Assembly (NCBI GenBank): GCA_023334545.1
Contig: JAADVB010000094.1
Location: forward strand, 1 to 63,112
Source of the DNA: Salisapilia sapeloensis CBS 127946
Lineage: Eukaryota; Protista; Oomycota
Direction: 5' to 3'
Length of the DNA stretch: 63,112 bases
Shown: piece by piece, positions 1 through 63,112 of the stretch
How positions within the stretch are numbered: the stretch's first letter is position 1
Layout: every line of letters starts with the position of its first letter
The notes under the pieces: model-generated
The model's database searches: none
The model's input: the letters and a program-made list of their open reading frames with translations, nothing else
What the model was told of the DNA's origin: nothing
Position numbers and translations under genes: made by a program

Positions 1-789
1 ATAATAAAAGTAGTTCATTTCTATACTGTCGATCGATTGGAATTTTCTATTAACCCAAGCAAAACTTTAGTCCACTTAGGACGAGACAAAGAAGCGGTTT
101 GGTGTATCGAACTAAAGACATTGAATGTAGAAATCATAGTGTGTGAACTGTCATTATACGAAGAGGGTTAGTACCTTTGTCATTCACTGCAGTCAAAGAC
201 ATTTACGAGAATGAGTGCTTTGGCTGCAGCTACAACTGAATTCTATTTCTTATCTAAAGTTCATACTGCTTGCTTCGATCAACAAGTATCTTTCGAAGCT
301 TTCGGGTATTCCCGTTGAGCATCTTGGTTGTGGACACTAAAGTACAGTCAGGCAATGATAAATCTTTAATCTAGACACTCCTTGCTGCATCATGTACACC
401 ATCCATGTGCAGCATTGCTCATATCGGCCTACTTCAGAGTTCGATTTCCTTTCTTCAAGGTATTCAATACAAAAATGAAGTTAACCTGATTACACCATAC
501 CTCACGAAAACAACTAAATCTTGTTGTAAACGTCCAAGATAAACTCCATCTCAAGTCCCCGATTGCCGCAACCAAGCACTGCCATCACACCCATAAGCGC
601 CAATCCTTTATTACTGTCAATTCATATTAAACAATATCCTCTCTCTATTCTCCAACGCCCTATTTCTTTGGAAATGAAGTCCCATCTAAACGTCGTTCTA
701 AACAACTTCCAATAAAAAACACCAGAAACTTCCAATATCTTCCGAACGGAACAGAATCCAATCTGCCGTCAACTACCAAGACGTCGAGC

Positions 790-3700
790 ATGCCGCCATC
801 CAAGTCTTCCTTTAAAGAGCGTGAAGACCAGCTCTTGCGTGAACTCTCGGGTCTATACTCGAAGCTCAACAGCGTCCGCCAACAGCGCGAGCATGTGGAC
901 ATGCCGGACCCCCAACGTTCCACGAGCGACGCTGCCGCCGATGAGGAAGGTCGTCCACGACGCCGTCGCCGCGTCATCCTTGTCACTCGATCGCTGCCAT
1001 TTAAACTGACTCCATCCAGTGGAGACTCTGCCAGCAACACCGCATCCACGGAATCCACGGATGGCGCGGCTGGTGCTTCCACTTCAACTTCATCCGTCGG
1101 AACGACGCAGTGGCGCGCTGAGTTCTCCGACACGGTCAATTTGGATAGTGCAATGGAGACGTACCGGAACATTCATGACAGCTACGATTGTGTCTGGATT
1201 GGCTCCGTCCACGGCGATGTCGAGGCGTCGGATCAGAATAATCTCAAGGAGCAGCTATTGCACGAGCGCAAGTATTACCCAGTCTTCTTGGATGACAAGA
1301 AGGAGAAACTGTTCTACCAAGGATACTGCAAGACACTCATGTGGCCCATCTATCACTCGATCCCACCCACTTCAGACGACCAATTGCAGACACTTGATCT
1401 GGACGTTGGCGGAACGGACGATGAGGACACGACGGAGAAAATGTGGCAAGCCTATCAATCCGTCAACCAGTCTTTCGCAGATGCCATTCGTGACGTGTAT
1501 GAAGAAGGCGACATCGTTTGGATCCAAGGATACCACTTGTCACTTGTGCCACAGATGGTCCGCTCGTTGTTCCCGAACACGAACGTCCCTGTAGGTTTCT
1601 TTATGCACATTCCGTTCCCAAGCTCAGAGCTCTACCGTGTTTTGAGCAACCGGGAGGAAATCATGACCGGTATGCTCGGTGCAGACCTCCTCGGTTTCCA
1701 AACGTACGAATTCGCGAGACATTTCCAGAGCTGCACCATTCGTTTACTCGGACTCGAAAGCAGCCACAAGGGTGTCGACTTTAACGGTCACTTTACACGC
1801 ATCACAATCTGTCCTGTTGGCATCGATGCCAAGCGACTTAAGTCTCTCGTCGCGTCTGACGGCGTGCAAGAGAATGTGCGTCAGTTGCGTCAGCAGTTTG
1901 CCGGTAAGAGGCTGATCCTCGGTGTTGATCCGCTTGATCAAACGAAGGGACTGCTCCACAAGCTACTAGCCGTCGAAGAGATGTTCACAGCGAATCCAGA
2001 ACTGGCCAAGGAAACGATCTTTTTGCAGATCGTATCCAGCCCTGCATCTATCTTTGATAGCAGCCTCGGCTCCCAAGTCGAATCTCTCGTCTCGCGTATT
2101 AACAGCAAGCTGCAAGACCTTGGCGCCGACGGACCTGTCCAGTATCTGAACAAGGAGATTCCGATGGATTCGCTTCTTGCTCTCTTCTGCGTCGCAGATA
2201 CCCTTGCGAGTACGCCACTACGAGACGGTATGAACACCATTCCTCTCGAGTACGTTGTTTGCCGCGAAGTCAGCAAAGAGTGCTCTCGTGTCGTACTATC
2301 CGAGTTTGCCGGGTGTGCCCATTCACTCGGTGGCGCGACACTCACAAACCCTTGGAACACGGAGCAGCTTGCGGGTGCACTTAAGAGGACGGCGGAAGAC
2401 TCGGATGACATTCAACGAGCCCATCGAAACATGTACGACTACGTCACGACGTTCACTTCCCAGCGATGGGGAGACAACTTCTTGGAGCAGCTGCGTGAAT
2501 GCAGTGACGAAAACGCTTCCGCTGTATCTGGACGGGAGCTAAGCCGACGCGACATGACCTCTGCGTACGTGCGTTCAGGGCGTCGCATGGTGTTTATCAA
2601 CTATGAAGGCGTCTTGGCCGCCGACGCATCTATCCCAGAGTTGTCGTACCCACCGCAAGAACTGTTGTGGCAGCTCAGTATGCTCACGAAGGACCCGCGG
2701 AACATTGTTGTCTTGATCAGTGCGCGCAGTATGAATGTGTGCGACCAATGGTTCGCGGAGCTCCAAGGATCCGTGGTGCTTGCGGCCGAGTACGGCGTGT
2801 ACGTCAAGTGGCTTGGAGACAATCAGAGCTGGCACTGCACCGTTCCGAACTTGGACCTGTCATGGTGGCAGGCCGTCGTCCCTCTTCTCGAGTATTACAC
2901 GGAGCGTACGCCTGGTGCCTTCATCGAACGCAAGGACAGCTCTGCGACATGGCACTACCGTGACTGCGACTTGGACCATGGCGCGTGGCAAGCAAGTGAG
3001 CTTCTAATCTCTCTGCGAGAACTCACACGTGCGCTCCCTGTATCCGTCGTCCCTGGTCCGAGATGCTTGGAAGTACGTCCGCAGAAACTCAGCAAGGCCG
3101 CCTTGTTCGACAAGATCTGGGAGTTTGCCAACCACGCATCTTCACATCATGGAGAAATGCCTGACCCGGAAATTTTCTTTGGAGAAAAGGTCTCTCGAGC
3201 CACTTCGACTGCTTCCAAGGACAAGGATGCTCTACCTACGGACTTACAGTCATCCAAGCCGCAAGAAAGTGTCGACATGAGTAGCCAGAGCGTCGACTTT
3301 GTCCTCGTCATCGCATCTGGAGACGATCGGACGGATGAAGATCTCTTCTCGCACCTCGTTCCGCCTCCGCTAGACCTCGAAGCGTACTGCCGTCAGCTAG
3401 AGCAAGAGGAACAAAGCGGTTCATCGCACCGTCGCACCGGCAGCAACCCTCGCGTCCTGACTTCCTCCGACAAGTCTCGTCTTCCATCATCTCTGGAGCG
3501 TCTCGCACCCACTGGCGCAGACGCAGACCTGTTGGACCAGCAGAACGTCGCGAAGAGTCTCAATCCGTCCGTGAAGTACGCCACCAAGGGTAATGCGTCT
3601 GTCCCACACAGTGCTGCGAGTAAGTTCCCGAAGACCATGCTGAGCTCTTCGACGAACGCTCGTCGAGACGAGATCACGGAGAAGAGCAAGTTTACGCCCC

Positions 3701-4086
3701 GTCGCGACTTCCCGCCCACTGCTGCGCTCTTCAAGGCGTTGCGGACCAAGTACGGCGAGAACTTTGACATGCGCCGCGTGCCGGACACACCTGCTGCGGC
3801 CTGGGCACTTGTCGTTCCGCCACAAGCACGCGCGAGGTTGGAAGACAGTACGGAGAGTGAGGTCGAGGCGAAGGAGACGAGCAAGGAGGAGGAGGCGAGT
3901 ACCAAGTACAAGTTCCCTGTGAACACGTTCGTGTGCACGTTGGGTCGGAAGCTATCGCAGGCGCCGTACTACATTAAGAACTCTGCCGACTTGTTCCAAC
4001 TGCTGCAGGAGATGGGTCTCAACAGCCACTTGCACAAGCAAAGGATGATGTCGACTTCGGACAACACGACGGACAGTTTGCAGTAG
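790..4086 (+). CDS. Trehalose-6-phosphate synthase/phosphatase-like fusion (GT20 + HAD), probably non-catalytic
   Basis: Uninterrupted 1098 aa ORF. GT20 motifs LMWPIYH, GFFMHIPFPSSE, GADLLGFQT, PVGID, RDGMN and VLSEFAG. TPP-like half has WFAEL..LAAEYG, YYTERTPGAFIERK and GDDRTDEDLF. Confidence 0.92.
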   Translation: MPPSKSSFKEREDQLLRELSGLYSKLNSVRQQREHVDMPDPQRSTSDAAADEEGRPRRRRRVILVTRSLPFKLTPSSGDSASNTASTESTDGAAGASTSTSSVGTTQWRAEFSDTVNLDSAMETYRNIHDSYDCVWIGSVHGDVEASDQNNLKEQLLHERKYYPVFLDDKKEKLFYQGYCKTLMWPIYHSIPPTSDDQLQTLDLDVGGTDDEDTTEKMWQAYQSVNQSFADAIRDVYEEGDIVWIQGYHLSLVPQMVRSLFPNTNVPVGFFMHIPFPSSELYRVLSNREEIMTGMLGADLLGFQTYEFARHFQSCTIRLLGLESSHKGVDFNGHFTRITICPVGIDAKRLKSLVASDGVQENVRQLRQQFAGKRLILGVDPLDQTKGLLHKLLAVEEMFTANPELAKETIFLQIVSSPASIFDSSLGSQVESLVSRINSKLQDLGADGPVQYLNKEIPMDSLLALFCVADTLASTPLRDGMNTIPLEYVVCREVSKECSRVVLSEFAGCAHSLGGATLTNPWNTEQLAGALKRTAEDSDDIQRAHRNMYDYVTTFTSQRWGDNFLEQLRECSDENASAVSGRELSRRDMTSAYVRSGRRMVFINYEGVLAADASIPELSYPPQELLWQLSMLTKDPRNIVVLISARSMNVCDQWFAELQGSVVLAAEYGVYVKWLGDNQSWHCTVPNLDLSWWQAVVPLLEYYTERTPGAFIERKDSSATWHYRDCDLDHGAWQASELLISLRELTRALPVSVVPGPRCLEVRPQKLSKAALFDKIWEFANHASSHHGEMPDPEIFFGEKVSRATSTASKDKDALPTDLQSSKPQESVDMSSQSVDFVLVIASGDDRTDEDLFSHLVPPPLDLEAYCRQLEQEEQSGSSHRRTGSNPRVLTSSDKSRLPSSLERLAPTGADADLLDQQNVAKSLNPSVKYATKGNASVPHSAASKFPKTMLSSSTNARRDEITEKSKFTPRRDFPPTAALFKALRTKYGENFDMRRVPDTPAAAWALVVPPQARARLEDSTESEVEAKETSKEEEASTKYKFPVNTFVCTLGRKLSQAPYYIKNSADLFQLLQEMGLNSHLHKQRMMSTSDNTTDSLQ

Positions 4087-4101
4087 AGAGATTATATTGC
4101 T

Positions 4102-5835
4102 TTAAGCTAGATGCTTTAGACGAAGTAGACCGATGGCGTTCCCGACGCCCGTGACGTTGGTGTACTTGTCAGCTATAAAAGAATAAGAGAGAGTGAAAGG
4201 TGAAGGAGATGAGGTCGTACCGTTTTCATTGCATAAGGAGAAGAGGAGTTCGCCTGTGTATCGTTTGACTTCCGTGTCGAGACATGTGAGAAAGTAGAGA
4301 AGGTGGGATAAGAGGTAGGATGGAGGTGGGAGTGGTGGCGACAAGGTTATTGGAGTTGATAGAGCGTCATGTGGGTGGATGGAGAGATGCTGCTGGAAAA
4401 AGGTCTTGATCTCGACGTTGTTTGTGCTTGTGAGGTTGTAGCAGACGATCAGAGCTGGTAAGAGGTCTCGCATCGGTCTATCCGAGTGTCATGGTCGTTA
4501 GGGTATAAATTTAAAGTAGGAATGGTAACCTGGTTTTCTCGACTCGGACTGCAATCAGCATGATATGGAGCTGATGGAGGAACTTTACGAGTGGAGGAAT
4601 GGAGCCTGGGTTCTCTTCTGGTCGTAGGACAAACGCAGCTAGGATACTTGGTGGGAGAAACATGAATACTTCCATGGCTTTCACTGCTATCGATAGCATG
4701 CTCACATCCAACGCAGAACAATGCTCTGATGTGGAGCAGCAAATAATGTTGAGAATGTCCTGTCCGAATCTACAAGATATGATGGATGAGGGTACTACAA
4801 GATAGTAGCAGGAAGAAATTTGTACTTGTGAATACATTGAAACAATTCTGGTTGATTCTCTTCGTTGTCGCTCGTCCACTCCATGTCGTTGACTACTACT
4901 GCGGATAGTTTGAGAACTTCCAGCATTAATTCACTGTTTTCGATTTGATTAGTTGATCGCTTGGTGAGCGAATGGAACACGAAGCGTAGCGTCTGCATTG
5001 GAATTTGACAAATTGTTAGATCGTGGTTATGTAGGTAAAAGGATTCGATAACTACCACTTGCATCGATCGCCATAAGTCTATTGACTCACAAAAGCCTTT
5101 TATCACTGCTTTCGATGCACAGCTCGTGAGCAGTGTCTTCCAGACCAAGATGTGATATGACGCTGGACCGGCATCCTAGGTTACCATGACAACTTATAAG
5201 CTTTTGATAGGATAGAGTTGACATTGAAACGTAGTTCAATATACTTTCAGCATAGCGATGTATCGTTGCATGTATCCCCTTGCAATGAAATGCTCGCGAA
5301 GGAAGTCTTCACGATCGTACAGACAGTTGAAAGCGCACTTGATGGCAGCTTCGTTGACTGCCCAGTCTTGATACTCCTTACTTTCAGCAAAAGCAAGAAA
5401 AATCTCCATTGCCTACAGACAATAATGATTTGTGTGTGACTCGACAGAGTTGACGATATAGCCAGAGTACCTTGATTGTGAGGAGAGGATCAATGTCACG
5501 GCGATCACGCATCATTGTCTTGCAAGCATCCAGCAGCATAACCAAATCTACAAGTCAACAATTCACATCTTGCTAGCGTCTACAAATATACAAGCAGACT
5601 ACGTGTCGATGGCAAAGACTCAGCCTCCTGAGCCTCCTGAACAATCCGAAGCGCTTGAACAATATTCGCAGCTGTAGCTCGTCGGTCAGACACTTGTCCC
5701 CTTTCTACAGTCATACAACCTCCTCTAAATACCACTTCAGCCTTTACTCTGAAAAAAGATATATCTACCTATACGTGCGCTGATCTGCTCAATCCACACC
5801 TCCAAGGAGCTTCCATCCATGAACTCGTCCAGCAT
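4102..5835 (-). CDS. RIC8: Ric-8/synembryn-like G-alpha chaperone/GEF, multi-exon
   Basis: C-terminal ELLFSLCNEN..KYTNVTGVGNAIGLL resembles the Ric-8 C-terminal signature. Upstream exons read on the minus strand (EAAIKCAFNCLYD, LLDACKTMMRDRRDIDPLL) lead to an ATG at 5835. Several short GT-AG introns; exon limits approximate. Confidence 0.75.
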
Positions 5836-5949
5836 ACTCGATAGATCTTTAACCGTCGCAATACGAACTACTTCCACTTCGTTACGATGTTTATTTTCAA
5901 CCAATCACCTACAAGTACGAAGCATCTCATCATAATCCAAATCGCCAAG

Positions 5950-6390
5950 ATGAAGCTCGTGACGCTCTGTATCGCTGCCTTTGCTGCCTTTGCTCAAGTC
6001 CAGGTGCATGCTTCTGAACAGGAAGACCTGCCGAATGATGCTCCCCTTCGTGTCGGCGTCAAACACCGTCCGGAGGACTGTGACATCCGTACGCAGCCTG
6101 GAGACACCGTGAGCATGCATTACACTGGCACACTTCGTAAGGACGGCTCCAAGTTCGACTCGAGCGTAGACAGAGGCGTTCCTCTTGAATTCGTGCTCGG
6201 CTCTGGCCGAGTCATTAAGGGATGGGACCAAGGTCTCGTCGGCATGTGCAAGGGTGAACAGCGCAAGCTGACGATTCCGTCCGACTTGGCGTATGGCGAC
6301 CGTGGTTTCCCGCCGACGATTCCAGCAAAAGCTACATTGGTCTTTGACGTTGAACTCGTCGACATCAAACGTCCCAAGTCTGAACTGTAA
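5950..6390 (+). CDS. ER-type FKBP peptidyl-prolyl isomerase (FKBP2/FKBP15-like)
   Basis: Signal peptide MKLVTLCIAAFAAFAQVQVHA, FKBP motifs HYTGTL..FDSS..GRVIKGWDQGL..IPSDLAYG, and C-terminal KSEL (KDEL-like). ATG at 5950 preferred over the ORF-track start. Confidence 0.95.
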   Translation: MKLVTLCIAAFAAFAQVQVHASEQEDLPNDAPLRVGVKHRPEDCDIRTQPGDTVSMHYTGTLRKDGSKFDSSVDRGVPLEFVLGSGRVIKGWDQGLVGMCKGEQRKLTIPSDLAYGDRGFPPTIPAKATLVFDVELVDIKRPKSEL

Positions 6391-6442
6391 TTGACAAATC
6401 AATTTCATTTCTTTCATTCTCTTTTCTTTTCTACATCACTAC

Positions 6443-8470
6443 TTAAGGCGTGTACGCTCCTTCCTGCTGCGTCGTCTCGTTATAAAATCGATCGTAAAAG
6501 CTATCGAGCGGAACGGATTGCAACCGTTTCTGTCTCTTCGTCACGCCTCGTTTCGTCGACACGCCTCGCTTCAACGACAGGCTCTTGGCATAATTCCGTA
6601 CGACCGGATGGTCTGGTATCAGTCGGACATGGACATACCCACTTGACGTACACTTGATTTCAGGTAGCTCCCACTCGTGATATCCACATGCTTTCAAGTA
6701 CTTTTCAATAAAATTCACTCGATCCTGGACTGGAATCGCAGATGACCATTGTTGGATCTGACCAATGAGGTTGTGTACGCCGAGGAGAATGTCTCCTCGA
6801 TGGCACTGGAGCTTCACCCAGACATACATAAAGACTGCCCAAGCAACATTGGCAAAGGTGAAGACAACTAGGAAGAAGATGAGGAGTGCCATCTCCGTCG
6901 GACTTGTATTTCCTGGGACTGAAGTGGAAACGAAGGGGTAGAAAGCACTTTCAAGTGCCAGGACACAGGCGAAGAGAAAGCAGAAGGAGAGATATTTGTC
7001 CAAAGTGGTGAAATAAGCCACTTTCGGTAGGTAATCTGCAACATTGTACTTGAACGTGACGGCCGTAAGGACTAGCGTCATGACGATTTGGATCCGATCG
7101 CCCATGTCCATGAATTCATTGTCTCCTGTCTCTCCTCTTGTCGGAGCATACGAAGTGAAACAGAGGTAGGTAATGATCGTCGCTGGAATAGCAAAGTTCA
7201 TCATGTAGTATCCACTCCGCCTTCGTAGCATCACTTCAAAGCGAACGTACGAATGCGCACAATTGTTAACAACGTCTCCCACAAAGACTTGATCACCTGT
7301 CGATATATCAAACTCATTCCCCATGCTAAAGTTCATCACGTCAAAGACACCGGCCGAAGGGACTTCTGGACAGATGGGAAGCAAGTCACTTCCACCTCGG
7401 CGCATTTGGAAAGGAAACGTCAGAACTTGCGTGTCGAATGGAAAGTGATAGAGGAACATCTCTTCGATAAAAGTCGCCGCCACGCGGCGAGTGTACTGTA
7501 GATCATAGACTCGCTTCACGATAGATGGAGACGTCGTGGGTGCGTATGGATCTGGCAGTTCAACATCGTCATTCGTAGGTATGATGGCTGGATCGATCGG
7601 CTGCTCCTCGATCTTAGACACGATGTTCGTAAAGTCGAATCCGTCTTCTCGAATATGAAGCGTATACAGGAGTTCTCGTAATAGCGTTTCTTTCTGTGAC
7701 GTCGTGATCCCTCGGAACGTCACTACCCACGTGACATCCGCCGAGAACTGCTGCATGGCTGTATTCACGTCGATGATGTTGTGGACAGTCAAGTGCGCAT
7801 ATGCCGGTGCTAGACCACCAAACACCTCTACTGTCACCGGTACATTACTGGACAGCATGGACTTATTATCACTAGATCCGGTTTTGCCAACAATCGATAG
7901 AGATGAGTGTGGTGGAGGAGGAGGCATCTTGCGCAGAAACCACTGCGTTGAGTCTTTATACTCAGCCAATTGCATCATCCACTGGAAAATTACTCGTTCA
8001 CCGTTATTAATCTGCCTCTCCAACGTCTTGACTTCAGAAGCAGACAACTCGGTCATCTTCCGAGTAAAGCATGAGACGCGCGTGTTGTTTCGAGTCCACT
8101 TTTTAATCTGCCAAATACCACCGAGCGGCCATCCGAACGCAAGATGGCTTGCTCGGTACTTTTCATTCGGTGGAATGGGGGTCTTCAAGTCGCACTTGAG
8201 GTAGTAGATCAAGTCAGCGGAGCTTCGATCGATGAGTACTCGCTCTAATTCGATCTGGAAATCCACGACGACACTTGTCCAATGCGATGAAGTCGGAGGA
8301 GCCATCGAATGATGCGAGAGAAGTCTCGAGTCCGTCCGAGAGTACTCCAGCGGTTGTCTAAACTCTTCTCTCGACATGATGAGGAGCAAGACGAGCGTGA
8401 TAGAAGGAAGTTTTTCGAATGAGTCATATCTCCGAGTACTGACGAAGAGTGTAGGTACGAGATTCTTCAT
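6443..8470 (-). CDS. Cys-less (Pro-loop) pentameric ligand-gated ion channel subunit
   Basis: LBD motifs VHNIIDVNTAMQQFSAD and YHFPFDTQVL, RRRSGYYMMN pre-M1, M2 GDRIQIVMTLVLTAVTF, LPKVAYFTTLDKY M2-M3 loop; four TM helices. True start uncertain. Confidence 0.85.
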   Translation of the reverse strand: MKNLVPTLFVSTRRYDSFEKLPSITLVLLLIMSREEFRQPLEYSRTDSRLLSHHSMAPPTSSHWTSVVVDFQIELERVLIDRSSADLIYYLKCDLKTPIPPNEKYRASHLAFGWPLGGIWQIKKWTRNNTRVSCFTRKMTELSASEVKTLERQINNGERVIFQWMMQLAEYKDSTQWFLRKMPPPPPHSSLSIVGKTGSSDNKSMLSSNVPVTVEVFGGLAPAYAHLTVHNIIDVNTAMQQFSADVTWVVTFRGITTSQKETLLRELLYTLHIREDGFDFTNIVSKIEEQPIDPAIIPTNDDVELPDPYAPTTSPSIVKRVYDLQYTRRVAATFIEEMFLYHFPFDTQVLTFPFQMRRGGSDLLPICPEVPSAGVFDVMNFSMGNEFDISTGDQVFVGDVVNNCAHSYVRFEVMLRRRSGYYMMNFAIPATIITYLCFTSYAPTRGETGDNEFMDMGDRIQIVMTLVLTAVTFKYNVADYLPKVAYFTTLDKYLSFCFLFACVLALESAFYPFVSTSVPGNTSPTEMALLIFFLVVFTFANVAWAVFMYVWVKLQCHRGDILLGVHNLIGQIQQWSSAIPVQDRVNFIEKYLKACGYHEWELPEIKCTSSGYVHVRLIPDHPVVRNYAKSLSLKRGVSTKRGVTKRQKRLQSVPLDSFYDRFYNETTQQEGAYTP

Positions 8471-8733
8471 AGGGAAGACATGTCACACTAGGATACATGA
8501 TAAAATCCGTCTTGAATGGCTACTAAAGATTTCAACCCAGCCAACTCAGGCGTTTCGACTTGCATACAGCTCACCTCGAGACTCTTCCTCGTCATAATCA
8601 CATCTGATAATCCCATCTCCTCGTCTCTCCTGCGCTTACAAAGATCAAGTGAAGTATACAAACACCAAATGTAAAACCAAACAACCGCTCTACTTCCAAG
8701 AAAAAAAGCACAAGATCCTTCTTACTTGGTACT

Positions 8734-10154
8734 ATGAGCGCATCGGAAGAAGTTGGCAAGAAGGCAGACTTGAGTGGACTCTATCAGACCACTTTGCCCC
8801 AAGCACAGTCCACTGCTTCCGCCGGGAAAGTTGACGAAGCATGTGAGATGCTGCTCAACGTCGAGAAGCAGGCTCGATTGGCGAACGACCTCCCGACGCT
8901 CAAGAGCGTCTGTGCTTCACTACTCGAACTCTGTGCGACGCATGCGAAGTGGACGTTATTGAAAGAGAACGTGACGTTGCTGTCGAAACGTCGAGCTCAA
9001 AAGTCGAGCGTCATTGCCGAAGTCGTGCAAAAAGCCATGACGTATCTCGAGTCCACGGACTCGGAGAGTACCAAGCAAGAGCTCATTGAAGCACTACGTG
9101 TCGTTGCAGAAGGCAAGATGTTTTTAGAAAAGGAACGAGCCACGTTGACGCAAATGCTGTCTCAAATGAAGGAAGCACGTGGTGAAATCGATGAAGCTGC
9201 CACCGTCCTCCAGGAAGTGCACGTCGAGACGTTCGGAGCCATGACAAAGCTCGAGAAGACCGAGTTCATTTTAGAGCAAGTGCGTCTGACTCTCTTAAAA
9301 AAAGACTATGTCCGAGCGAATATCTTGTCCAAGAAGATTTTGCGTCGAACGTTAGAGGAAGATGGCTTCCAGCAGTGTAAGCTCAAGTTCTACAAGCTCA
9401 TGATCGAGTACGATACGCACGAGGACGAGACGCTAGAGCTCTGTCGACACTGGCTCTCCATCTTCCACACGGACATTGTCCAGGAAGACGAGAGCAAGTG
9501 GACGGAAGCCTTGGAACACGCTGCTATCTTTGTCGTTCTATCGTCGCACTCGAACCTCCAATCCGACCTGCTCCACTCCATTTCGCGTGAAATGAAGCTC
9601 GAGAAACTCCCGGACTTTGAAGCCTTGTTGAAGAACTTTACGACCAAGGAAGTCATGACATACCCTTTGAGCATGGACCAAACGCTACAGAAGCATGCAG
9701 TCTTTACGCAAGAGCGAGGAGAAGAGTGGAAGACGAGACTCCACACGCGTGTGACGGAACACAACATCCGTGTCGTGGCAGAGCACTACGAACGCATTCG
9801 ACTGCCGCACTTGGCCGATATGCTTGGTTTGTCGGAAGATGTAGGCTTGATGACTATTAGGTAGAGGTTCTAGTCGACTAATATTGTCGTAGGTGACGGA
9901 AAGGAGCATCTCGAACTTGGTGAGCGACGGTGCAATCTACGCCAAGATCGACCGTCCAGCGAAACTCATCTCTTTCCTACGCCCGCAATCTCCCGAGGAA
10001 CAATTATCCGACTGGTCTGGTACGTTCCTCTCCTCTATATATGCTACTACTTGAGGTACTTATAAACATGGTAGCGGACGTGTCCCAACTGCTTCGACTT
10101 GTGGAGACGACGTGCCATTTGATCAACAAGGAGACGATGGTCCACAAGATCTAG
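8734..10154 (+). CDS. RPN5: 26S proteasome lid subunit Rpn5/PSMD12, two 3' introns
   Basis: LLNVEKQARLANDL, LSKRRAQ, EGKMFLEKERA, QEVHVETFGAM, FILEQVRL, RVTEHNIRVVAEHYERI; last exon ETTCHLINKETMVHKI ends at the TAG at 10154. Confidence 0.95.
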
Positions 10155-10186
10155 AGAGACTCGAAAGAAAGAAAGATGCTTCTCTT

Positions 10187-10957
10187 CTATTTCTCTTCTT
10201 CCGCATCCTCAAACTGTCCGTCTTCACCTCCATTCTCGTCGACTGTTAATACCGAGTCCAAGTGCGCGAGTACTTGAGCTGCGTGGGCATTGCCTTCCAC
10301 TTCCTCTGCATTGTAAATCCATCCGTTGCCATTCATCTCGTCTTCATCTTCCGAATCCGAGTCAGGATTCAGCTCTGCTGCCTTGGAAAAGGCTGCAAAG
10401 ACCTCTTGGACTAGCAAATTGTCATGTCAGTAGTTCTAGATATAGTGGTAGGAAGGAAATGCTGTACGTTGGTCTTCATTCGATGGCACGAAGCGAACTT
10501 CGCCACAATCTTCCAAGTCCATCTACCAGAATCACATCAAATACACCGACAGAACTGTAGGAATCGTGTAGGAGAGTACTTGGCAGTAGACGCATGGGAG
10601 TGAAAAGGCGGAGGGGTCTCTCGAGATGGCGTGGAGAGAGATGATGCGCATGTCCCAGCCAAAGCCAGCACGCTGGGCGTTTGGATCACGAATCCACATG
10701 ATCCGCCTAGTCTACATGAGTACGTCTACTGCATTCAACAAAGAAGAGAGAGACCTAGATGTAACGTAGAGTGAGCCGTCGACACCATCCACCTGCTCGC
10801 TCTCGTCGTCGCCACTCATGTATAGCTGCACATGGTCAAAGGACTGGATCAGTCGCTCGGCTTCTTCATACCCAGTGTATTCTGCAGCCTCCTGCTCTGC
10901 CGTGCGCAGTACAGGGACATTGTCGTCACTTAACTCTGCTCGCGTGATCACGTTCAT
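10187..10957 (-). CDS. pICln/CLNS1A methylosome subunit-like (Voldacs PH-like domain), multi-exon
   Basis: Exons GSLYVTSR / ISLHAISRD..PCVYCQ / EMRFVP / QEVFAAFSKAAELNPD followed by an acidic tail match the pICln pattern. Confidence 0.8.
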
Positions 10958-11168
10958 GTCGGATGGACGATGTCGTCTCAAGTATGGCTACACTATCGTT
11001 CCTGCCGATGATGCAGCCATCACCAGTTCGCAGCGTAGTAGATTTGTACTGCAATCCATACTTCCTCTGCATGTAAAAGATAGTGAGAGTATTTCCATTG
11101 CATCCACTAGAGAACTCCAGTCGGATATGAGCAATACTTGTATTCTAATTGCGGTTAATCTCGATTAT

Positions 11169-12762
11169 CTACACCAATTGCCGGAGCTTTGTCTCGGGCA
11201 AGTGCTTCCAAAAGACAGCAAAACACACGACGTACGTCGCTCCGTACAAAAAGAAAGTCTGCGGCGTTCCTACTGCCTGGAAGAGCGACAGCAAAGTACC
11301 ATTGACAAGTAATGAAATCAAGGACATGGCGAACGTACAGTAGCTCATGTACCTCGCTCGATAGCTCGAGTCCTGGAACAGTTCCGCCAGGATAACCACG
11401 AATAAGATGCTCGGGCCGACTGCAGCAAATGCATTCAGTAGAGCAAACACGAACAAGATGCCAACGGCCTTCACCTCCTTATCCTCTCCATCAACCACAG
11501 ACAGTTCGGATAGCAATACACCACTACAAAAGAAGCAGATACAAACAGCAAAGAGACAAATGAGGTACAAACGTCGACGCGAGAACGAATCGATAAGGTA
11601 GTGAGCTGCCAAGAGGACAGAGGCGACGGCTACTAAAGAGCATGCGAGACCAAAGACGTTCGCATCTTTCTTCGTGTAGCTCTCAAAGGCACTCGACACA
11701 ATCGTCGGACCGTAAAAGATGCTTGGATCGATGCAATTGTTCACATAAGCCATCAACATCCCCACGAGTAGCTCTACTTTCGGTCGTGGGCGTGCTGAAT
11801 GGATCGTCCTGCGTCTAGAAGACGTATTCGATTGCATCTGTGCAGTAGAACTTTTATCGATACTGTCTGTCCCGGACGTGTCCTCTTCGTCCATACTGTC
11901 CGAGTCATACCCTTCCTTCTCCACATCCGACACTTGATTCATCGACTTGATCGAAATGTCTTCAAGCGTAATGTTCGTGCCATCACTCTTCCATTTCGTC
12001 CACTTGACAGACTCTGGAAACCTCGTCAGAAAGCAGTGGAAGATGTAGATGGCTGGAACACAGCCTACGCCAAGACACAGCCTCCATCGCTCTGACACGA
12101 CCAGCATGAACAGGTACGGCAAGGAGCATCCGAAATTCACCCTACGCCAATATGTAAGTACTTAAGATGCTAATATACGAAGAAGACGAGTACCCGAGTT
12201 GAAAGTGAGTGAGGAGATTGCCTCGAACGGAAGCTTCGACGCACTCGCTGATGTACATGGGGATGAGAAGGATGCAGAGACCGTTGCCAACGCCGACTAA
12301 GAGTCTTCCGGCCAAGAGATAACCGTATCCGTACTCTCCTAGTAGACTGCTAGTGCAGGAGCCGACGATCGAGAACAGACACGCGACCATGGCACTCTTC
12401 TTCCTGCCAAACTTGTCTGCGACTCGACCGCCCACTAGCATCGAGATGGCGTCACTAAAGGTTGCTGTGGCACTGAGAGATTCCTGTTGTGTCGGAGATA
12501 AGCTCAAGTCATCTCGAATGTACTGCAACGCAGCGGCGAGACTGACGTTGTAACCATAGATGAGACCACCGACGACACTAAAGACTGCCCACGCCATGTA
12601 CGATATCTCGACACCACCAGCATAAAGCACACGATTCTTTCGCTCTGCATCTTCTTCCTGTCTGTGACCATTTACATCCCTCTTTTGCTCTCGCAAACGT
12701 AGCAGCTCTTGCGCGTCTGCATCCGATGTCCCCATCTCGTCTATTTCGGTTTCCCCGTCCAT
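11169..12762 (-). CDS. MFS sugar porter family transporter, one intron near 12142-12190
   Basis: GGLIYGYN, GGRVADKFGRK, GRLLVGVG, PMYISE, FPESVKW, LIDSFSRRRL, ILAELF and LPETK sugar-porter motifs across two ORFs. Confidence 0.9.
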
Positions 12763-12949
12763 GATACGACTTGAATGTAAGTTTAGCTACGTCATGTTCT
12801 ATGCGCAAAATACGGTATCAACTATTTCCAATCGTATTGCGCAATCACATACAAAAGCGCGTCATTCGTCTCGAACCACCACAAGATTGTGCCTTTGAGT
12901 GGTTGAATTAGAGCATAAATCACATTAAGGCTTTAGTCCATACAAAATT

Positions 12950-14643
<1,694 letters not shown>

Positions 14644-14879
14644 GTCATGCTAGACAGCACCTGGCAATTTCTTTCCACTTGAATGCAACAAGAGATGAAT
14701 CTTCTCCATTGAATTCGAACTTGTTGGATATAGCATGCAGTAGGGTCTATTTCTATTCTCGTACGGATCAAATGCGATTCAACATGCTATGAAACGACAA
14801 ACCTAAGGAATGGTCGTTTCAAGTAGAGAATTTATACCCCAGCTCCGACAAGTTGATATAGCGCCAAGATCGGCTGACG

Positions 14880-17206
14880 ATGCCCCTGCAACATGCTACT
14901 AGAAGGAAGATCTTACGATCAATAGTGATGACTTTAAACTTCTTCACTACCTTGTTGACGCTCATGACGGGTTTATTCGAGAACCCTTTGTTAACAACTA
15001 TCTCTGGAGAGTATCATTTCCAATTGCTTCCGCTCTTGGAAACATACTTTACGTTGTGGTCATAGGTATGATCATCTTCGAGATCGACTGCGACATCGTG
15101 CCGTCAATTACGACTTTGCGCAGTCCAACCTCATCAATGTATCCGTCCTGCCGGATCTAGTCGAAGTCGCAGACAACTATCGACTGTACACAACTCTACC
15201 AAGAAATATATATACCATGGGCAACGACCAGAGCCTGTGTTCCAAGTTGGCATCCTTCACTTCACCCGAAGTCGTCATCCAGTATGACGATTTGTGGGGA
15301 CAGGGAGCTCGGCGGTTGTACAGAGTCATATACAGTATATCTGCGACTAGTTGTCAGCCTATTAACTTTATTCCTACTTGGGTGAATGAAACATGTATCA
15401 AGGAACTCCACAACGGGAATGAGACTGCCTGTTACCAGTACATGCATGATAACTGGTCGCAATTGCTCTTCACACGGGAAGTTCAGTCGTTGGAAGCCTC
15501 TATTGATGGAACGAATGGTGATGTCTTCATGATGTGTCAAGACCGGCCGCACGAGGCGTTTCCATTCAAGGCAGACATCATCCAGCCTCAGCAGTTCTGG
15601 GCTGGCGCTAATTATGTCTTTCAAATTCTTACTAGTGATTGCAATGCAATTCCACTTGCAGCAGGTTCCATTGATGATATACCAGAGACGAGGCTATTTA
15701 AAGTCTTACCGGTAGACACAGGCCACAGTACTGTTATTGGCATTGACCAATCCAATCTGCTATCCAACCTCGTTGTCACAGCATACAGTGCAGTTTCATT
15801 ATTTCTCATTGGTGGGGGACTCATGGGGTTGCTGACATTCTCGAGAGATATCATGTACATTCCGTATGACATGCGTTTCATGAAGGAATTGAGCTTTGTG
15901 AAATACCTTGCTGCGATTTTACCCATGGGCACAGCTTTCGGAGGAGACCTATGGGCAGTGAAATTAAAGTGCTTCCGAGCAGTTGCCTCAGATGCATGGA
16001 TGAACCATTGGATGTACATTTGGCTAAGCATGTTCAACTCAATCATTAACATCAAAATCTCCTTTGTACTATACGAATCGGCCACAGGGATGCTGCTTCG
16101 AAAAGTGACGGTGGTGACCTTGTTTTATCTTGGTACTTGCATTGCAAGACTCGCTTGGATTCTCTGCTTTGGCCAGACGATGCTTTATCGTGCTCTCAAA
16201 TTTATTATTAATGGTGGTGCTCGCAAGTACCTCCATCCGAAAGTGCGAGAAAAAATGAATCGAGGACTTGACGGATGGGCGATGCTCATGTGCTATCGAC
16301 TCAATCTTTGCCTATTATCTTTGCTAATATGTACACTATATTTGGCCCATGGTGCTACGACATTCATGGTAACCTTGTATCATGATATAAGTCGAAACGT
16401 CATCTAACACGAATAATGTGTAGGTACGGGCCGACCCACCTAAAGTTGCGGTTTATGGAGGAGACCCAAACCTTGGCAAGTTCTGGTCATCTGAAATTAT
16501 TTGTGACATGGTCATGCTTTTCTCCATTGTGACATTCATGGGTATCATCCATACCATTCATATACTTCGATTTACGAGATGGAATAGCATGATTGACAAT
16601 AGCATGATTCGCTTACTTCAAAAGCGGTACTTCTTTACTGGATGGGACATCCTTGTTGTTTCGTATGCGCTCGGAATGGATTCAAGTCGTCGGAGATCGT
16701 CTGCAAATTGTACTCTAGGAACTATCATAAAGCTCTTGTATTGGTCTGGTCCAAGCGGTATTGTCAACCTAGCTGGCGATATGAATCTGCTAGCAAACGA
16801 CCAAGAGATGGAAGTGAAGGAATTTCGGTATACAGTGAAGCGGGCAACCCTCATGGGTCTTCGCGATGAGAAGACAAAGGGATGGAAAGTTGGTCAATCC
16901 TCTGATAATACAACCAATGGCACAACCCAGGGCGCATCCAAGAAGGCGACAAACGCAAGCAAAGACGAGAGACAAGGTGAAGCTGGGTCGGGGAAGCAAG
17001 AGCCGACTATTTATGATCTGAAACTAAGAGTCATTGGTGGAGGCGTCTACAGCCCCGTCTTCCTTGTTGATATCGAAAACCCCGGCCGTATCGTCCGTCA
17101 AACACATACTAACATTGCCGAGTATGAAGTCATAGATCAACTGGCCATCGCGGACAGAGAGGAGATCTTAGCCATATACGGAAAGAAGGAGCTACAGATC
17201 TACTAG
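14880..17206 (+). CDS. Uncharacterised multi-pass membrane protein, multi-exon
   Basis: ORFs 14880, 15217 and 16508 can be joined through GT-AG introns (about 15011-15066 and about 16371-16416). N-terminal TM segment, Cys-containing luminal region, then several hydrophobic helices. Confidence 0.65.
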
Positions 17207-17243
17207 ACCAAACAGGCGTATGCCTTATTCTTTCTATTCTAGC

Positions 17244-19396
17244 TTAAGCAAAAGCTTTGCTCCACATCTTCTTTTCTTTTTCCTTTTCCCTCTTTTGCAA
17301 AATCTTAATCCTTTCTTCCAACCTCAGCACAGCTTTATCCGTCGGTGCCATCTCCTTAGCTTGGACGACATCAGCTTTCGCCAAGTCCAGCTTCTTCTCC
17401 GCTTCATATGCCACAGCTCGGCGATAGTACGCCTTGACATTCGAACTATCCAAGTTCAAAACGTCCGAGCAATTGGAAACACACTTGGCGTAGCTCTCCA
17501 TCTTCAAGTAGCACTGCGCCAAGTTCAGATGCAAACTGACCTTTAGCTTGCGCACTTCCTCTTCATCGTCGCTTGTCAGGTCAAAGAACTTGGACGCGTG
17601 GCCCAGAGCCTTGACATACCTCGCAGCAGCGAACTGATGATTGCCGTCCTTGAAGAGCTCATTGCCCTCCTCCTTGTTCTTGACCACGAGACGCATACGT
17701 TCCGGTTTCTTCAGCTTACGCTGGTCATGGTCCTCTTTCTCTCCTTCCTCAGCGTGCTTTTTGGATTCTTCTTCGAGCTGCTTTTCAAACGCTTCATCAT
17801 GCGCTTGCACCGCATCAAAGTAGGCAGCACAAGCCTCCTTCACCTGAAGATCGACCTCTGCACGCTTTTCCTGCACTTGCTCGAGTGTCGCGTTATCCGT
17901 TTCTTCCGCATACAACCAGTCCTCCGCTTGAGTCAGAATGGGTTCCAAGACAGACATGTCGATCTTGTCGCCAAATTTACCAGACCGCTTGCCTCGCATC
18001 TCGTACACGAACGCCTCGATCGCATTCTTTTCATTCGCAATCGCTGCGATACGTGTATCCTGAGTCTGCATCTTGCTTTCAAGATTCTGCCACGTCGTCA
18101 AAGTCTCCTTCACTTCTTCCGACAAGGTGATTGTTTCCGACTCGTCTGACGGGAGGAAGGCTGCTCCAACCGCCACTGAAGTGGTCGAATCCAGCATACG
18201 ACCGAGTAGACTAGAGCTCTGATTGAAGACATGGACAATCGCATCTTGTACGAATGGGATACGGGTGCCTCCACCCACGATCTCGACACTCGTGATCGAT
18301 TCCTTCGAGGTGGAAGTGGATTCAAGGCAGGACGTGATGAGAGACTGGAATGCTTGGCTATCACCAGCACAGAGTTGTTGTAGCTTTTCTTTCGACAAAG
18401 AGATGGAAATGTCTTGGTCTGGAATCAAATTCTCGACACTCACAGACGCTTGAGGGATAGTTGACAAGAGCTTTAACAGCTTCAACAAGGCTTGGAAGAG
18501 ACGGAAACCTGGTTTCGAGTGCATCTTCAGATCAGATAGACCGTGAGATGTCTTCAGTTCTTCTTGGAAGTGGACAAAGAGTCGAGATAGGAACGTTTGG
18601 ACACCGAGGTTCACGTCACATGCACTAGCGAGGACGTTTTCACCAGACTCTGTCAGCTCTACAACTGATACGGACGTACTCGTGTGTCCCATATCCACAA
18701 TCATAAACTTCCGGCTATCCTGTCCGGCTGGTAGAGGATGCTTCGTCTGGTAGCAACGAGCCAAAGCCTGTTCTTGCGTAACGACACCGACGTTTGTCAT
18801 TCCAGCGACATAGGCAGCTTGTACCAACCTCTCTTTAGCATCCGAGGAGAAAGAGGAAGGAACGGCGAGCTGGACCCATGTGGATGCATCGGCACCTTTC
18901 ATCTGCATCTGAGACCAGAGCTTACCCAGTAGCATCGCGTTCAGCTGGACGATTGAAAAGGAGCTCGTAGATTCCTCACTATCCGGAGCGCTATACTCTA
19001 CTTGAACATCGGCACGGTCCGATTCAAAGGAGAAGGTAGGGAGAGGACCAGGGATAGTGCTCAGGACTTTGGTCTCAAGCGAGGAAGGGTCCAATAGGAA
19101 GTATGGGAGGTGTTGGACGGTGTTGCGAGGGTTGGAAGACGCAGCATGAGTGGCAGCTTCACCAATGAGTCTTTCGCTGGACTTGAAAGACACAAGAGAG
19201 GCAGTGGTCATGCTGCCTAGCTCATTGAGCTGCACGTCACCGGATGAGGAGGCGACGACACAGCGCTGGGAGCTCTATAATTGCCATTTAACAATGTCGT
19301 TTAGAATATGATTTATACACGATTAAAAGAATATCAATGCAATGATTTATGCAAGAGGAGACGTACCAAATCAATGCCAAAGACGAGGGAAGCCAT
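17244..19396 (-). CDS. Hsp110-type nucleotide-binding domain fused to C-terminal TPR domain
   Basis: Exon 1 (19396-19367) MASLVFGIDL, intron 19366-19275, then SSQRCVVA. IVDMGHTST and VEIVGGGTRIP are Hsp110-type; KNAIEAFVYEMR helical domain; TPR motifs KEEGNELFK, LNLAQCYLK and KAYYRRA. Confidence 0.88.
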
Positions 19397-19578
19397 GGTA
19401 TGCCTGTAGTACGATCTAACTATCTGAAGACAGCGCTTTCGTGGCCAACAACCAGTTGTCTTGTTTTATATAAAGCATTTTATTTGTCAATTTGTATTCC
19501 CAACAGCGGCATTTCAAGAACAGGTATCTTTGTGCTAAAAGAAAAGAATTTGAATCTACTGCTGAATTTCTTTCCCTC

Positions 19579-20355
19579 CTACTCGACCGCGACGCATTTG
19601 TTGATCCAACGTCTCCTCCGGACCTTTGCGAGTGAGAATGGATCTTCCATCCACGGTCCAGACAGACTCTCTGCATAGACCCATCCATTATCATCGCCGA
19701 TACTGACATCTAACGTCCATCCATCGCCTTTCATTCCTTCCGGTACCTTTGGTGCCACGTCCATAAATCTATCCGACGAGACTTCTGCGTCCTCGTCTTT
19801 ATTCCAACGCTTTCGTGCACCTTGATTCTCATCTTCGTCAAAGAGACTGCTGTCGTTTGTCCACTTGTGAACGATATGGAATCTCTGGTTTTCATACAAC
19901 TGTAGAACTTGGTCAGCTTTCCCGGCCTGATTGACACAAAGACCAAGGACTATCTGTGGTGACACTTCCTGCTTTCGGAAGGCGTCCGAGATATCGATGT
20001 CATAGCTCCGTTCCTCCATGTCCTTGACACTCCGGTTGTATGTTTTTGGGTCATCCAAAAGAGGTGCTAGCGGAATGAATAGAATGCCAAGAAGATCGTG
20101 AGTCAGTAACTGGTCATGGTCATACACACGTACAGTCAAGACTTTGTCCTGAGGTTGGTCAAGCGTGAAGTTGAAGCTCTCAGGTGGGTCCCACACCGGG
20201 TTCAATTCGTTCTTTTTGCACGAACTCTTTTCAATCGGAGAATTATCAATTCGGAACGTCACGTACGGGTCCGACTTGCCTCCAAAGCCAAAGAAGCTCA
20301 TGTCTGCACGCGGCAGGTCAATCGCCTTAAAAAGCGTGATGTCTAGCGTGTACAT
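19579..20355 (-). CDS. C2 domain + DysF-like domain protein (paralogue A)
   Basis: C2: KAIDLP..GKSDPYV..ELNPVW..VYDHD..DLLG. DysF-like: LYENQR..WTLDVSIGDDNGWVYA..VRRRRW. Confidence 0.85.
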   Translation of the reverse strand: MYTLDITLFKAIDLPRADMSFFGFGGKSDPYVTFRIDNSPIEKSSCKKNELNPVWDPPESFNFTLDQPQDKVLTVRVYDHDQLLTHDLLGILFIPLAPLLDDPKTYNRSVKDMEERSYDIDISDAFRKQEVSPQIVLGLCVNQAGKADQVLQLYENQRFHIVHKWTNDSSLFDEDENQGARKRWNKDEDAEVSSDRFMDVAPKVPEGMKGDGWTLDVSIGDDNGWVYAESLSGPWMEDPFSLAKVRRRRWINKCVAVE

Positions 20356-20362
20356 GGCCACC

Positions 20363-20377
20363 GAAATACAAATGAGC
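20363..20377 (-). promoter_or_regulatory. Oomycete-type Inr/FPR-like core promoter of C2-DysF gene A
   Basis: Minus strand GCTCATTTGTATTTC just upstream of the ATG at 20355, close to the oomycete consensus GCTCATTYBNNNWTTY (spacing off by one). Confidence 0.55.
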
Positions 20378-20733
20378 TAAGAAAGAAAGAAGTCGGAGCT
20401 TGCGATACGATTTTCGTTGTTTGATTTGGTGTCCAGCGCCACGGTTTGATAGGTTAAAATTGCGATTCTTAACCCAGTACACACACATACCATACGGAAC
20501 TACAAATGAAAACGAATGCGACAAAAGGGACTTACACGTCGCTCTTTGTAATCGTAACGTTTCATAAGAGGTACTTGGTCGTCACGATCAACTACAGGAG
20601 CAGGGCAAAAGATCTTGCTCGCTGGAAATGTGCAATGAAGACATGTACCCACGCAACTTTTTACTGCGTTGATCAAGTTTCCATTCATGTCTTTTTACAT
20701 TTGTGTATTACATTTACATGAACCTACCAACAT

Positions 20734-20806
20734 GGGGATGTAGCTCAGATGGTAGAGCGTTCGCTTAGCATGCGAAAGGTACTGGGATCGATACCCAGCT
20801 TCTCCA
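20734..20806 (+). tRNA. tRNA-Ala (anticodon AGC)
   Basis: Cloverleaf: acceptor GGGGATG/CTTCTCC with the G3:U70 alanine identity pair, anticodon arm TTCGC-TTAGCAT-GCGAA, T arm CTGGG-ATCGATA-CCCAG, discriminator A at 20806. Confidence 0.97.
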
Positions 20807-20807
20807 G

Positions 20808-20879
20808 GCGTGTGTAGTATAGTGGTTAGTACCCTTCGTTGTGGTCGAAGTATCCTCGGTTCGAATCCGGGCACGCGCA
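20808..20879 (+). tRNA. tRNA-His (anticodon GTG), with genomic G at position -1 (20807)
   Basis: Acceptor GCGTGTG/CACGCGC, D arm GTAT..GTAC, anticodon arm CTTCG-TTGTGGT-CGAAG, T arm CTCGG-TTCGAAT-CCGGG, discriminator A at 20879. Confidence 0.96.
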
Positions 20880-20883
20880 TTAC

Positions 20884-20888
20884 TTTTT
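20884..20888 (+). terminator. Pol III terminator (T5) shared by the tRNA pair
   Basis: TTTTT begins 5 nt after the tRNA-His discriminator; no T-run lies between the two tRNAs. Confidence 0.8.
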
Positions 20889-21399
20889 GTATGTTTTCAG
20901 CTTTATCCAGAGGAAGTACGTGATGAGCTTCTCATGTCGTACGTTGAATTTTGGAGAATTTCCTTTCTTGCCTAATGATAGCAGTGATTAATACACACTG
21001 ACTGGATTACTAAAAGGTGGGAAGGATTATCATACTGTACTTCTTCAGGCCCGTAGAAGATCTGGTAGAACAACGGTGAAGCTGTCTCTACGATTAAACC
21101 ATCAATAAAGTAGAGCTACATCAATGTTTTTTATCATGTTTCATATTGGTATTGCGCTATGGAAAGAATAATAAAATAAACGCTTTCAAGGAAACTACAC
21201 AAGGGCAAACATACAGAACGAGTTTAAAAAGTCCGCGCATGTCTGTCACTACCGAAGAAAACAAAAGAAAATCGAGATAATACCCCATGAAAATACATTA
21301 TTCAAGTGCTGTCGAATCTACAAGCAGACGTTGGACTGGGTTTGACGACTGGGTTTCGACGCTTCTTTGCCCCATGTGCAGTATTTAAACGTGGATCGA

Positions 21400-22140
21400 T
21401 CAGAAGCTTGTGCCTGCGATCGGCTTACATTTGTTAATCCACTTTCGACGACGAGCCATGGCAAGTGTAAACGGCTGGCTTTGCCATGGACCTGAAAATG
21501 ACGGCGCGTAGACCCATCCATGCTCATCTCCATGCGAAACGTTCAACGTCCACCCCGCAGCTTCCATGTGTGGCGGTACTGGTGGAGCTACCTTTGCAAA
21601 TGAGTTCGAGGTAATATCCGTATTATCGACTTGACTCCATCGCTTGCGATTGCCAGACGCTTCCTTCCACTTGTTGATCAAATCGAACTGCTGGTTTTCC
21701 CATAATTCGAGTATGGCATCCACGCGGTCATTGCATGCGACTTTGATTTCTAAAAACACAACAGCTTTACAGTTTTGTTTGCGGAACGCGTCTGGAACCT
21801 CCAACTCGTACGACAGCTCTTCCACTCTTGTCGTATCGAGAAATATACCCAACGCGATTCCAGTCATCCCGAGCAAGTCGTCACTATTAAAACGATCATG
21901 ATCGTACGCGCTAACATGGAGCACTGCCTCTCGCGGTCGGTCAACCTGAAAGGTAAATGTCGGCGCTGGTTTCCACACTGGGTTCAGCTCATTCGAAACA
22001 ATCTCACTGTACTTGGAAACGCCATTTACTTTAAAGCAAAAGTACGGGTCAGACTTGCCGCCCATGCCCATGAATCCAAAGTCGCTCGCCGGTAGATCAT
22101 TTGCTTTCGTAAGCGTCACTTGCACCGCGTAACCGCTCAT
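21400..22140 (-). CDS. C2 domain + DysF-like domain protein (paralogue B)
   Basis: KANDLP..GGKSDPYF..ELNPVW..AYDHD..DDLLG, then LWENQQF..WTLNVSHGDEHGWVYA..ARRRKW; co-linear with paralogue A. Confidence 0.85.
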   Translation of the reverse strand: MSGYAVQVTLTKANDLPASDFGFMGMGGKSDPYFCFKVNGVSKYSEIVSNELNPVWKPAPTFTFQVDRPREAVLHVSAYDHDRFNSDDLLGMTGIALGIFLDTTRVEELSYELEVPDAFRKQNCKAVVFLEIKVACNDRVDAILELWENQQFDLINKWKEASGNRKRWSQVDNTDITSNSFAKVAPPVPPHMEAAGWTLNVSHGDEHGWVYAPSFSGPWQSQPFTLAMARRRKWINKCKPIAGTSF

Positions 22141-22671
22141 GGTATTGTGCCTCGGGATCAAATCGCGTTGTGATGCATTTGCCTGGATTTCTGTACCCGG
22201 CTTCTATAATTACGTTCGCTCCATACTCTTGCCATGTAGCTCGTTTCGCTCTATTATTCCGGTACTAGAGAAAATCGTGGGTTTGATAGGCCTCGAGCTA
22301 AAGTATATGTTGCACCTACTGCAAGGACAGGCGTCCAAGTCTCTACTTGAGAGAAGAAAGCTATCGACCAAACGTCGATAGCATGACACGTATCTCCGTC
22401 ATACTCTTTCTACCGAAAGAAAGGCGTAGTTCAAAACGGTATCAACGTCCATGGCTATCCAATGCGTAGTACTTAACCCATTCCATAGAAAATCAGGGTA
22501 AAGAGGGAGTACAAATGGTAATCCAGTCAATGTGCAACCCTCAAAGATCCTACAACATGGCTACAGGTTACCATGAAGGAGATGTTGGAAGCGACAGATC
22601 CGACTCGATTTACAGTTCAGTACGTGGCATCCGCACTCGACTACCACTGTCACTTACCTTCTCATACCACC

Positions 22672-23076
22672 ATGCACGCTATCCAAGTAACTCTCGTCAA
22701 AGCTATGGACTTGCCATCAGCCGACTACAATGGCAAGTCGGATCCGTACGTCGCTTTCAATGTCGGATCATCGACGCAAAAGTCCAGTAAGCAAATGGCA
22801 AATTTGCATCCCGAGTGGACTCCATCGGAAGTCTTTCACTTCATCACGGATGATGCAGAAGAAACTTCGCTCCACGTGAAGATCTACGACTACGACCGTT
22901 TTTCCCAAGACGACCTCATTGCATCCGTTTCGATCCCTCTCGGAGACTATGTCCAGCACCCGATGAAAGAGTCTCAGATCTTCGACTTGGACATTCCGTC
23001 CGATTTCTCGAATCAACAGCGTAAGAGCAAGCTCATGCTGCACATTCAAGTGGAGGAGGACAACGACACGGATTAA
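22672..23076 (+). CDS. Single C2 domain protein (paralogue C, no DysF)
   Basis: MHAIQVTLVKAMDLPSADYNGKSDPYV..NLHPEW..IYDYDRFSQDDLIA..DIPSDFSNQ; stop immediately after the C2 domain. Confidence 0.8.
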   Translation: MHAIQVTLVKAMDLPSADYNGKSDPYVAFNVGSSTQKSSKQMANLHPEWTPSEVFHFITDDAEETSLHVKIYDYDRFSQDDLIASVSIPLGDYVQHPMKESQIFDLDIPSDFSNQQRKSKLMLHIQVEEDNDTD

Positions 23077-23124
23077 AGCAAATACAAGTAGAACCATTTT
23101 GTCTAAAAGCCACTTGCAGGCTCG

Positions 23125-24883
23125 TTATTGCACAGTACAGTAGCTACTACTCTTCTCTTCTTGCCATTCTGGTGGCATCTCAAAGTGCTTTCGTCTTCCA
23201 CGAGCAAACCGTCGGACTCGAACTTCATTGTCTTCATCTACCGTATCCAGCACATCCGGATGCTTCTTAATGTACTTTTGCAACTTTTTCAACTCTCGCT
23301 CCGTCGTCGTCTTCGCCTGTGCATCATACTCCTCTCGACTGATCATGATGCTGTGCTTTCCTGGAGCTCCAGCATAGTACCAATAGTACAGAGCAAAGTA
23401 AATGGCGTAGAACCATCCTCGTAGCATCACAAGTGTCACAAGGAGGAGTGAGGCTTCTGTCGTGGAGGTACTATAAAAGAGAAGGACAAGTCCAGACGCA
23501 GTGAGCAATCGCTCGAGCATCACTTGGAAAGTGGTCAACGGAAGATCCTCCTCATCGTCAGTAGCAGCAAGCGAGGGATGCCCATACGTCGGTACTTCTT
23601 CCAACTCTTCCGCCGTCTCCGGTGTCTTCCCCCACTCGTACCACCAAACGAGGAGCATACCAAAGACACCAAAGAGCATAAAGTAAACCTTGCCTAGATG
23701 CGGAACACCAAACACAGTTTCCTGAGACCAGAAGTACAAGAGGATATTGGAAGTCCATGCCACGAACTGGTAGAAGGCTGGTAAGACGACGACACTGGTG
23801 AAGGGTACGAGGAGCGACAAGAGCGATTGGAAGGGAGCAAGTAAGTCGTAGCCAGGGATGGCTCGAGAGAATGAACGAGTCTGGCGTTGGAAAAAATAGA
23901 GCGCTAAGAAGATGGAAAACGTGACGCCTAATAACGCACCAAGGAAGTAGTGAAACGTTCTGGATCGAGCGAGGCGATTCGCAGATAGGACGAACACAAA
24001 GCCAAGGATCAAGTTCTGTGGGAAGATGATGGACAGGACGGTGTAAAAGGCTGTAGAGATCGAGATCGATGGACGCGACGATGGGAACATCGGTTGAGAC
24101 GGAGCTTCTAGCGTCACACAAGGCGAATGGAAGGGGCTTAAAAGAAGAACGCAACCACCGGATGTGACTGGCGTGCATTCCAATGGACAGCCATTGACAC
24201 AGCTTTCGCAGAACGCTTGGGAGGAGAGGTAGAGGGCGTAGTGGAGCCACGAGACGACTTCCGATGGGAAGTGAGCTGTAAGAGACGGAGTCGAGTCAAG
24301 GCCGTGCTGGATCATTTGACAGATAGATCCGGGAGATCTGGTGTAGTAAAACTGGAGATCCTGCCACTGGGTGCTGTCTACGACGAGCAGGAGGTTACTC
24401 CAGGACCACCAGAGCCAGGATACACTTCCCATGTACTTTTCTGCTTTGGATAATAAGACACCTGTGAGCCTGTAGAGGGATTCTACCTCATGGATGTTGC
24501 TTAAGAAGCGCATATACGGTGGTTGCATCGTGCTACAGATGAAATAAAAGAGTTTATTATGATATGGGCTTGGATTTTATTAGAAAAGAGTACCTGTTGA
24601 GCGTATCGAGACGAAGGTGGAGACTGGCATTGCTGTGGAAGCAAAAGGTGGATTGGTATCCCCACTCTGTGACAGTGGCAGTCGCGGATTCACCTTCATC
24701 AAGCCAAAGTGCTTGCTCTCGCCCTAGATTCGATAAAAGGTACAGTACAGATGTAAGTTTGATAAGCTATCATTGCAATGATGTGGTATACGCAGTAGAG
24801 CAAAGCGTACATTGACTAGAAGTGGTATGAAGCTCTGCATAGGTGCTCACGAGTAGCAATAGAAAGCACCACAGTGTCCTCAT
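23125..24883 (-). CDS. NEMP/TMEM194-like nuclear envelope membrane protein, multi-exon
   Basis: Signal peptide exon MRTLWCFLLLLVSTYA at 24883. FHYFLGALLGVTFSIFLALYFF resembles the NEMP TM motif, with further TM helices and a C-terminal ISREEYDAQAKTTTERELKKL helix. Confidence 0.7.
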
Positions 24884-25048
24884 CTCGCGATCGATTAAAC
24901 TCTTGGTCGCGGTTCAAAGTGGGATGTCATTTCGATACAATATCCAAGTCAAATGGCATTTTCTATAGAATGCACCACTTGCCAACGCAAAGAAAAAGAA
25001 AAGAGAAACGGATACTCGATAGAATGCGATATTGTGGTAGACACATTG

Positions 25049-25722
25049 CTAGAATACACGATTTCTTCTCTGTTGTTGCTTTTGTTCCATTAGATCCATC
25101 TTGGATCCTCGTGCGATGAACAGCACCATCTCGATGACCATCATACCGATAGCTCCCGTCATGCCCACGACGAGTCGCTAATAAATAGGAACAGCTTTCA
25201 GTCAAGTGTATGAAAATTAGGTGCAAAGTACTTGCTTACCATGGTCTCGTTCGACGTCAAGTGTCGACCGAGCATGTACATGATGACGAACGCCGTGAAG
25301 ATCGCCATGATCATATTCGCTGCAATCGAAAGGTGCTGTCGAACGGAAGAGACCACTCGTCGCAGTTCCTGCGCATCCGACTCGGCACGTACATTCTTCA
25401 CCATCCGCCCATACTCCTTTTCTTCCTGTCTCCTCCGCAATTCCTTCCGTCTACTCTCCATCCCACTCATTTCTCTCGGCTGATTGGTTACACTTAAAGC
25501 CTGGACTCTCGCCTTCACATCTCCCTTCCTTAAAAACGTCGCTAAAGACGGTGTCGAAGCATCCACTTTCCTACGCTCCTGAAGCTTTTCCACCGCCAGT
25601 TTAAACTCTTCAGGTTTCAATCCCTGATTCCTTTCTCCATCTCCATCCTTATCATTGTTCTCCAAGTCTCCTAGATAGCGTCGTAGCGCTCGAATCCCAT
25701 CGCCTCCGACCGTGACGTCCAT
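25049..25722 (-). CDS. VMA12/TMEM199-like V-ATPase assembly factor, one intron
   Basis: RRKELRRRQEEKEYGRMVKNV followed by two TM helices (SIAANMIMAIFTAF; second exon GMTGAIGMMVIEMVLFI). Confidence 0.75.
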
Positions 25723-25844
25723 CTTATCAGATCGACTCGTATCTCTTACCATTGGATATAATTTTAATATATTATCCAATGAGGAAACGCCACTAGGCCA
25801 CAAGCAGTGCCAAGAGGGAAAAAGCGAGAGATCCTGGACGAGAG

Positions 25845-28800
25845 ATGGCGTCCGGGGGCATGAGCAATGAGCGGTACTGCACCGTGCTACTACAATCTGG
25901 TGCGTCGGGGGAAAAGTCTGCTCCACCACCGACGCAGGATGAGATTCTCAAGGGGCTCGAGTCGCCCAAAGTCGAGCTCAAGATCGCTGCCGTGAAGAGT
26001 GCGATTTTAGGACTATTACAAGGGGAAAAGCTTCCGAAAGTGCTCATGCACATCATCCGATTCTGTTCGACGCATAATGATCATACGTTGAAAAAATTGC
26101 TCATGGTCTTTTGGGAAGTCGCACCCAAGTACGAAGCACCAGGCAAGTTGTTACCAGAAATGATCCTCGTCTGCAACGCCTTGCTCAACGACCTGAACCA
26201 TCCGAACGAGTACATTCGAGGCAGTATGCTACGCTTCCTGTGCAAAGTCAAAGAACGAGAGGTACGTTATCCGTCGTAATCACTCGTAGAAGTATGCATA
26301 TCGTTCAAGACGCTAGCACGTGCATGCAGATCTTGTATCTGCACACAGTACTCTACCATCATGCACAGTCTTGTCTGTATATATAGAAAGCTCCATATCT
26401 CCATATCTCCATTCGTACCTGCATAAGCTTCATACTAACGACATGACAGCTCTTAGAACCTCTCAAGGACGCTGTAAAAGCCAATTTAGAACACCGACAT
26501 GCATATGTGCGTAAGAACGCCGTCCTGGCTGTCTACACCATGTACAAAGGCTTTGGCGACCAGCTCCTCCCGGACGCACCGGAGCTCATCTCGGCCGTGG
26601 TGCAGACCGAGACAGACGCTAGCGCTCGTCGCAACGCCTTCCTCATGCTCTTTGACTGTGCACAGGAAGCAGCCGTGACATTCCTCATGAGCAGTATGGA
26701 CCAAGTCCAGCGCTTTGGCGACGGCTTCTCGCTCGTCATTCTAGAGCTCACGAGAAAAGTGTGTCGGCAAGATCCGTCGCAGAAAGCTCGTTTCGTTCGT
26801 TGTATCTTCCAACTCTTAAACTCTTCGTCTCCTGCCGTCAGCTACGAAGCTTCCTGGACGCTCGTGACGTTATCTTCTGCGCCGACGGCCGTGCGAGCAG
26901 CAGCCAAGACGTACTGCGGGCTCTTGAACAGCCAGTCGGACAACAATATCAAACTCATTGTCCTCGAGCGTCTGCAGGATCTCCAGCGCCATCACTCCAA
27001 GGTGCTGCAGGAGGTGCTGCTGGATATGATGCGCGCACTATCGTCTCCTTCCTTGGATGTCTGTCGAAAGGTGCTGGACATTGCGCTCGACTTGGTGTCT
27101 GCACGTAATATCGACGACGTCGTGGGTCTGTTGAAACGCGAAGTGGTTAAGACACAGGACAAGACGCAGGAAAAAGGCAGCGAGTATCGACACCTGCTCA
27201 TCACGTCCATCCACTCTTGTGCCTCTAAATTCCCTGAAATCGCTCCTTCCGTCGTGCCAGTGCTGATGGAATTCCTCAGCTCCGACGGCGCTCTAGAAGT
27301 GATTCTTTTTGTACGTACCATGTGTGAGACGTACCCGGACTTGCGTTCGAGTATCTTGCAAAAACTTTTAGTTGCTTTCCCGGACATTACGCTCGCCAAA
27401 GTCTTTCGTGTCGCTCTTTGGATACTCGGAGAGTACGCGTCCGAGTCATTTGTCGAAGACAACACGTCTGTCCATGATGCTCTCCAGACGATTCTAGAAG
27501 CCATCGGATCGTTGCCGCTAAAGGATAAGACGGAACCTGTCAAGGCTCGGTCAGGTAGCACCGACAGCAACCCACAGCCTGTCACCAAGAGCGTCGTCTT
27601 GGCGGATGGAACGTACGCGACCGAGACGTCGTACTCGACGCCTGTCGTGAACACATCAGACGACAACGACTCCGATCTCCGGAAACTTATTCTAGCTGGC
27701 GATTGGTTCCTCGCCGCTAGCGTCTCGGCGACCATGGCCAAGCTCTGTCTTCGAGCGAGTGACCACCACGGTCCATCCGACGCGAGTGTCAAGCCTCTCA
27801 TCTCGGATAGCGCTAGATACATGTGTGCCTTTGCCAACGCCTGTCCGGATGCCGACTCCAAGGCACGCATCCTCCTCTGCATTCGAGCTCTCTTGGATCC
27901 ATCCGCTCGACAGGTTCTCCAGCCGATCATCTCGAAACAATGTCGAGAGTCGTACCAGAGTCTTTTGGCGACGCAGCAGGAAGAAGAGAAGCAGCGAGCA
28001 CAGAGTTCCAGTGACGTACCACTGGCGCAACCGGATGACTTGATCTCGTTCCGTCAGTTGCGTGGACAAAAGGCGTTGGGTGCGACGGACATTGATATTG
28101 ACGACGGCGCAGACCTTGGACGAGCTGTCGGGCAGGAGGAAGAGAATGAGTTTGCTGGACAGCTCGGACATATCCATCAGCTCACGGGACTTGCCGATCC
28201 GGTCTACGCTGAAGCTGTCGTGGGTGTGCACGACTATGACTTGGTGCTAGACGTTCTTATCATCAACCGACTGCCGCAGACGCTAAATAACGTCACGTTG
28301 GACTTATCGACACTAGGTGACTTGAAACTAGTTGAACGACCGGCTCCTCTGACGATCGGTCCGTTGGATGAAAAGACGCTGCGAGCGAGTGTCAAAGTGA
28401 GTTCGACCGAGACGGGACATGTCTTTGGTACGCTCGTGTACGACTCTGCTTCTGGTGCCGAGAAGACGTATGTGAACTTGAATGACTTGCATCTGGATAT
28501 CATGGACTACATTCGGCCAGCGACGTGCTCCGACGCGAGCTTCAGGTCCATGTGGGCCGAGTTCGAGTGGGAGAACAAGGTCGCTGTGTCGACCGAGATT
28601 GAAGACGTGTACGAGTTCCTGGAACACATTGTCGAACGGACGCATATGAAGTGTCTAACCCCTCGCGTTGCGCTTGGAGATGATAGTCTTTTCCTCGCTG
28701 CGAATCTCTACGCCAAGAGTGTGTTTGGGGAGGATGCATTGGTGAATTTGAGTGTCGAGAAGCAAGAGAATGGAAAGGTTGGAGGCTACATTCGCATTCG

Positions 28801-28888
28801 GAGCAAGACGCAGGGCATTGCATTGAGTCTTGGCGATCGTATTACATCCGTCCAACGTCAGAAGGAAGATCCGAACAAGAAGAAGTGA
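25845..28888 (+). CDS. COPB1: Coatomer subunit beta (beta-COP), intron 26262-26449
   Basis: MILVCNALLNDLNHPNEYIRGSMLRFLC, HAYVRKNA, QSDNNIKLIVL, QLTGLADPVYAE, FRSMWAEFEWENKV, RIRSKTQGIALSLGD. Confidence 0.97.
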
Positions 28889-28929
28889 GGGAGATTGCTT
28901 TCAATACAACAAACGTTCGAACAAAATTT

Positions 28930-31900
28930 TTATGTTTCTTGCGAGATGATCGAGATGACAAAGTTGTCCAGGATGTTCGGATCTGGAGATAGACGGACAC
29001 CCCACTCGGGACCGACAATGTCCATGACATCACTGCTGCCGTCGACATACGGATACAATGCATCCTCCGTGTCGGTTGAGACGTCGACTACTAGCTCTGC
29101 TTCCAACGCATTTGGCTGTCGATTGATCTGATCGATAACTGCGTCTCCGTCGACTAGAGACAGCATAGCTGCAACGAGCTCGTCTCGATGCCTGTCGTCT
29201 CCATTCGGCCCTCCGTCTCCCATCACGAGGACGCGATGCTGTGAATCTAGATTTACATTTACCACAAGCACACCGACAGCGCCTGCTTCGTATGCTCTTC
29301 GAGCCTTTTCTTCAAACAAACAGTCGCCTCGATTCACTACCACGAGCTTCCCTTGGACTTGCTCTGGCTCCGGTCCAGTACACAGGTCTCGTGGCTCACC
29401 TACGACAATCCCGACACGACCGGAGGAAAAGGTTGACGACATGTTCGTCCGACCAAAGGAAGCCGCCGCACAGGACACATCTATGAGATTCTCTCGCTCT
29501 CCTTCCTTACCCCCACTCGCTCTAGACACTACAAGTCTACACCTCTGGCTTATAATACGCTCTTCCGTCGTATCAGGTAGATGGAAGACAGCAAAGGATG
29601 CTGTTCCTTCCTTTTCAGGACGCCAGCCTACGAGGACGTGGTTTAGATCCCATAGACCAGAGATCTCGAGCCAATCCTCTCTATTCTCCCTCGTCACTCG
29701 CATCACACCATCCATTCGATCCAGAAGGAAGATACCCAAGTGGTCGACCTGACTGTCGATACGCTGAATAGTGTCCACCACTTCTTCATTCAGCATCTTT
29801 TCCAAATCAAAGTTCATATCTCGCAGCCAGGAAGGTATTTCATGTCCATTCCAGTCGATATTCATAGTCTCTGTCGAATGGTCTTTGGATTTAGACACTG
29901 GTAATGGAGACGTCGGTCGTCGACACTTTTCTGTCTCGCGTTCAACTGTGCCAACGTACTTGATGTCGTAGCTCAGACGGTCTTGCAAAGACGGTTTGGG
30001 ACACTGAAGGTGGTTCAGTTCATCCCAATCGATAGTCCTATTCATATCTTTAAATGCGTTGGGAAGAGTAGAAGCATCGAGCATTGGCTTGACAAGGTTA
30101 TAAGACAACGGTGGGAACACATGTGCTTCAGTCGTGAAGCTATAGCCACGATGACGGACAAAGTTGTCCTGATCAAAGAGAAGGTATAGATACTTTGTCG
30201 TCTCGGACAAGAAGAACGACGGCATGACGTCTGCTTGCGACTTGGTTGTCACGTCCGATAGCTCTGCATACCCGCAATTGGTCTTGCAGTGCTTTTGCAA
30301 TGAATGAACAGCATGGGCACCGGCACGTAACCACGTGTTGTCGCCAGTAGCTTGATGTAGATAAAAGACCGACTCCAAAAGTTCCGGTCGAAGCTGGTAG
30401 TGAGCTCCTGACCCTTTCTTTGGTCGCCATGACAGAACGAGGAACTGCTCTGGGATAAAGCCATAGTCTCGCCAGACTCGAAGGTAAGCGTTTACGGATC
30501 GAGTCGCTTGAGGGAGATCCCCAAGCATCACTTGCATCTCCGGCCAGAAGCAAGTCAGTCCTTCCATCACGACTTCTCCATTCGATGGGTGGCATCCACT
30601 CCACATCGACACGTCAGTATACCAATCGCCATGAAGGTTATACGTCTCCACTGCCTCTGCTGTATCCAAGTACATTTGCAAGCTTTCCATATCCCCATAT
30701 AACGTATACATCTTCAACAAATATTCGTAAAAGCTATCAGAGTTAGATCCAGGACCAGACAAGGACTCTGTCCAGTCGCCTGAATGCGCATGAATGTGCT
30801 TTCCTAAGAGTCCGAGACGAGATCGACGTTGGTATAACGCTCGAACAGCGCCTCGACTCGCTTGGGCGTACTTTGGATCTTGCGTCAGAACGCTGAGCAT
30901 GGTGAATTCAAGAGACAAGGAGCCAGCGCCAGCCGTCGATGCAATAGGTGTCTCTCCGTTGGGTACACCATGTCGGAGGTTAACGGTTCCGAACGGGATG
31001 CCAGTGTCGGTATTAAAGGCAGGAAGGAGTCGATCACCCAAATCGATGGCAAGGTGCAAAAGAGCGTCGTCATAGTCCGGAAAGAGAGCTAGTTCTGGGT
31101 CTTTGGCAAGTAAGTGGGCGGACAAGAGGCCTCCGAGTACTCGAATGGTCGTCTCGAAAAGAGATACTTCCGTGTCCAAGTCGAAGGTCGCACTGCTGAT
31201 GACGATGTTTGACGCACGTTGGAACTCAGCCGCGTCTCCCAGCACCGCAAGAGTGTCCAAGGCATCGATGAGTGTCAATAAAGGGATACGACCGAGTTCG
31301 AACGTATCCCCTTCGCATGACAGGGGCTTTAACGCTGCCATTGGGTATGCATAGGCCAAGTAGCCTTCATACGCATGATAGAACATGTCTTTGACAGTCT
31401 GCTTTAGCACGTGTCTCTCCTCTGTCGAGACGACTGAGGGTGCTGCTAGCACGAGAGCATCTCGCTGCACGAGTCCACATGCGACTGGGCTGCAGACTGT
31501 CATGACATACTCACAAGTAGATGGTTCATCCACACCTTCGACATACGTCTCATTCGTTCGAAATATACAGCATTTAAAACGCAAACGCACGGACCTCGCT
31601 TTTTCTTTTGTACTATACTCTACCGGAAATTCCTCCGAGGACACGTCAGAGCATGTATCGCCATCCATGTAGTGCTGAATGGCGTAATACCCACGGACGT
31701 CTGGATCGTTCAGCTTGGCATAATCTTCCGTTGGCTCGACTATTAGTTTAGTATTTTGCTTTCTCGTCGTCGTCCCCAATAATACTTCACTCGCTGCCTC
31801 TTCGGGGTACAGCGGATTATAAGGATGATACTGTCGTACATGACTGTCGATGCACCATTCATAGTGCCACCAAGTCTGCGGAACGTGATGCTGAATGCAT

Positions 31901-32178
31901 CTAGCTCCACGAAGGTTCCGCTTTAGCTGGTTGCGAAAGCGTCGATGGCTTCCACCAGAGATTTCCAGCAGGCCGTTAAAATGATGCGAGGATTGGGTTT
32001 TGCTGGATGTAAACGACTTTCCAACGACTATATCGGTCCGGTAGCATGCGACAAATACAAGCAACCATACTAGAAATAGTGTGTTTCGACGTATGCTGGA
32101 TAAAGAGCTTGTGATCTGATGATACGAGGAGCTCATTGGAATTTGTGGTTTGTGTCCAAGCATCGTTGCTCTGCTCAT
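28930..32178 (-). CDS. EDEM-like GH47 alpha-1,2-mannosidase with N-terminal MRH (OS-9-like) domain and C-terminal PA domain
   Basis: GH47 motifs KDMFYHAYEGY, FETTIRVLGGLLSAH, DSFYEYLLK, RPELLES, FFLSETTKYLYL, TTEAH. PA motif VVNRGDCLFEEKARRAYEAGAVGV. MRH motifs WWHYEWC..VRQYH, GDTC, EPSTCEY. Confidence 0.92.
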   Translation of the reverse strand: MSRATMLGHKPQIPMSSSYHQITSSLSSIRRNTLFLVWLLVFVACYRTDIVVGKSFTSSKTQSSHHFNGLLEISGGSHRRFRNQLKRNLRGARCIQHHVPQTWWHYEWCIDSHVRQYHPYNPLYPEEAASEVLLGTTTRKQNTKLIVEPTEDYAKLNDPDVRGYYAIQHYMDGDTCSDVSSEEFPVEYSTKEKARSVRLRFKCCIFRTNETYVEGVDEPSTCEYVMTVCSPVACGLVQRDALVLAAPSVVSTEERHVLKQTVKDMFYHAYEGYLAYAYPMAALKPLSCEGDTFELGRIPLLTLIDALDTLAVLGDAAEFQRASNIVISSATFDLDTEVSLFETTIRVLGGLLSAHLLAKDPELALFPDYDDALLHLAIDLGDRLLPAFNTDTGIPFGTVNLRHGVPNGETPIASTAGAGSLSLEFTMLSVLTQDPKYAQASRGAVRALYQRRSRLGLLGKHIHAHSGDWTESLSGPGSNSDSFYEYLLKMYTLYGDMESLQMYLDTAEAVETYNLHGDWYTDVSMWSGCHPSNGEVVMEGLTCFWPEMQVMLGDLPQATRSVNAYLRVWRDYGFIPEQFLVLSWRPKKGSGAHYQLRPELLESVFYLHQATGDNTWLRAGAHAVHSLQKHCKTNCGYAELSDVTTKSQADVMPSFFLSETTKYLYLLFDQDNFVRHRGYSFTTEAHVFPPLSYNLVKPMLDASTLPNAFKDMNRTIDWDELNHLQCPKPSLQDRLSYDIKYVGTVERETEKCRRPTSPLPVSKSKDHSTETMNIDWNGHEIPSWLRDMNFDLEKMLNEEVVDTIQRIDSQVDHLGIFLLDRMDGVMRVTRENREDWLEISGLWDLNHVLVGWRPEKEGTASFAVFHLPDTTEERIISQRCRLVVSRASGGKEGERENLIDVSCAAASFGRTNMSSTFSSGRVGIVVGEPRDLCTGPEPEQVQGKLVVVNRGDCLFEEKARRAYEAGAVGVLVVNVNLDSQHRVLVMGDGGPNGDDRHRDELVAAMLSLVDGDAVIDQINRQPNALEAELVVDVSTDTEDALYPYVDGSSDVMDIVGPEWGVRLSPDPNILDNFVISIISQET

Positions 32179-32462
32179 ACTAAAACCAAGTGTAGCAAAG
32201 GATACATATGTCTAGCGACTGCCTACCGAGATGACCGATCTAGCTGTACCAATGGCAGAGATAAAATATATAGCAAGTATACTTGATGGTATAGCTGTGT
32301 CAATGCGTCCTCAGTACCAAATCAGAGATCTATAAATAAATTACCATGTAAAACTAGTAGGAACACCTACCTTACAAAAGACAAGTGAGACTGAATAAGA
32401 TTGAATACAGTTGAAGATATAATTAGGTCCTTGTGTCTGATCCTTGGACGTCCACTTGCTTC

Positions 32463-32477
32463 CTCATTCTGCCTTTC
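32463..32477 (+). promoter_or_regulatory. Oomycete Inr/FPR core promoter of histone H1 gene
   Basis: CTCATTCTGCCTTTC matches the oomycete consensus (G)CTCATTYBNNNWTTY, ending about 42 nt upstream of the ATG at 32520. Confidence 0.7.
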
Positions 32478-32519
32478 ACACCAAAAGCAACAAGAAGAAA
32501 CACTCCAAGCACTAGAAAG

Positions 32520-32978
32520 ATGACTGAAACTTTGTCTGCGAAGAAACCAAGTACAGGACGTAGCTACTGGGATCTCATCAAGGATGCTCTTCAGACACTA
32601 CAAGGAAGCGAATGCTCGTCTCGCCAAGCCATTGACAAGCATGTTGCTGCTGTAAAGGGTGAAGGGTACTCGAAAGCAAGGCTGAACATGGCTCTTAAGC
32701 GTGGAGTGGAAACTGGCAAGGTGGTTACAGTTAAAGGCTCGTTCAAGCTTTCACCTTTGGAAACCGCATCCAAGACCAAGGCGAAAGGAAGAGCGAAGAG
32801 CAACTCAATGGACAGTGATGCTCCCGGTAAGAAGCGCGTGATGGCCAAAAAAGGCAAGGATGCCACACCTGCTGGACGCAAGACGACTGCTACCGAGAAG
32901 AAGTCGACGAGCAAGAAAGCCACTGATGCTGCTCCAAGCACGGTTAGGAAGGGAAAAACTAGGAAAATGTCGGCGTAG
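32520..32978 (+). CDS. Linker histone H1-like protein
   Basis: Winged-helix H15 core SYWDLIKDAL..SSRQAIDKH..LNMALKRGVETGKV..KGSFKL with a Lys/Ala/Thr-rich tail. Confidence 0.88.
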   Translation: MTETLSAKKPSTGRSYWDLIKDALQTLQGSECSSRQAIDKHVAAVKGEGYSKARLNMALKRGVETGKVVTVKGSFKLSPLETASKTKAKGRAKSNSMDSDAPGKKRVMAKKGKDATPAGRKTTATEKKSTSKKATDAAPSTVRKGKTRKMSA

Positions 32979-33082
32979 ATCGCTTTGCATTTGAATTCCA
33001 TGACTAGAATGCCACTTGACAATGAATACAAGTTAGCATAATGACTGAATGAACTCATGTAGCTGTTATTGTGTACGAAAGA

Positions 33083-35135
33083 CTATTTCTGTAATTCGCC
33101 TCTACCTTGGCGAGCTTTCACTAATTCTTCTTCAAGTTTGAGTATGTTATCCATAGCGCTCGATAGATCCTTTTCTGCTTTTTCAAGTTTATGCTTGAGT
33201 CTCATCTGCTCTTGTTTTGCTTGACTCGAAACCTCCATTTCCTGTTGCCTACGAGTATCCATAACATCTCTTAGCTCTTTTCTTACCCTTACGAATTCTC
33301 TCCTAGAGTCCTCAAGCTCTTGCTTTGTACTCTGCAGATTCTTCATGGTCTCGGATACTTCTTGCCGAAGTTCGAGAGCCTCATCTTCAGCCTCATCGAC
33401 CTTGCTCATAAGAGCATCGAACTGGCCTTGCAAGTCTTTTGCACGTTGCTCGCTTTCTTTGGCTACTTTGGTCATCTCATGTCGAGCTCCCATGGCTACG
33501 AGAACTAATCTATCCTTGCGTTCATTCTCCTGCAGACATTCACGATTAAACTTCGGTAACGTCGTCGATAGTGTTGATTATACCGATGTTAACTCCGCGG
33601 CTTTCTTAATCTCTTTCCAGAGTAATTGACTCATTTCGTCTCGTTCCTACGTAAACGAGCACAGTTATCTATTAATGCTAACCTTCATTTAACATCAAGA
33701 TACTTACACGTCGAAGGGTGACTTCTTCTTGCTCATGGGATGTAATTACATGATTTAAGCTTTTATACATTTTGGTCACCAGCTCCACGTTTAGCTCTAA
33801 CGCTTCCACAGTCTTTGAGGTTTCAACAGCAGACTCTTCCAACTAGTGCAAAACATCATACATCAGTAGCTTCTTTTATTTAGTCGAGTACAGATGAGCT
33901 ATCTGTACCTGTTGAATTCGAGGTTGATACCAATCAATATCGTCTGTATGTGCTTGCCGAATGTGTTCATACTGCTTTCGCAGATGCACTATTTCTTCCT
34001 CTAGCTGTCCATTCGTAAGTGTCAGTTGAGCATTGCTAGCTTTCACGTCGGTAAGTTCTCGTCGAAGTTTTTGAATCATCAACGTCGCTTCTTCCAAACT
34101 GGATGCCAGCACGACCGAAGATTTTTCGTCATGATCTTGCTTTTCTTGATTGTCAAGCATCATATCTTCGCTTTCGGCGCCGTCTACTCCACTACGCTTC
34201 TCACGTACGAACTGGAAGAAGGAGGTTTGGAATTGCATCACCTAGCATGACCGTCAATACTGTTAAGCACACAGTACAACGTACGAGATAGTTGATGTAT
34301 TAAGTTAGATACCTTTAAAAAGACGATGGTATCATAAGACGAAGTGCTTTCCTGATCATTCGACAAAATGTCAAGCTCCTTTGCCACTGGTGTATTCTTC
34401 ATACTCTCGGTCACGCTTACACAAGTAATCAGTTATTTTTACGGACTAGTAGGTTGCGATATACCTACCCAAACTCCTGATCAATGGTACTCTTTTGACG
34501 AAGCATTTCATCCGATACACGAGATGTCAGCTCCCGCCTCGCGTCGTACAATCGTAGTAGCAAAATGGGCAAACTATTTGCGCCTCCAGCTCCGGTCCCT
34601 TTCTCATCATGCACACTCATCGCCAAGAGGTGCCGCAAGTGATCCTACAGCAGCTGTTTATCATCATGTCCACTATCCGTCGACATAGACGATGCATTTG
34701 GATAGTTACCATCTCCACTTCCAACGCCGAGAGCGCATCCGCCGTCTCTTTCGGATCTATATCACTTCGTATCTGGAGCAAAGCTAGCCGAAATTTTTGC
34801 AGCAGCCTCACATCCGACCTTAATGTCCGCAGCTTCGCATGCGCAACTTGTTCATTCACAGTATCCTCACTCGGACACGTCTCGTCTTGCACTGGCGTCC
34901 TTAACGCTCGACTCCGCTCCAACTGAAGCTGTACATACCTCACAAACTCTGACGAATCCTCATGCCACAACGCGACTTGCTTTGCCATCCGCACCGCCTC
35001 CTGCTTCGTCTTCGTCGGCTGCAACAGAGACAGCGAATCATGCTGTCGCCTTAGGGCTTCATCAATCTCTTCGTTCAACGCTTCAAACTTTCTCCTTAAT
35101 GCCAACACTTGTGACGAGCTCCGTCGCTCCTCCAT
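33083..35135 (-). CDS. Uncharacterised coiled-coil protein, multi-exon
   Basis: Three heptad-rich ORFs (34617, 33876, 33083) on the same strand, separated by GT-AG-bounded gaps; likely start MEERRSS at 35135. Confidence 0.6.
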
Positions 35136-35268
35136 CGGTTTCAATCCAAAGTAGATAGGCAACGAGAACACGTATCTTCCAAGCAAAACGAGCGTTTAAT
35201 TATCCTGGAACCTACAAGCTACGAAACGACCATGCGGGGTCTCTGCATACAGCGACTTTTTCTTAATG

Positions 35269-38200
35269 TTACAAAAACGACGAAGCGCTGAACGTCTCCA
35301 GATCCTCCGTCAGCACATGCTCATGCGTCTCGGCGGCTTCATCGTCCGCGCTGCGCTTTTCCCGATCCGCCGCACGCTTACTCTCACGCTCGAGCTCGGC
35401 TTCACGCAACCGCTCTTCATTCGCCTTTTGCGCGTCACCCTCCTCCTGCCGTCGTCGTTCCAGTTGCTGCTTTTCCAACTCCTTCTCCCGTTCTTTTTGC
35501 TCTTGCTCTCGGCGTCGCTGCGCCTCTCGCTCCTTAGATCGCTCCTTTTCCTTCTGCTCCAGCTTGTGCTGCTTCATTTCTTCCATCGATCGCGCGCTCA
35601 TCCAGAGAGAACTGCCAGACGTTTCTTCTGGCTGAAGTGACTTGCCGCTCGTGTCCTTGGACGCCAAGCGACTCCACGCGCCCTTGTTCTCCACGCGCAC
35701 TTCACTACTATCCTTTCCTTCCGCATCCAACGACTAAAGACACACAAAAAGGCATGAGTAAAGGAATTTAAATTAGGATTAGCCACGACACAAGGCTTAA
35801 TAACGCACCCGATCCAATGTGGCGCGCGCTTCCGAGTCCGAGTCCGATTCGCTGTCACTGTCCGACTCGTCAGAGTCCGAAGAGCTAGACGAGTCGTCCG
35901 AGGAGGAACTACCGTCCTTGGCGCCAGCGGCCGACTCGTTCTTCCCACCGACACTCGGGGTAGTAGCGTTCGTCAGGTTCAAACTCGTCGCCTGGGAGAC
36001 GGGAGCAGGAGGTCGTGGTGTGCCAGACATACGTGCCAGCTCCGTCTCCACCTCCTGTCGTCGGTCGCGAATGTTCATAGCAGCCATTTTGGCCGACTGA
36101 AGACGCTTCTCGGGTGGAACAGCCTTCTTCGCAGGACGCTTGCGCTTCCGACCAATGCCAGCTTCCTGTTCATACACGTCAGTGGCGAAATATCAACCGC
36201 AGAATCATAGATAAACGTACTCGAATGTAGCCCTCGAGCATGCGTAGGCAGCGGGTGCTCAGCCTGTTGATGTCTAACTCTATTTCGTCTCCGACGCCAG
36301 TCAAATCTTCTGCCGGCATCGACTCGGAGATAATCTGCAGCACGCGGTTCAGCTTATCTCCTGCCAGCCCTCGAATATCTCGACTCAACTGCGCCTTCTC
36401 CACCTGATTCATCGGTTCCCCAAGCTCCTCGTCCGTCAAGTCTTCCATGCGGAAAGGACGGGACGGTGCTCTTGCCACTTTAGCAGATGCACCGGGCTGC
36501 AATGCCTCCACGGTCGCCTTCAGGCGCTCAATATCCTCCTTCAACGACATGATTAGCATGCCCTGCTCATCATGATTCATCTGCCGCATCGTATTGCCCT
36601 TCGATCCGCGACCTCCCTTCACCTTCTTGGACGAAGGGTAGCTATAATCATTCGACAACTTGCGTTCCTTCTTCAGCCCTTGCTTTTGCAAGGTCTTTTC
36701 CTTGGCTGTCATGCGCAGATTGAGGCTGTTGATACGCTTGTCAAAGTCCTCGAGCAATTTCTTCGCGGAGATGTGCACCTGGTTGTGCGCTGGGTTGTAC
36801 AGCATGGCATTACGAAAGACGAGGCGGACGTCGTCGGCAAAAACCGCCGGGTCATCATAGTACCCCCCTTCTAACCGCTTGCGAACCGTGCCCAAGTCCA
36901 TCGGGTGCTTGATCACCGTAAAGTAGTCGGGGATGTTCAATGCTACCGGATCTACAGGCGACAAGAACGCAATGGCTTTCGGACTGGACATGAGAGAGCG
37001 CAAGATATTGCCGCATTTCTTGAGCATGGCCGTAATCTGGTCGTTGTCAAAGGCATTCTCGTCTCGTAAATGAGCAGGAACGGCCTTCTTTCGCTCAGGA
37101 CGTGCTCGGCCTGGAGAGTTGTATCCAGACGACACGCTGTTCGACCTCTGTACGGCGCGTTCCACCTGGGTAACCTTCTTCGGCGCAGCAGAAGAAGCTG
37201 ATTTGGCTGGTGCTGCCTTAGCTGGTGCTGCCTTGGCAGGCGCTGCCTTCGTAGATGGTGCAGACGCTTTTGGCGCCGGTGCTGCAGCTGCAGATCCGTT
37301 GCTAGACGCTCTAGCTCGACCCCTCCTCGGTAACGCCCTCTTTTCCTTCTCCTTGGGTTTATAGAGTTTGTAGAGCCGCATCTCGTTCGACTCTTTATTT
37401 AAGACACCGTGGAGTGTGAACTGGCCAAACTTGTTCTCGCCCGAACCTGTGACCTTGAATTGCGTCGGCGTGGCTGCGTCGTGGATAAACCGAATGTCCA
37501 CGTCTTTTTCTGCTACTGTCTGAGGCTTTCCCTTCACCGCTTGAATCTGAAACTGCCCAGAGTACTTGGAAGAGAACGGCAGAGCGGATCGGATCGAGGC
37601 GTCGACTTCGTACCCAAGGTGCGATGGGTTCACTTCGGATGCTGGCCAGTTTTCCATCTTAGACGTACGTGCTAGCGCTTCATCGAAAAAAGACGGGTGA
37701 ACCTGCTGCACATCTGAGGAGCATGCTGGGATATACACGTCTTCCTGACTCTGCATTTCGAATGTACTCGTAAGTCCGCCAGGAGCAAATGCACTTTCAT
37801 TCATGCCCCATGTGCCACGCCATATTGCCTTTTTATCCTGCACAAAGTATTTTCCTACTAATAGCGGCGCGTACTGCAATGCGGTCGCAGGAATGTCCAG
37901 TCCTGTAGGTCGCACAACCGTCGGTTTACTTGATGTTCCGTTTCCATTTGCTACGCCATTCGTCTGCGTCGTGTCCTTTTTCACTTGTGCTTCGTTGCTG
38001 TTCTTGTCGGCATCTTCCATGTCCATGTCTGCATTCTCTGTCGTTCCGTTCTCACGTGACGTGTTGGCGTTGGTCGATTTTCCTGGCGGGCTCTCCTTGC
38101 CCTGTCCTTCGTCGGCCAATGTCATTACGCATACGCTTACGTCCGCGAGATCCTGCGCCGAGCGCTTGTCCGTGGTTGCAAAAGCCTTGGCTGGCGCGGA

Positions 38201-38401
38201 GCTTGCCCAGGCACTGTCGTTCTGATCGAGCACTTCGATCCCAGTCGTCTCGAATAGTTGCGGCGAGGAAGACCCGTCGTCTTCGTGCACGTTCGGCTGG
38301 TCGGCGGCCGTCGGATCGCCGAGGCTGCTCACCTCCGAGCGTGCGGTCGGCGTCGTCGTGGACTCCCCGATTGTGCTAAGCTTGTCTCTTCTCACGAACA
38401 C
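35269..38401 (-). CDS. BET/GTE-like bromodomain + extra-terminal (NET) domain protein, multi-exon
   Basis: Bromodomain FLSPVDPVALNIPDYFTVIKHPMDLGTV..DVRLVFRNAMLYN; NET domain EKAQLSRDI..ELDINRL; Ser/Asp-rich exon and C-terminal coiled coil. Start codon uncertain. Confidence 0.88.
37205..37249 (-). repeat. Coding tandem repeat, 3 x 15 nt (KAAPA)
   Basis: Plus strand GGCTGGTGCTGCCTT AGCTGGTGCTGCCTT GGCAGGCGCTGCCTT. Confidence 0.85.
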
Positions 38402-39978
38402 GATCGTCGGTCGCGGCTACCAAAGCTTCAAGCTTCAAGTCCGCGATGCAGTTCGTGTCGAGAAAAGTGAATCGTATTCGACGTCACACACAAGCGTAAC
38501 TTTCGTATGCGCCTGTTCAATGCCGATGCCCAGTTGGACTTGAATGCAAATCCAAACGGGAAGAAAGAAGGAAGAGTGCGGGGGAGGCAACCGACTTCGA
38601 CTTGTGTGGTCGGCTTCTTTTTGGCTTTTGGCGCCCTTTTAGGCGGCCGGTATGCTGCGAGGCGGAAATCGAGACGACCCGATTTATGCGCAACAAGCAA
38701 AAAGAAGACGCTTCGGCCTTTTCTTTCGGAAAATGAACCGCTCTCCAAGAACGGTTTTATTTGTAGACAGGAGGGACGGCGGCGGGGCGACATCTAGGCG
38801 TCGAAACAGTTTAGGCCCTGAAGGCTAATTTTACGCGCGAGTTGTATGCGCCGGTCTATTTTGCGGAGGGCGGAAAACCTCTGATACAAGATATGGCTTA
38901 TGCGCGTGCAGGGTTTGCGAGAACGACGGGATGGATCTGCCGCCGCGGCAACGGGACAGGGCAAAACGACTGGACAACGAGAACCTCTCTCTTTCGATCT
39001 TGCGCTGCAAGATCTTTTCTTTCATAATTTGACCCCTACCATGCTTCCCCCTCGCCACGTAGCCAAGTCTTATTGGAAATGGGTGGACAGCAGCAGCCTA
39101 TCATCGAGACGAGCTTCTCCTGACCGCCTGATCGGCTCCTCGGAAAAGCTTCCGACCGCGATGGTCGCCTACAGAAACCCCGTGGCTGGAACTTGAACCA
39201 ACGCTGTGAAACGACTTGCACTTCATCTCGCACAGTTCCCAAAAAGGGTCTTTTTATAAATACTTGCCAATGAAGTGGATATAAAACGGCTCGCGAGATT
39301 TCGGTTCGTATCGGTATGAAAGCGAAAGAAAGCTTTCATAGACATCAAGATCTGTCCTCTGGAAGGTTGTCTATCATATGCATAGCACTTGTGTACAACG
39401 AGGATGACCTTCCTGCTCCTATCATTTCGTTACCCAATGAGTACGAACGCACATCATAGCAAAGGAAGTACAAAGTGATCTTTTGCTACAATTTCAAATG
39501 ACCGAGATGCGGAGGGAGAGCAAATTACATCCAATTGAAAGTAATCGATAGGAAGAGGTTCATGCATACGGATGGCCTTCATCCAAAAGTCAACGTCAAG
39601 TGGTCATGGAAACGTACTTGCCATTCCATCGTGCATGCTTAAAAGCCCCTCATTGACGCCCACAACAACTATGTATGTCGCTCTTGACTACTGTAATAGC
39701 AGCAGACAATTCTGGCATTATGCAGTCTAACGATACAGACGAAGGCGCAGTCACTTGGATACTGCAGACGACTAATACCTTAAGAGCATATCTGGATGCT
39801 ACTTGAAGTTTCCGCATCAGATCTTGATCTGAATAGAACTGAGTCGCGGATCAAGTGGAAGAAATCAGTTACATCGGTCTGAAAGCATGCATACATGGAC
39901 ACAGTGTGCTATTATAAGTCGAGCTAGTACTAGCCAAGCGAACTAGTACCGGAAAGTATGCAATGGCTGTCAATCACT

Positions 39979-41475
39979 TTATTTCTTTTGAATCTCAGCG
40001 ACCATATTTTTATGGTGCGATTCATTAGTCCCGCCACCAATCTCGAGCAGCTTCGCATCTCGCCACAGACGCTCGACGTTGTACTCGCCAACGTAGCCGT
40101 AGCCTCCAAGTGTCTGGATAGCCCGATCGGCCACAGTCTTGGCCATGTCACCACAGAACAGCTTCACGCCGTCCGTGTCGAGACGATTGCCGACGGTATC
40201 AAGCTGTAACTGCCTTGCAGTATTGTACAAGTAGGTCTTTCCAGCCATGTACTCGGCATACGAGTCCGCCAGGTTCTTCTGAATTTGGCCAAAGTCTTTC
40301 AAACGCTTACCAAATGCCTCTCGCTCCGACGCGTATTGACTCATAATCTCCAGCGATCGTCGAGCAATACCGACGCTCATAGCTGCCAACGCCACGCGTT
40401 CAATCTCTAAGTTGCGCATCATACAGATCACAGCTTTGCCTTCTTCTCCCACAAGGTTTTCCGCCGGGACAAGGCAGTCTTCGAACACGAGCTCTGCCGT
40501 GTTGGAAGCTCGCATGCCGAGCTTATCCTTGATACGTTGTCCGAGGGAGAATCCTTGGAAACCTTTTTCCACGATGAATGACGAAAAGTCTTGTTTGGCA
40601 CTACCGGTGTTGTTCGTTCGAGCGTAGATAAGGAAAGCATCTCCTAGTTCTGTGTCGTTTAATGCGCCATTGGTGATCCACATCCTACGGACGAAATGAG
40701 AATCGAGTGAATAGAATGCATGAGCGGAGGAACGTACTTGGTGCCGTTCAGTTTGTAGTGCTTGCCGTCACTGGTTTTCGTGGCAGTCGTACGCATGCCA
40801 AGGACGTCCGTACCGACAGACGGCTCACTCATGCCCATGCCACAGATGGCTGCGCCAGAGCATGCGTCGGGCAAGTACTTCTTACACTGCTCTTCCGACG
40901 CGTTACGAGCGACATTGTTCACGAATAGCATGGAATGAGCCAAGAAAGAAAGACAGAGACCTGGGTCACTCGCAGACAGCTCTTCATGAGCGATTACAGC
41001 CGCTACGGCGTCCATGCCAGAGCCACCATATCTAGTTTTCAATAAATATCGATGAAATCAGATGTATAATTATCAAAAGTACTCTTCTTGAGCAGTGATG
41101 CCTAGTAGTCCAAGGTCTCCAAGTTCACGGAACAGATCAATGTTAAATTTCTCAGCGCGATCATATTCCAGAGCCTATCGAAACATTAGAATTCATAAAA
41201 AAGGGGACAAATACACCTGAGAATATACCTGAGCATCGACTTTAGTCTTAACAAAGCCTGCGAGCATGTCTCTCAAAGCCGAATGCTCCTCTGTAGGTGC
41301 AAATAGATCTAAATTTGCTCCAGACGACTGAACCATCGTCAGTTAGGATACTTTCGAGACAGATAAAAATTCAAGGAAGATGTACCATGCATCTTGCAAA
41401 AGGTGTTTTCTTCGACAGACTAGAGGCTTTCGCGAGCGTGTGAGATAGAGTAGAAAAGCGCTTGAATTGCATCAT
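39979..41475 (-). CDS. IVD: Isovaleryl-CoA dehydrogenase, mitochondrial, multi-exon
   Basis: [34 protein letters not shown] (spliced), [48 protein letters not shown]; transit-like first exon from 41475. Confidence 0.92.
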
Positions 41476-42072
41476 CCTTCCCGTCTCCAAATCTGCTTTG
41501 ACGCTATTTCAGACGTGTCTGAGCTTCAAGTAGGGGTCGGTTGGTTGGTGGAAAAGGTGTATGACGCAAGCGGATTGGTCTAAATGTAACTTCAACATGA
41601 TTGGAAGACAGTATCAGAAAATGATACGTCGACATTCATGTGGCGGATACTCGTGTGCATGAATGCATGAATGGTGGCTGTTCTCATGCCGACAGGAGGA
41701 GGTATCTTGAAGTGCTGGAAATATTGTAAGTGAATGGTTAGAAAAGCTATTTATACATGTTGAGAGACAAATAAAGTGTCTTTGAAACGGGCGTCACAAC
41801 AGTTGAAAGGCATTGAAAGCGAATGCAGAAGCAGGAGCATGGTGCAGGTAGTGCCTCTACACGCCGCATTACCACCGAATATAAAGGCTTTAAACGTTAT
41901 TAGGAGAAGATCGACAGCGTCTGCCTCGACTGGACCTTGTGGATGATAACCAGGTACTAGGTTTCCATTGCTTGACGGCAGCTCTTGTCTACCCTTTGTC
42001 TTTATGCACTGCAGTCAGACAGAGACGATCGCTCTGAGAAAGACATAGCATCTATCAGATCGGAAAGATTGC

Positions 42073-44186
42073 GTGAAGATGAAAAGCCGCCGTCGTATGC
42101 AAAGTATTACTCTTTCGCATCATTCTGTCGCATGTCGTCCTGACAGCGTCTCGTCTAGATCGTCTGCTTCAGCCCAATCACAACGACCCGAAAGCATCTA
42201 CGACTACCTTGATGCTCTGGAAACTCAGTCTGAACCACATCGGCAACCCCATGAGCCAAGTGCCTCACCAGCTAGTTTACGAGAAGGAAAAGCTCATGAA
42301 CGTGTACGGAGAGCTCAGCATTTTGCGTGGAAAGATCATCCGCCTAGTTTTCAAAGGAATCGAAAGAGCATTGATTCAGCAAACCCGAAAGATGCAGATA
42401 GTCATGCGTATTACATTAGTGTGAAAGAGAAACTAGCGACGATGTCCATGGAGCTTCATGTTCGTTTAAGCGTACTTGTGTGCTAGCATCTACTAATACG
42501 GTTTGAACAGGATAAGACGAAAACCATTGAGCTTTTAAAAGCAGCTCGAAAGAAAGATCAGGCAAAGATGAAAGAGTTAATTCAAGCGACAGTAGAGAAG
42601 CAGGAAGCGGAGCGAAAGGGTCGACAAGTCGCTTTTGAGAAGGAGATTGAAACTCATCTCGACTTTGCTCAAAAGCTTATCGCAGACAAAGTAAGAGATA
42701 CCTTTCATGTAGTCGATAAGAACCTAATGAGAAACTGTAGGAACTCTTGACGAAACGATGTGACGACTTGCTAGTTGAGCTCCAGCGTACTCAAGAAGCT
42801 GCAGCCAAGGAAAATGAACGTCATCAAGTCCAAATGAAAGAAGCGAAAGACAGGTGGATGGTTCAGGAGAAAGCTCGACGAGATCAATGGGTAATTTATC
42901 TACCTTCAATACCAGCCAAGTTCCACCTAATACTCTGGTAGATGTCTCGAAAGACAGAAGAGATAAAGAAAGCAACAGTAAAAGCTCTCGAGCCGGATGT
43001 CCAAGCCATTCTAACGAAAGGCAAAGCAGAGGCAGATGCAATTCGAGAAGCAGCAGAACAAGAGAAACGTTCTATTCGGACGGCACTAGAGCGAGAGAAA
43101 TATCTAAGTTTGGAACGTCAGAAAGAGGACTTTGATCGTAAGCTCGTGGAAGCTCGGGAGAAAGAGCGAGCCAAGTTGATGGCGAGACTGGATACGGCGG
43201 ATGCTGAACTTCAGCAGCAGTTGAGTACACAGCGCAGACGTTTGCAGGAAGAGATTGAGTCAGTTCGTGCGGAAGGTATTGCTGCGATGAAGAAACTAAA
43301 GCAGGCGCATGCGGATGAAATAGAAGAACTGAAACAAAGGGAAGAAAAGCGAGTTACCATTCGTATTCAGAAGATGGACAAAGAGAAGGAACAAGTAGAG
43401 CAAAAGTATGATGCAGAAATGCAAGTGCTCAAGGAGGAAACGAGTGCCGAGTGTGAAAAATTTAAAAAGCAGTTAGAAGAAAAGTGGGGACGAGAGATGG
43501 AGAGGGAGAAGAAAGAGATGGAGAGGAAGATGCTTCAGTCTCGAGATGCAAAGATAGAACTTGTGATTGATAAATTGCAAGATGAAAGTCAGAAGCGTGT
43601 GGAAGAGGTCGAAAGAAAGTTAAAAGCGACATGGGAAGAAGAGAAACAGGAGTGGGGAAGACGTTTAAAGCAAGCAAGTGAGCTGGAAAGTGTTTGGATG
43701 GAGAAGAACAAAGAGTTAAGAGATCATGTGACATCTTTAGAGCACTTGAACTCTAATATGACAAAGGAGAACGAGCAGCTCGTTCAGCAGATTCAGCGCC
43801 TAACGACCAAAGTAGATGAAATGTCCAGTCTAATTCAGTCCGAACGGAAGAAGCGGGAACGAATTGAGAAAGATGCAAGAGACAAGTGTGAAGCAATCAC
43901 GCAGGACGAGCGTCAGTCGAAATACGCTTTGAAAAAAGAGATACAGACACTTCAGGATGAACTACGAAATGTCCAAACAGCACACAAAGAAGAGCGCGAA
44001 CGAGTGAAGCGAGAGCATACAACAGCACTCGACAACCTACATAATCGGGTTCGAAGCACAATAGAGAAAAAGGATCGGGCGATAGAGGAATTGCAAGACG
44101 AAATGCATCTACTGGAAGTTCAGCTGCAAAAGAGCAATGCTCTAGTGGAAGAGCAACGTCGGCAGCTTTTCGCCGTAGAAGAGTGA
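42073..44186 (+). CDS. CEP131: CEP131/AZI1-like centriolar satellite protein, multi-exon; 5' end may lie further upstream (about 41600)
   Basis: HLDFAQKLIADK, IKKATVKALEPDVQ, RDAKIELVIDKL and LHNRVRSTIEKKD resemble CEP131 conserved blocks. Confidence 0.78.
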
Positions 44187-44204
44187 CTGAATGGAAATAT
44201 ATCT

Positions 44205-47042
44205 TTAAATTTCAATATCCTGTTGCTCTGGCGGACGAATGTGACGCATGGTACTACCTGCTTCGGTCGGCTTGAACGGTGCATACGCTCCATAAGGTTT
44301 TGGAATGCCCAATTGCTCTGGAATGTAAGCGTTGGGTCTGGGTTCTGCACTCGTGTATGTAAGTTGTGTGGGAAAGTTTCGGGCGTGGTCATCGGTAACC
44401 TTTTGTTGCTGTCGCATGTATCGCTGCTCCTGCTCTCTCATACGTTGATGAATTACTCGGTTTAGTTGGTCTTGCGCCGCAGCATTAGGTACTTGACCCT
44501 TCTCTATTCGTTGCGTACAAATACTCAAGTCTTCTGATGCATCCTGTTTCTCCTGTTGAAGCTTCATGGCTGTCGCTTGGTACATGGATAGCTCCGATAC
44601 AATCGCCATCATCTTTCTAGTCGTCTCTTTGATTCGTCCTTGGACGTCATTCATCTTCTTCGTAAGCTCTAATGTTTCACCACGTCGATCCATGGCCTGT
44701 GTACGTAGCTTATTTGCAAGATTCGTCACTTCTTCTAGCACTAACTCCTTCTCAAGTAACTGCTCCTTCTTCTTATGATATCGTGATTCAATGAAGGAAA
44801 CTTTGGCCGCCAACTGATCTTCATCCGGATCATCCCCTTCTAGCTCGCGCCAACGCTCTCCGTTTTGTGGTGTCTCCAAATCTCGACATAGTAACTCGGT
44901 TACTGCTTTCTCCTGTTGCAACTCTTCTTGTACTTGCAAAATCCTTTGTGCTAGCTTTGGAAGGTGTGGTAACTGCTGCCGACGTAAAATAACTTGTCGT
45001 TCCAAGTCACCCAACTGGAGCTTGAGCATTCGTATCTCTTGATCCTTTTGCGTCAAACCTACTTCGCCCTCTCCAAGTGCTTTCTCTTGGACATTTGCTT
45101 TTTCGTACAAGAGACATAACTCATCATTTCGTTCGATCAGTTGGACACCAGTGAGGTTGCGTGCATCGACAGCCTGCTCATACTGCTTCTTCAGTCGTAG
45201 TAACTGGCGTTCGATTTGTGTAATAATACCATTCAGCTTGTCTATCTCTACAATTTGTTGTTCTACTTGCTCCTGCTTTTGACGATACTGCTCGTGACTA
45301 CGATTTGTGTCAAGCCTTAGTGAATCTCGTGAACATTGGGCTGTTCCATGAGCCAGTTTCTCTTTTCCTAAAGCTTGCTCCTTTGCGGCGCTTTCATGCC
45401 GCAATACTTCAACTTCATTTTGTAAAATCTTGATCTTCTCTTTCATCTCGGCGAGCGCCTGGGTAGAGGATTGAATTAGACTCACGTACTTGTTTCGCTC
45501 ATTCTTGACGACATCGTAGAGACAAGAGAACTCTTTCAAATGGCTTGCTTTCTCATGCCATTTCTTGGCCAAGTCAATGATTAGAAGCTCTTTCATCTTC
45601 AATTCTTGCTGTGTTGTCTTCTCCGCAGCTAGAGCCGACGCTGCTTCTCGAGCTTTCACTTCTCGTTGGGCGGTCAACAATGCCACTAACTTCTTTTGCT
45701 TCGTTTCCTCCAACATCCATTGATTTAACTCTTCCTCCATCTCACGAACATTTAATGTCAACTGATCTAGTTCTTTGCTCTCAAATTTCTCTCCTTCTTC
45801 CTGCTTTAGAAACCGAGCGATCAAAAGATCTACTTGTTGCTTTACTTCCACTTGCTCCTTCCGCTTCTGTCGATTCTCTGCTTTAACACTAGCTACTTGA
45901 TGCCGAGCATCAGCTACTTGAGTCTTTGCATTTGGTAACAACGCTCGATTGTTGTCCAAAAGGATGATCTGTTTCTTTAATTCACGTTTACTTCGGTCAT
46001 ATTGTTTCTGTGCTTTACTCTTTCGCTCGTTTTCGCGTCGAACAGCAAGGTCAAGTGCCTTTCCGTCCATCTCCAATCGAGCTTTTTCACTCAGGCGAAG
46101 TACATGTCGATTCTGTTCTTCTCGCAGATGCATTGTTACATGGTCCACATCTCGCTGGCGTTGATCAATGGTTTCCCGGTGGACATCTAGCTTTTGAGTT
46201 AGCTCTTTCTGCACAGTATCTGCTTCCTTCAACCTTGAGTCTTGGCTAGTTATGCTTTCGTCCAAAGACTGTATCCGTTCCTTTGCTTTTGCGACATCTT
46301 TTTTCAAGTTATCTACTGCGAGTTGGACGACATCGGCCTGCTTTTCCATCCGTTCAGGATCTTGTTGTATTTGCTGCAAACGTTTGGTGCCTTCAGTGCA
46401 CTTTGTCTCGAGCTGAAGATTCTCTGTAGTAAGTATTTCTTGTCGTCTTAACAAATCTACCTTTCGCTCCTCCTCTTTCGTCAGCTCGATATCTACTCGT
46501 TCACGTTCGCGTGCTTGTTCCTGCACTTCATTCGTAAGCTGCTCGATCTCGGGTTCGACACATTTCGCGTGTGCAGCCAAGATTTCCCGCTTCTGCATGA
46601 GAAGATCGGCCTGCTCACGTTGTACTTCCGTCAGCTCAAACGTGAGGACGGCATCGCGATCAGTCATCTCGGCCAACTCTTTTAAGGCATTCTCCTTTTG
46701 CTTGTCAACCGAAGCGTAGGCTGCTAGTTCTTCTCCACACCGAATCGATTGCTTTTCGACATTTATCTTTTGCGTTAGCAGGTCACTGTTGAGAGTCTTT
46801 GCTTGCTTCAGTAATTCCTTTTCGCGCTGATAAGTCTCGAGAACATGTGCTTGAAGACGCGTGTATATTTTCTTATGATGTTCCACCTCCTCAGCATTCA
46901 ATTCACCTTCTTGTTGGCATCGATCTAGCAGAAGGAATGCGGACGACTGTGCTGACGGTGGTAACGGAATTGAGCGTTCAAGCACCTCTTCGGGTGTGTC
47001 TGATGCAGGTGCACTACCACTATTCACCGGCTCGACACCCAT
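44205..47042 (-). CDS. CCDC146: CCDC146/MBO2-like ciliary coiled-coil protein
   Basis: 945 aa coiled coil with VKNERNKYV, GVQLIERNDELCLLYEK and C-terminal AEPRPNAYIP..PKPYG..APFKP..MRHIRPP. Confidence 0.85.
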   Translation of the reverse strand: MGVEPVNSGSAPASDTPEEVLERSIPLPPSAQSSAFLLLDRCQQEGELNAEEVEHHKKIYTRLQAHVLETYQREKELLKQAKTLNSDLLTQKINVEKQSIRCGEELAAYASVDKQKENALKELAEMTDRDAVLTFELTEVQREQADLLMQKREILAAHAKCVEPEIEQLTNEVQEQARERERVDIELTKEEERKVDLLRRQEILTTENLQLETKCTEGTKRLQQIQQDPERMEKQADVVQLAVDNLKKDVAKAKERIQSLDESITSQDSRLKEADTVQKELTQKLDVHRETIDQRQRDVDHVTMHLREEQNRHVLRLSEKARLEMDGKALDLAVRRENERKSKAQKQYDRSKRELKKQIILLDNNRALLPNAKTQVADARHQVASVKAENRQKRKEQVEVKQQVDLLIARFLKQEEGEKFESKELDQLTLNVREMEEELNQWMLEETKQKKLVALLTAQREVKAREAASALAAEKTTQQELKMKELLIIDLAKKWHEKASHLKEFSCLYDVVKNERNKYVSLIQSSTQALAEMKEKIKILQNEVEVLRHESAAKEQALGKEKLAHGTAQCSRDSLRLDTNRSHEQYRQKQEQVEQQIVEIDKLNGIITQIERQLLRLKKQYEQAVDARNLTGVQLIERNDELCLLYEKANVQEKALGEGEVGLTQKDQEIRMLKLQLGDLERQVILRRQQLPHLPKLAQRILQVQEELQQEKAVTELLCRDLETPQNGERWRELEGDDPDEDQLAAKVSFIESRYHKKKEQLLEKELVLEEVTNLANKLRTQAMDRRGETLELTKKMNDVQGRIKETTRKMMAIVSELSMYQATAMKLQQEKQDASEDLSICTQRIEKGQVPNAAAQDQLNRVIHQRMREQEQRYMRQQQKVTDDHARNFPTQLTYTSAEPRPNAYIPEQLGIPKPYGAYAPFKPTEAGSTMRHIRPPEQQDIEI

Positions 47043-48479
47043 ACCTCAATTATGGAGATAGCAACGAAAGGGAGGTAGAAGCCTACTTTATTGTCAATGT
47101 CAACGCTATTTGCAGCGTGCTATCATCTGAAACGGACTTTGATATGCAAGATTACCTTGCATAGGATTTATAGGAAATGCACGTGAATATGGCTAGGAAG
47201 ATCAGAGTTTTCACATAGCACTTGTACAACAGCGGCAATAAAAACAGTATTTTATTGTTTGTTCAAAGTAGCTGCTGGTTCAGGGCCATGCTCATAGAGA
47301 TGAATGAGAATGCCCGCAGATCAAGAAACAAGTTGCAGCAAGGACAACTTCAAACATAATACATGAATAAGTCAAAGATACTTTTTGCTTTATCATTGAT
47401 ATGCTTCTGCATACGTATATGCCATGAGCCTTGCTGGGAGCTGAAAGCATTCCCGACTATCGGCGGTAAATTGTCATCGATATGAATTCCGGTCTATTGA
47501 ACTATTGCGAACGCAATGCTCGACAGATTGAATCGAGCTATACAGGGGCTCCATTTATCTAGTGTTTATCTAGTGTGCGATAATCGATCTTGTACTTTCT
47601 CTTCAATTCCTTGTTAGTGTATATGCCTACTTTTTAACTACGTCGAGCTTGACCATGAAGGCGAACCACCATTCCACTTACGCGATAACTGCGAATTACC
47701 ATCTATGCCGAAAAAGAGAGTCTAGCAGCATATTTAGAGTCCGTGGCCTCGTCTAGGAGCAGTGCAAGTCTACAAAAGCTAAAATGAAATATACGAGAAC
47801 TGCTACAAGTATGTATACATCCATCTGAAACGAAATATTCTTATGCAATAGGAGTGGAAACATGGGTGTTCACAGCGATAAGTGGTTGTACAAAGGTACC
47901 TGACGAGCATTATCGTATTTAATTGCTGGATGGCAAGACTCACGAAAGAGAAAGCTCAGTTTACATGTGAAAGAGATGAAACAAATGCAAAGTGCTTGAA
48001 GCATTGCCATGTCACAGACGACAAGACAAGTGGAAACGTGCACAAGTGTGCAGGAATATCCGGGGATATGGCCAGCACTTGTTCCTCCCATCCATTTCTA
48101 TCCCATTCATCGATAGCGCAAGATCCCTGGGAGAATTTCATTCCTATACCCACCAAATAGTTCCATTTTCCTCTCCCAATACACCCTCCACTCGATGTAC
48201 ACGTTCGAATGTATCACTTCAAAGACAAAATTGCAATCTATCTTCATTTCTACATTTACACAAAAGTAGAATTAGCTACATTTTCCACGGCTTGTATGCA
48301 GCATTCTGCTTGGTCGAGTGCATCTCCAAGCGTAGCACCGGCATGGTCCAACGCTTGGTCTACCGCCGTGTAAAAACGGTTTCAATCCTTCTCATCATAC
48401 AAACTCTCATATGACACGAACACAGCCAATCAGGAGGCGCAAATAAATATCGGCTCTGCCGGATAAAATCAGAACCAAA

Positions 48480-49586
48480 ATGGAGTCGACCGACGTAGGC
48501 GACTTCGGCCGGCTCTCGTCCCATGGCATCTTTGAAAGCTTCTACGAGAGCTCTGAGTACTACCAGGACGAGCAGGAGGACTTGGACCGTATCCAGGCCA
48601 ACCTGAACGCACTCACCGTCGAGCGAGAGAGCTTTGGTCACTCGACGTCCGACGTCGTGCACATGCTCCGGGCCGACTTGAAACCTGTCAACGCTGATAC
48701 GACAGACAGTAGCGATGAGGACATCAGTGCTGTCATTGAGCCTCATGAAAATGACGCGGAATGCCTGCTTTCCAATGCCCAAGAACGAAAGGAACAGACG
48801 CAGGAGACGGCCTCGTCTCCTCCGAGAATCCCTCCGCGAATGTATGAAAAGTACGCATCCTGTCTAGCTCGCATGTGGGATGCAGCAGATGCAACGAAGA
48901 TCCCAGTACGAGGACCTCACTACCTCGAAGACAGTAAGAAAGTCAAATCTGGTGCGTCCATGGGCCAGCTGTTACATGTGGATGCGTGGACCGCGCAGTC
49001 TCATGCCGATCGGCACCACATTGCATTGAAAGAGTTATCTCGAGAGTACAGTCTTATTCGCTACTATCGAGATTATTATCCAGACGACTTGATTTTCCTA
49101 CTGAACATCCAAATGCCAGACCCGAATAACACGAGCGCCGTTATCTACTGGCGTATTCCGAACCTCTTGTCGAAGACACATATCTATGAAGGCGATGAAA
49201 GTGGCGCCGGCCGTGTCTTGCGAAAGTTTTGCAAAGAGTCAACGGATGACGCATACCGGAACGACAGGTTTAAACTTGTGCCGAACTTTGTCAAAGCGCC
49301 GTGGGCGTTAAGGAAGTTTGTCCCGAGTCGACCGGCACTCACTGGACACAAGCTGACGCAACGATACTATCGTAGTCAGAATTATATGGAAGTCGATCTG
49401 GACGTGAGTTCCAGTGGTGTCGCACGCACCGTCGGATCGTTATGTATGCAAGGAGCAGCCCACCTGCAAGTGGAGCTGTTTCTGACGTTAGAAGGCAAGC
49501 GAGGGAACGAGTTGCCGGAACAAATATTCGGTGCAGTTGCCTTTTCAAAGCTGAACGTTGCATTGGCAGAACCGTTGCCGATGTGA
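48480..49586 (+). CDS. EDR2 C-terminal (DUF1336)-like domain protein
   Basis: RGPHYLEDSKKV, RNDRFKLVPNFVKAPWAL, NYMEVDLDVSSS, ELPEQIFG. Confidence 0.8.
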   Translation: MESTDVGDFGRLSSHGIFESFYESSEYYQDEQEDLDRIQANLNALTVERESFGHSTSDVVHMLRADLKPVNADTTDSSDEDISAVIEPHENDAECLLSNAQERKEQTQETASSPPRIPPRMYEKYASCLARMWDAADATKIPVRGPHYLEDSKKVKSGASMGQLLHVDAWTAQSHADRHHIALKELSREYSLIRYYRDYYPDDLIFLLNIQMPDPNNTSAVIYWRIPNLLSKTHIYEGDESGAGRVLRKFCKESTDDAYRNDRFKLVPNFVKAPWALRKFVPSRPALTGHKLTQRYYRSQNYMEVDLDVSSSGVARTVGSLCMQGAAHLQVELFLTLEGKRGNELPEQIFGAVAFSKLNVALAEPLPM

Positions 49587-49709
49587 TGGTAACATACATA
49601 AGTAGGAGTTTGCTTTATAAGCACGAAAACAAGTCAATATCATGGCAAAGTTGCAAGTATTTGATTGCGTCATTTAAGTGTCCGTACGCTTCCGTTGGCG
49701 ACGTTAACT

Positions 49710-51047
49710 CTAGTTGGCAATGGCAGCCGACGGGCATGCCGTCTTGGTTTCAAACGTCGCTTCTTCCGTCGTCTTGCCGTCGTCATCAATCGTTTCTAAA
49801 GCGTACAGCACCATGCGCTTTTCCCGTCGGAAACCTGCGTCTGGGTTCTCATGCTCAAACTGTTGGACGAACGGAATCAGCTTGTTCTTGTTTCTTGAAA
49901 GGATGTGGACGATGCCGGGTGATTTGCGTGGGTTCACGACAAAGATCTTGAAAATATTAAAGGCATCCCGGCGTACGGCTTGGCTCTGTTCTCGGAGGAG
50001 CAACATGACTTGCTTCAAGTATGGACGACTAGCAAGATATTTTTCCGTTGCACTATAGTTACTCGGGTCCATGAGAAGCTCCACGAGTAATGCAAGAGCT
50101 TGCCGCTTGATAACATAGTTGCTCTTGACGAGCAACTGGTTCAAACAGGTGAAAATGCGGTCGGAATGCTTTTCAAAGATGGGTACAGTCACATCTCGGT
50201 GATCGAGCAGAAGACGCTGAATGTTTCGAAAAGCACCGCCTGCAATCTCAAAGTTGGCATTGGAGATCGCGACACGTACGAGCTTTTCAAAGTCCGATGG
50301 GCACGTGTCGAGGTAGCAGGCAGCTACACTCGAATGCTTTAGACAGTCACCGAGCATGGTGTCACTGACGAGAGCCGTGGACGGGTCTGCGTAACCTTTC
50401 GTCAGATTGGAAAGAACTGCTGTTTTATCTGCTAACGATGTGGCAAAGCCATCACGGTCGGGGAGGACCATGGCCGAAAATATATGGCTCACCGACTTGC
50501 GCGTCTCGAAGTCCAGGCGAGCGAGGACATGAGGTCGTGTAGTTACCTCCAATGTTTCGTAATGCCGTAGTAATTTTGCCAGGCGGTCTTGCTGGTCTTC
50601 TACATCGGAAGGTTCCTCGTTTAACGGGTAAAAGATGCGCCGAAAAGTGCACCATGCTTGATCGACGGTCGTACCGTCTTTCGAGTCCGTATCACTTTCT
50701 TCTAGGGAAAGTTTCTGAAGTATAAGATCACTGCCATCGCTATCCGAAGTTGGTAACGGATGAACATCGTTCACGGATGCTAGCTGCCTACTATGAGCGT
50801 CCACGATGCGAACGAGCTCCTCGAGCGGCGTGTCACATGCTGGATTCACGTCGTCCATTGCTTCCACGTGACTAGAACTCGATCGAAGAAGACTTGAACT
50901 GTGCACAAGCTGACGATGTATTGACAAGACCGCTGAACACACTAGCACTTCGGCTGACGGGTGCAAATTGCGAAATGAGTCTTGCCTGCTAAGTCGTCTC
51001 TTGTCATGGCGTCGTTGGCGCCCTTCCAAGATACACGCCCCTTCCAT
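49710..51047 (-). CDS. MO25/Cab39-like scaffold protein, divergent; start probably MDDVNP near 50858
   Basis: RLDFETRKSVSHIF, ANFEIAGGAF, NYVIKRQALALLVELL, LKQVMLLLR..QAVRRDAFNIFKIFVVNPRK, ILSRNKNKL. Confidence 0.85.
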   Translation of the reverse strand: MEGACILEGRQRRHDKRRLSRQDSFRNLHPSAEVLVCSAVLSIHRQLVHSSSLLRSSSSHVEAMDDVNPACDTPLEELVRIVDAHSRQLASVNDVHPLPTSDSDGSDLILQKLSLEESDTDSKDGTTVDQAWCTFRRIFYPLNEEPSDVEDQQDRLAKLLRHYETLEVTTRPHVLARLDFETRKSVSHIFSAMVLPDRDGFATSLADKTAVLSNLTKGYADPSTALVSDTMLGDCLKHSSVAACYLDTCPSDFEKLVRVAISNANFEIAGGAFRNIQRLLLDHRDVTVPIFEKHSDRIFTCLNQLLVKSNYVIKRQALALLVELLMDPSNYSATEKYLASRPYLKQVMLLLREQSQAVRRDAFNIFKIFVVNPRKSPGIVHILSRNKNKLIPFVQQFEHENPDAGFRREKRMVLYALETIDDDGKTTEEATFETKTACPSAAIAN

Positions 51048-51194
51048 TTTATACGCAACAAACTATTTAAACCTCAAAATTGAATGAAACCGTTCTTATA
51101 ATCTGATACCAAATTGCAGCTTCGCATGCAGACTTTACTTGAAGTGCTCGGAGGATCGCGAGATTTCCATCATGAAGCAAGCAATACTCGCACC

Positions 51195-52636
51195 ATGCAT
51201 GCTCTCGCAAAGCACTACTTCTATGCTCGCCCAAAGGTTCCTATTTACGTCACGATCCACCTTTCGAATCGACTTTTGATCTGGGTGGAACTGACGTCAG
51301 AAGATGTGCCTGACGCACGCCATTAATGTGATTATTTGTCTTCCATAGCCACGCCAATGCGCTCCAGAAAGTGGTACTAGAGTACGTATGGCTCGCACAG
51401 CGCTTGTCACCGGAAGCCGGTAGCACTGGTACTCGACTTCTCTTCTCGTTTACCATAGTGCGTGCGCAGCAATCGACACCACCGCCGCGTCCGATTGCCA
51501 TAAGTGCTACCAACGACCATCTTCTTCGTGATCTCGAGGATCAAATTGCAGCTGCTGCAAAGCCAGAGCTTGCGACTTTAACTCCTGCCGAAGAAGAGGC
51601 GAAAGTCGCAGCGGAAGTAACCAAGACGCTGCAGCTCTTACCAAAAGACATGCACGTCATCATACTAGCTCCAGCTAGTTTCATTCCTATTTCTACTGAC
51701 GACAAACTCCCTCTTGCATTAAAACGACACCCAAAAGTCGAATTCGTTCTACTACATCACTACAATGAGCATGCACCGAGTGCAACAACTCAATGTCAGC
51801 AACTAGCAAAAGTCACGGAACGGATGGAACACGTTCGTATCCGTGAGGTGGAACGTGACGTCATGGATTTGCGTATACTAGCGGTATTCTACTTTCTACC
51901 AGCCTACTTCGACATTTTATCTAGTAAAGACACATTAGAAAGAGTGGCTGTACCTTGCTGCTCCATGCATTCCTTCCTCTGTCTACGTTCCGACTAAGAA
52001 TGGAAGCTACATGCAGCTATTCATGTGGCAAATTCGGCAAAACTTTGCCATCCAAGTACCTGATAGCCTTCCAAAAGAAGTCATAGGTGCCATGTCATTC
52101 CTACATTCTGGACTGCAGCAGTTGCAAGTGAAGAGCATAGTGCCGTTGCGTACGGTTCACCCAGCAATGATCCTCGGTTGTCCTCTGCATGCCACTCTTC
52201 CCATCGAAAGTGACATGTCGGATAACAATGGCAAAGCAGCAGCGTTCCTCCATTCCCTTCAAACCGAAAGCCTCGGAGCTGTCCTCTCGTGTCAGCACAA
52301 GGTACGCTCTTCAATGCCTCTGCTATCGTCTCAGTACATGACACACACCTACAGAAAACAAATCAATACTACCTCCTGACCAGTCCAGCATCCGATCAAG
52401 ACATCCTTCTCTATCGCTTAGCATCGTCCGAAGAGTTCCTCCTACCTACGTCTACGACTGCTCCAGCCATTTCTCCTCAACTACAAGACGAAGTCGATGC
52501 GTGCATCCAACACATTCCGCACCAAGCATTCAATCCCTTCCACCTCTCCTCTAACATCATCTCGACCAACCTCGAGAAACCATCTACTCATCCACCTGGA
52601 CGTCGCAAAAGCACAAAACGCAAGAGACTTCTTTAA
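51195..52636 (+). CDS. Putative M1AP (meiosis 1 arrest protein)-like protein, multi-exon
   Basis: ORFs 51371, 52011 and 52289 join through short introns. Blocks ALQKVVLEYVWLAQRL..LLFSFTIV, LQVKSIV..ILGCP, YYLL..ILLYRLASSEEFLLP and AFNPFHLSSN resemble recalled M1AP blocks. First exon tentative. Confidence 0.55.
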
Positions 52637-52669
52637 TTTGCAATCCAAGACCTTTTCTTATTGACATGC

Positions 52670-54001
52670 TTACACCGTCACCATTCGCTTTCGATTCGGG
52701 AACTTTTGTAACTTATGACTACGATCTTCCAAACGTCCCTTTTGTCTCTCGACAAAGTGGCGCTGCGTACGAGCTTCCTTGGCTGTCACGTTATCCGCAA
52801 TGTTCTACACATACATGATGAGTACCTCTACTAGATGAATGATAAGATCGAGACGTACGTTTCGGCGACGCAAAAAGTTCGCTACGAATGCAGTGGATAG
52901 TTGCTGGCAGTCCTCTGGGGCGACACCAGCAGCTCGGTAGGTAAGTAAAAGCTTCTCCTTGGTAGCTGCCTGGACAGACTCCCGGTCATCCGTTGGACGG
53001 AAGCGCTGCTTGTAGTACCGACGGAACTCTCGTCGGCCGAGTCGACGACCATTTGGAAGCACCAGCTCTCCCGTCTCAGACACGGCAATCTCCTTTGGTT
53101 CCACTTGCTCCTGCTCTTCTTCCTCTTCCTCCTCTTCCACTTCATCATCGGAATGGATACTCGCTTCACTATCTGTCTCCCACTCGACCTCTTGCTTTGG
53201 CGAGTAATCATAAAAGTCCATAAGTTCATCAATCTCGTCTTGCGTCTCATACGGCAGCTTGCAATGATTCGCATCACGCATATGCTTTTGAACGTCCTGG
53301 TACGACGTAAAGTTCTTACTCTTCTCGTCACAGTACAAACACAAGTGCCCGATCTTTACTTTTTCACTCAAGTACCCAATCAGACCTGACAAGTCTTCGA
53401 GGAACTCGACGTCGGGTAGGAAGAATCCATGCTCCTTAAGCATGTGCTCCAAGGAAGTGTCTAAACTACTTGCTTTATGGCTGCAGAAGATGCAGTCGAC
53501 GTCATCGAGAGGGAGGATCTGTCTGTACTCTTCCAAAGACTTGGCCATATCTTCCTGATCCTCCTTCTCTGGTTTAGTGAGCGATTTGGAAATCGTCTGA
53601 GAAGCATCCTCGCCATGCTTCTTCACCTGCGCTTTGTGTTTTTTCGATACGATATGATTCTCATACGCATTTGTCGTGGAAAACTGCTTATTACAAGCCA
53701 CGCATTTCGTCAAAGTCTTCAAGCCTTGCTGTTCCTGCTCTTCACGTTGCATACGTTGCTTTTGCTTCCGGTCTTGCAACGCTTCTTGACGAGCTTTGTC
53801 CACTGCTTGTGCTGTCCGAGCATTGTACTGCTCTAGCGATACTGGAGGCAAGTTAACGACCTTACGCTTCAGATTGTATCGATGCCAGTCCGAGCGAAAG
53901 TGCTCCTTCTGATCGCTCGGACTGTGGAAGAGCTCGCGGCATGCCGTGCAGCTTAGCGTCATACCTGTCGCTTTTGGTTGGTCTGTTGATTGTGTCTCCA
54001 C
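52670..54001 (-). CDS. REI1: REI1/ZNF622 pre-60S maturation factor, one 3' intron
   Basis: CTAC..QKEHFRSDWHRYNLKRK, CVAC..HIVSKKH, CIFC..HMLKEHGFFLP, GHLCLYC, GRREFRRYYKQ; last exon ends at the TAA at 52670. Confidence 0.92.
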
Positions 54002-54128
54002 TCGATTCCTTATACTTTCTTTTACTATGTACTATTTGAACGACAATCTATCAACTTTATAATTAAGGTTGCACTAAACGACTCGGAAAAGCATACAACG
54101 CCATCAGATACCCAACAACTAGTACGAC

Positions 54129-55652
54129 ATGCTTCGAGCGATCCAGCGACTTGCGCCGGCTTCTTGTAGCCGCCGCGGTCTCTTTGCGGCCTCTTCGACT
54201 AGATTTTCGACGACACCGCAACGGTTGGACTATGATACCTGGAATGACCAGGATCTAAAGCACTTCCAAGACGTGCTTGGTGCCGAACGCGTTTTGCGCA
54301 ATCGGGACGACACGGACCCGTTCACGATCGACTGGTTGCAAAAGTACAAGCCTTCCGAGTCGGAACGTGAAAAGTCCCTCGTGCTCAAACCTCGGACGAC
54401 GGAACAGCTTTCGGCTATTCTTCGTCATTGCAACGAACGGAAATTAGCTGTCGTCCCGCAAGGTGGTAACACTGGACTTGTCGGTGGAAGTGTGCCTTTG
54501 CATGATGAAATTGTGATTTCAACGAGCTTGATGAACAACATCGAGTCTTTTGATCCTGTCTCTGGTGTCCTCGTATGTGAAGCTGGATGTATTTTGGAGA
54601 ACTTGGACTCGTACTTGGGCAAGCAAGATTATATGATGCCACTAGATCTTGGTGCTAAAGGCACATGTCAGATTGGAGGCAACGTTTCATCCAATGCAGG
54701 CGGTCTACGATTACTACGCTACGGCTCTTTGCATGGCTCTGTACTAGGCGTTGAAGCCGTTTTGGCAGACGGAACGATCCTCGACTGCCTCAGCACCCTC
54801 CGAAAGGACAACACTGGGTACGATCTAAAGCAGCTTTTCATCGGATCTGAAGGCACATTGGGCTTTGTGACAAAGGTGTCTATTTTGACCCCACCTCGTC
54901 CGAGCTCTGTTAATGTTGCTCTTCTCGGGTGCGAAAGCTTCGAAGCTGTTCAGAGCAACTACGTCACGGCCAAGAAGCACCTGGGAGAAGTACTCTCAGC
55001 AGTCGAGTTCCTGGACAGACCTTCCCTTGACATGGTACTCAGTCGTCCAGAGATTGGCGCAAAGGACCCTCTAGATGGATCTTGCCCCTTTTACATGCTC
55101 ATTGAAACGTCGGGCAGTAATGAATCGCACGACATGGAGAAACTTGAAGGTTACCTCGAAACGGTAATGGGATCCGGAGACGTCGTGGACGGTGCAGTTG
55201 CCCAGGACTTTGAACAGGCACGCAAGCTGTTCCAATTGCGTGAAGACATTACCTTGGCGCTGAGTGCCACTGGCTATGTGTACAAGTACGACATCTCGTT
55301 GCCTATGAGTGAGTATTACAAAGTAGCCGAAGAGATGAGGACGCGGTTGGAGCCTTTGGGTGCTCAAGTCTTTGCCTATGGACATGTGGGGGATTGCAAC
55401 GTCCATTTGAACATTTTGACGCCAGAGTATGATCAAAAGGTGTTTGACGCGATCGAACCGTACGTCTTCGAGTGGACGGCTGAGCGCAATGGAAGCATCA
55501 GTGCAGAGCACGGTGTTGGGTCCCACAAGCCAGAGTACTTGCACCTGGCGAAATCGCCGAGCGCCATCAAGCTCATGCATCAGATGAAGCGGATGATGGA
55601 TCCGAACAACATTTTGAACCCATACAAAGTGCTACCGCCTGAAAACGAATAA
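54129..55652 (+). CDS. D2HGDH: D-2-hydroxyglutarate dehydrogenase (FAD-linked oxidase), mitochondrial
   Basis: PQGGNTGLVGGSVP, CEAGCILENL, PLDLGAKGTCQIGGNVSSNAGG, LRKDNTGYDLKQLFIGSEGTLG, GHVGDCNVH, GSISAEHGVG, NPYKVLP. Confidence 0.95.
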   Translation: MLRAIQRLAPASCSRRGLFAASSTRFSTTPQRLDYDTWNDQDLKHFQDVLGAERVLRNRDDTDPFTIDWLQKYKPSESEREKSLVLKPRTTEQLSAILRHCNERKLAVVPQGGNTGLVGGSVPLHDEIVISTSLMNNIESFDPVSGVLVCEAGCILENLDSYLGKQDYMMPLDLGAKGTCQIGGNVSSNAGGLRLLRYGSLHGSVLGVEAVLADGTILDCLSTLRKDNTGYDLKQLFIGSEGTLGFVTKVSILTPPRPSSVNVALLGCESFEAVQSNYVTAKKHLGEVLSAVEFLDRPSLDMVLSRPEIGAKDPLDGSCPFYMLIETSGSNESHDMEKLEGYLETVMGSGDVVDGAVAQDFEQARKLFQLREDITLALSATGYVYKYDISLPMSEYYKVAEEMRTRLEPLGAQVFAYGHVGDCNVHLNILTPEYDQKVFDAIEPYVFEWTAERNGSISAEHGVGSHKPEYLHLAKSPSAIKLMHQMKRMMDPNNILNPYKVLPPENE

Positions 55653-55766
55653 ATCATTCTTTTCTTTGGAAACTCAGATCTGAGTATTGCTTATTATCTC
55701 TACCAAGTAGATGAGAGTCGTAAAGATGGAAAGGAGATATATTACGCATGTTTATAAAGAAGACGA

Positions 55767-56594
55767 TCAGTCTGACCGAAGGATGAGGTAGTATGTGACC
55801 ATGACGAGGAAGAAGAGCAGAGTTCCGGCCAAAATCGAAAACAGCATGTTCCGATGGCGACGGCGCCTCCGCTCGTCCACCTCCTTCTGGAGGAAGACAG
55901 CAGGCGTCAAGGCCAAGTCCGGGCGAGAGAGGTACAGTTCTGCCTTCTCCTCAATGGTCAGCCTTCGTGGTTGACACCTGCCGACGCACTCTTGGCCTTT
56001 ATAGCAATTGCGACGGAGACATCCGCCGACCGGGTGGTCATCTGCTTCCAAGTCCAGCATAAATCCGACCGAATTTTGTTTACGCAGGCTTGGTGGACCA
56101 GAATTATCGCTGTCGGACCTGACGCGAAGGATGGATGGAAGCGAACACGAGGACGATGCTCGGGTGGTGCGCGAGTTGGTTCCGTCACTTTCGCTATCTG
56201 TATCGCTTTGGTTCGAACCGTTGTCGCTTTGCTCCGGTCCATCTCCTTTCCCGATTCGACCTAGCACTCGCTTCATGAGCGACTCGGGACTCGAGCTGGA
56301 GTCAAAGATGCTGCCGTAGGATGCATCGTCTAACCGCCGGCGCTGGAATGTCTTATACGATTCTTTTTTCGCAATCGAGTACTTTTGTTGGAGGTTTGTT
56401 TTCGGCTTGAGCATAATGGGAAAGCCGGATAGACCGTAGGACGGTGCGCTGACGCGTCCATTGACATCATGGAGGTAGAGGCTGGAGCTGTTCGGGAGGA
56501 GAGGGGACTTCTCGTGCGAACAGTAGTCTCCATCGACGCTTCCAGTCATTTTTGTCGCTGCCGGGAAAAACTTTTTTAGCTCTGAAAGGTCCAA
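55767..56594 (-). CDS. Uncharacterised tail-anchored membrane protein
   Basis: 275 aa Ser-rich ORF ending in a basic stretch followed by a hydrophobic helix (RRRRHRNMLFSILAGTLLFFLVMVTYYLIL). Confidence 0.7.
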   Translation of the reverse strand: MDLSELKKFFPAATKMTGSVDGDYCSHEKSPLLPNSSSLYLHDVNGRVSAPSYGLSGFPIMLKPKTNLQQKYSIAKKESYKTFQRRRLDDASYGSIFDSSSSPESLMKRVLGRIGKGDGPEQSDNGSNQSDTDSESDGTNSRTTRASSSCSLPSILRVRSDSDNSGPPSLRKQNSVGFMLDLEADDHPVGGCLRRNCYKGQECVGRCQPRRLTIEEKAELYLSRPDLALTPAVFLQKEVDERRRRRHRNMLFSILAGTLLFFLVMVTYYLILRSD

Positions 56595-59578
56595 ATAAAA
56601 GTGGGAAGGTGGAAAGCGCAGAAAGATCGCATTTCTGGTCTTGCTTTCGCAACTGATATCAGTGGTAGGCTGTCAGGAATCAAGCGAGGGGGACGGCAGA
56701 CGAGACGTGGACGCACCCTCAAGTCGCAACACCGTTAGAGAGGTTGCTTGGTGCCCAACGGCTCGCTACCGGTCCATCGTTATAAGCGTTACCGTAGGAG
56801 GGTCTCTTAGACCCGTGGGCTCAGGGCGGTGGATGCAAGTCGATGGCGCGATCCTCTTTTTCTAAAGTTCAACCAACATCTTCTGGGATTGTTTTCAATT
56901 TACAGCTTGATCAAAAACTTCAAGAAGTGGAAATTGACTTGGAAACAGCTCGGCAGAGGCTACCTGCATGTCACTGTCGAGCAGCTATTTTCGGCAACCG
57001 AATGGAAACCCCAGCGACTCCGCACAAAGACTTGCGGCACATAGGCTTGGAAACGCAAGAACGGAGTGGGCATCACTGTGCGCATGAGCTATGATAGATA
57101 GCAAGATGTCGTAGATTAGGGATGCTGGCCGGATGTTAAACTTCATACTCAAACGGTTGGCTTCAATGAGAGATGATAGACATGTTTTCCATCGCTGTCT
57201 ACCGCTATCTACTGCTTGTCTATGACTGCTAACTCTCAGCTTAGATGTCTTAGAGTATTAAAAACTGGAAATCGAGTGTACCACCGGCAAGCAATCGTAG
57301 TGATGGAAACTTTGTGTTTCGTGCAATTTTACTGGGCCGAATGTCAAACATCGTTACTATTATAAACATGGCATTCTGTGGAATACGCTTAGACTACAGT
57401 GGCACACCGACTGGAATAACTTCATGCTTTTGGACCGCATGCAGGTCGATTTCATATGTGAGTGCTGGATTTCAATCAGTTGCTAACATTGCATCACCCG
57501 TATCTTATCTAAAATCTTAAATGCCGATGATTGTAGCTAACCAGAATGGCTACATGAACGTAGCTGTATGTAAATAGCGTAAGCAATTTGATCTTGCAGA
57601 GCAATCCCCCGCTAGAGTATGGTCAATACCATTGAAGAGGAGTGTAAATAGTATTATATTAAAATGTTTATTCGATCTGCGCATGGAAGAGATCCGTGGA
57701 TATGTTCGTGTGTCTGAACAAGGAATAAGATTTCCGAACATAGTCGACGCTCAAGCTAAACTGTGCTTTCAATAGCAGCACTTTGGCACGTTTTAAGGCA
57801 GGAATGCGATGTTTAAAAGCTAAGAAAGTACAGTCTCTGCAAGCATATGCAAACCTTTAGAATCATATCGATTTGTTGGACTTTTGTTTCTCAACTAGTA
57901 TGTCCGCTAGAGTGAACGCTAGGACAAAGATATGCGTAGATTTACAGGGACGCAGGATAAGAAGACATGATCAAGGGTACAAGGAAGGATAAAATCTGCC
58001 TCTATTCATCTTGCGCCATGTCCTTCCGAGTTTAAAATGAAGATTAACTTTAGTGTGTATGAGGAGGCAATATAATCGAGCATCACGCAGTATATAATTG
58101 ATCGATAGGAAGAAGGAAATAAATAACTTATCATCTGAAAAATGTGCGTCACAAATAGCAGGTACACAGAGCCAAAGTATATCATCGAGCACAATGTTCC
58201 CTAGGTACAACTAGAATTTTTTTGCTCTTTAAACCCTTTGATGTGAACGTCCAAGTGAGATTTGCTTGTATACTCTCAACTAAAGTCTGACTTGCACTCG
58301 AATGGACTTAAAGGCAATAAGTTACCGCCGGATCTGATCATGTGGTCTGAGTGCCAAATGTTGAAGTAGCATTGAAGCCAAGTTGAAGTCGTGATATTCT
58401 TGTCACGTGCCAAAATCCATAAGCATTCTAAAGTCTCTAACGGATAGAACCAGAAAACTAATTACTTTGCTTTATGGTCAAGCTTTGGGCTATCTACCAC
58501 CATCAATGTGGAGAAAACGGAAGAAACTATGAGCAAGCTGAAGAAGTAGCTTGTGTTCTAGCTAAGGTTCTGCCCTAGCTATACTAGTCGTTTCAGCCAC
58601 ATTTACTGCAAAAGATCGTGGATGAAAACGTGCAGTCATGAGCTGTATAAATTCGCCAGTTTTTAAAACGGCTCAAAAATCTTACGCCAAAATTCTGAAG
58701 TTACTGCACAGCCTGCGCAGTTAATGGAACGTCAGTAGTGATACACACTCAAGAGCATAACTAAGAGTGACAGCTACGTACCATCTCTTCGCTGTTAGTC
58801 CCTTCATGAGCATGACTATATTAACAAGAAAGAGATGCAAGTCGATGCATAGTGGTCAAAACTTCAACAATTGTCGGATCTAAGTTCGGAGTATAGCTAG
58901 TTTCGTGCATTGTAAAGTATCTACGTATTAATTCATGCACCTAGTAATGAAAGTATCAAGTCAATGATCAAGTTGTACTACCTAGCTGGCATACTAGTGT
59001 GGCTTGCTTACATTAGCTTGGATTGTATAATCAAGTATAGTAAATGTGTGAACAGAGCTATGGCCTATTTTAATGCCGATGTAATACAGCAGATTGAGTA
59101 ATACTTAAATTGGTAGAAGCGTTGCTTGAGTACCACTCTCCCAGATATCTAGCCACTCATCGCTTAGAAGCTTCAATTTAAAATGGAAGAAATAGATCAG
59201 CATGCACTTCAACGTCAACGTCGCCTCTACATCTCTTCCCGGATCAGGTCAGGTTTTCGCGGGATTCCTTCTCCCAGCGAAAGGGTCGCGGTAGACTGCA
59301 TCATCTTCGATTGTTGGAAGAGTTAGACAGAGTACTAAGTCGAATGTAGACTCCAACTGCGCATATAGCATGGCTTGAAATTATTCTAAAGAAAATAGCA
59401 AGACAAGATACTTCTCATATAAAACATAATTATATGTAGATTATATCGGGTGTAACACATCTTCACTCGTACGCTCCTCTCGGCACCATACACGGTCTTA
59501 TACACTCGCGACCTACTATGCACTTGTCTTTGTACGATTCCATGCATCTCTGTGAACATGGTCATTCATACCACGCAC

Positions 59579-59980
59579 TCAAACGTCTTCTGGTTCTTCC
59601 GAAATGCTAGGCAGCTGACGCTTTCGTCGTCGAAACTTGGCGACAATCCACATGCGTCGAGTCATGGTAACTTTCTTTCCACCGACACGCTCCGTTCGCT
59701 GGCCGACAATGTCGAGGTCAGGCGGAATGTCCACTGGTGCGATCGTCTGGTAGTCCATGAGAAGGAGGTTGAATTTGTAAAACTTTTCTTTGCATCTCTT
59801 TCGGATTCGTCGCTTCAGAGCGACAGCTTCCGCCCAGAGCAAACTGGCAGCAGGCGTGGTAACCACCTTGACCGGTTGCACAACAGCGCTGTCAGTGGCA
59901 CCTTTGGAGACCTTGGCATTGCTCTTGGTTTCCTTGGTTTCCACCGACCGAAACGGCCGAATCCTGCTAAGAAGCGGCAT
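59579..59980 (-). CDS. Small basic hypothetical protein
   Basis: 133 aa ATG-initiated ORF in a GC-richer patch than its flanks; no recognisable family. Confidence 0.5.
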   Translation of the reverse strand: MPLLSRIRPFRSVETKETKSNAKVSKGATDSAVVQPVKVVTTPAASLLWAEAVALKRRIRKRCKEKFYKFNLLLMDYQTIAPVDIPPDLDIVGQRTERVGGKKVTMTRRMWIVAKFRRRKRQLPSISEEPEDV

Positions 59981-61589
59981 CTTGTTTGGCTTTCTTTGGG
60001 CTATCCAAGCGAGCGAGAATTCGAATGTGAGCTTTTGCTGAGCCTACGAACTGGATGGGTACGCTGGACCTATCATTGAAGTCGGCCGACCAAACATTTT
60101 TATTACGCTTCACCTCGTGCGCCACGCCGAAACCTGCGAAAGTCGAAGCGCGCACCAATCACAGCAGTCCCTTTCGCTTGCTCAAGCTTTCGACATACCT
60201 GATGGAGCGGTAACTTGTTTATGTCTGCCATCGCATTTGATCTTTAAGAAAACAATGGATGGCATAGACTATTTTGTAGTGACGTCATGTGCATCAGTGT
60301 GCATGTCGCTTTTGCATACCTACCAAGAGAAATCTCGCGCGTGTCTTGACAATACTAGTGGCGGTACCACTGCGTGAGTGCGTGTCAGGAGTGCATGTTG
60401 GCATCGCCTTCGGCACGATGAGGATACAGAGCAAAATGCTTCGACAGATAACTTGCAAGCTACATGTAGACATTTAATCAAGTGCTTCGTCGCATGTATT
60501 ACATGCACCACGCCTTAAACATTTCTATGGCTCTGACCTGCATGCAAACAGAAAGCGACAACAGCGACCAATGAATCATGAAAGCGCGTGGATATGGAAT
60601 CGTATGGAAATTACGATCATGCTAATCCAAGCTGTAAGAGCACGAACGTGCAAACGGAAGCATAAAACTGAAGTAGTTTGCAATCGTCACTCTGATCTTT
60701 CCAACGTGCCGCGTGTGTCGCGTCATAGGAAACTAGCGTTCACCCGGGCACACACTTCATGCACCAATGACATTAAGCCCAGTCAAGAAATCACGTGGAC
60801 GAATCAATTCGGAAAGCACGAGGATCTCTTTAGAGGTTTATAAACTGCTGCAAATACTTGTTTGCATGCGGGTGATGAGAGCAGAGTGATATTCCTTTCA
60901 ATACGAATTGATAGTCGTGGAAGGAGCTCACCACGAGTGAACTTAGTAGTTTGTGCAGTCAAACTTGATCGCTTCTAATCAATGCTGTCATGTAAGGCTT
61001 TAGCCTTGCAGTGTACCATTATCTTTGTGCGTATGTCCATCAAGGAAGAGCAAGTTCGAAATGAAACATTCGTTTTGATGAAGTATCCATCTCTTTCAAA
61101 CACTCTTTACAGCACGCATGTGAGTCAGTGACACAGCGATGAAGAAGCTCATGCCTACCACGTGGATAGCTTTTAAAGTTAAACACTTGAATTGATTGTT
61201 CGTATGGGTAACGATGATATAGCTACCCAGAATCTCCTGATCATTTGTACATTCATATCGCCACTTATTTGTAGGTTCTCTAGCCATCACTGTGTTGCAG
61301 GATATCGCTTGCCTGACATCGTTCTGACCATAAAACAGTGTATTTTTGCAATTGGGTGGATGGAGGATAGCCGATAAGCCAAGCTTCCAATTACGAATTA
61401 CAAGACAATCTTGCATAGCAATCAAGTGAGGATAGTAGCAGCTCCCATGCACTGCAGTAAGCTACAACCAAGTATTTTAAAAAGCACAAACACAGATTTT
61501 TATCGTCTTCTTCCTTATCCCGATCAATGGATTTGGTAACTTACGATAGATACTAATACATACGCTGCTACTCTTTATAAACTTCGCAG

Positions 61590-62390
61590 TCACTTCGCGC
61601 TATCTCTGCATGTAGGACAGCTCACGGACGAGTTAAACCACACGCAGAGGCACGAATCATGGAATCGATGTCCACACGGCATTTCGACACCGTTCGCACC
61701 GGCTAAGTCAGGATCTTGTGGAATGCGCACCAGATCAAGGCAAATGGCACATTCCTCATCGTCTTCCGGCTCAACGGGTTGTGCGCCCACCTCCTTTGAA
61801 GTCGCCACTGGCTCAAGCGGCCTCAACTGCTCCATCGCTTGATCTTCGTCTTGATACTCAATATGGCAGAACTCTTCCGTCATCCGCCAGATCTCGCGTA
61901 GAGTCTTGCAAGACGGCAAGTAGGTCGCGTTCAGCGCAACTATCTGCATGACTTTATAAAAGAAGTTCTCGATACGATAGATCTTTTCCGAGAGATGGCT
62001 GTTTCCAATTGCTGCCGACATTGGAATCTTCTTCCAGGCTTTGATTTGGTCCTTCAAGCTCTCACACACGGTGCAATCGTACTTAGAGGATATGGATCCG
62101 CGTGATGATACTTTCGTGGCATCTTTCTGGCAAAGATTCTCTTTCATCATGTGCAGTAACCTCGACTCAAAGTGTCTGACTTTGGCCACGGAAGTGACGA
62201 AATGCCATTCCGGTCCTTGAGGCGGCACCATGTACACGATGAAAGCTGCGGACCAGTGCTTGCTGTCCGAAACCGAGTAGCCAATGCGAATGCCGAGATG
62301 ATCCAGACTAGCGCCACGATGAATGTCGGCCAATTCCTCAATACGAGAGACGGACTGCTGTGGCGTCGGATTGGCGATTGATACGGCCAT
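61590..62390 (-). CDS. RING-H2 zinc finger protein (putative E3 ligase)
   Basis: C-terminal CAICLD..MPCGHRFHDSCLCVWF..SCPTCR (C3H2C3). Confidence 0.88.
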   Translation of the reverse strand: MAVSIANPTPQQSVSRIEELADIHRGASLDHLGIRIGYSVSDSKHWSAAFIVYMVPPQGPEWHFVTSVAKVRHFESRLLHMMKENLCQKDATKVSSRGSISSKYDCTVCESLKDQIKAWKKIPMSAAIGNSHLSEKIYRIENFFYKVMQIVALNATYLPSCKTLREIWRMTEEFCHIEYQDEDQAMEQLRPLEPVATSKEVGAQPVEPEDDEECAICLDLVRIPQDPDLAGANGVEMPCGHRFHDSCLCVWFNSSVSCPTCRDSAK

Positions 62391-63112
62391 CGGTTGAAGA
62401 GGTTGCGAAGCTTACGACGTGGATGACAAGTTGGGAAGTGATCGACAGACAGATAGCAAGGTCTGAGATATTGCTATCTGATAAGCCAGTAGCTAGGAGC
62501 GAGAACGTTCGCGTGTGTCCAAATCTATTTTTTCTCACAATTGCATTGGACACGAACCTTTCCGAGTTGTTTGGTCGAAGATGATAAACTTTTCATATGA
62601 GTGACTCATCTGATCAGGTGTGAAGCAAAGCACTTTAGCTGCAAGGAGAAGCCACGCGAAAGCCAATGGCTTGGCCAGATGTCCATGATTCATACAAAAT
62701 CTTAGCTTATCTATTACTAATTCAGACTTGTATTCCGACTTTCGCTAAGAAGCATACGTATATTTTTCGCTTGTACATGTATCTCATTCTCAGCAATACA
62801 CTTCGCATTTATACGGCGTTCAGCACTCATCGCTAAAGGTATCCCACGAGCCTTCAACTCATATGCTACTGGTCTTGACAGACTTTACTTGATACGCCGG
62901 ATATGATATACGCTTCAAACTCTACTTGGATTCATACGACTGTATTAATTCACTCATCTTCTCCTTTACATTTCACATCTCTCTACTCGAAATGGCCGCT
63001 CCTGCCTTGATTTTCTGCTCGATGCGGCTTTGGCGGGAGATTTGAACGTGGATTCGACTTGATCACAAGTCTTGGGTCGCCTGGGGTGCGATTTTGAGTC
63101 GATGTGTCCCGC

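What the first reader, a model, noticed from the sequence alone, without database searches (positions are those of the whole stretch)
20734..20888. tRNA-Ala/tRNA-His dicistron whose single-G spacer could supply the histidine G-1 identity nucleotide
Seen: tRNA-Ala(AGC) ends at discriminator A20806, one G (20807) follows, tRNA-His(GTG) G1 starts at 20808, and the only Pol III T-run comes after tRNA-His. Established: HisRS normally needs G-1. Eukaryotic cytosolic tRNA-His usually gets it post-transcriptionally from Thg1 opposite A73, whereas bacteria encode it. tRNase Z cuts right after the discriminator and leaves a 5'-phosphate on the downstream RNA. Known yeast dimeric tRNA genes have spacers of several nucleotides. 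Inference: tRNase Z processing of tRNA-Ala would release a tRNA-His already carrying pG-1 opposite A73, a route independent of Thg1 and RNase P. I am not aware of this being described for a nuclear tRNA-His gene.
Basis: partly seen in the sequence, partly recalled or inferred. Interest (0 to 1): 0.9.

Follow-up and report, generated by a model that had tools for sequence, protein, structure and literature searches.

The report
Ala–His tRNA pair sharing one G
In this oomycete-like genome and many environmental relatives, the histidine tRNA gene always sits exactly one G behind an alanine tRNA gene, so a single cut between them could finish the alanine tRNA and give the histidine tRNA the extra 5' G it needs to be recognised; that would be a route to this identity mark not described for nuclear genes.

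Summary
tRNA-Ala(AGC) is at 20734-20806, a single G at 20807, and tRNA-His(GUG) at 20808-20879 with A73. There is no T4 run inside the pair, and a T5 run lies 4 nt after tRNA-His.

The pair is not a one-off.
- The organism's own DNA run holds the Ala-3'/G/His path as one unbranched contig at about 4.4 times single-copy depth.
- No identical tRNA-His with another upstream context was seen.
- The same Ala-G-His junction occurs in two other coded organisms and in 7 fetched environmental loci.
- It also occurs in 66 spurious ORFs that translate the antisense strand, and all 66 keep the junction codon that requires a G spacer.
- Meanwhile 17 of 42 stem pairs show compensatory changes and the flanks are unalignable.

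The spacer G is therefore under selection. The best reading is a co-transcribed Pol III dicistron in which one cut after Ala A73 makes both the Ala 3' end and a pG-1 tRNA-His. The enzyme is most likely tRNase Z.

Three things remain untested: whether Thg1 is absent, what the mature 5' end is, and which enzyme cuts.

Encoded G-1 in nuclear genes is already known (C. elegans, Bigelowiella), and ELAC2 makes a downstream tRNA 5' end in human mitochondria. The scan had already noted two more such dicistrons on other pieces of this genome. Verdict: a new variant of known kinds.

The parts
20734..20806 (+). tRNA-Ala(AGC), 73 nt, with G3:U70, discriminator A73 at 20806 and a U6.U67 mismatch in the acceptor stem
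   Evidence: Compensatory changes in the anticodon and T stems across 7 sequences.
20807..20807 (+). Single-nucleotide spacer G, the candidate G-1 of tRNA-His, lying opposite A73 (20879)
   Evidence: Invariant in 8 of 8 DNA sequences. Implied in 66 of 66 antisense ORFs, whose junction codon is Pro = CCN.
20808..20879 (+). tRNA-His(GUG), 72 nt, with G1:C72 and discriminator A73
   Evidence: In the 7 sequences, 5 of 7 acceptor pairs, 4 of 5 anticodon-stem pairs and 3 of 5 T-stem pairs show changes on both sides.
20884..20888 (+). T5 run, the first Pol III terminator-like run after the pair
   Evidence: A run of at least 4 T begins 0-4 nt after His A73 in all 7 aligned loci, and none lies inside any dicistron.

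Best explanation
This is a conserved RNA polymerase III dicistron. Transcription starts upstream of tRNA-Ala, runs through both tRNAs and stops at the T-run after tRNA-His. One endonucleolytic cut of the bond between Ala A73 (20806) and G20807 leaves a 3'-OH on tRNA-Ala, ready for CCA addition. The same cut leaves a 5'-phosphate on G20807, which stays on tRNA-His as the G-1 identity nucleotide opposite A73. The enzyme most likely to make this cut is tRNase Z acting on tRNA-Ala after RNase P has removed the Ala leader. The resulting 1-nt 'leader' on tRNA-His is a poor RNase P substrate. Shown here: the gene anatomy, copy number, conservation and selection on the G. Inferred: co-transcription, the cut site, the enzyme, and independence from Thg1.
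For: (1) Anatomy: 1-nt spacer, no internal T4 run, T5 run 4 nt after tRNA-His.
(2) Own-genome DNA run X1: one unbranched contig covers 20777-20881 at depth 185 against 42 for single-copy flanks, about 4.4 copies. The three diverging trailers sum to 198. No branch enters tRNA-His from another upstream context. Ala followed by another base has depth 140. Scan notes report two more dicistrons on other pieces.
(3) The same junction occurs in organism B (123 of 123 nt identical, different trailer) and in organism E, which has a different His anticodon stem. It also occurs in loci L001 and L022-L027.
(4) Across the 7 aligned DNA sequences, 98.3% of cells are paired and 17 of 42 pairs have changes on both sides (0 of 500 shuffles reach this). 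Slid controls give 1-4 such pairs. The spacer G and both A73 never change.
(5) A profile of the antisense translation found 66 ORFs spanning the junction. All 66 have Pro (CCN, the complement of His G1 plus the spacer G), with 10 different His acceptor variants and 44 distinct sequences.
(6) Background: other eukaryote-type tRNA-His genes (A73) picked up in contaminant contigs have c, t, a or g at -1 and no abutting tRNA.
(7) Literature: PRORP3 cuts G-1/A73 substrates at the canonical site without miscleavage, and cuts a 1-nt leader 10-fold more slowly (PMC4797305). ELAC2 cleavage at the 3' end of human mitochondrial tRNA-His simultaneously makes the mature 5' end of tRNA-Ser(AGY) (PMC11144196).
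(8) A giant-virus-like contig has tRNA-Ile(UAU)-G-tRNA-His(A73), the same design with a different upstream tRNA.
Against: There is no RNA evidence. The organism's own RNA run X3 has no contig across the pair, only a contig over a separate monocistronic Ala locus. The organism B contig from an RNA library runs past the T-runs, so it may be DNA or read-through.

Whether Thg1 is present could not be checked. The scan notes contain no Thg1 gene note, which proves nothing.

Another scan note (s1-298522) reports a tRNA-His 625 nt behind a tRNA-Ala(CGC) in an AT-rich stretch of this genome. I could not read it. It may be organellar, diverged or a real monocistronic gene.

Spacer lengths that shift the reading frame would escape the ORF-based search. 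The one DNA pattern scan that allowed spacers from -2 to +11 nt found only a single locus.

tRNase Z is reported to prefer G as the first trailer base (my recollection, not checked). That could conserve the G without it ever serving as G-1.
Confidence: 0.55

Rival explanations
1. The dicistron is real, but the G is not used. RNase P cuts between G20807 and G20808, Thg1 then adds G-1 as in other eukaryotes, and the leftover 1-nt trailer on tRNA-Ala is trimmed. The G is conserved only because the processing enzymes prefer it (for example as the first trailer base for tRNase Z), or because so short a spacer tolerates little change.
For: Canonical eukaryotic tRNA-His has A73 and obtains G-1 from Thg1 (PMC4338351). 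PRORP3 cuts G-1/A73 substrates at the canonical -1/+1 site. Thg1 absence is not shown.
Against: The G is invariant in 8 of 8 DNA sequences and 66 of 66 ORFs, while the flanks and most stem pairs have turned over. That is more than a mild kinetic preference would be expected to hold. An RNase P cut at -1/+1 inside two acceptor helices separated by only 2 unpaired nt is sterically awkward; PRORP needs upstream pairing melted. Other eukaryote-type tRNA-His genes show no constraint at -1.
Confidence: 0.22
2. The G is kept as G-1, but RNase P makes the cut at a shifted site (-2/-1), as proposed for C. elegans. tRNase Z plays no special part.
For: C. elegans keeps an encoded G-1 opposite A73 without Thg1, presumably through unusual 5' processing. 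RNase P and tRNase Z leave the same end chemistry at this bond, so the sequence cannot tell them apart.
Against: The shifted RNase P site is known to need a G-1:C73 pair; here it is A73 in all sequences. This reading does not explain why an upstream tRNA must abut tRNA-His at exactly 1 nt in every lineage, or why a virus uses a different upstream tRNA in the same way.
Confidence: 0.15
3. The two genes are transcribed separately. The A and B boxes of tRNA-His recruit TFIIIC/TFIIIB onto the Ala gene body, and transcription of tRNA-His starts inside tRNA-Ala. The adjacency is a relic of tandem duplication.
For: tRNA-His has consensus-like internal promoter boxes (TAGTATAGTGG and GGTTCGAATCC, my reading). 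Oomycete genomes carry many dimeric and trimeric tRNA repeat units (PMC9584435).
Against: A relic would not keep the spacer length and base constant across lineages whose stems have changed at 17 pairs. In known yeast dimeric tRNA genes the downstream gene depends on the upstream promoter (textbook knowledge, not tested here).
Confidence: 0.05

Closest known systems
Genome-encoded G-1 in nuclear tRNA-His genes of Thg1-lacking eukaryotes (C. elegans; Bigelowiella natans), Rao and Jackman 2015, PMC4338351
   Same: G at -1 in the gene opposite the eukaryotic A73, present in (nearly) all gene copies. The proposed outcome, G-1 without Thg1, is the same.
   Different: Those genes are described as ordinary genes with a 5' leader, and retention is ascribed to unusual 5' processing. 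Here the G is the whole spacer to an upstream tRNA, so the upstream tRNA's 3' processing site coincides with the His -2/-1 bond. Thg1 status is unknown here.
Dimeric Pol III tRNA genes of yeasts (S. pombe tRNA-Ser/tRNA-Met-i; S. cerevisiae tRNA-Arg/tRNA-Asp); see PMC4234475 and PMC2566860
   Same: Two tRNA genes on one strand, no terminator between them, one T-run after the second.
   Different: The yeast spacers are several nucleotides long (about 7 and 10 nt, from my own knowledge) and are discarded. Here the spacer is 1 nt, invariant, and a candidate functional nucleotide of the downstream tRNA.
[quoted passage not shown]
   Same: One RNase Z cut gives the mature 3' end of the upstream tRNA and the mature 5' end of the downstream tRNA, without RNase P.
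   Different: That system is organellar, lies within a long polycistronic transcript and needs TRMT10C/SDR5C1, and tRNA-His is the upstream partner. Here the pair is nuclear and Pol III-transcribed, and the cut would create an identity nucleotide.
Bacterial and organellar tRNA-His with encoded G-1:C73, cut by RNase P at -2/-1
   Same: G-1 is transcribed from the gene and retained.
   Different: That mechanism requires a G-1:C73 base pair. All sequences here have A73.
Nanoarchaeum equitans leaderless tRNA-His (PMC10100707)
   Same: G-1 is obtained without RNase P or Thg1.
   Different: There the G-1 is the transcription start nucleotide. Here it is internal to a transcript.

Membership tests
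Eukaryotic dimeric (dicistronic) Pol III tRNA gene | Two tRNA genes on the same strand separated by a short spacer | tested here: met
   1-nt spacer; the same in L001 and L022-L027.
Eukaryotic dimeric (dicistronic) Pol III tRNA gene | No Pol III terminator (T4 or longer) between the genes, and a terminator after the second | tested here: met
   no internal T4 run in 7 of 7 sequences; a T-run begins 0-4 nt after His A73 in 7 of 7.
Eukaryotic dimeric (dicistronic) Pol III tRNA gene | A single dimeric precursor transcript is made | tested here: inconclusive
   no contig across the pair in the organism's own RNA run X3. The organism B contig from an RNA library spans the junction but also runs past the T-runs. 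Only assembled contigs were available, not small-RNA reads.
Nuclear tRNA-His with genome-encoded, retained G-1 (C. elegans type) | G at -1 in all or nearly all gene copies | tested here: met
   An unbranched contig at about 4.4 copies in the own DNA run; 8 of 8 DNA sequences and 66 of 66 ORFs elsewhere. One reported extra tRNA-His (s1-298522) was not examined.
Nuclear tRNA-His with genome-encoded, retained G-1 (C. elegans type) | No Thg1 gene in the genome | not testable with these tools
   Only this window is readable, and no tool-supplied Thg1 query was available. Scan notes hold no Thg1 gene note, which is not evidence of absence.
Nuclear tRNA-His with genome-encoded, retained G-1 (C. elegans type) | Mature tRNA-His carries the encoded G-1 | not testable with these tools
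   This needs 5'-end mapping. The single read-laying run showed contigs only.
Bacterial-type encoded G-1 (RNase P cleavage at -2/-1) | G-1 pairs with a C73 discriminator | tested here: not met
   A73 in all 7 aligned sequences and in L027.
tRNase Z-generated 5' end of a downstream tRNA (human mitochondrial His/Ser(AGY) type) | The upstream discriminator is directly followed by the first mature nucleotide of the downstream tRNA | tested here: met
   A20806 is followed by G20807, which would be the -1 nucleotide of mature tRNA-His.
tRNase Z-generated 5' end of a downstream tRNA (human mitochondrial His/Ser(AGY) type) | tRNase Z, not RNase P, makes the cut | not testable with these tools
   This is an inference, based on PRORP3 cutting G-1/A73 at the canonical site and being 10-fold slower on 1-nt leaders.

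The most novel reading that the evidence does not exclude
In a whole lineage of microbial eukaryotes (this oomycete-like organism, its relatives and many unidentified environmental ones), cytosolic tRNA-His is made only from Ala-G-His dicistrons. Its G-1 identity nucleotide is produced by tRNase Z cleavage at the 3' end of tRNA-Ala, and Thg1 has been lost. This would be a further natural route to G-1, besides RNase P retention, Thg1 addition and transcription initiation. At least one giant virus may exploit the same design with tRNA-Ile as the upstream partner.
Probability: 0.33. Interest if true: 0.85.

Novelty: new variant of a known kind. Interest (0 to 1): 0.72.

Why it matters
G-1 is the main identity element of tRNA-His, and how cells acquire it has been treated as a domain-level rule with only a few exceptions. 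A conserved gene design in which a neighbouring tRNA's 3' processing site supplies G-1 would add a mechanism. It would explain how some eukaryotes might do without Thg1, and it would link tRNA gene order to tRNA identity. It also makes predictions that tRNA 5'-end sequencing in a cultivable oomycete could test quickly. Oomycetes include major plant and animal pathogens, so a tRNA-His maturation route differing from the host's is also of practical interest as basic biology.

Tried and rejected
- An exact-protein look-up of a window protein found nothing on record.
- Syntenic loci in Globisporangium splendens, Phytophthora ramorum and Lagenidium giganteum keep the NEMP / C2 / C2-DysF / Hsp70-TPR gene order but carry no tRNA. 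The pair's position is therefore not conserved and could not be compared by synteny.
- The junction pattern with a free spacer (-2 to +11 nt) gave 1 metagenome locus and none in the viral or prokaryote collections.
- Taxonomy of the environmental hits failed. Cluster look-ups and the last word-index search returned only unnamed metagenome ORFs. Two longer contigs had no DNA available.
- Thg1 and HisRS could not be searched. I had no tool-supplied query and chose not to type a sequence from memory. Scan notes gave no Thg1 or HisRS note.
- The paper on P. infestans tRNA arrays and its supplements do not list an Ala/His unit.
- A bacterial-type G-1:C73 mechanism is rejected because the discriminator is A73.
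- A chance or assembly artefact is rejected because of copy number and recurrence across data sets.

Full report
**Observation.** The window holds exactly two tRNA genes (ARAGORN). The Rfam tRNA model places them at 20734-20806 (57.6 bits) and 20808-20879 (58.1 bits), both full length.

Reading the sequence directly:
- tRNA-Ala(AGC) has the G3:U70 alanine pair and discriminator A20806.
- G20807 follows as a single nucleotide.
- tRNA-His(GUG) starts at G20808, has a 7-bp acceptor stem ending at C20878, and has discriminator A20879.
- G20807 therefore sits where G-1 would, opposite A73, as in eukaryotic cytosolic tRNA-His.
- No run of four or more T occurs inside 20734-20879, and a T5 run lies at 20884-20888.
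- The minimum-energy fold of the 146 nt gives two adjacent acceptor helices separated only by A73 and the G.

**Host.** A D-2-hydroxyglutarate dehydrogenase in the window is 64-71% identical to those of all oomycete groups. A C2-DysF protein next to the tRNA pair is 43-49% identical to proteins of Phytophthora, Globisporangium and Lagenidium. The gene order NEMP / C2 / C2-DysF / Hsp70-TPR, with the EDEM-like mannosidase nearby in P. ramorum, is kept in P. ramorum and G. splendens and partly in L. giganteum. The genome is therefore oomycete-like but not close to any sequenced genus in the collections. The syntenic loci carry no tRNA, so the pair is a dispersed element, not a positionally conserved one.

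**Copy number in this genome.** Contigs of the organism's own DNA run (X1) were laid on 19900-21700.
- The flanks have depth 42.
- A 73-nt contig that is exactly tRNA-Ala has depth 323, about 7.7 copies.
- One unbranched contig from 20777 to 20881 (Ala 3' part, G, all of tRNA-His) has depth 185, about 4.4 copies.
- Ala followed by a different base has depth 140, about 3.3 copies.
- After 20881 the path splits into trailers of depth 42, 42 and 114, which sum to about the junction depth.

An assembly graph breaks at branch points, so the unbroken junction contig means no identical tRNA-His with another upstream context was present at detectable depth. Scan notes independently report two further Ala/His dicistrons on other pieces of the genome (s1-296279 and s1-307694).

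One note (s1-298522) reports a tRNA-His 625 nt behind a tRNA-Ala(CGC) in an AT-rich stretch. I could not read it. It did not appear among contigs at least 85% identical to this tRNA-His, so it is diverged, organellar or filtered out. It remains an open point.

**Conservation elsewhere.**
- In organism B, a 151-nt contig is identical over 20759-20881 and then has a different trailer.
- In organism E, a 382-nt contig at about 70 times the depth of a 5.6-kb contig of the same run matches the Ala 3' part, the G and the His 5' part. It then shows a different His anticodon stem. This fits the tandem tRNA arrays described for oomycetes (PMC9584435).
- A DNA pattern allowing spacers from -2 to +11 nt found one metagenome locus, L001, with a 1-nt G spacer.
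- The antisense strand of the dicistron is an open reading frame, so I searched a profile of its 49-aa translation against 1.84 billion representative proteins. There were 981 hits.
- Of those proteins plus a few cluster members, 66 span both halves without a gap.
- In that frame the junction codon is the complement of His G1, the spacer, and Ala A73. All 66 have proline (CCN), which requires G1 = G and spacer = G.
- These 66 carry 10 different His acceptor variants and 44 distinct sequences.
- The only His-half-only hits among the best 150 were of the animal type.
- DNA fetched for several hits (L022-L027) always shows tRNA-Ala(AGC), one G, then tRNA-His(GUG). This includes a 17-kb long-read contig with four copies spaced about 3.7-4.0 kb apart.

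**Selection.** In the ungapped alignment of seven DNA sequences, 98.3% of cells in the two cloverleaves pair. Seventeen of 42 pairs show changes on both sides, which no shuffle reached (0 of 500). Slid controls give 1-4 such pairs. In tRNA-His, five of seven acceptor pairs covary.

The 5' flanks share little beyond 'AT' before Ala G1 in the oomycete-type sequences. The 3' flanks share only the T-run. Against this turnover the spacer G and both A73 are invariant.

If the spacer were neutral, roughly one lineage in four would keep G. Ten acceptor variants all keeping it is of the order of 1e-5 to 1e-6 under independence. Relatedness weakens that figure but does not remove it.

As a background, eukaryote-type tRNA-His genes (A73) from contaminant contigs in prokaryote assemblies and a giant-virus bin have c, t, a or g at -1. 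None has an abutting upstream tRNA.

**Mechanism.** The design implies one Pol III transcript. This is inferred, since no terminator lies between the genes and one lies just after tRNA-His.

The bond between A20806 and G20807 is at once the tRNase Z site of tRNA-Ala and the -2/-1 site of tRNA-His. Both tRNase Z and RNase P leave a 3'-OH upstream and a 5'-phosphate downstream (established enzymology). One cut there would yield tRNA-Ala ready for CCA addition and pG-1-tRNA-His.

Reasons to favour tRNase Z:
- Shifted RNase P cleavage is known to depend on a G-1:C73 pair. A. thaliana PRORP3 cut a G-1/A73 substrate only at the canonical site, and it cut a 1-nt leader ten times more slowly (PMC4797305).
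- Only the tRNase Z reading explains why an upstream tRNA must abut at exactly one nucleotide.
- A scan note says this genome's PRORP has an NLS-like N-terminus (s1-315477). I treat this as an untested lead.

What is not shown: the precursor, the mature 5' end, the enzyme, and the absence of Thg1.

**A second design of the same kind.** Two near-identical IMG/VR contigs carry tRNA-Ile(UAU), one G, tRNA-His(GUG, A73), 39 nt, then tRNA-Asn. L021 encodes a TBP-like protein, a Ser/Thr kinase, a deoxynucleoside kinase, a ribonucleotide reductase small subunit and DUF5871. PHROGs hits are limited to the reductase and an HNH endonuclease, so the contig is giant-virus-like. A different upstream tRNA with the same single G suggests the principle is not tied to tRNA-Ala. 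This rests on effectively one sequence.

**Comparison with what is known.** Four routes to tRNA-His identity are described:
- RNase P retention of an encoded G-1:C73;
- Thg1 addition opposite A73;
- transcription initiation at G-1 in Nanoarchaeum;
- loss of G-1 with a non-canonical HisRS.

In addition, an encoded G-1 opposite A73 occurs in C. elegans, and by gene sequence in Bigelowiella natans, through an unknown nuclease specificity (PMC4338351, PMC6471195, PMC6097661).

A dicistronic supply of G-1 by an upstream tRNA's 3' processing did not turn up in six full-text searches. The nearest remark is a general one, that 3' processing of an upstream tRNA could hand a substrate to 5' editing in mitochondria (PMC4284800). 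Absence from that library is not proof of absence from the literature.

**Verdict.** It is multi-copy, possibly the only source of this tRNA-His in the genome, and conserved with an invariant G across many diverged sequences.

| Claim | My estimate |
|---|---|
| The G becomes G-1 | about 0.7 in all (0.55 below plus 0.15 for the RNase P variant) |
| One cut, with tRNase Z the favoured enzyme | 0.55 |
| Whole lineage is Thg1-independent | about 0.33 |

I class it as a new variant of known kinds, with interest 0.72.

Noticed in passing
L021:13327-13588 (- strand); the same in L020:408-554: A giant-virus-like contig (TBP-like protein, Ser/Thr kinase, dNK, RNR small subunit, DUF5871) carries tRNA-Ile(UAU), a single G, tRNA-His(GUG, A73), 39 nt, then tRNA-Asn. 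This is the same 'upstream tRNA, one G, tRNA-His' design with a different partner.
   Followed up: partly
window:20734-20931 (- strand): The antisense strand of the dicistron is an open frame of about 77 codons. At least 60 clusters of 'proteins' in public collections (981 profile hits in all) are translations of tRNA-Ala, tRNA-His or both. These are spurious ORFs, but they serve as a handle to find such loci.
   Followed up: yes
L026:1-15699: A long-read metagenome contig carries four Ala-G-His units spaced about 3.7-4.0 kb apart. In one unit tRNA-Ala is interrupted by an insertion, but the '...CTCCAG|GC' junction is kept. The contig has about 3x coverage, so an assembly error is possible.
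   Followed up: partly
window:20739 with 20800: The tRNA-Ala acceptor pair 6:67 is a U.U mismatch in the window and in 5 of 7 aligned sequences. The two most diverged sequences have U:A.
   Followed up: no
window:17244-32178 compared with L002-L005: The gene order NEMP / C2 / C2-DysF / Hsp70-TPR, with an EDEM-like GH47-PA protein nearby, is conserved with Phytophthora ramorum and Globisporangium splendens. Those loci lack the tRNA pair.
   Followed up: partly
run X10 (organism E), contig laid on window:20778-20833: A 382-nt contig carrying the Ala-G-His junction has depth about 3600, against about 52 for a 5.6-kb contig of the same run. This suggests a high-copy tandem array of the dimer in that organism.
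   Followed up: no
run X3 (own RNA), contig laid on window:20734-20806: A 2,027-nt contig from the organism's RNA library contains a separate, monocistronic copy of the same tRNA-Ala. Its trailer begins ATCGAATCTTTTAC. It is either read-through transcription or DNA in the library.
   Followed up: no
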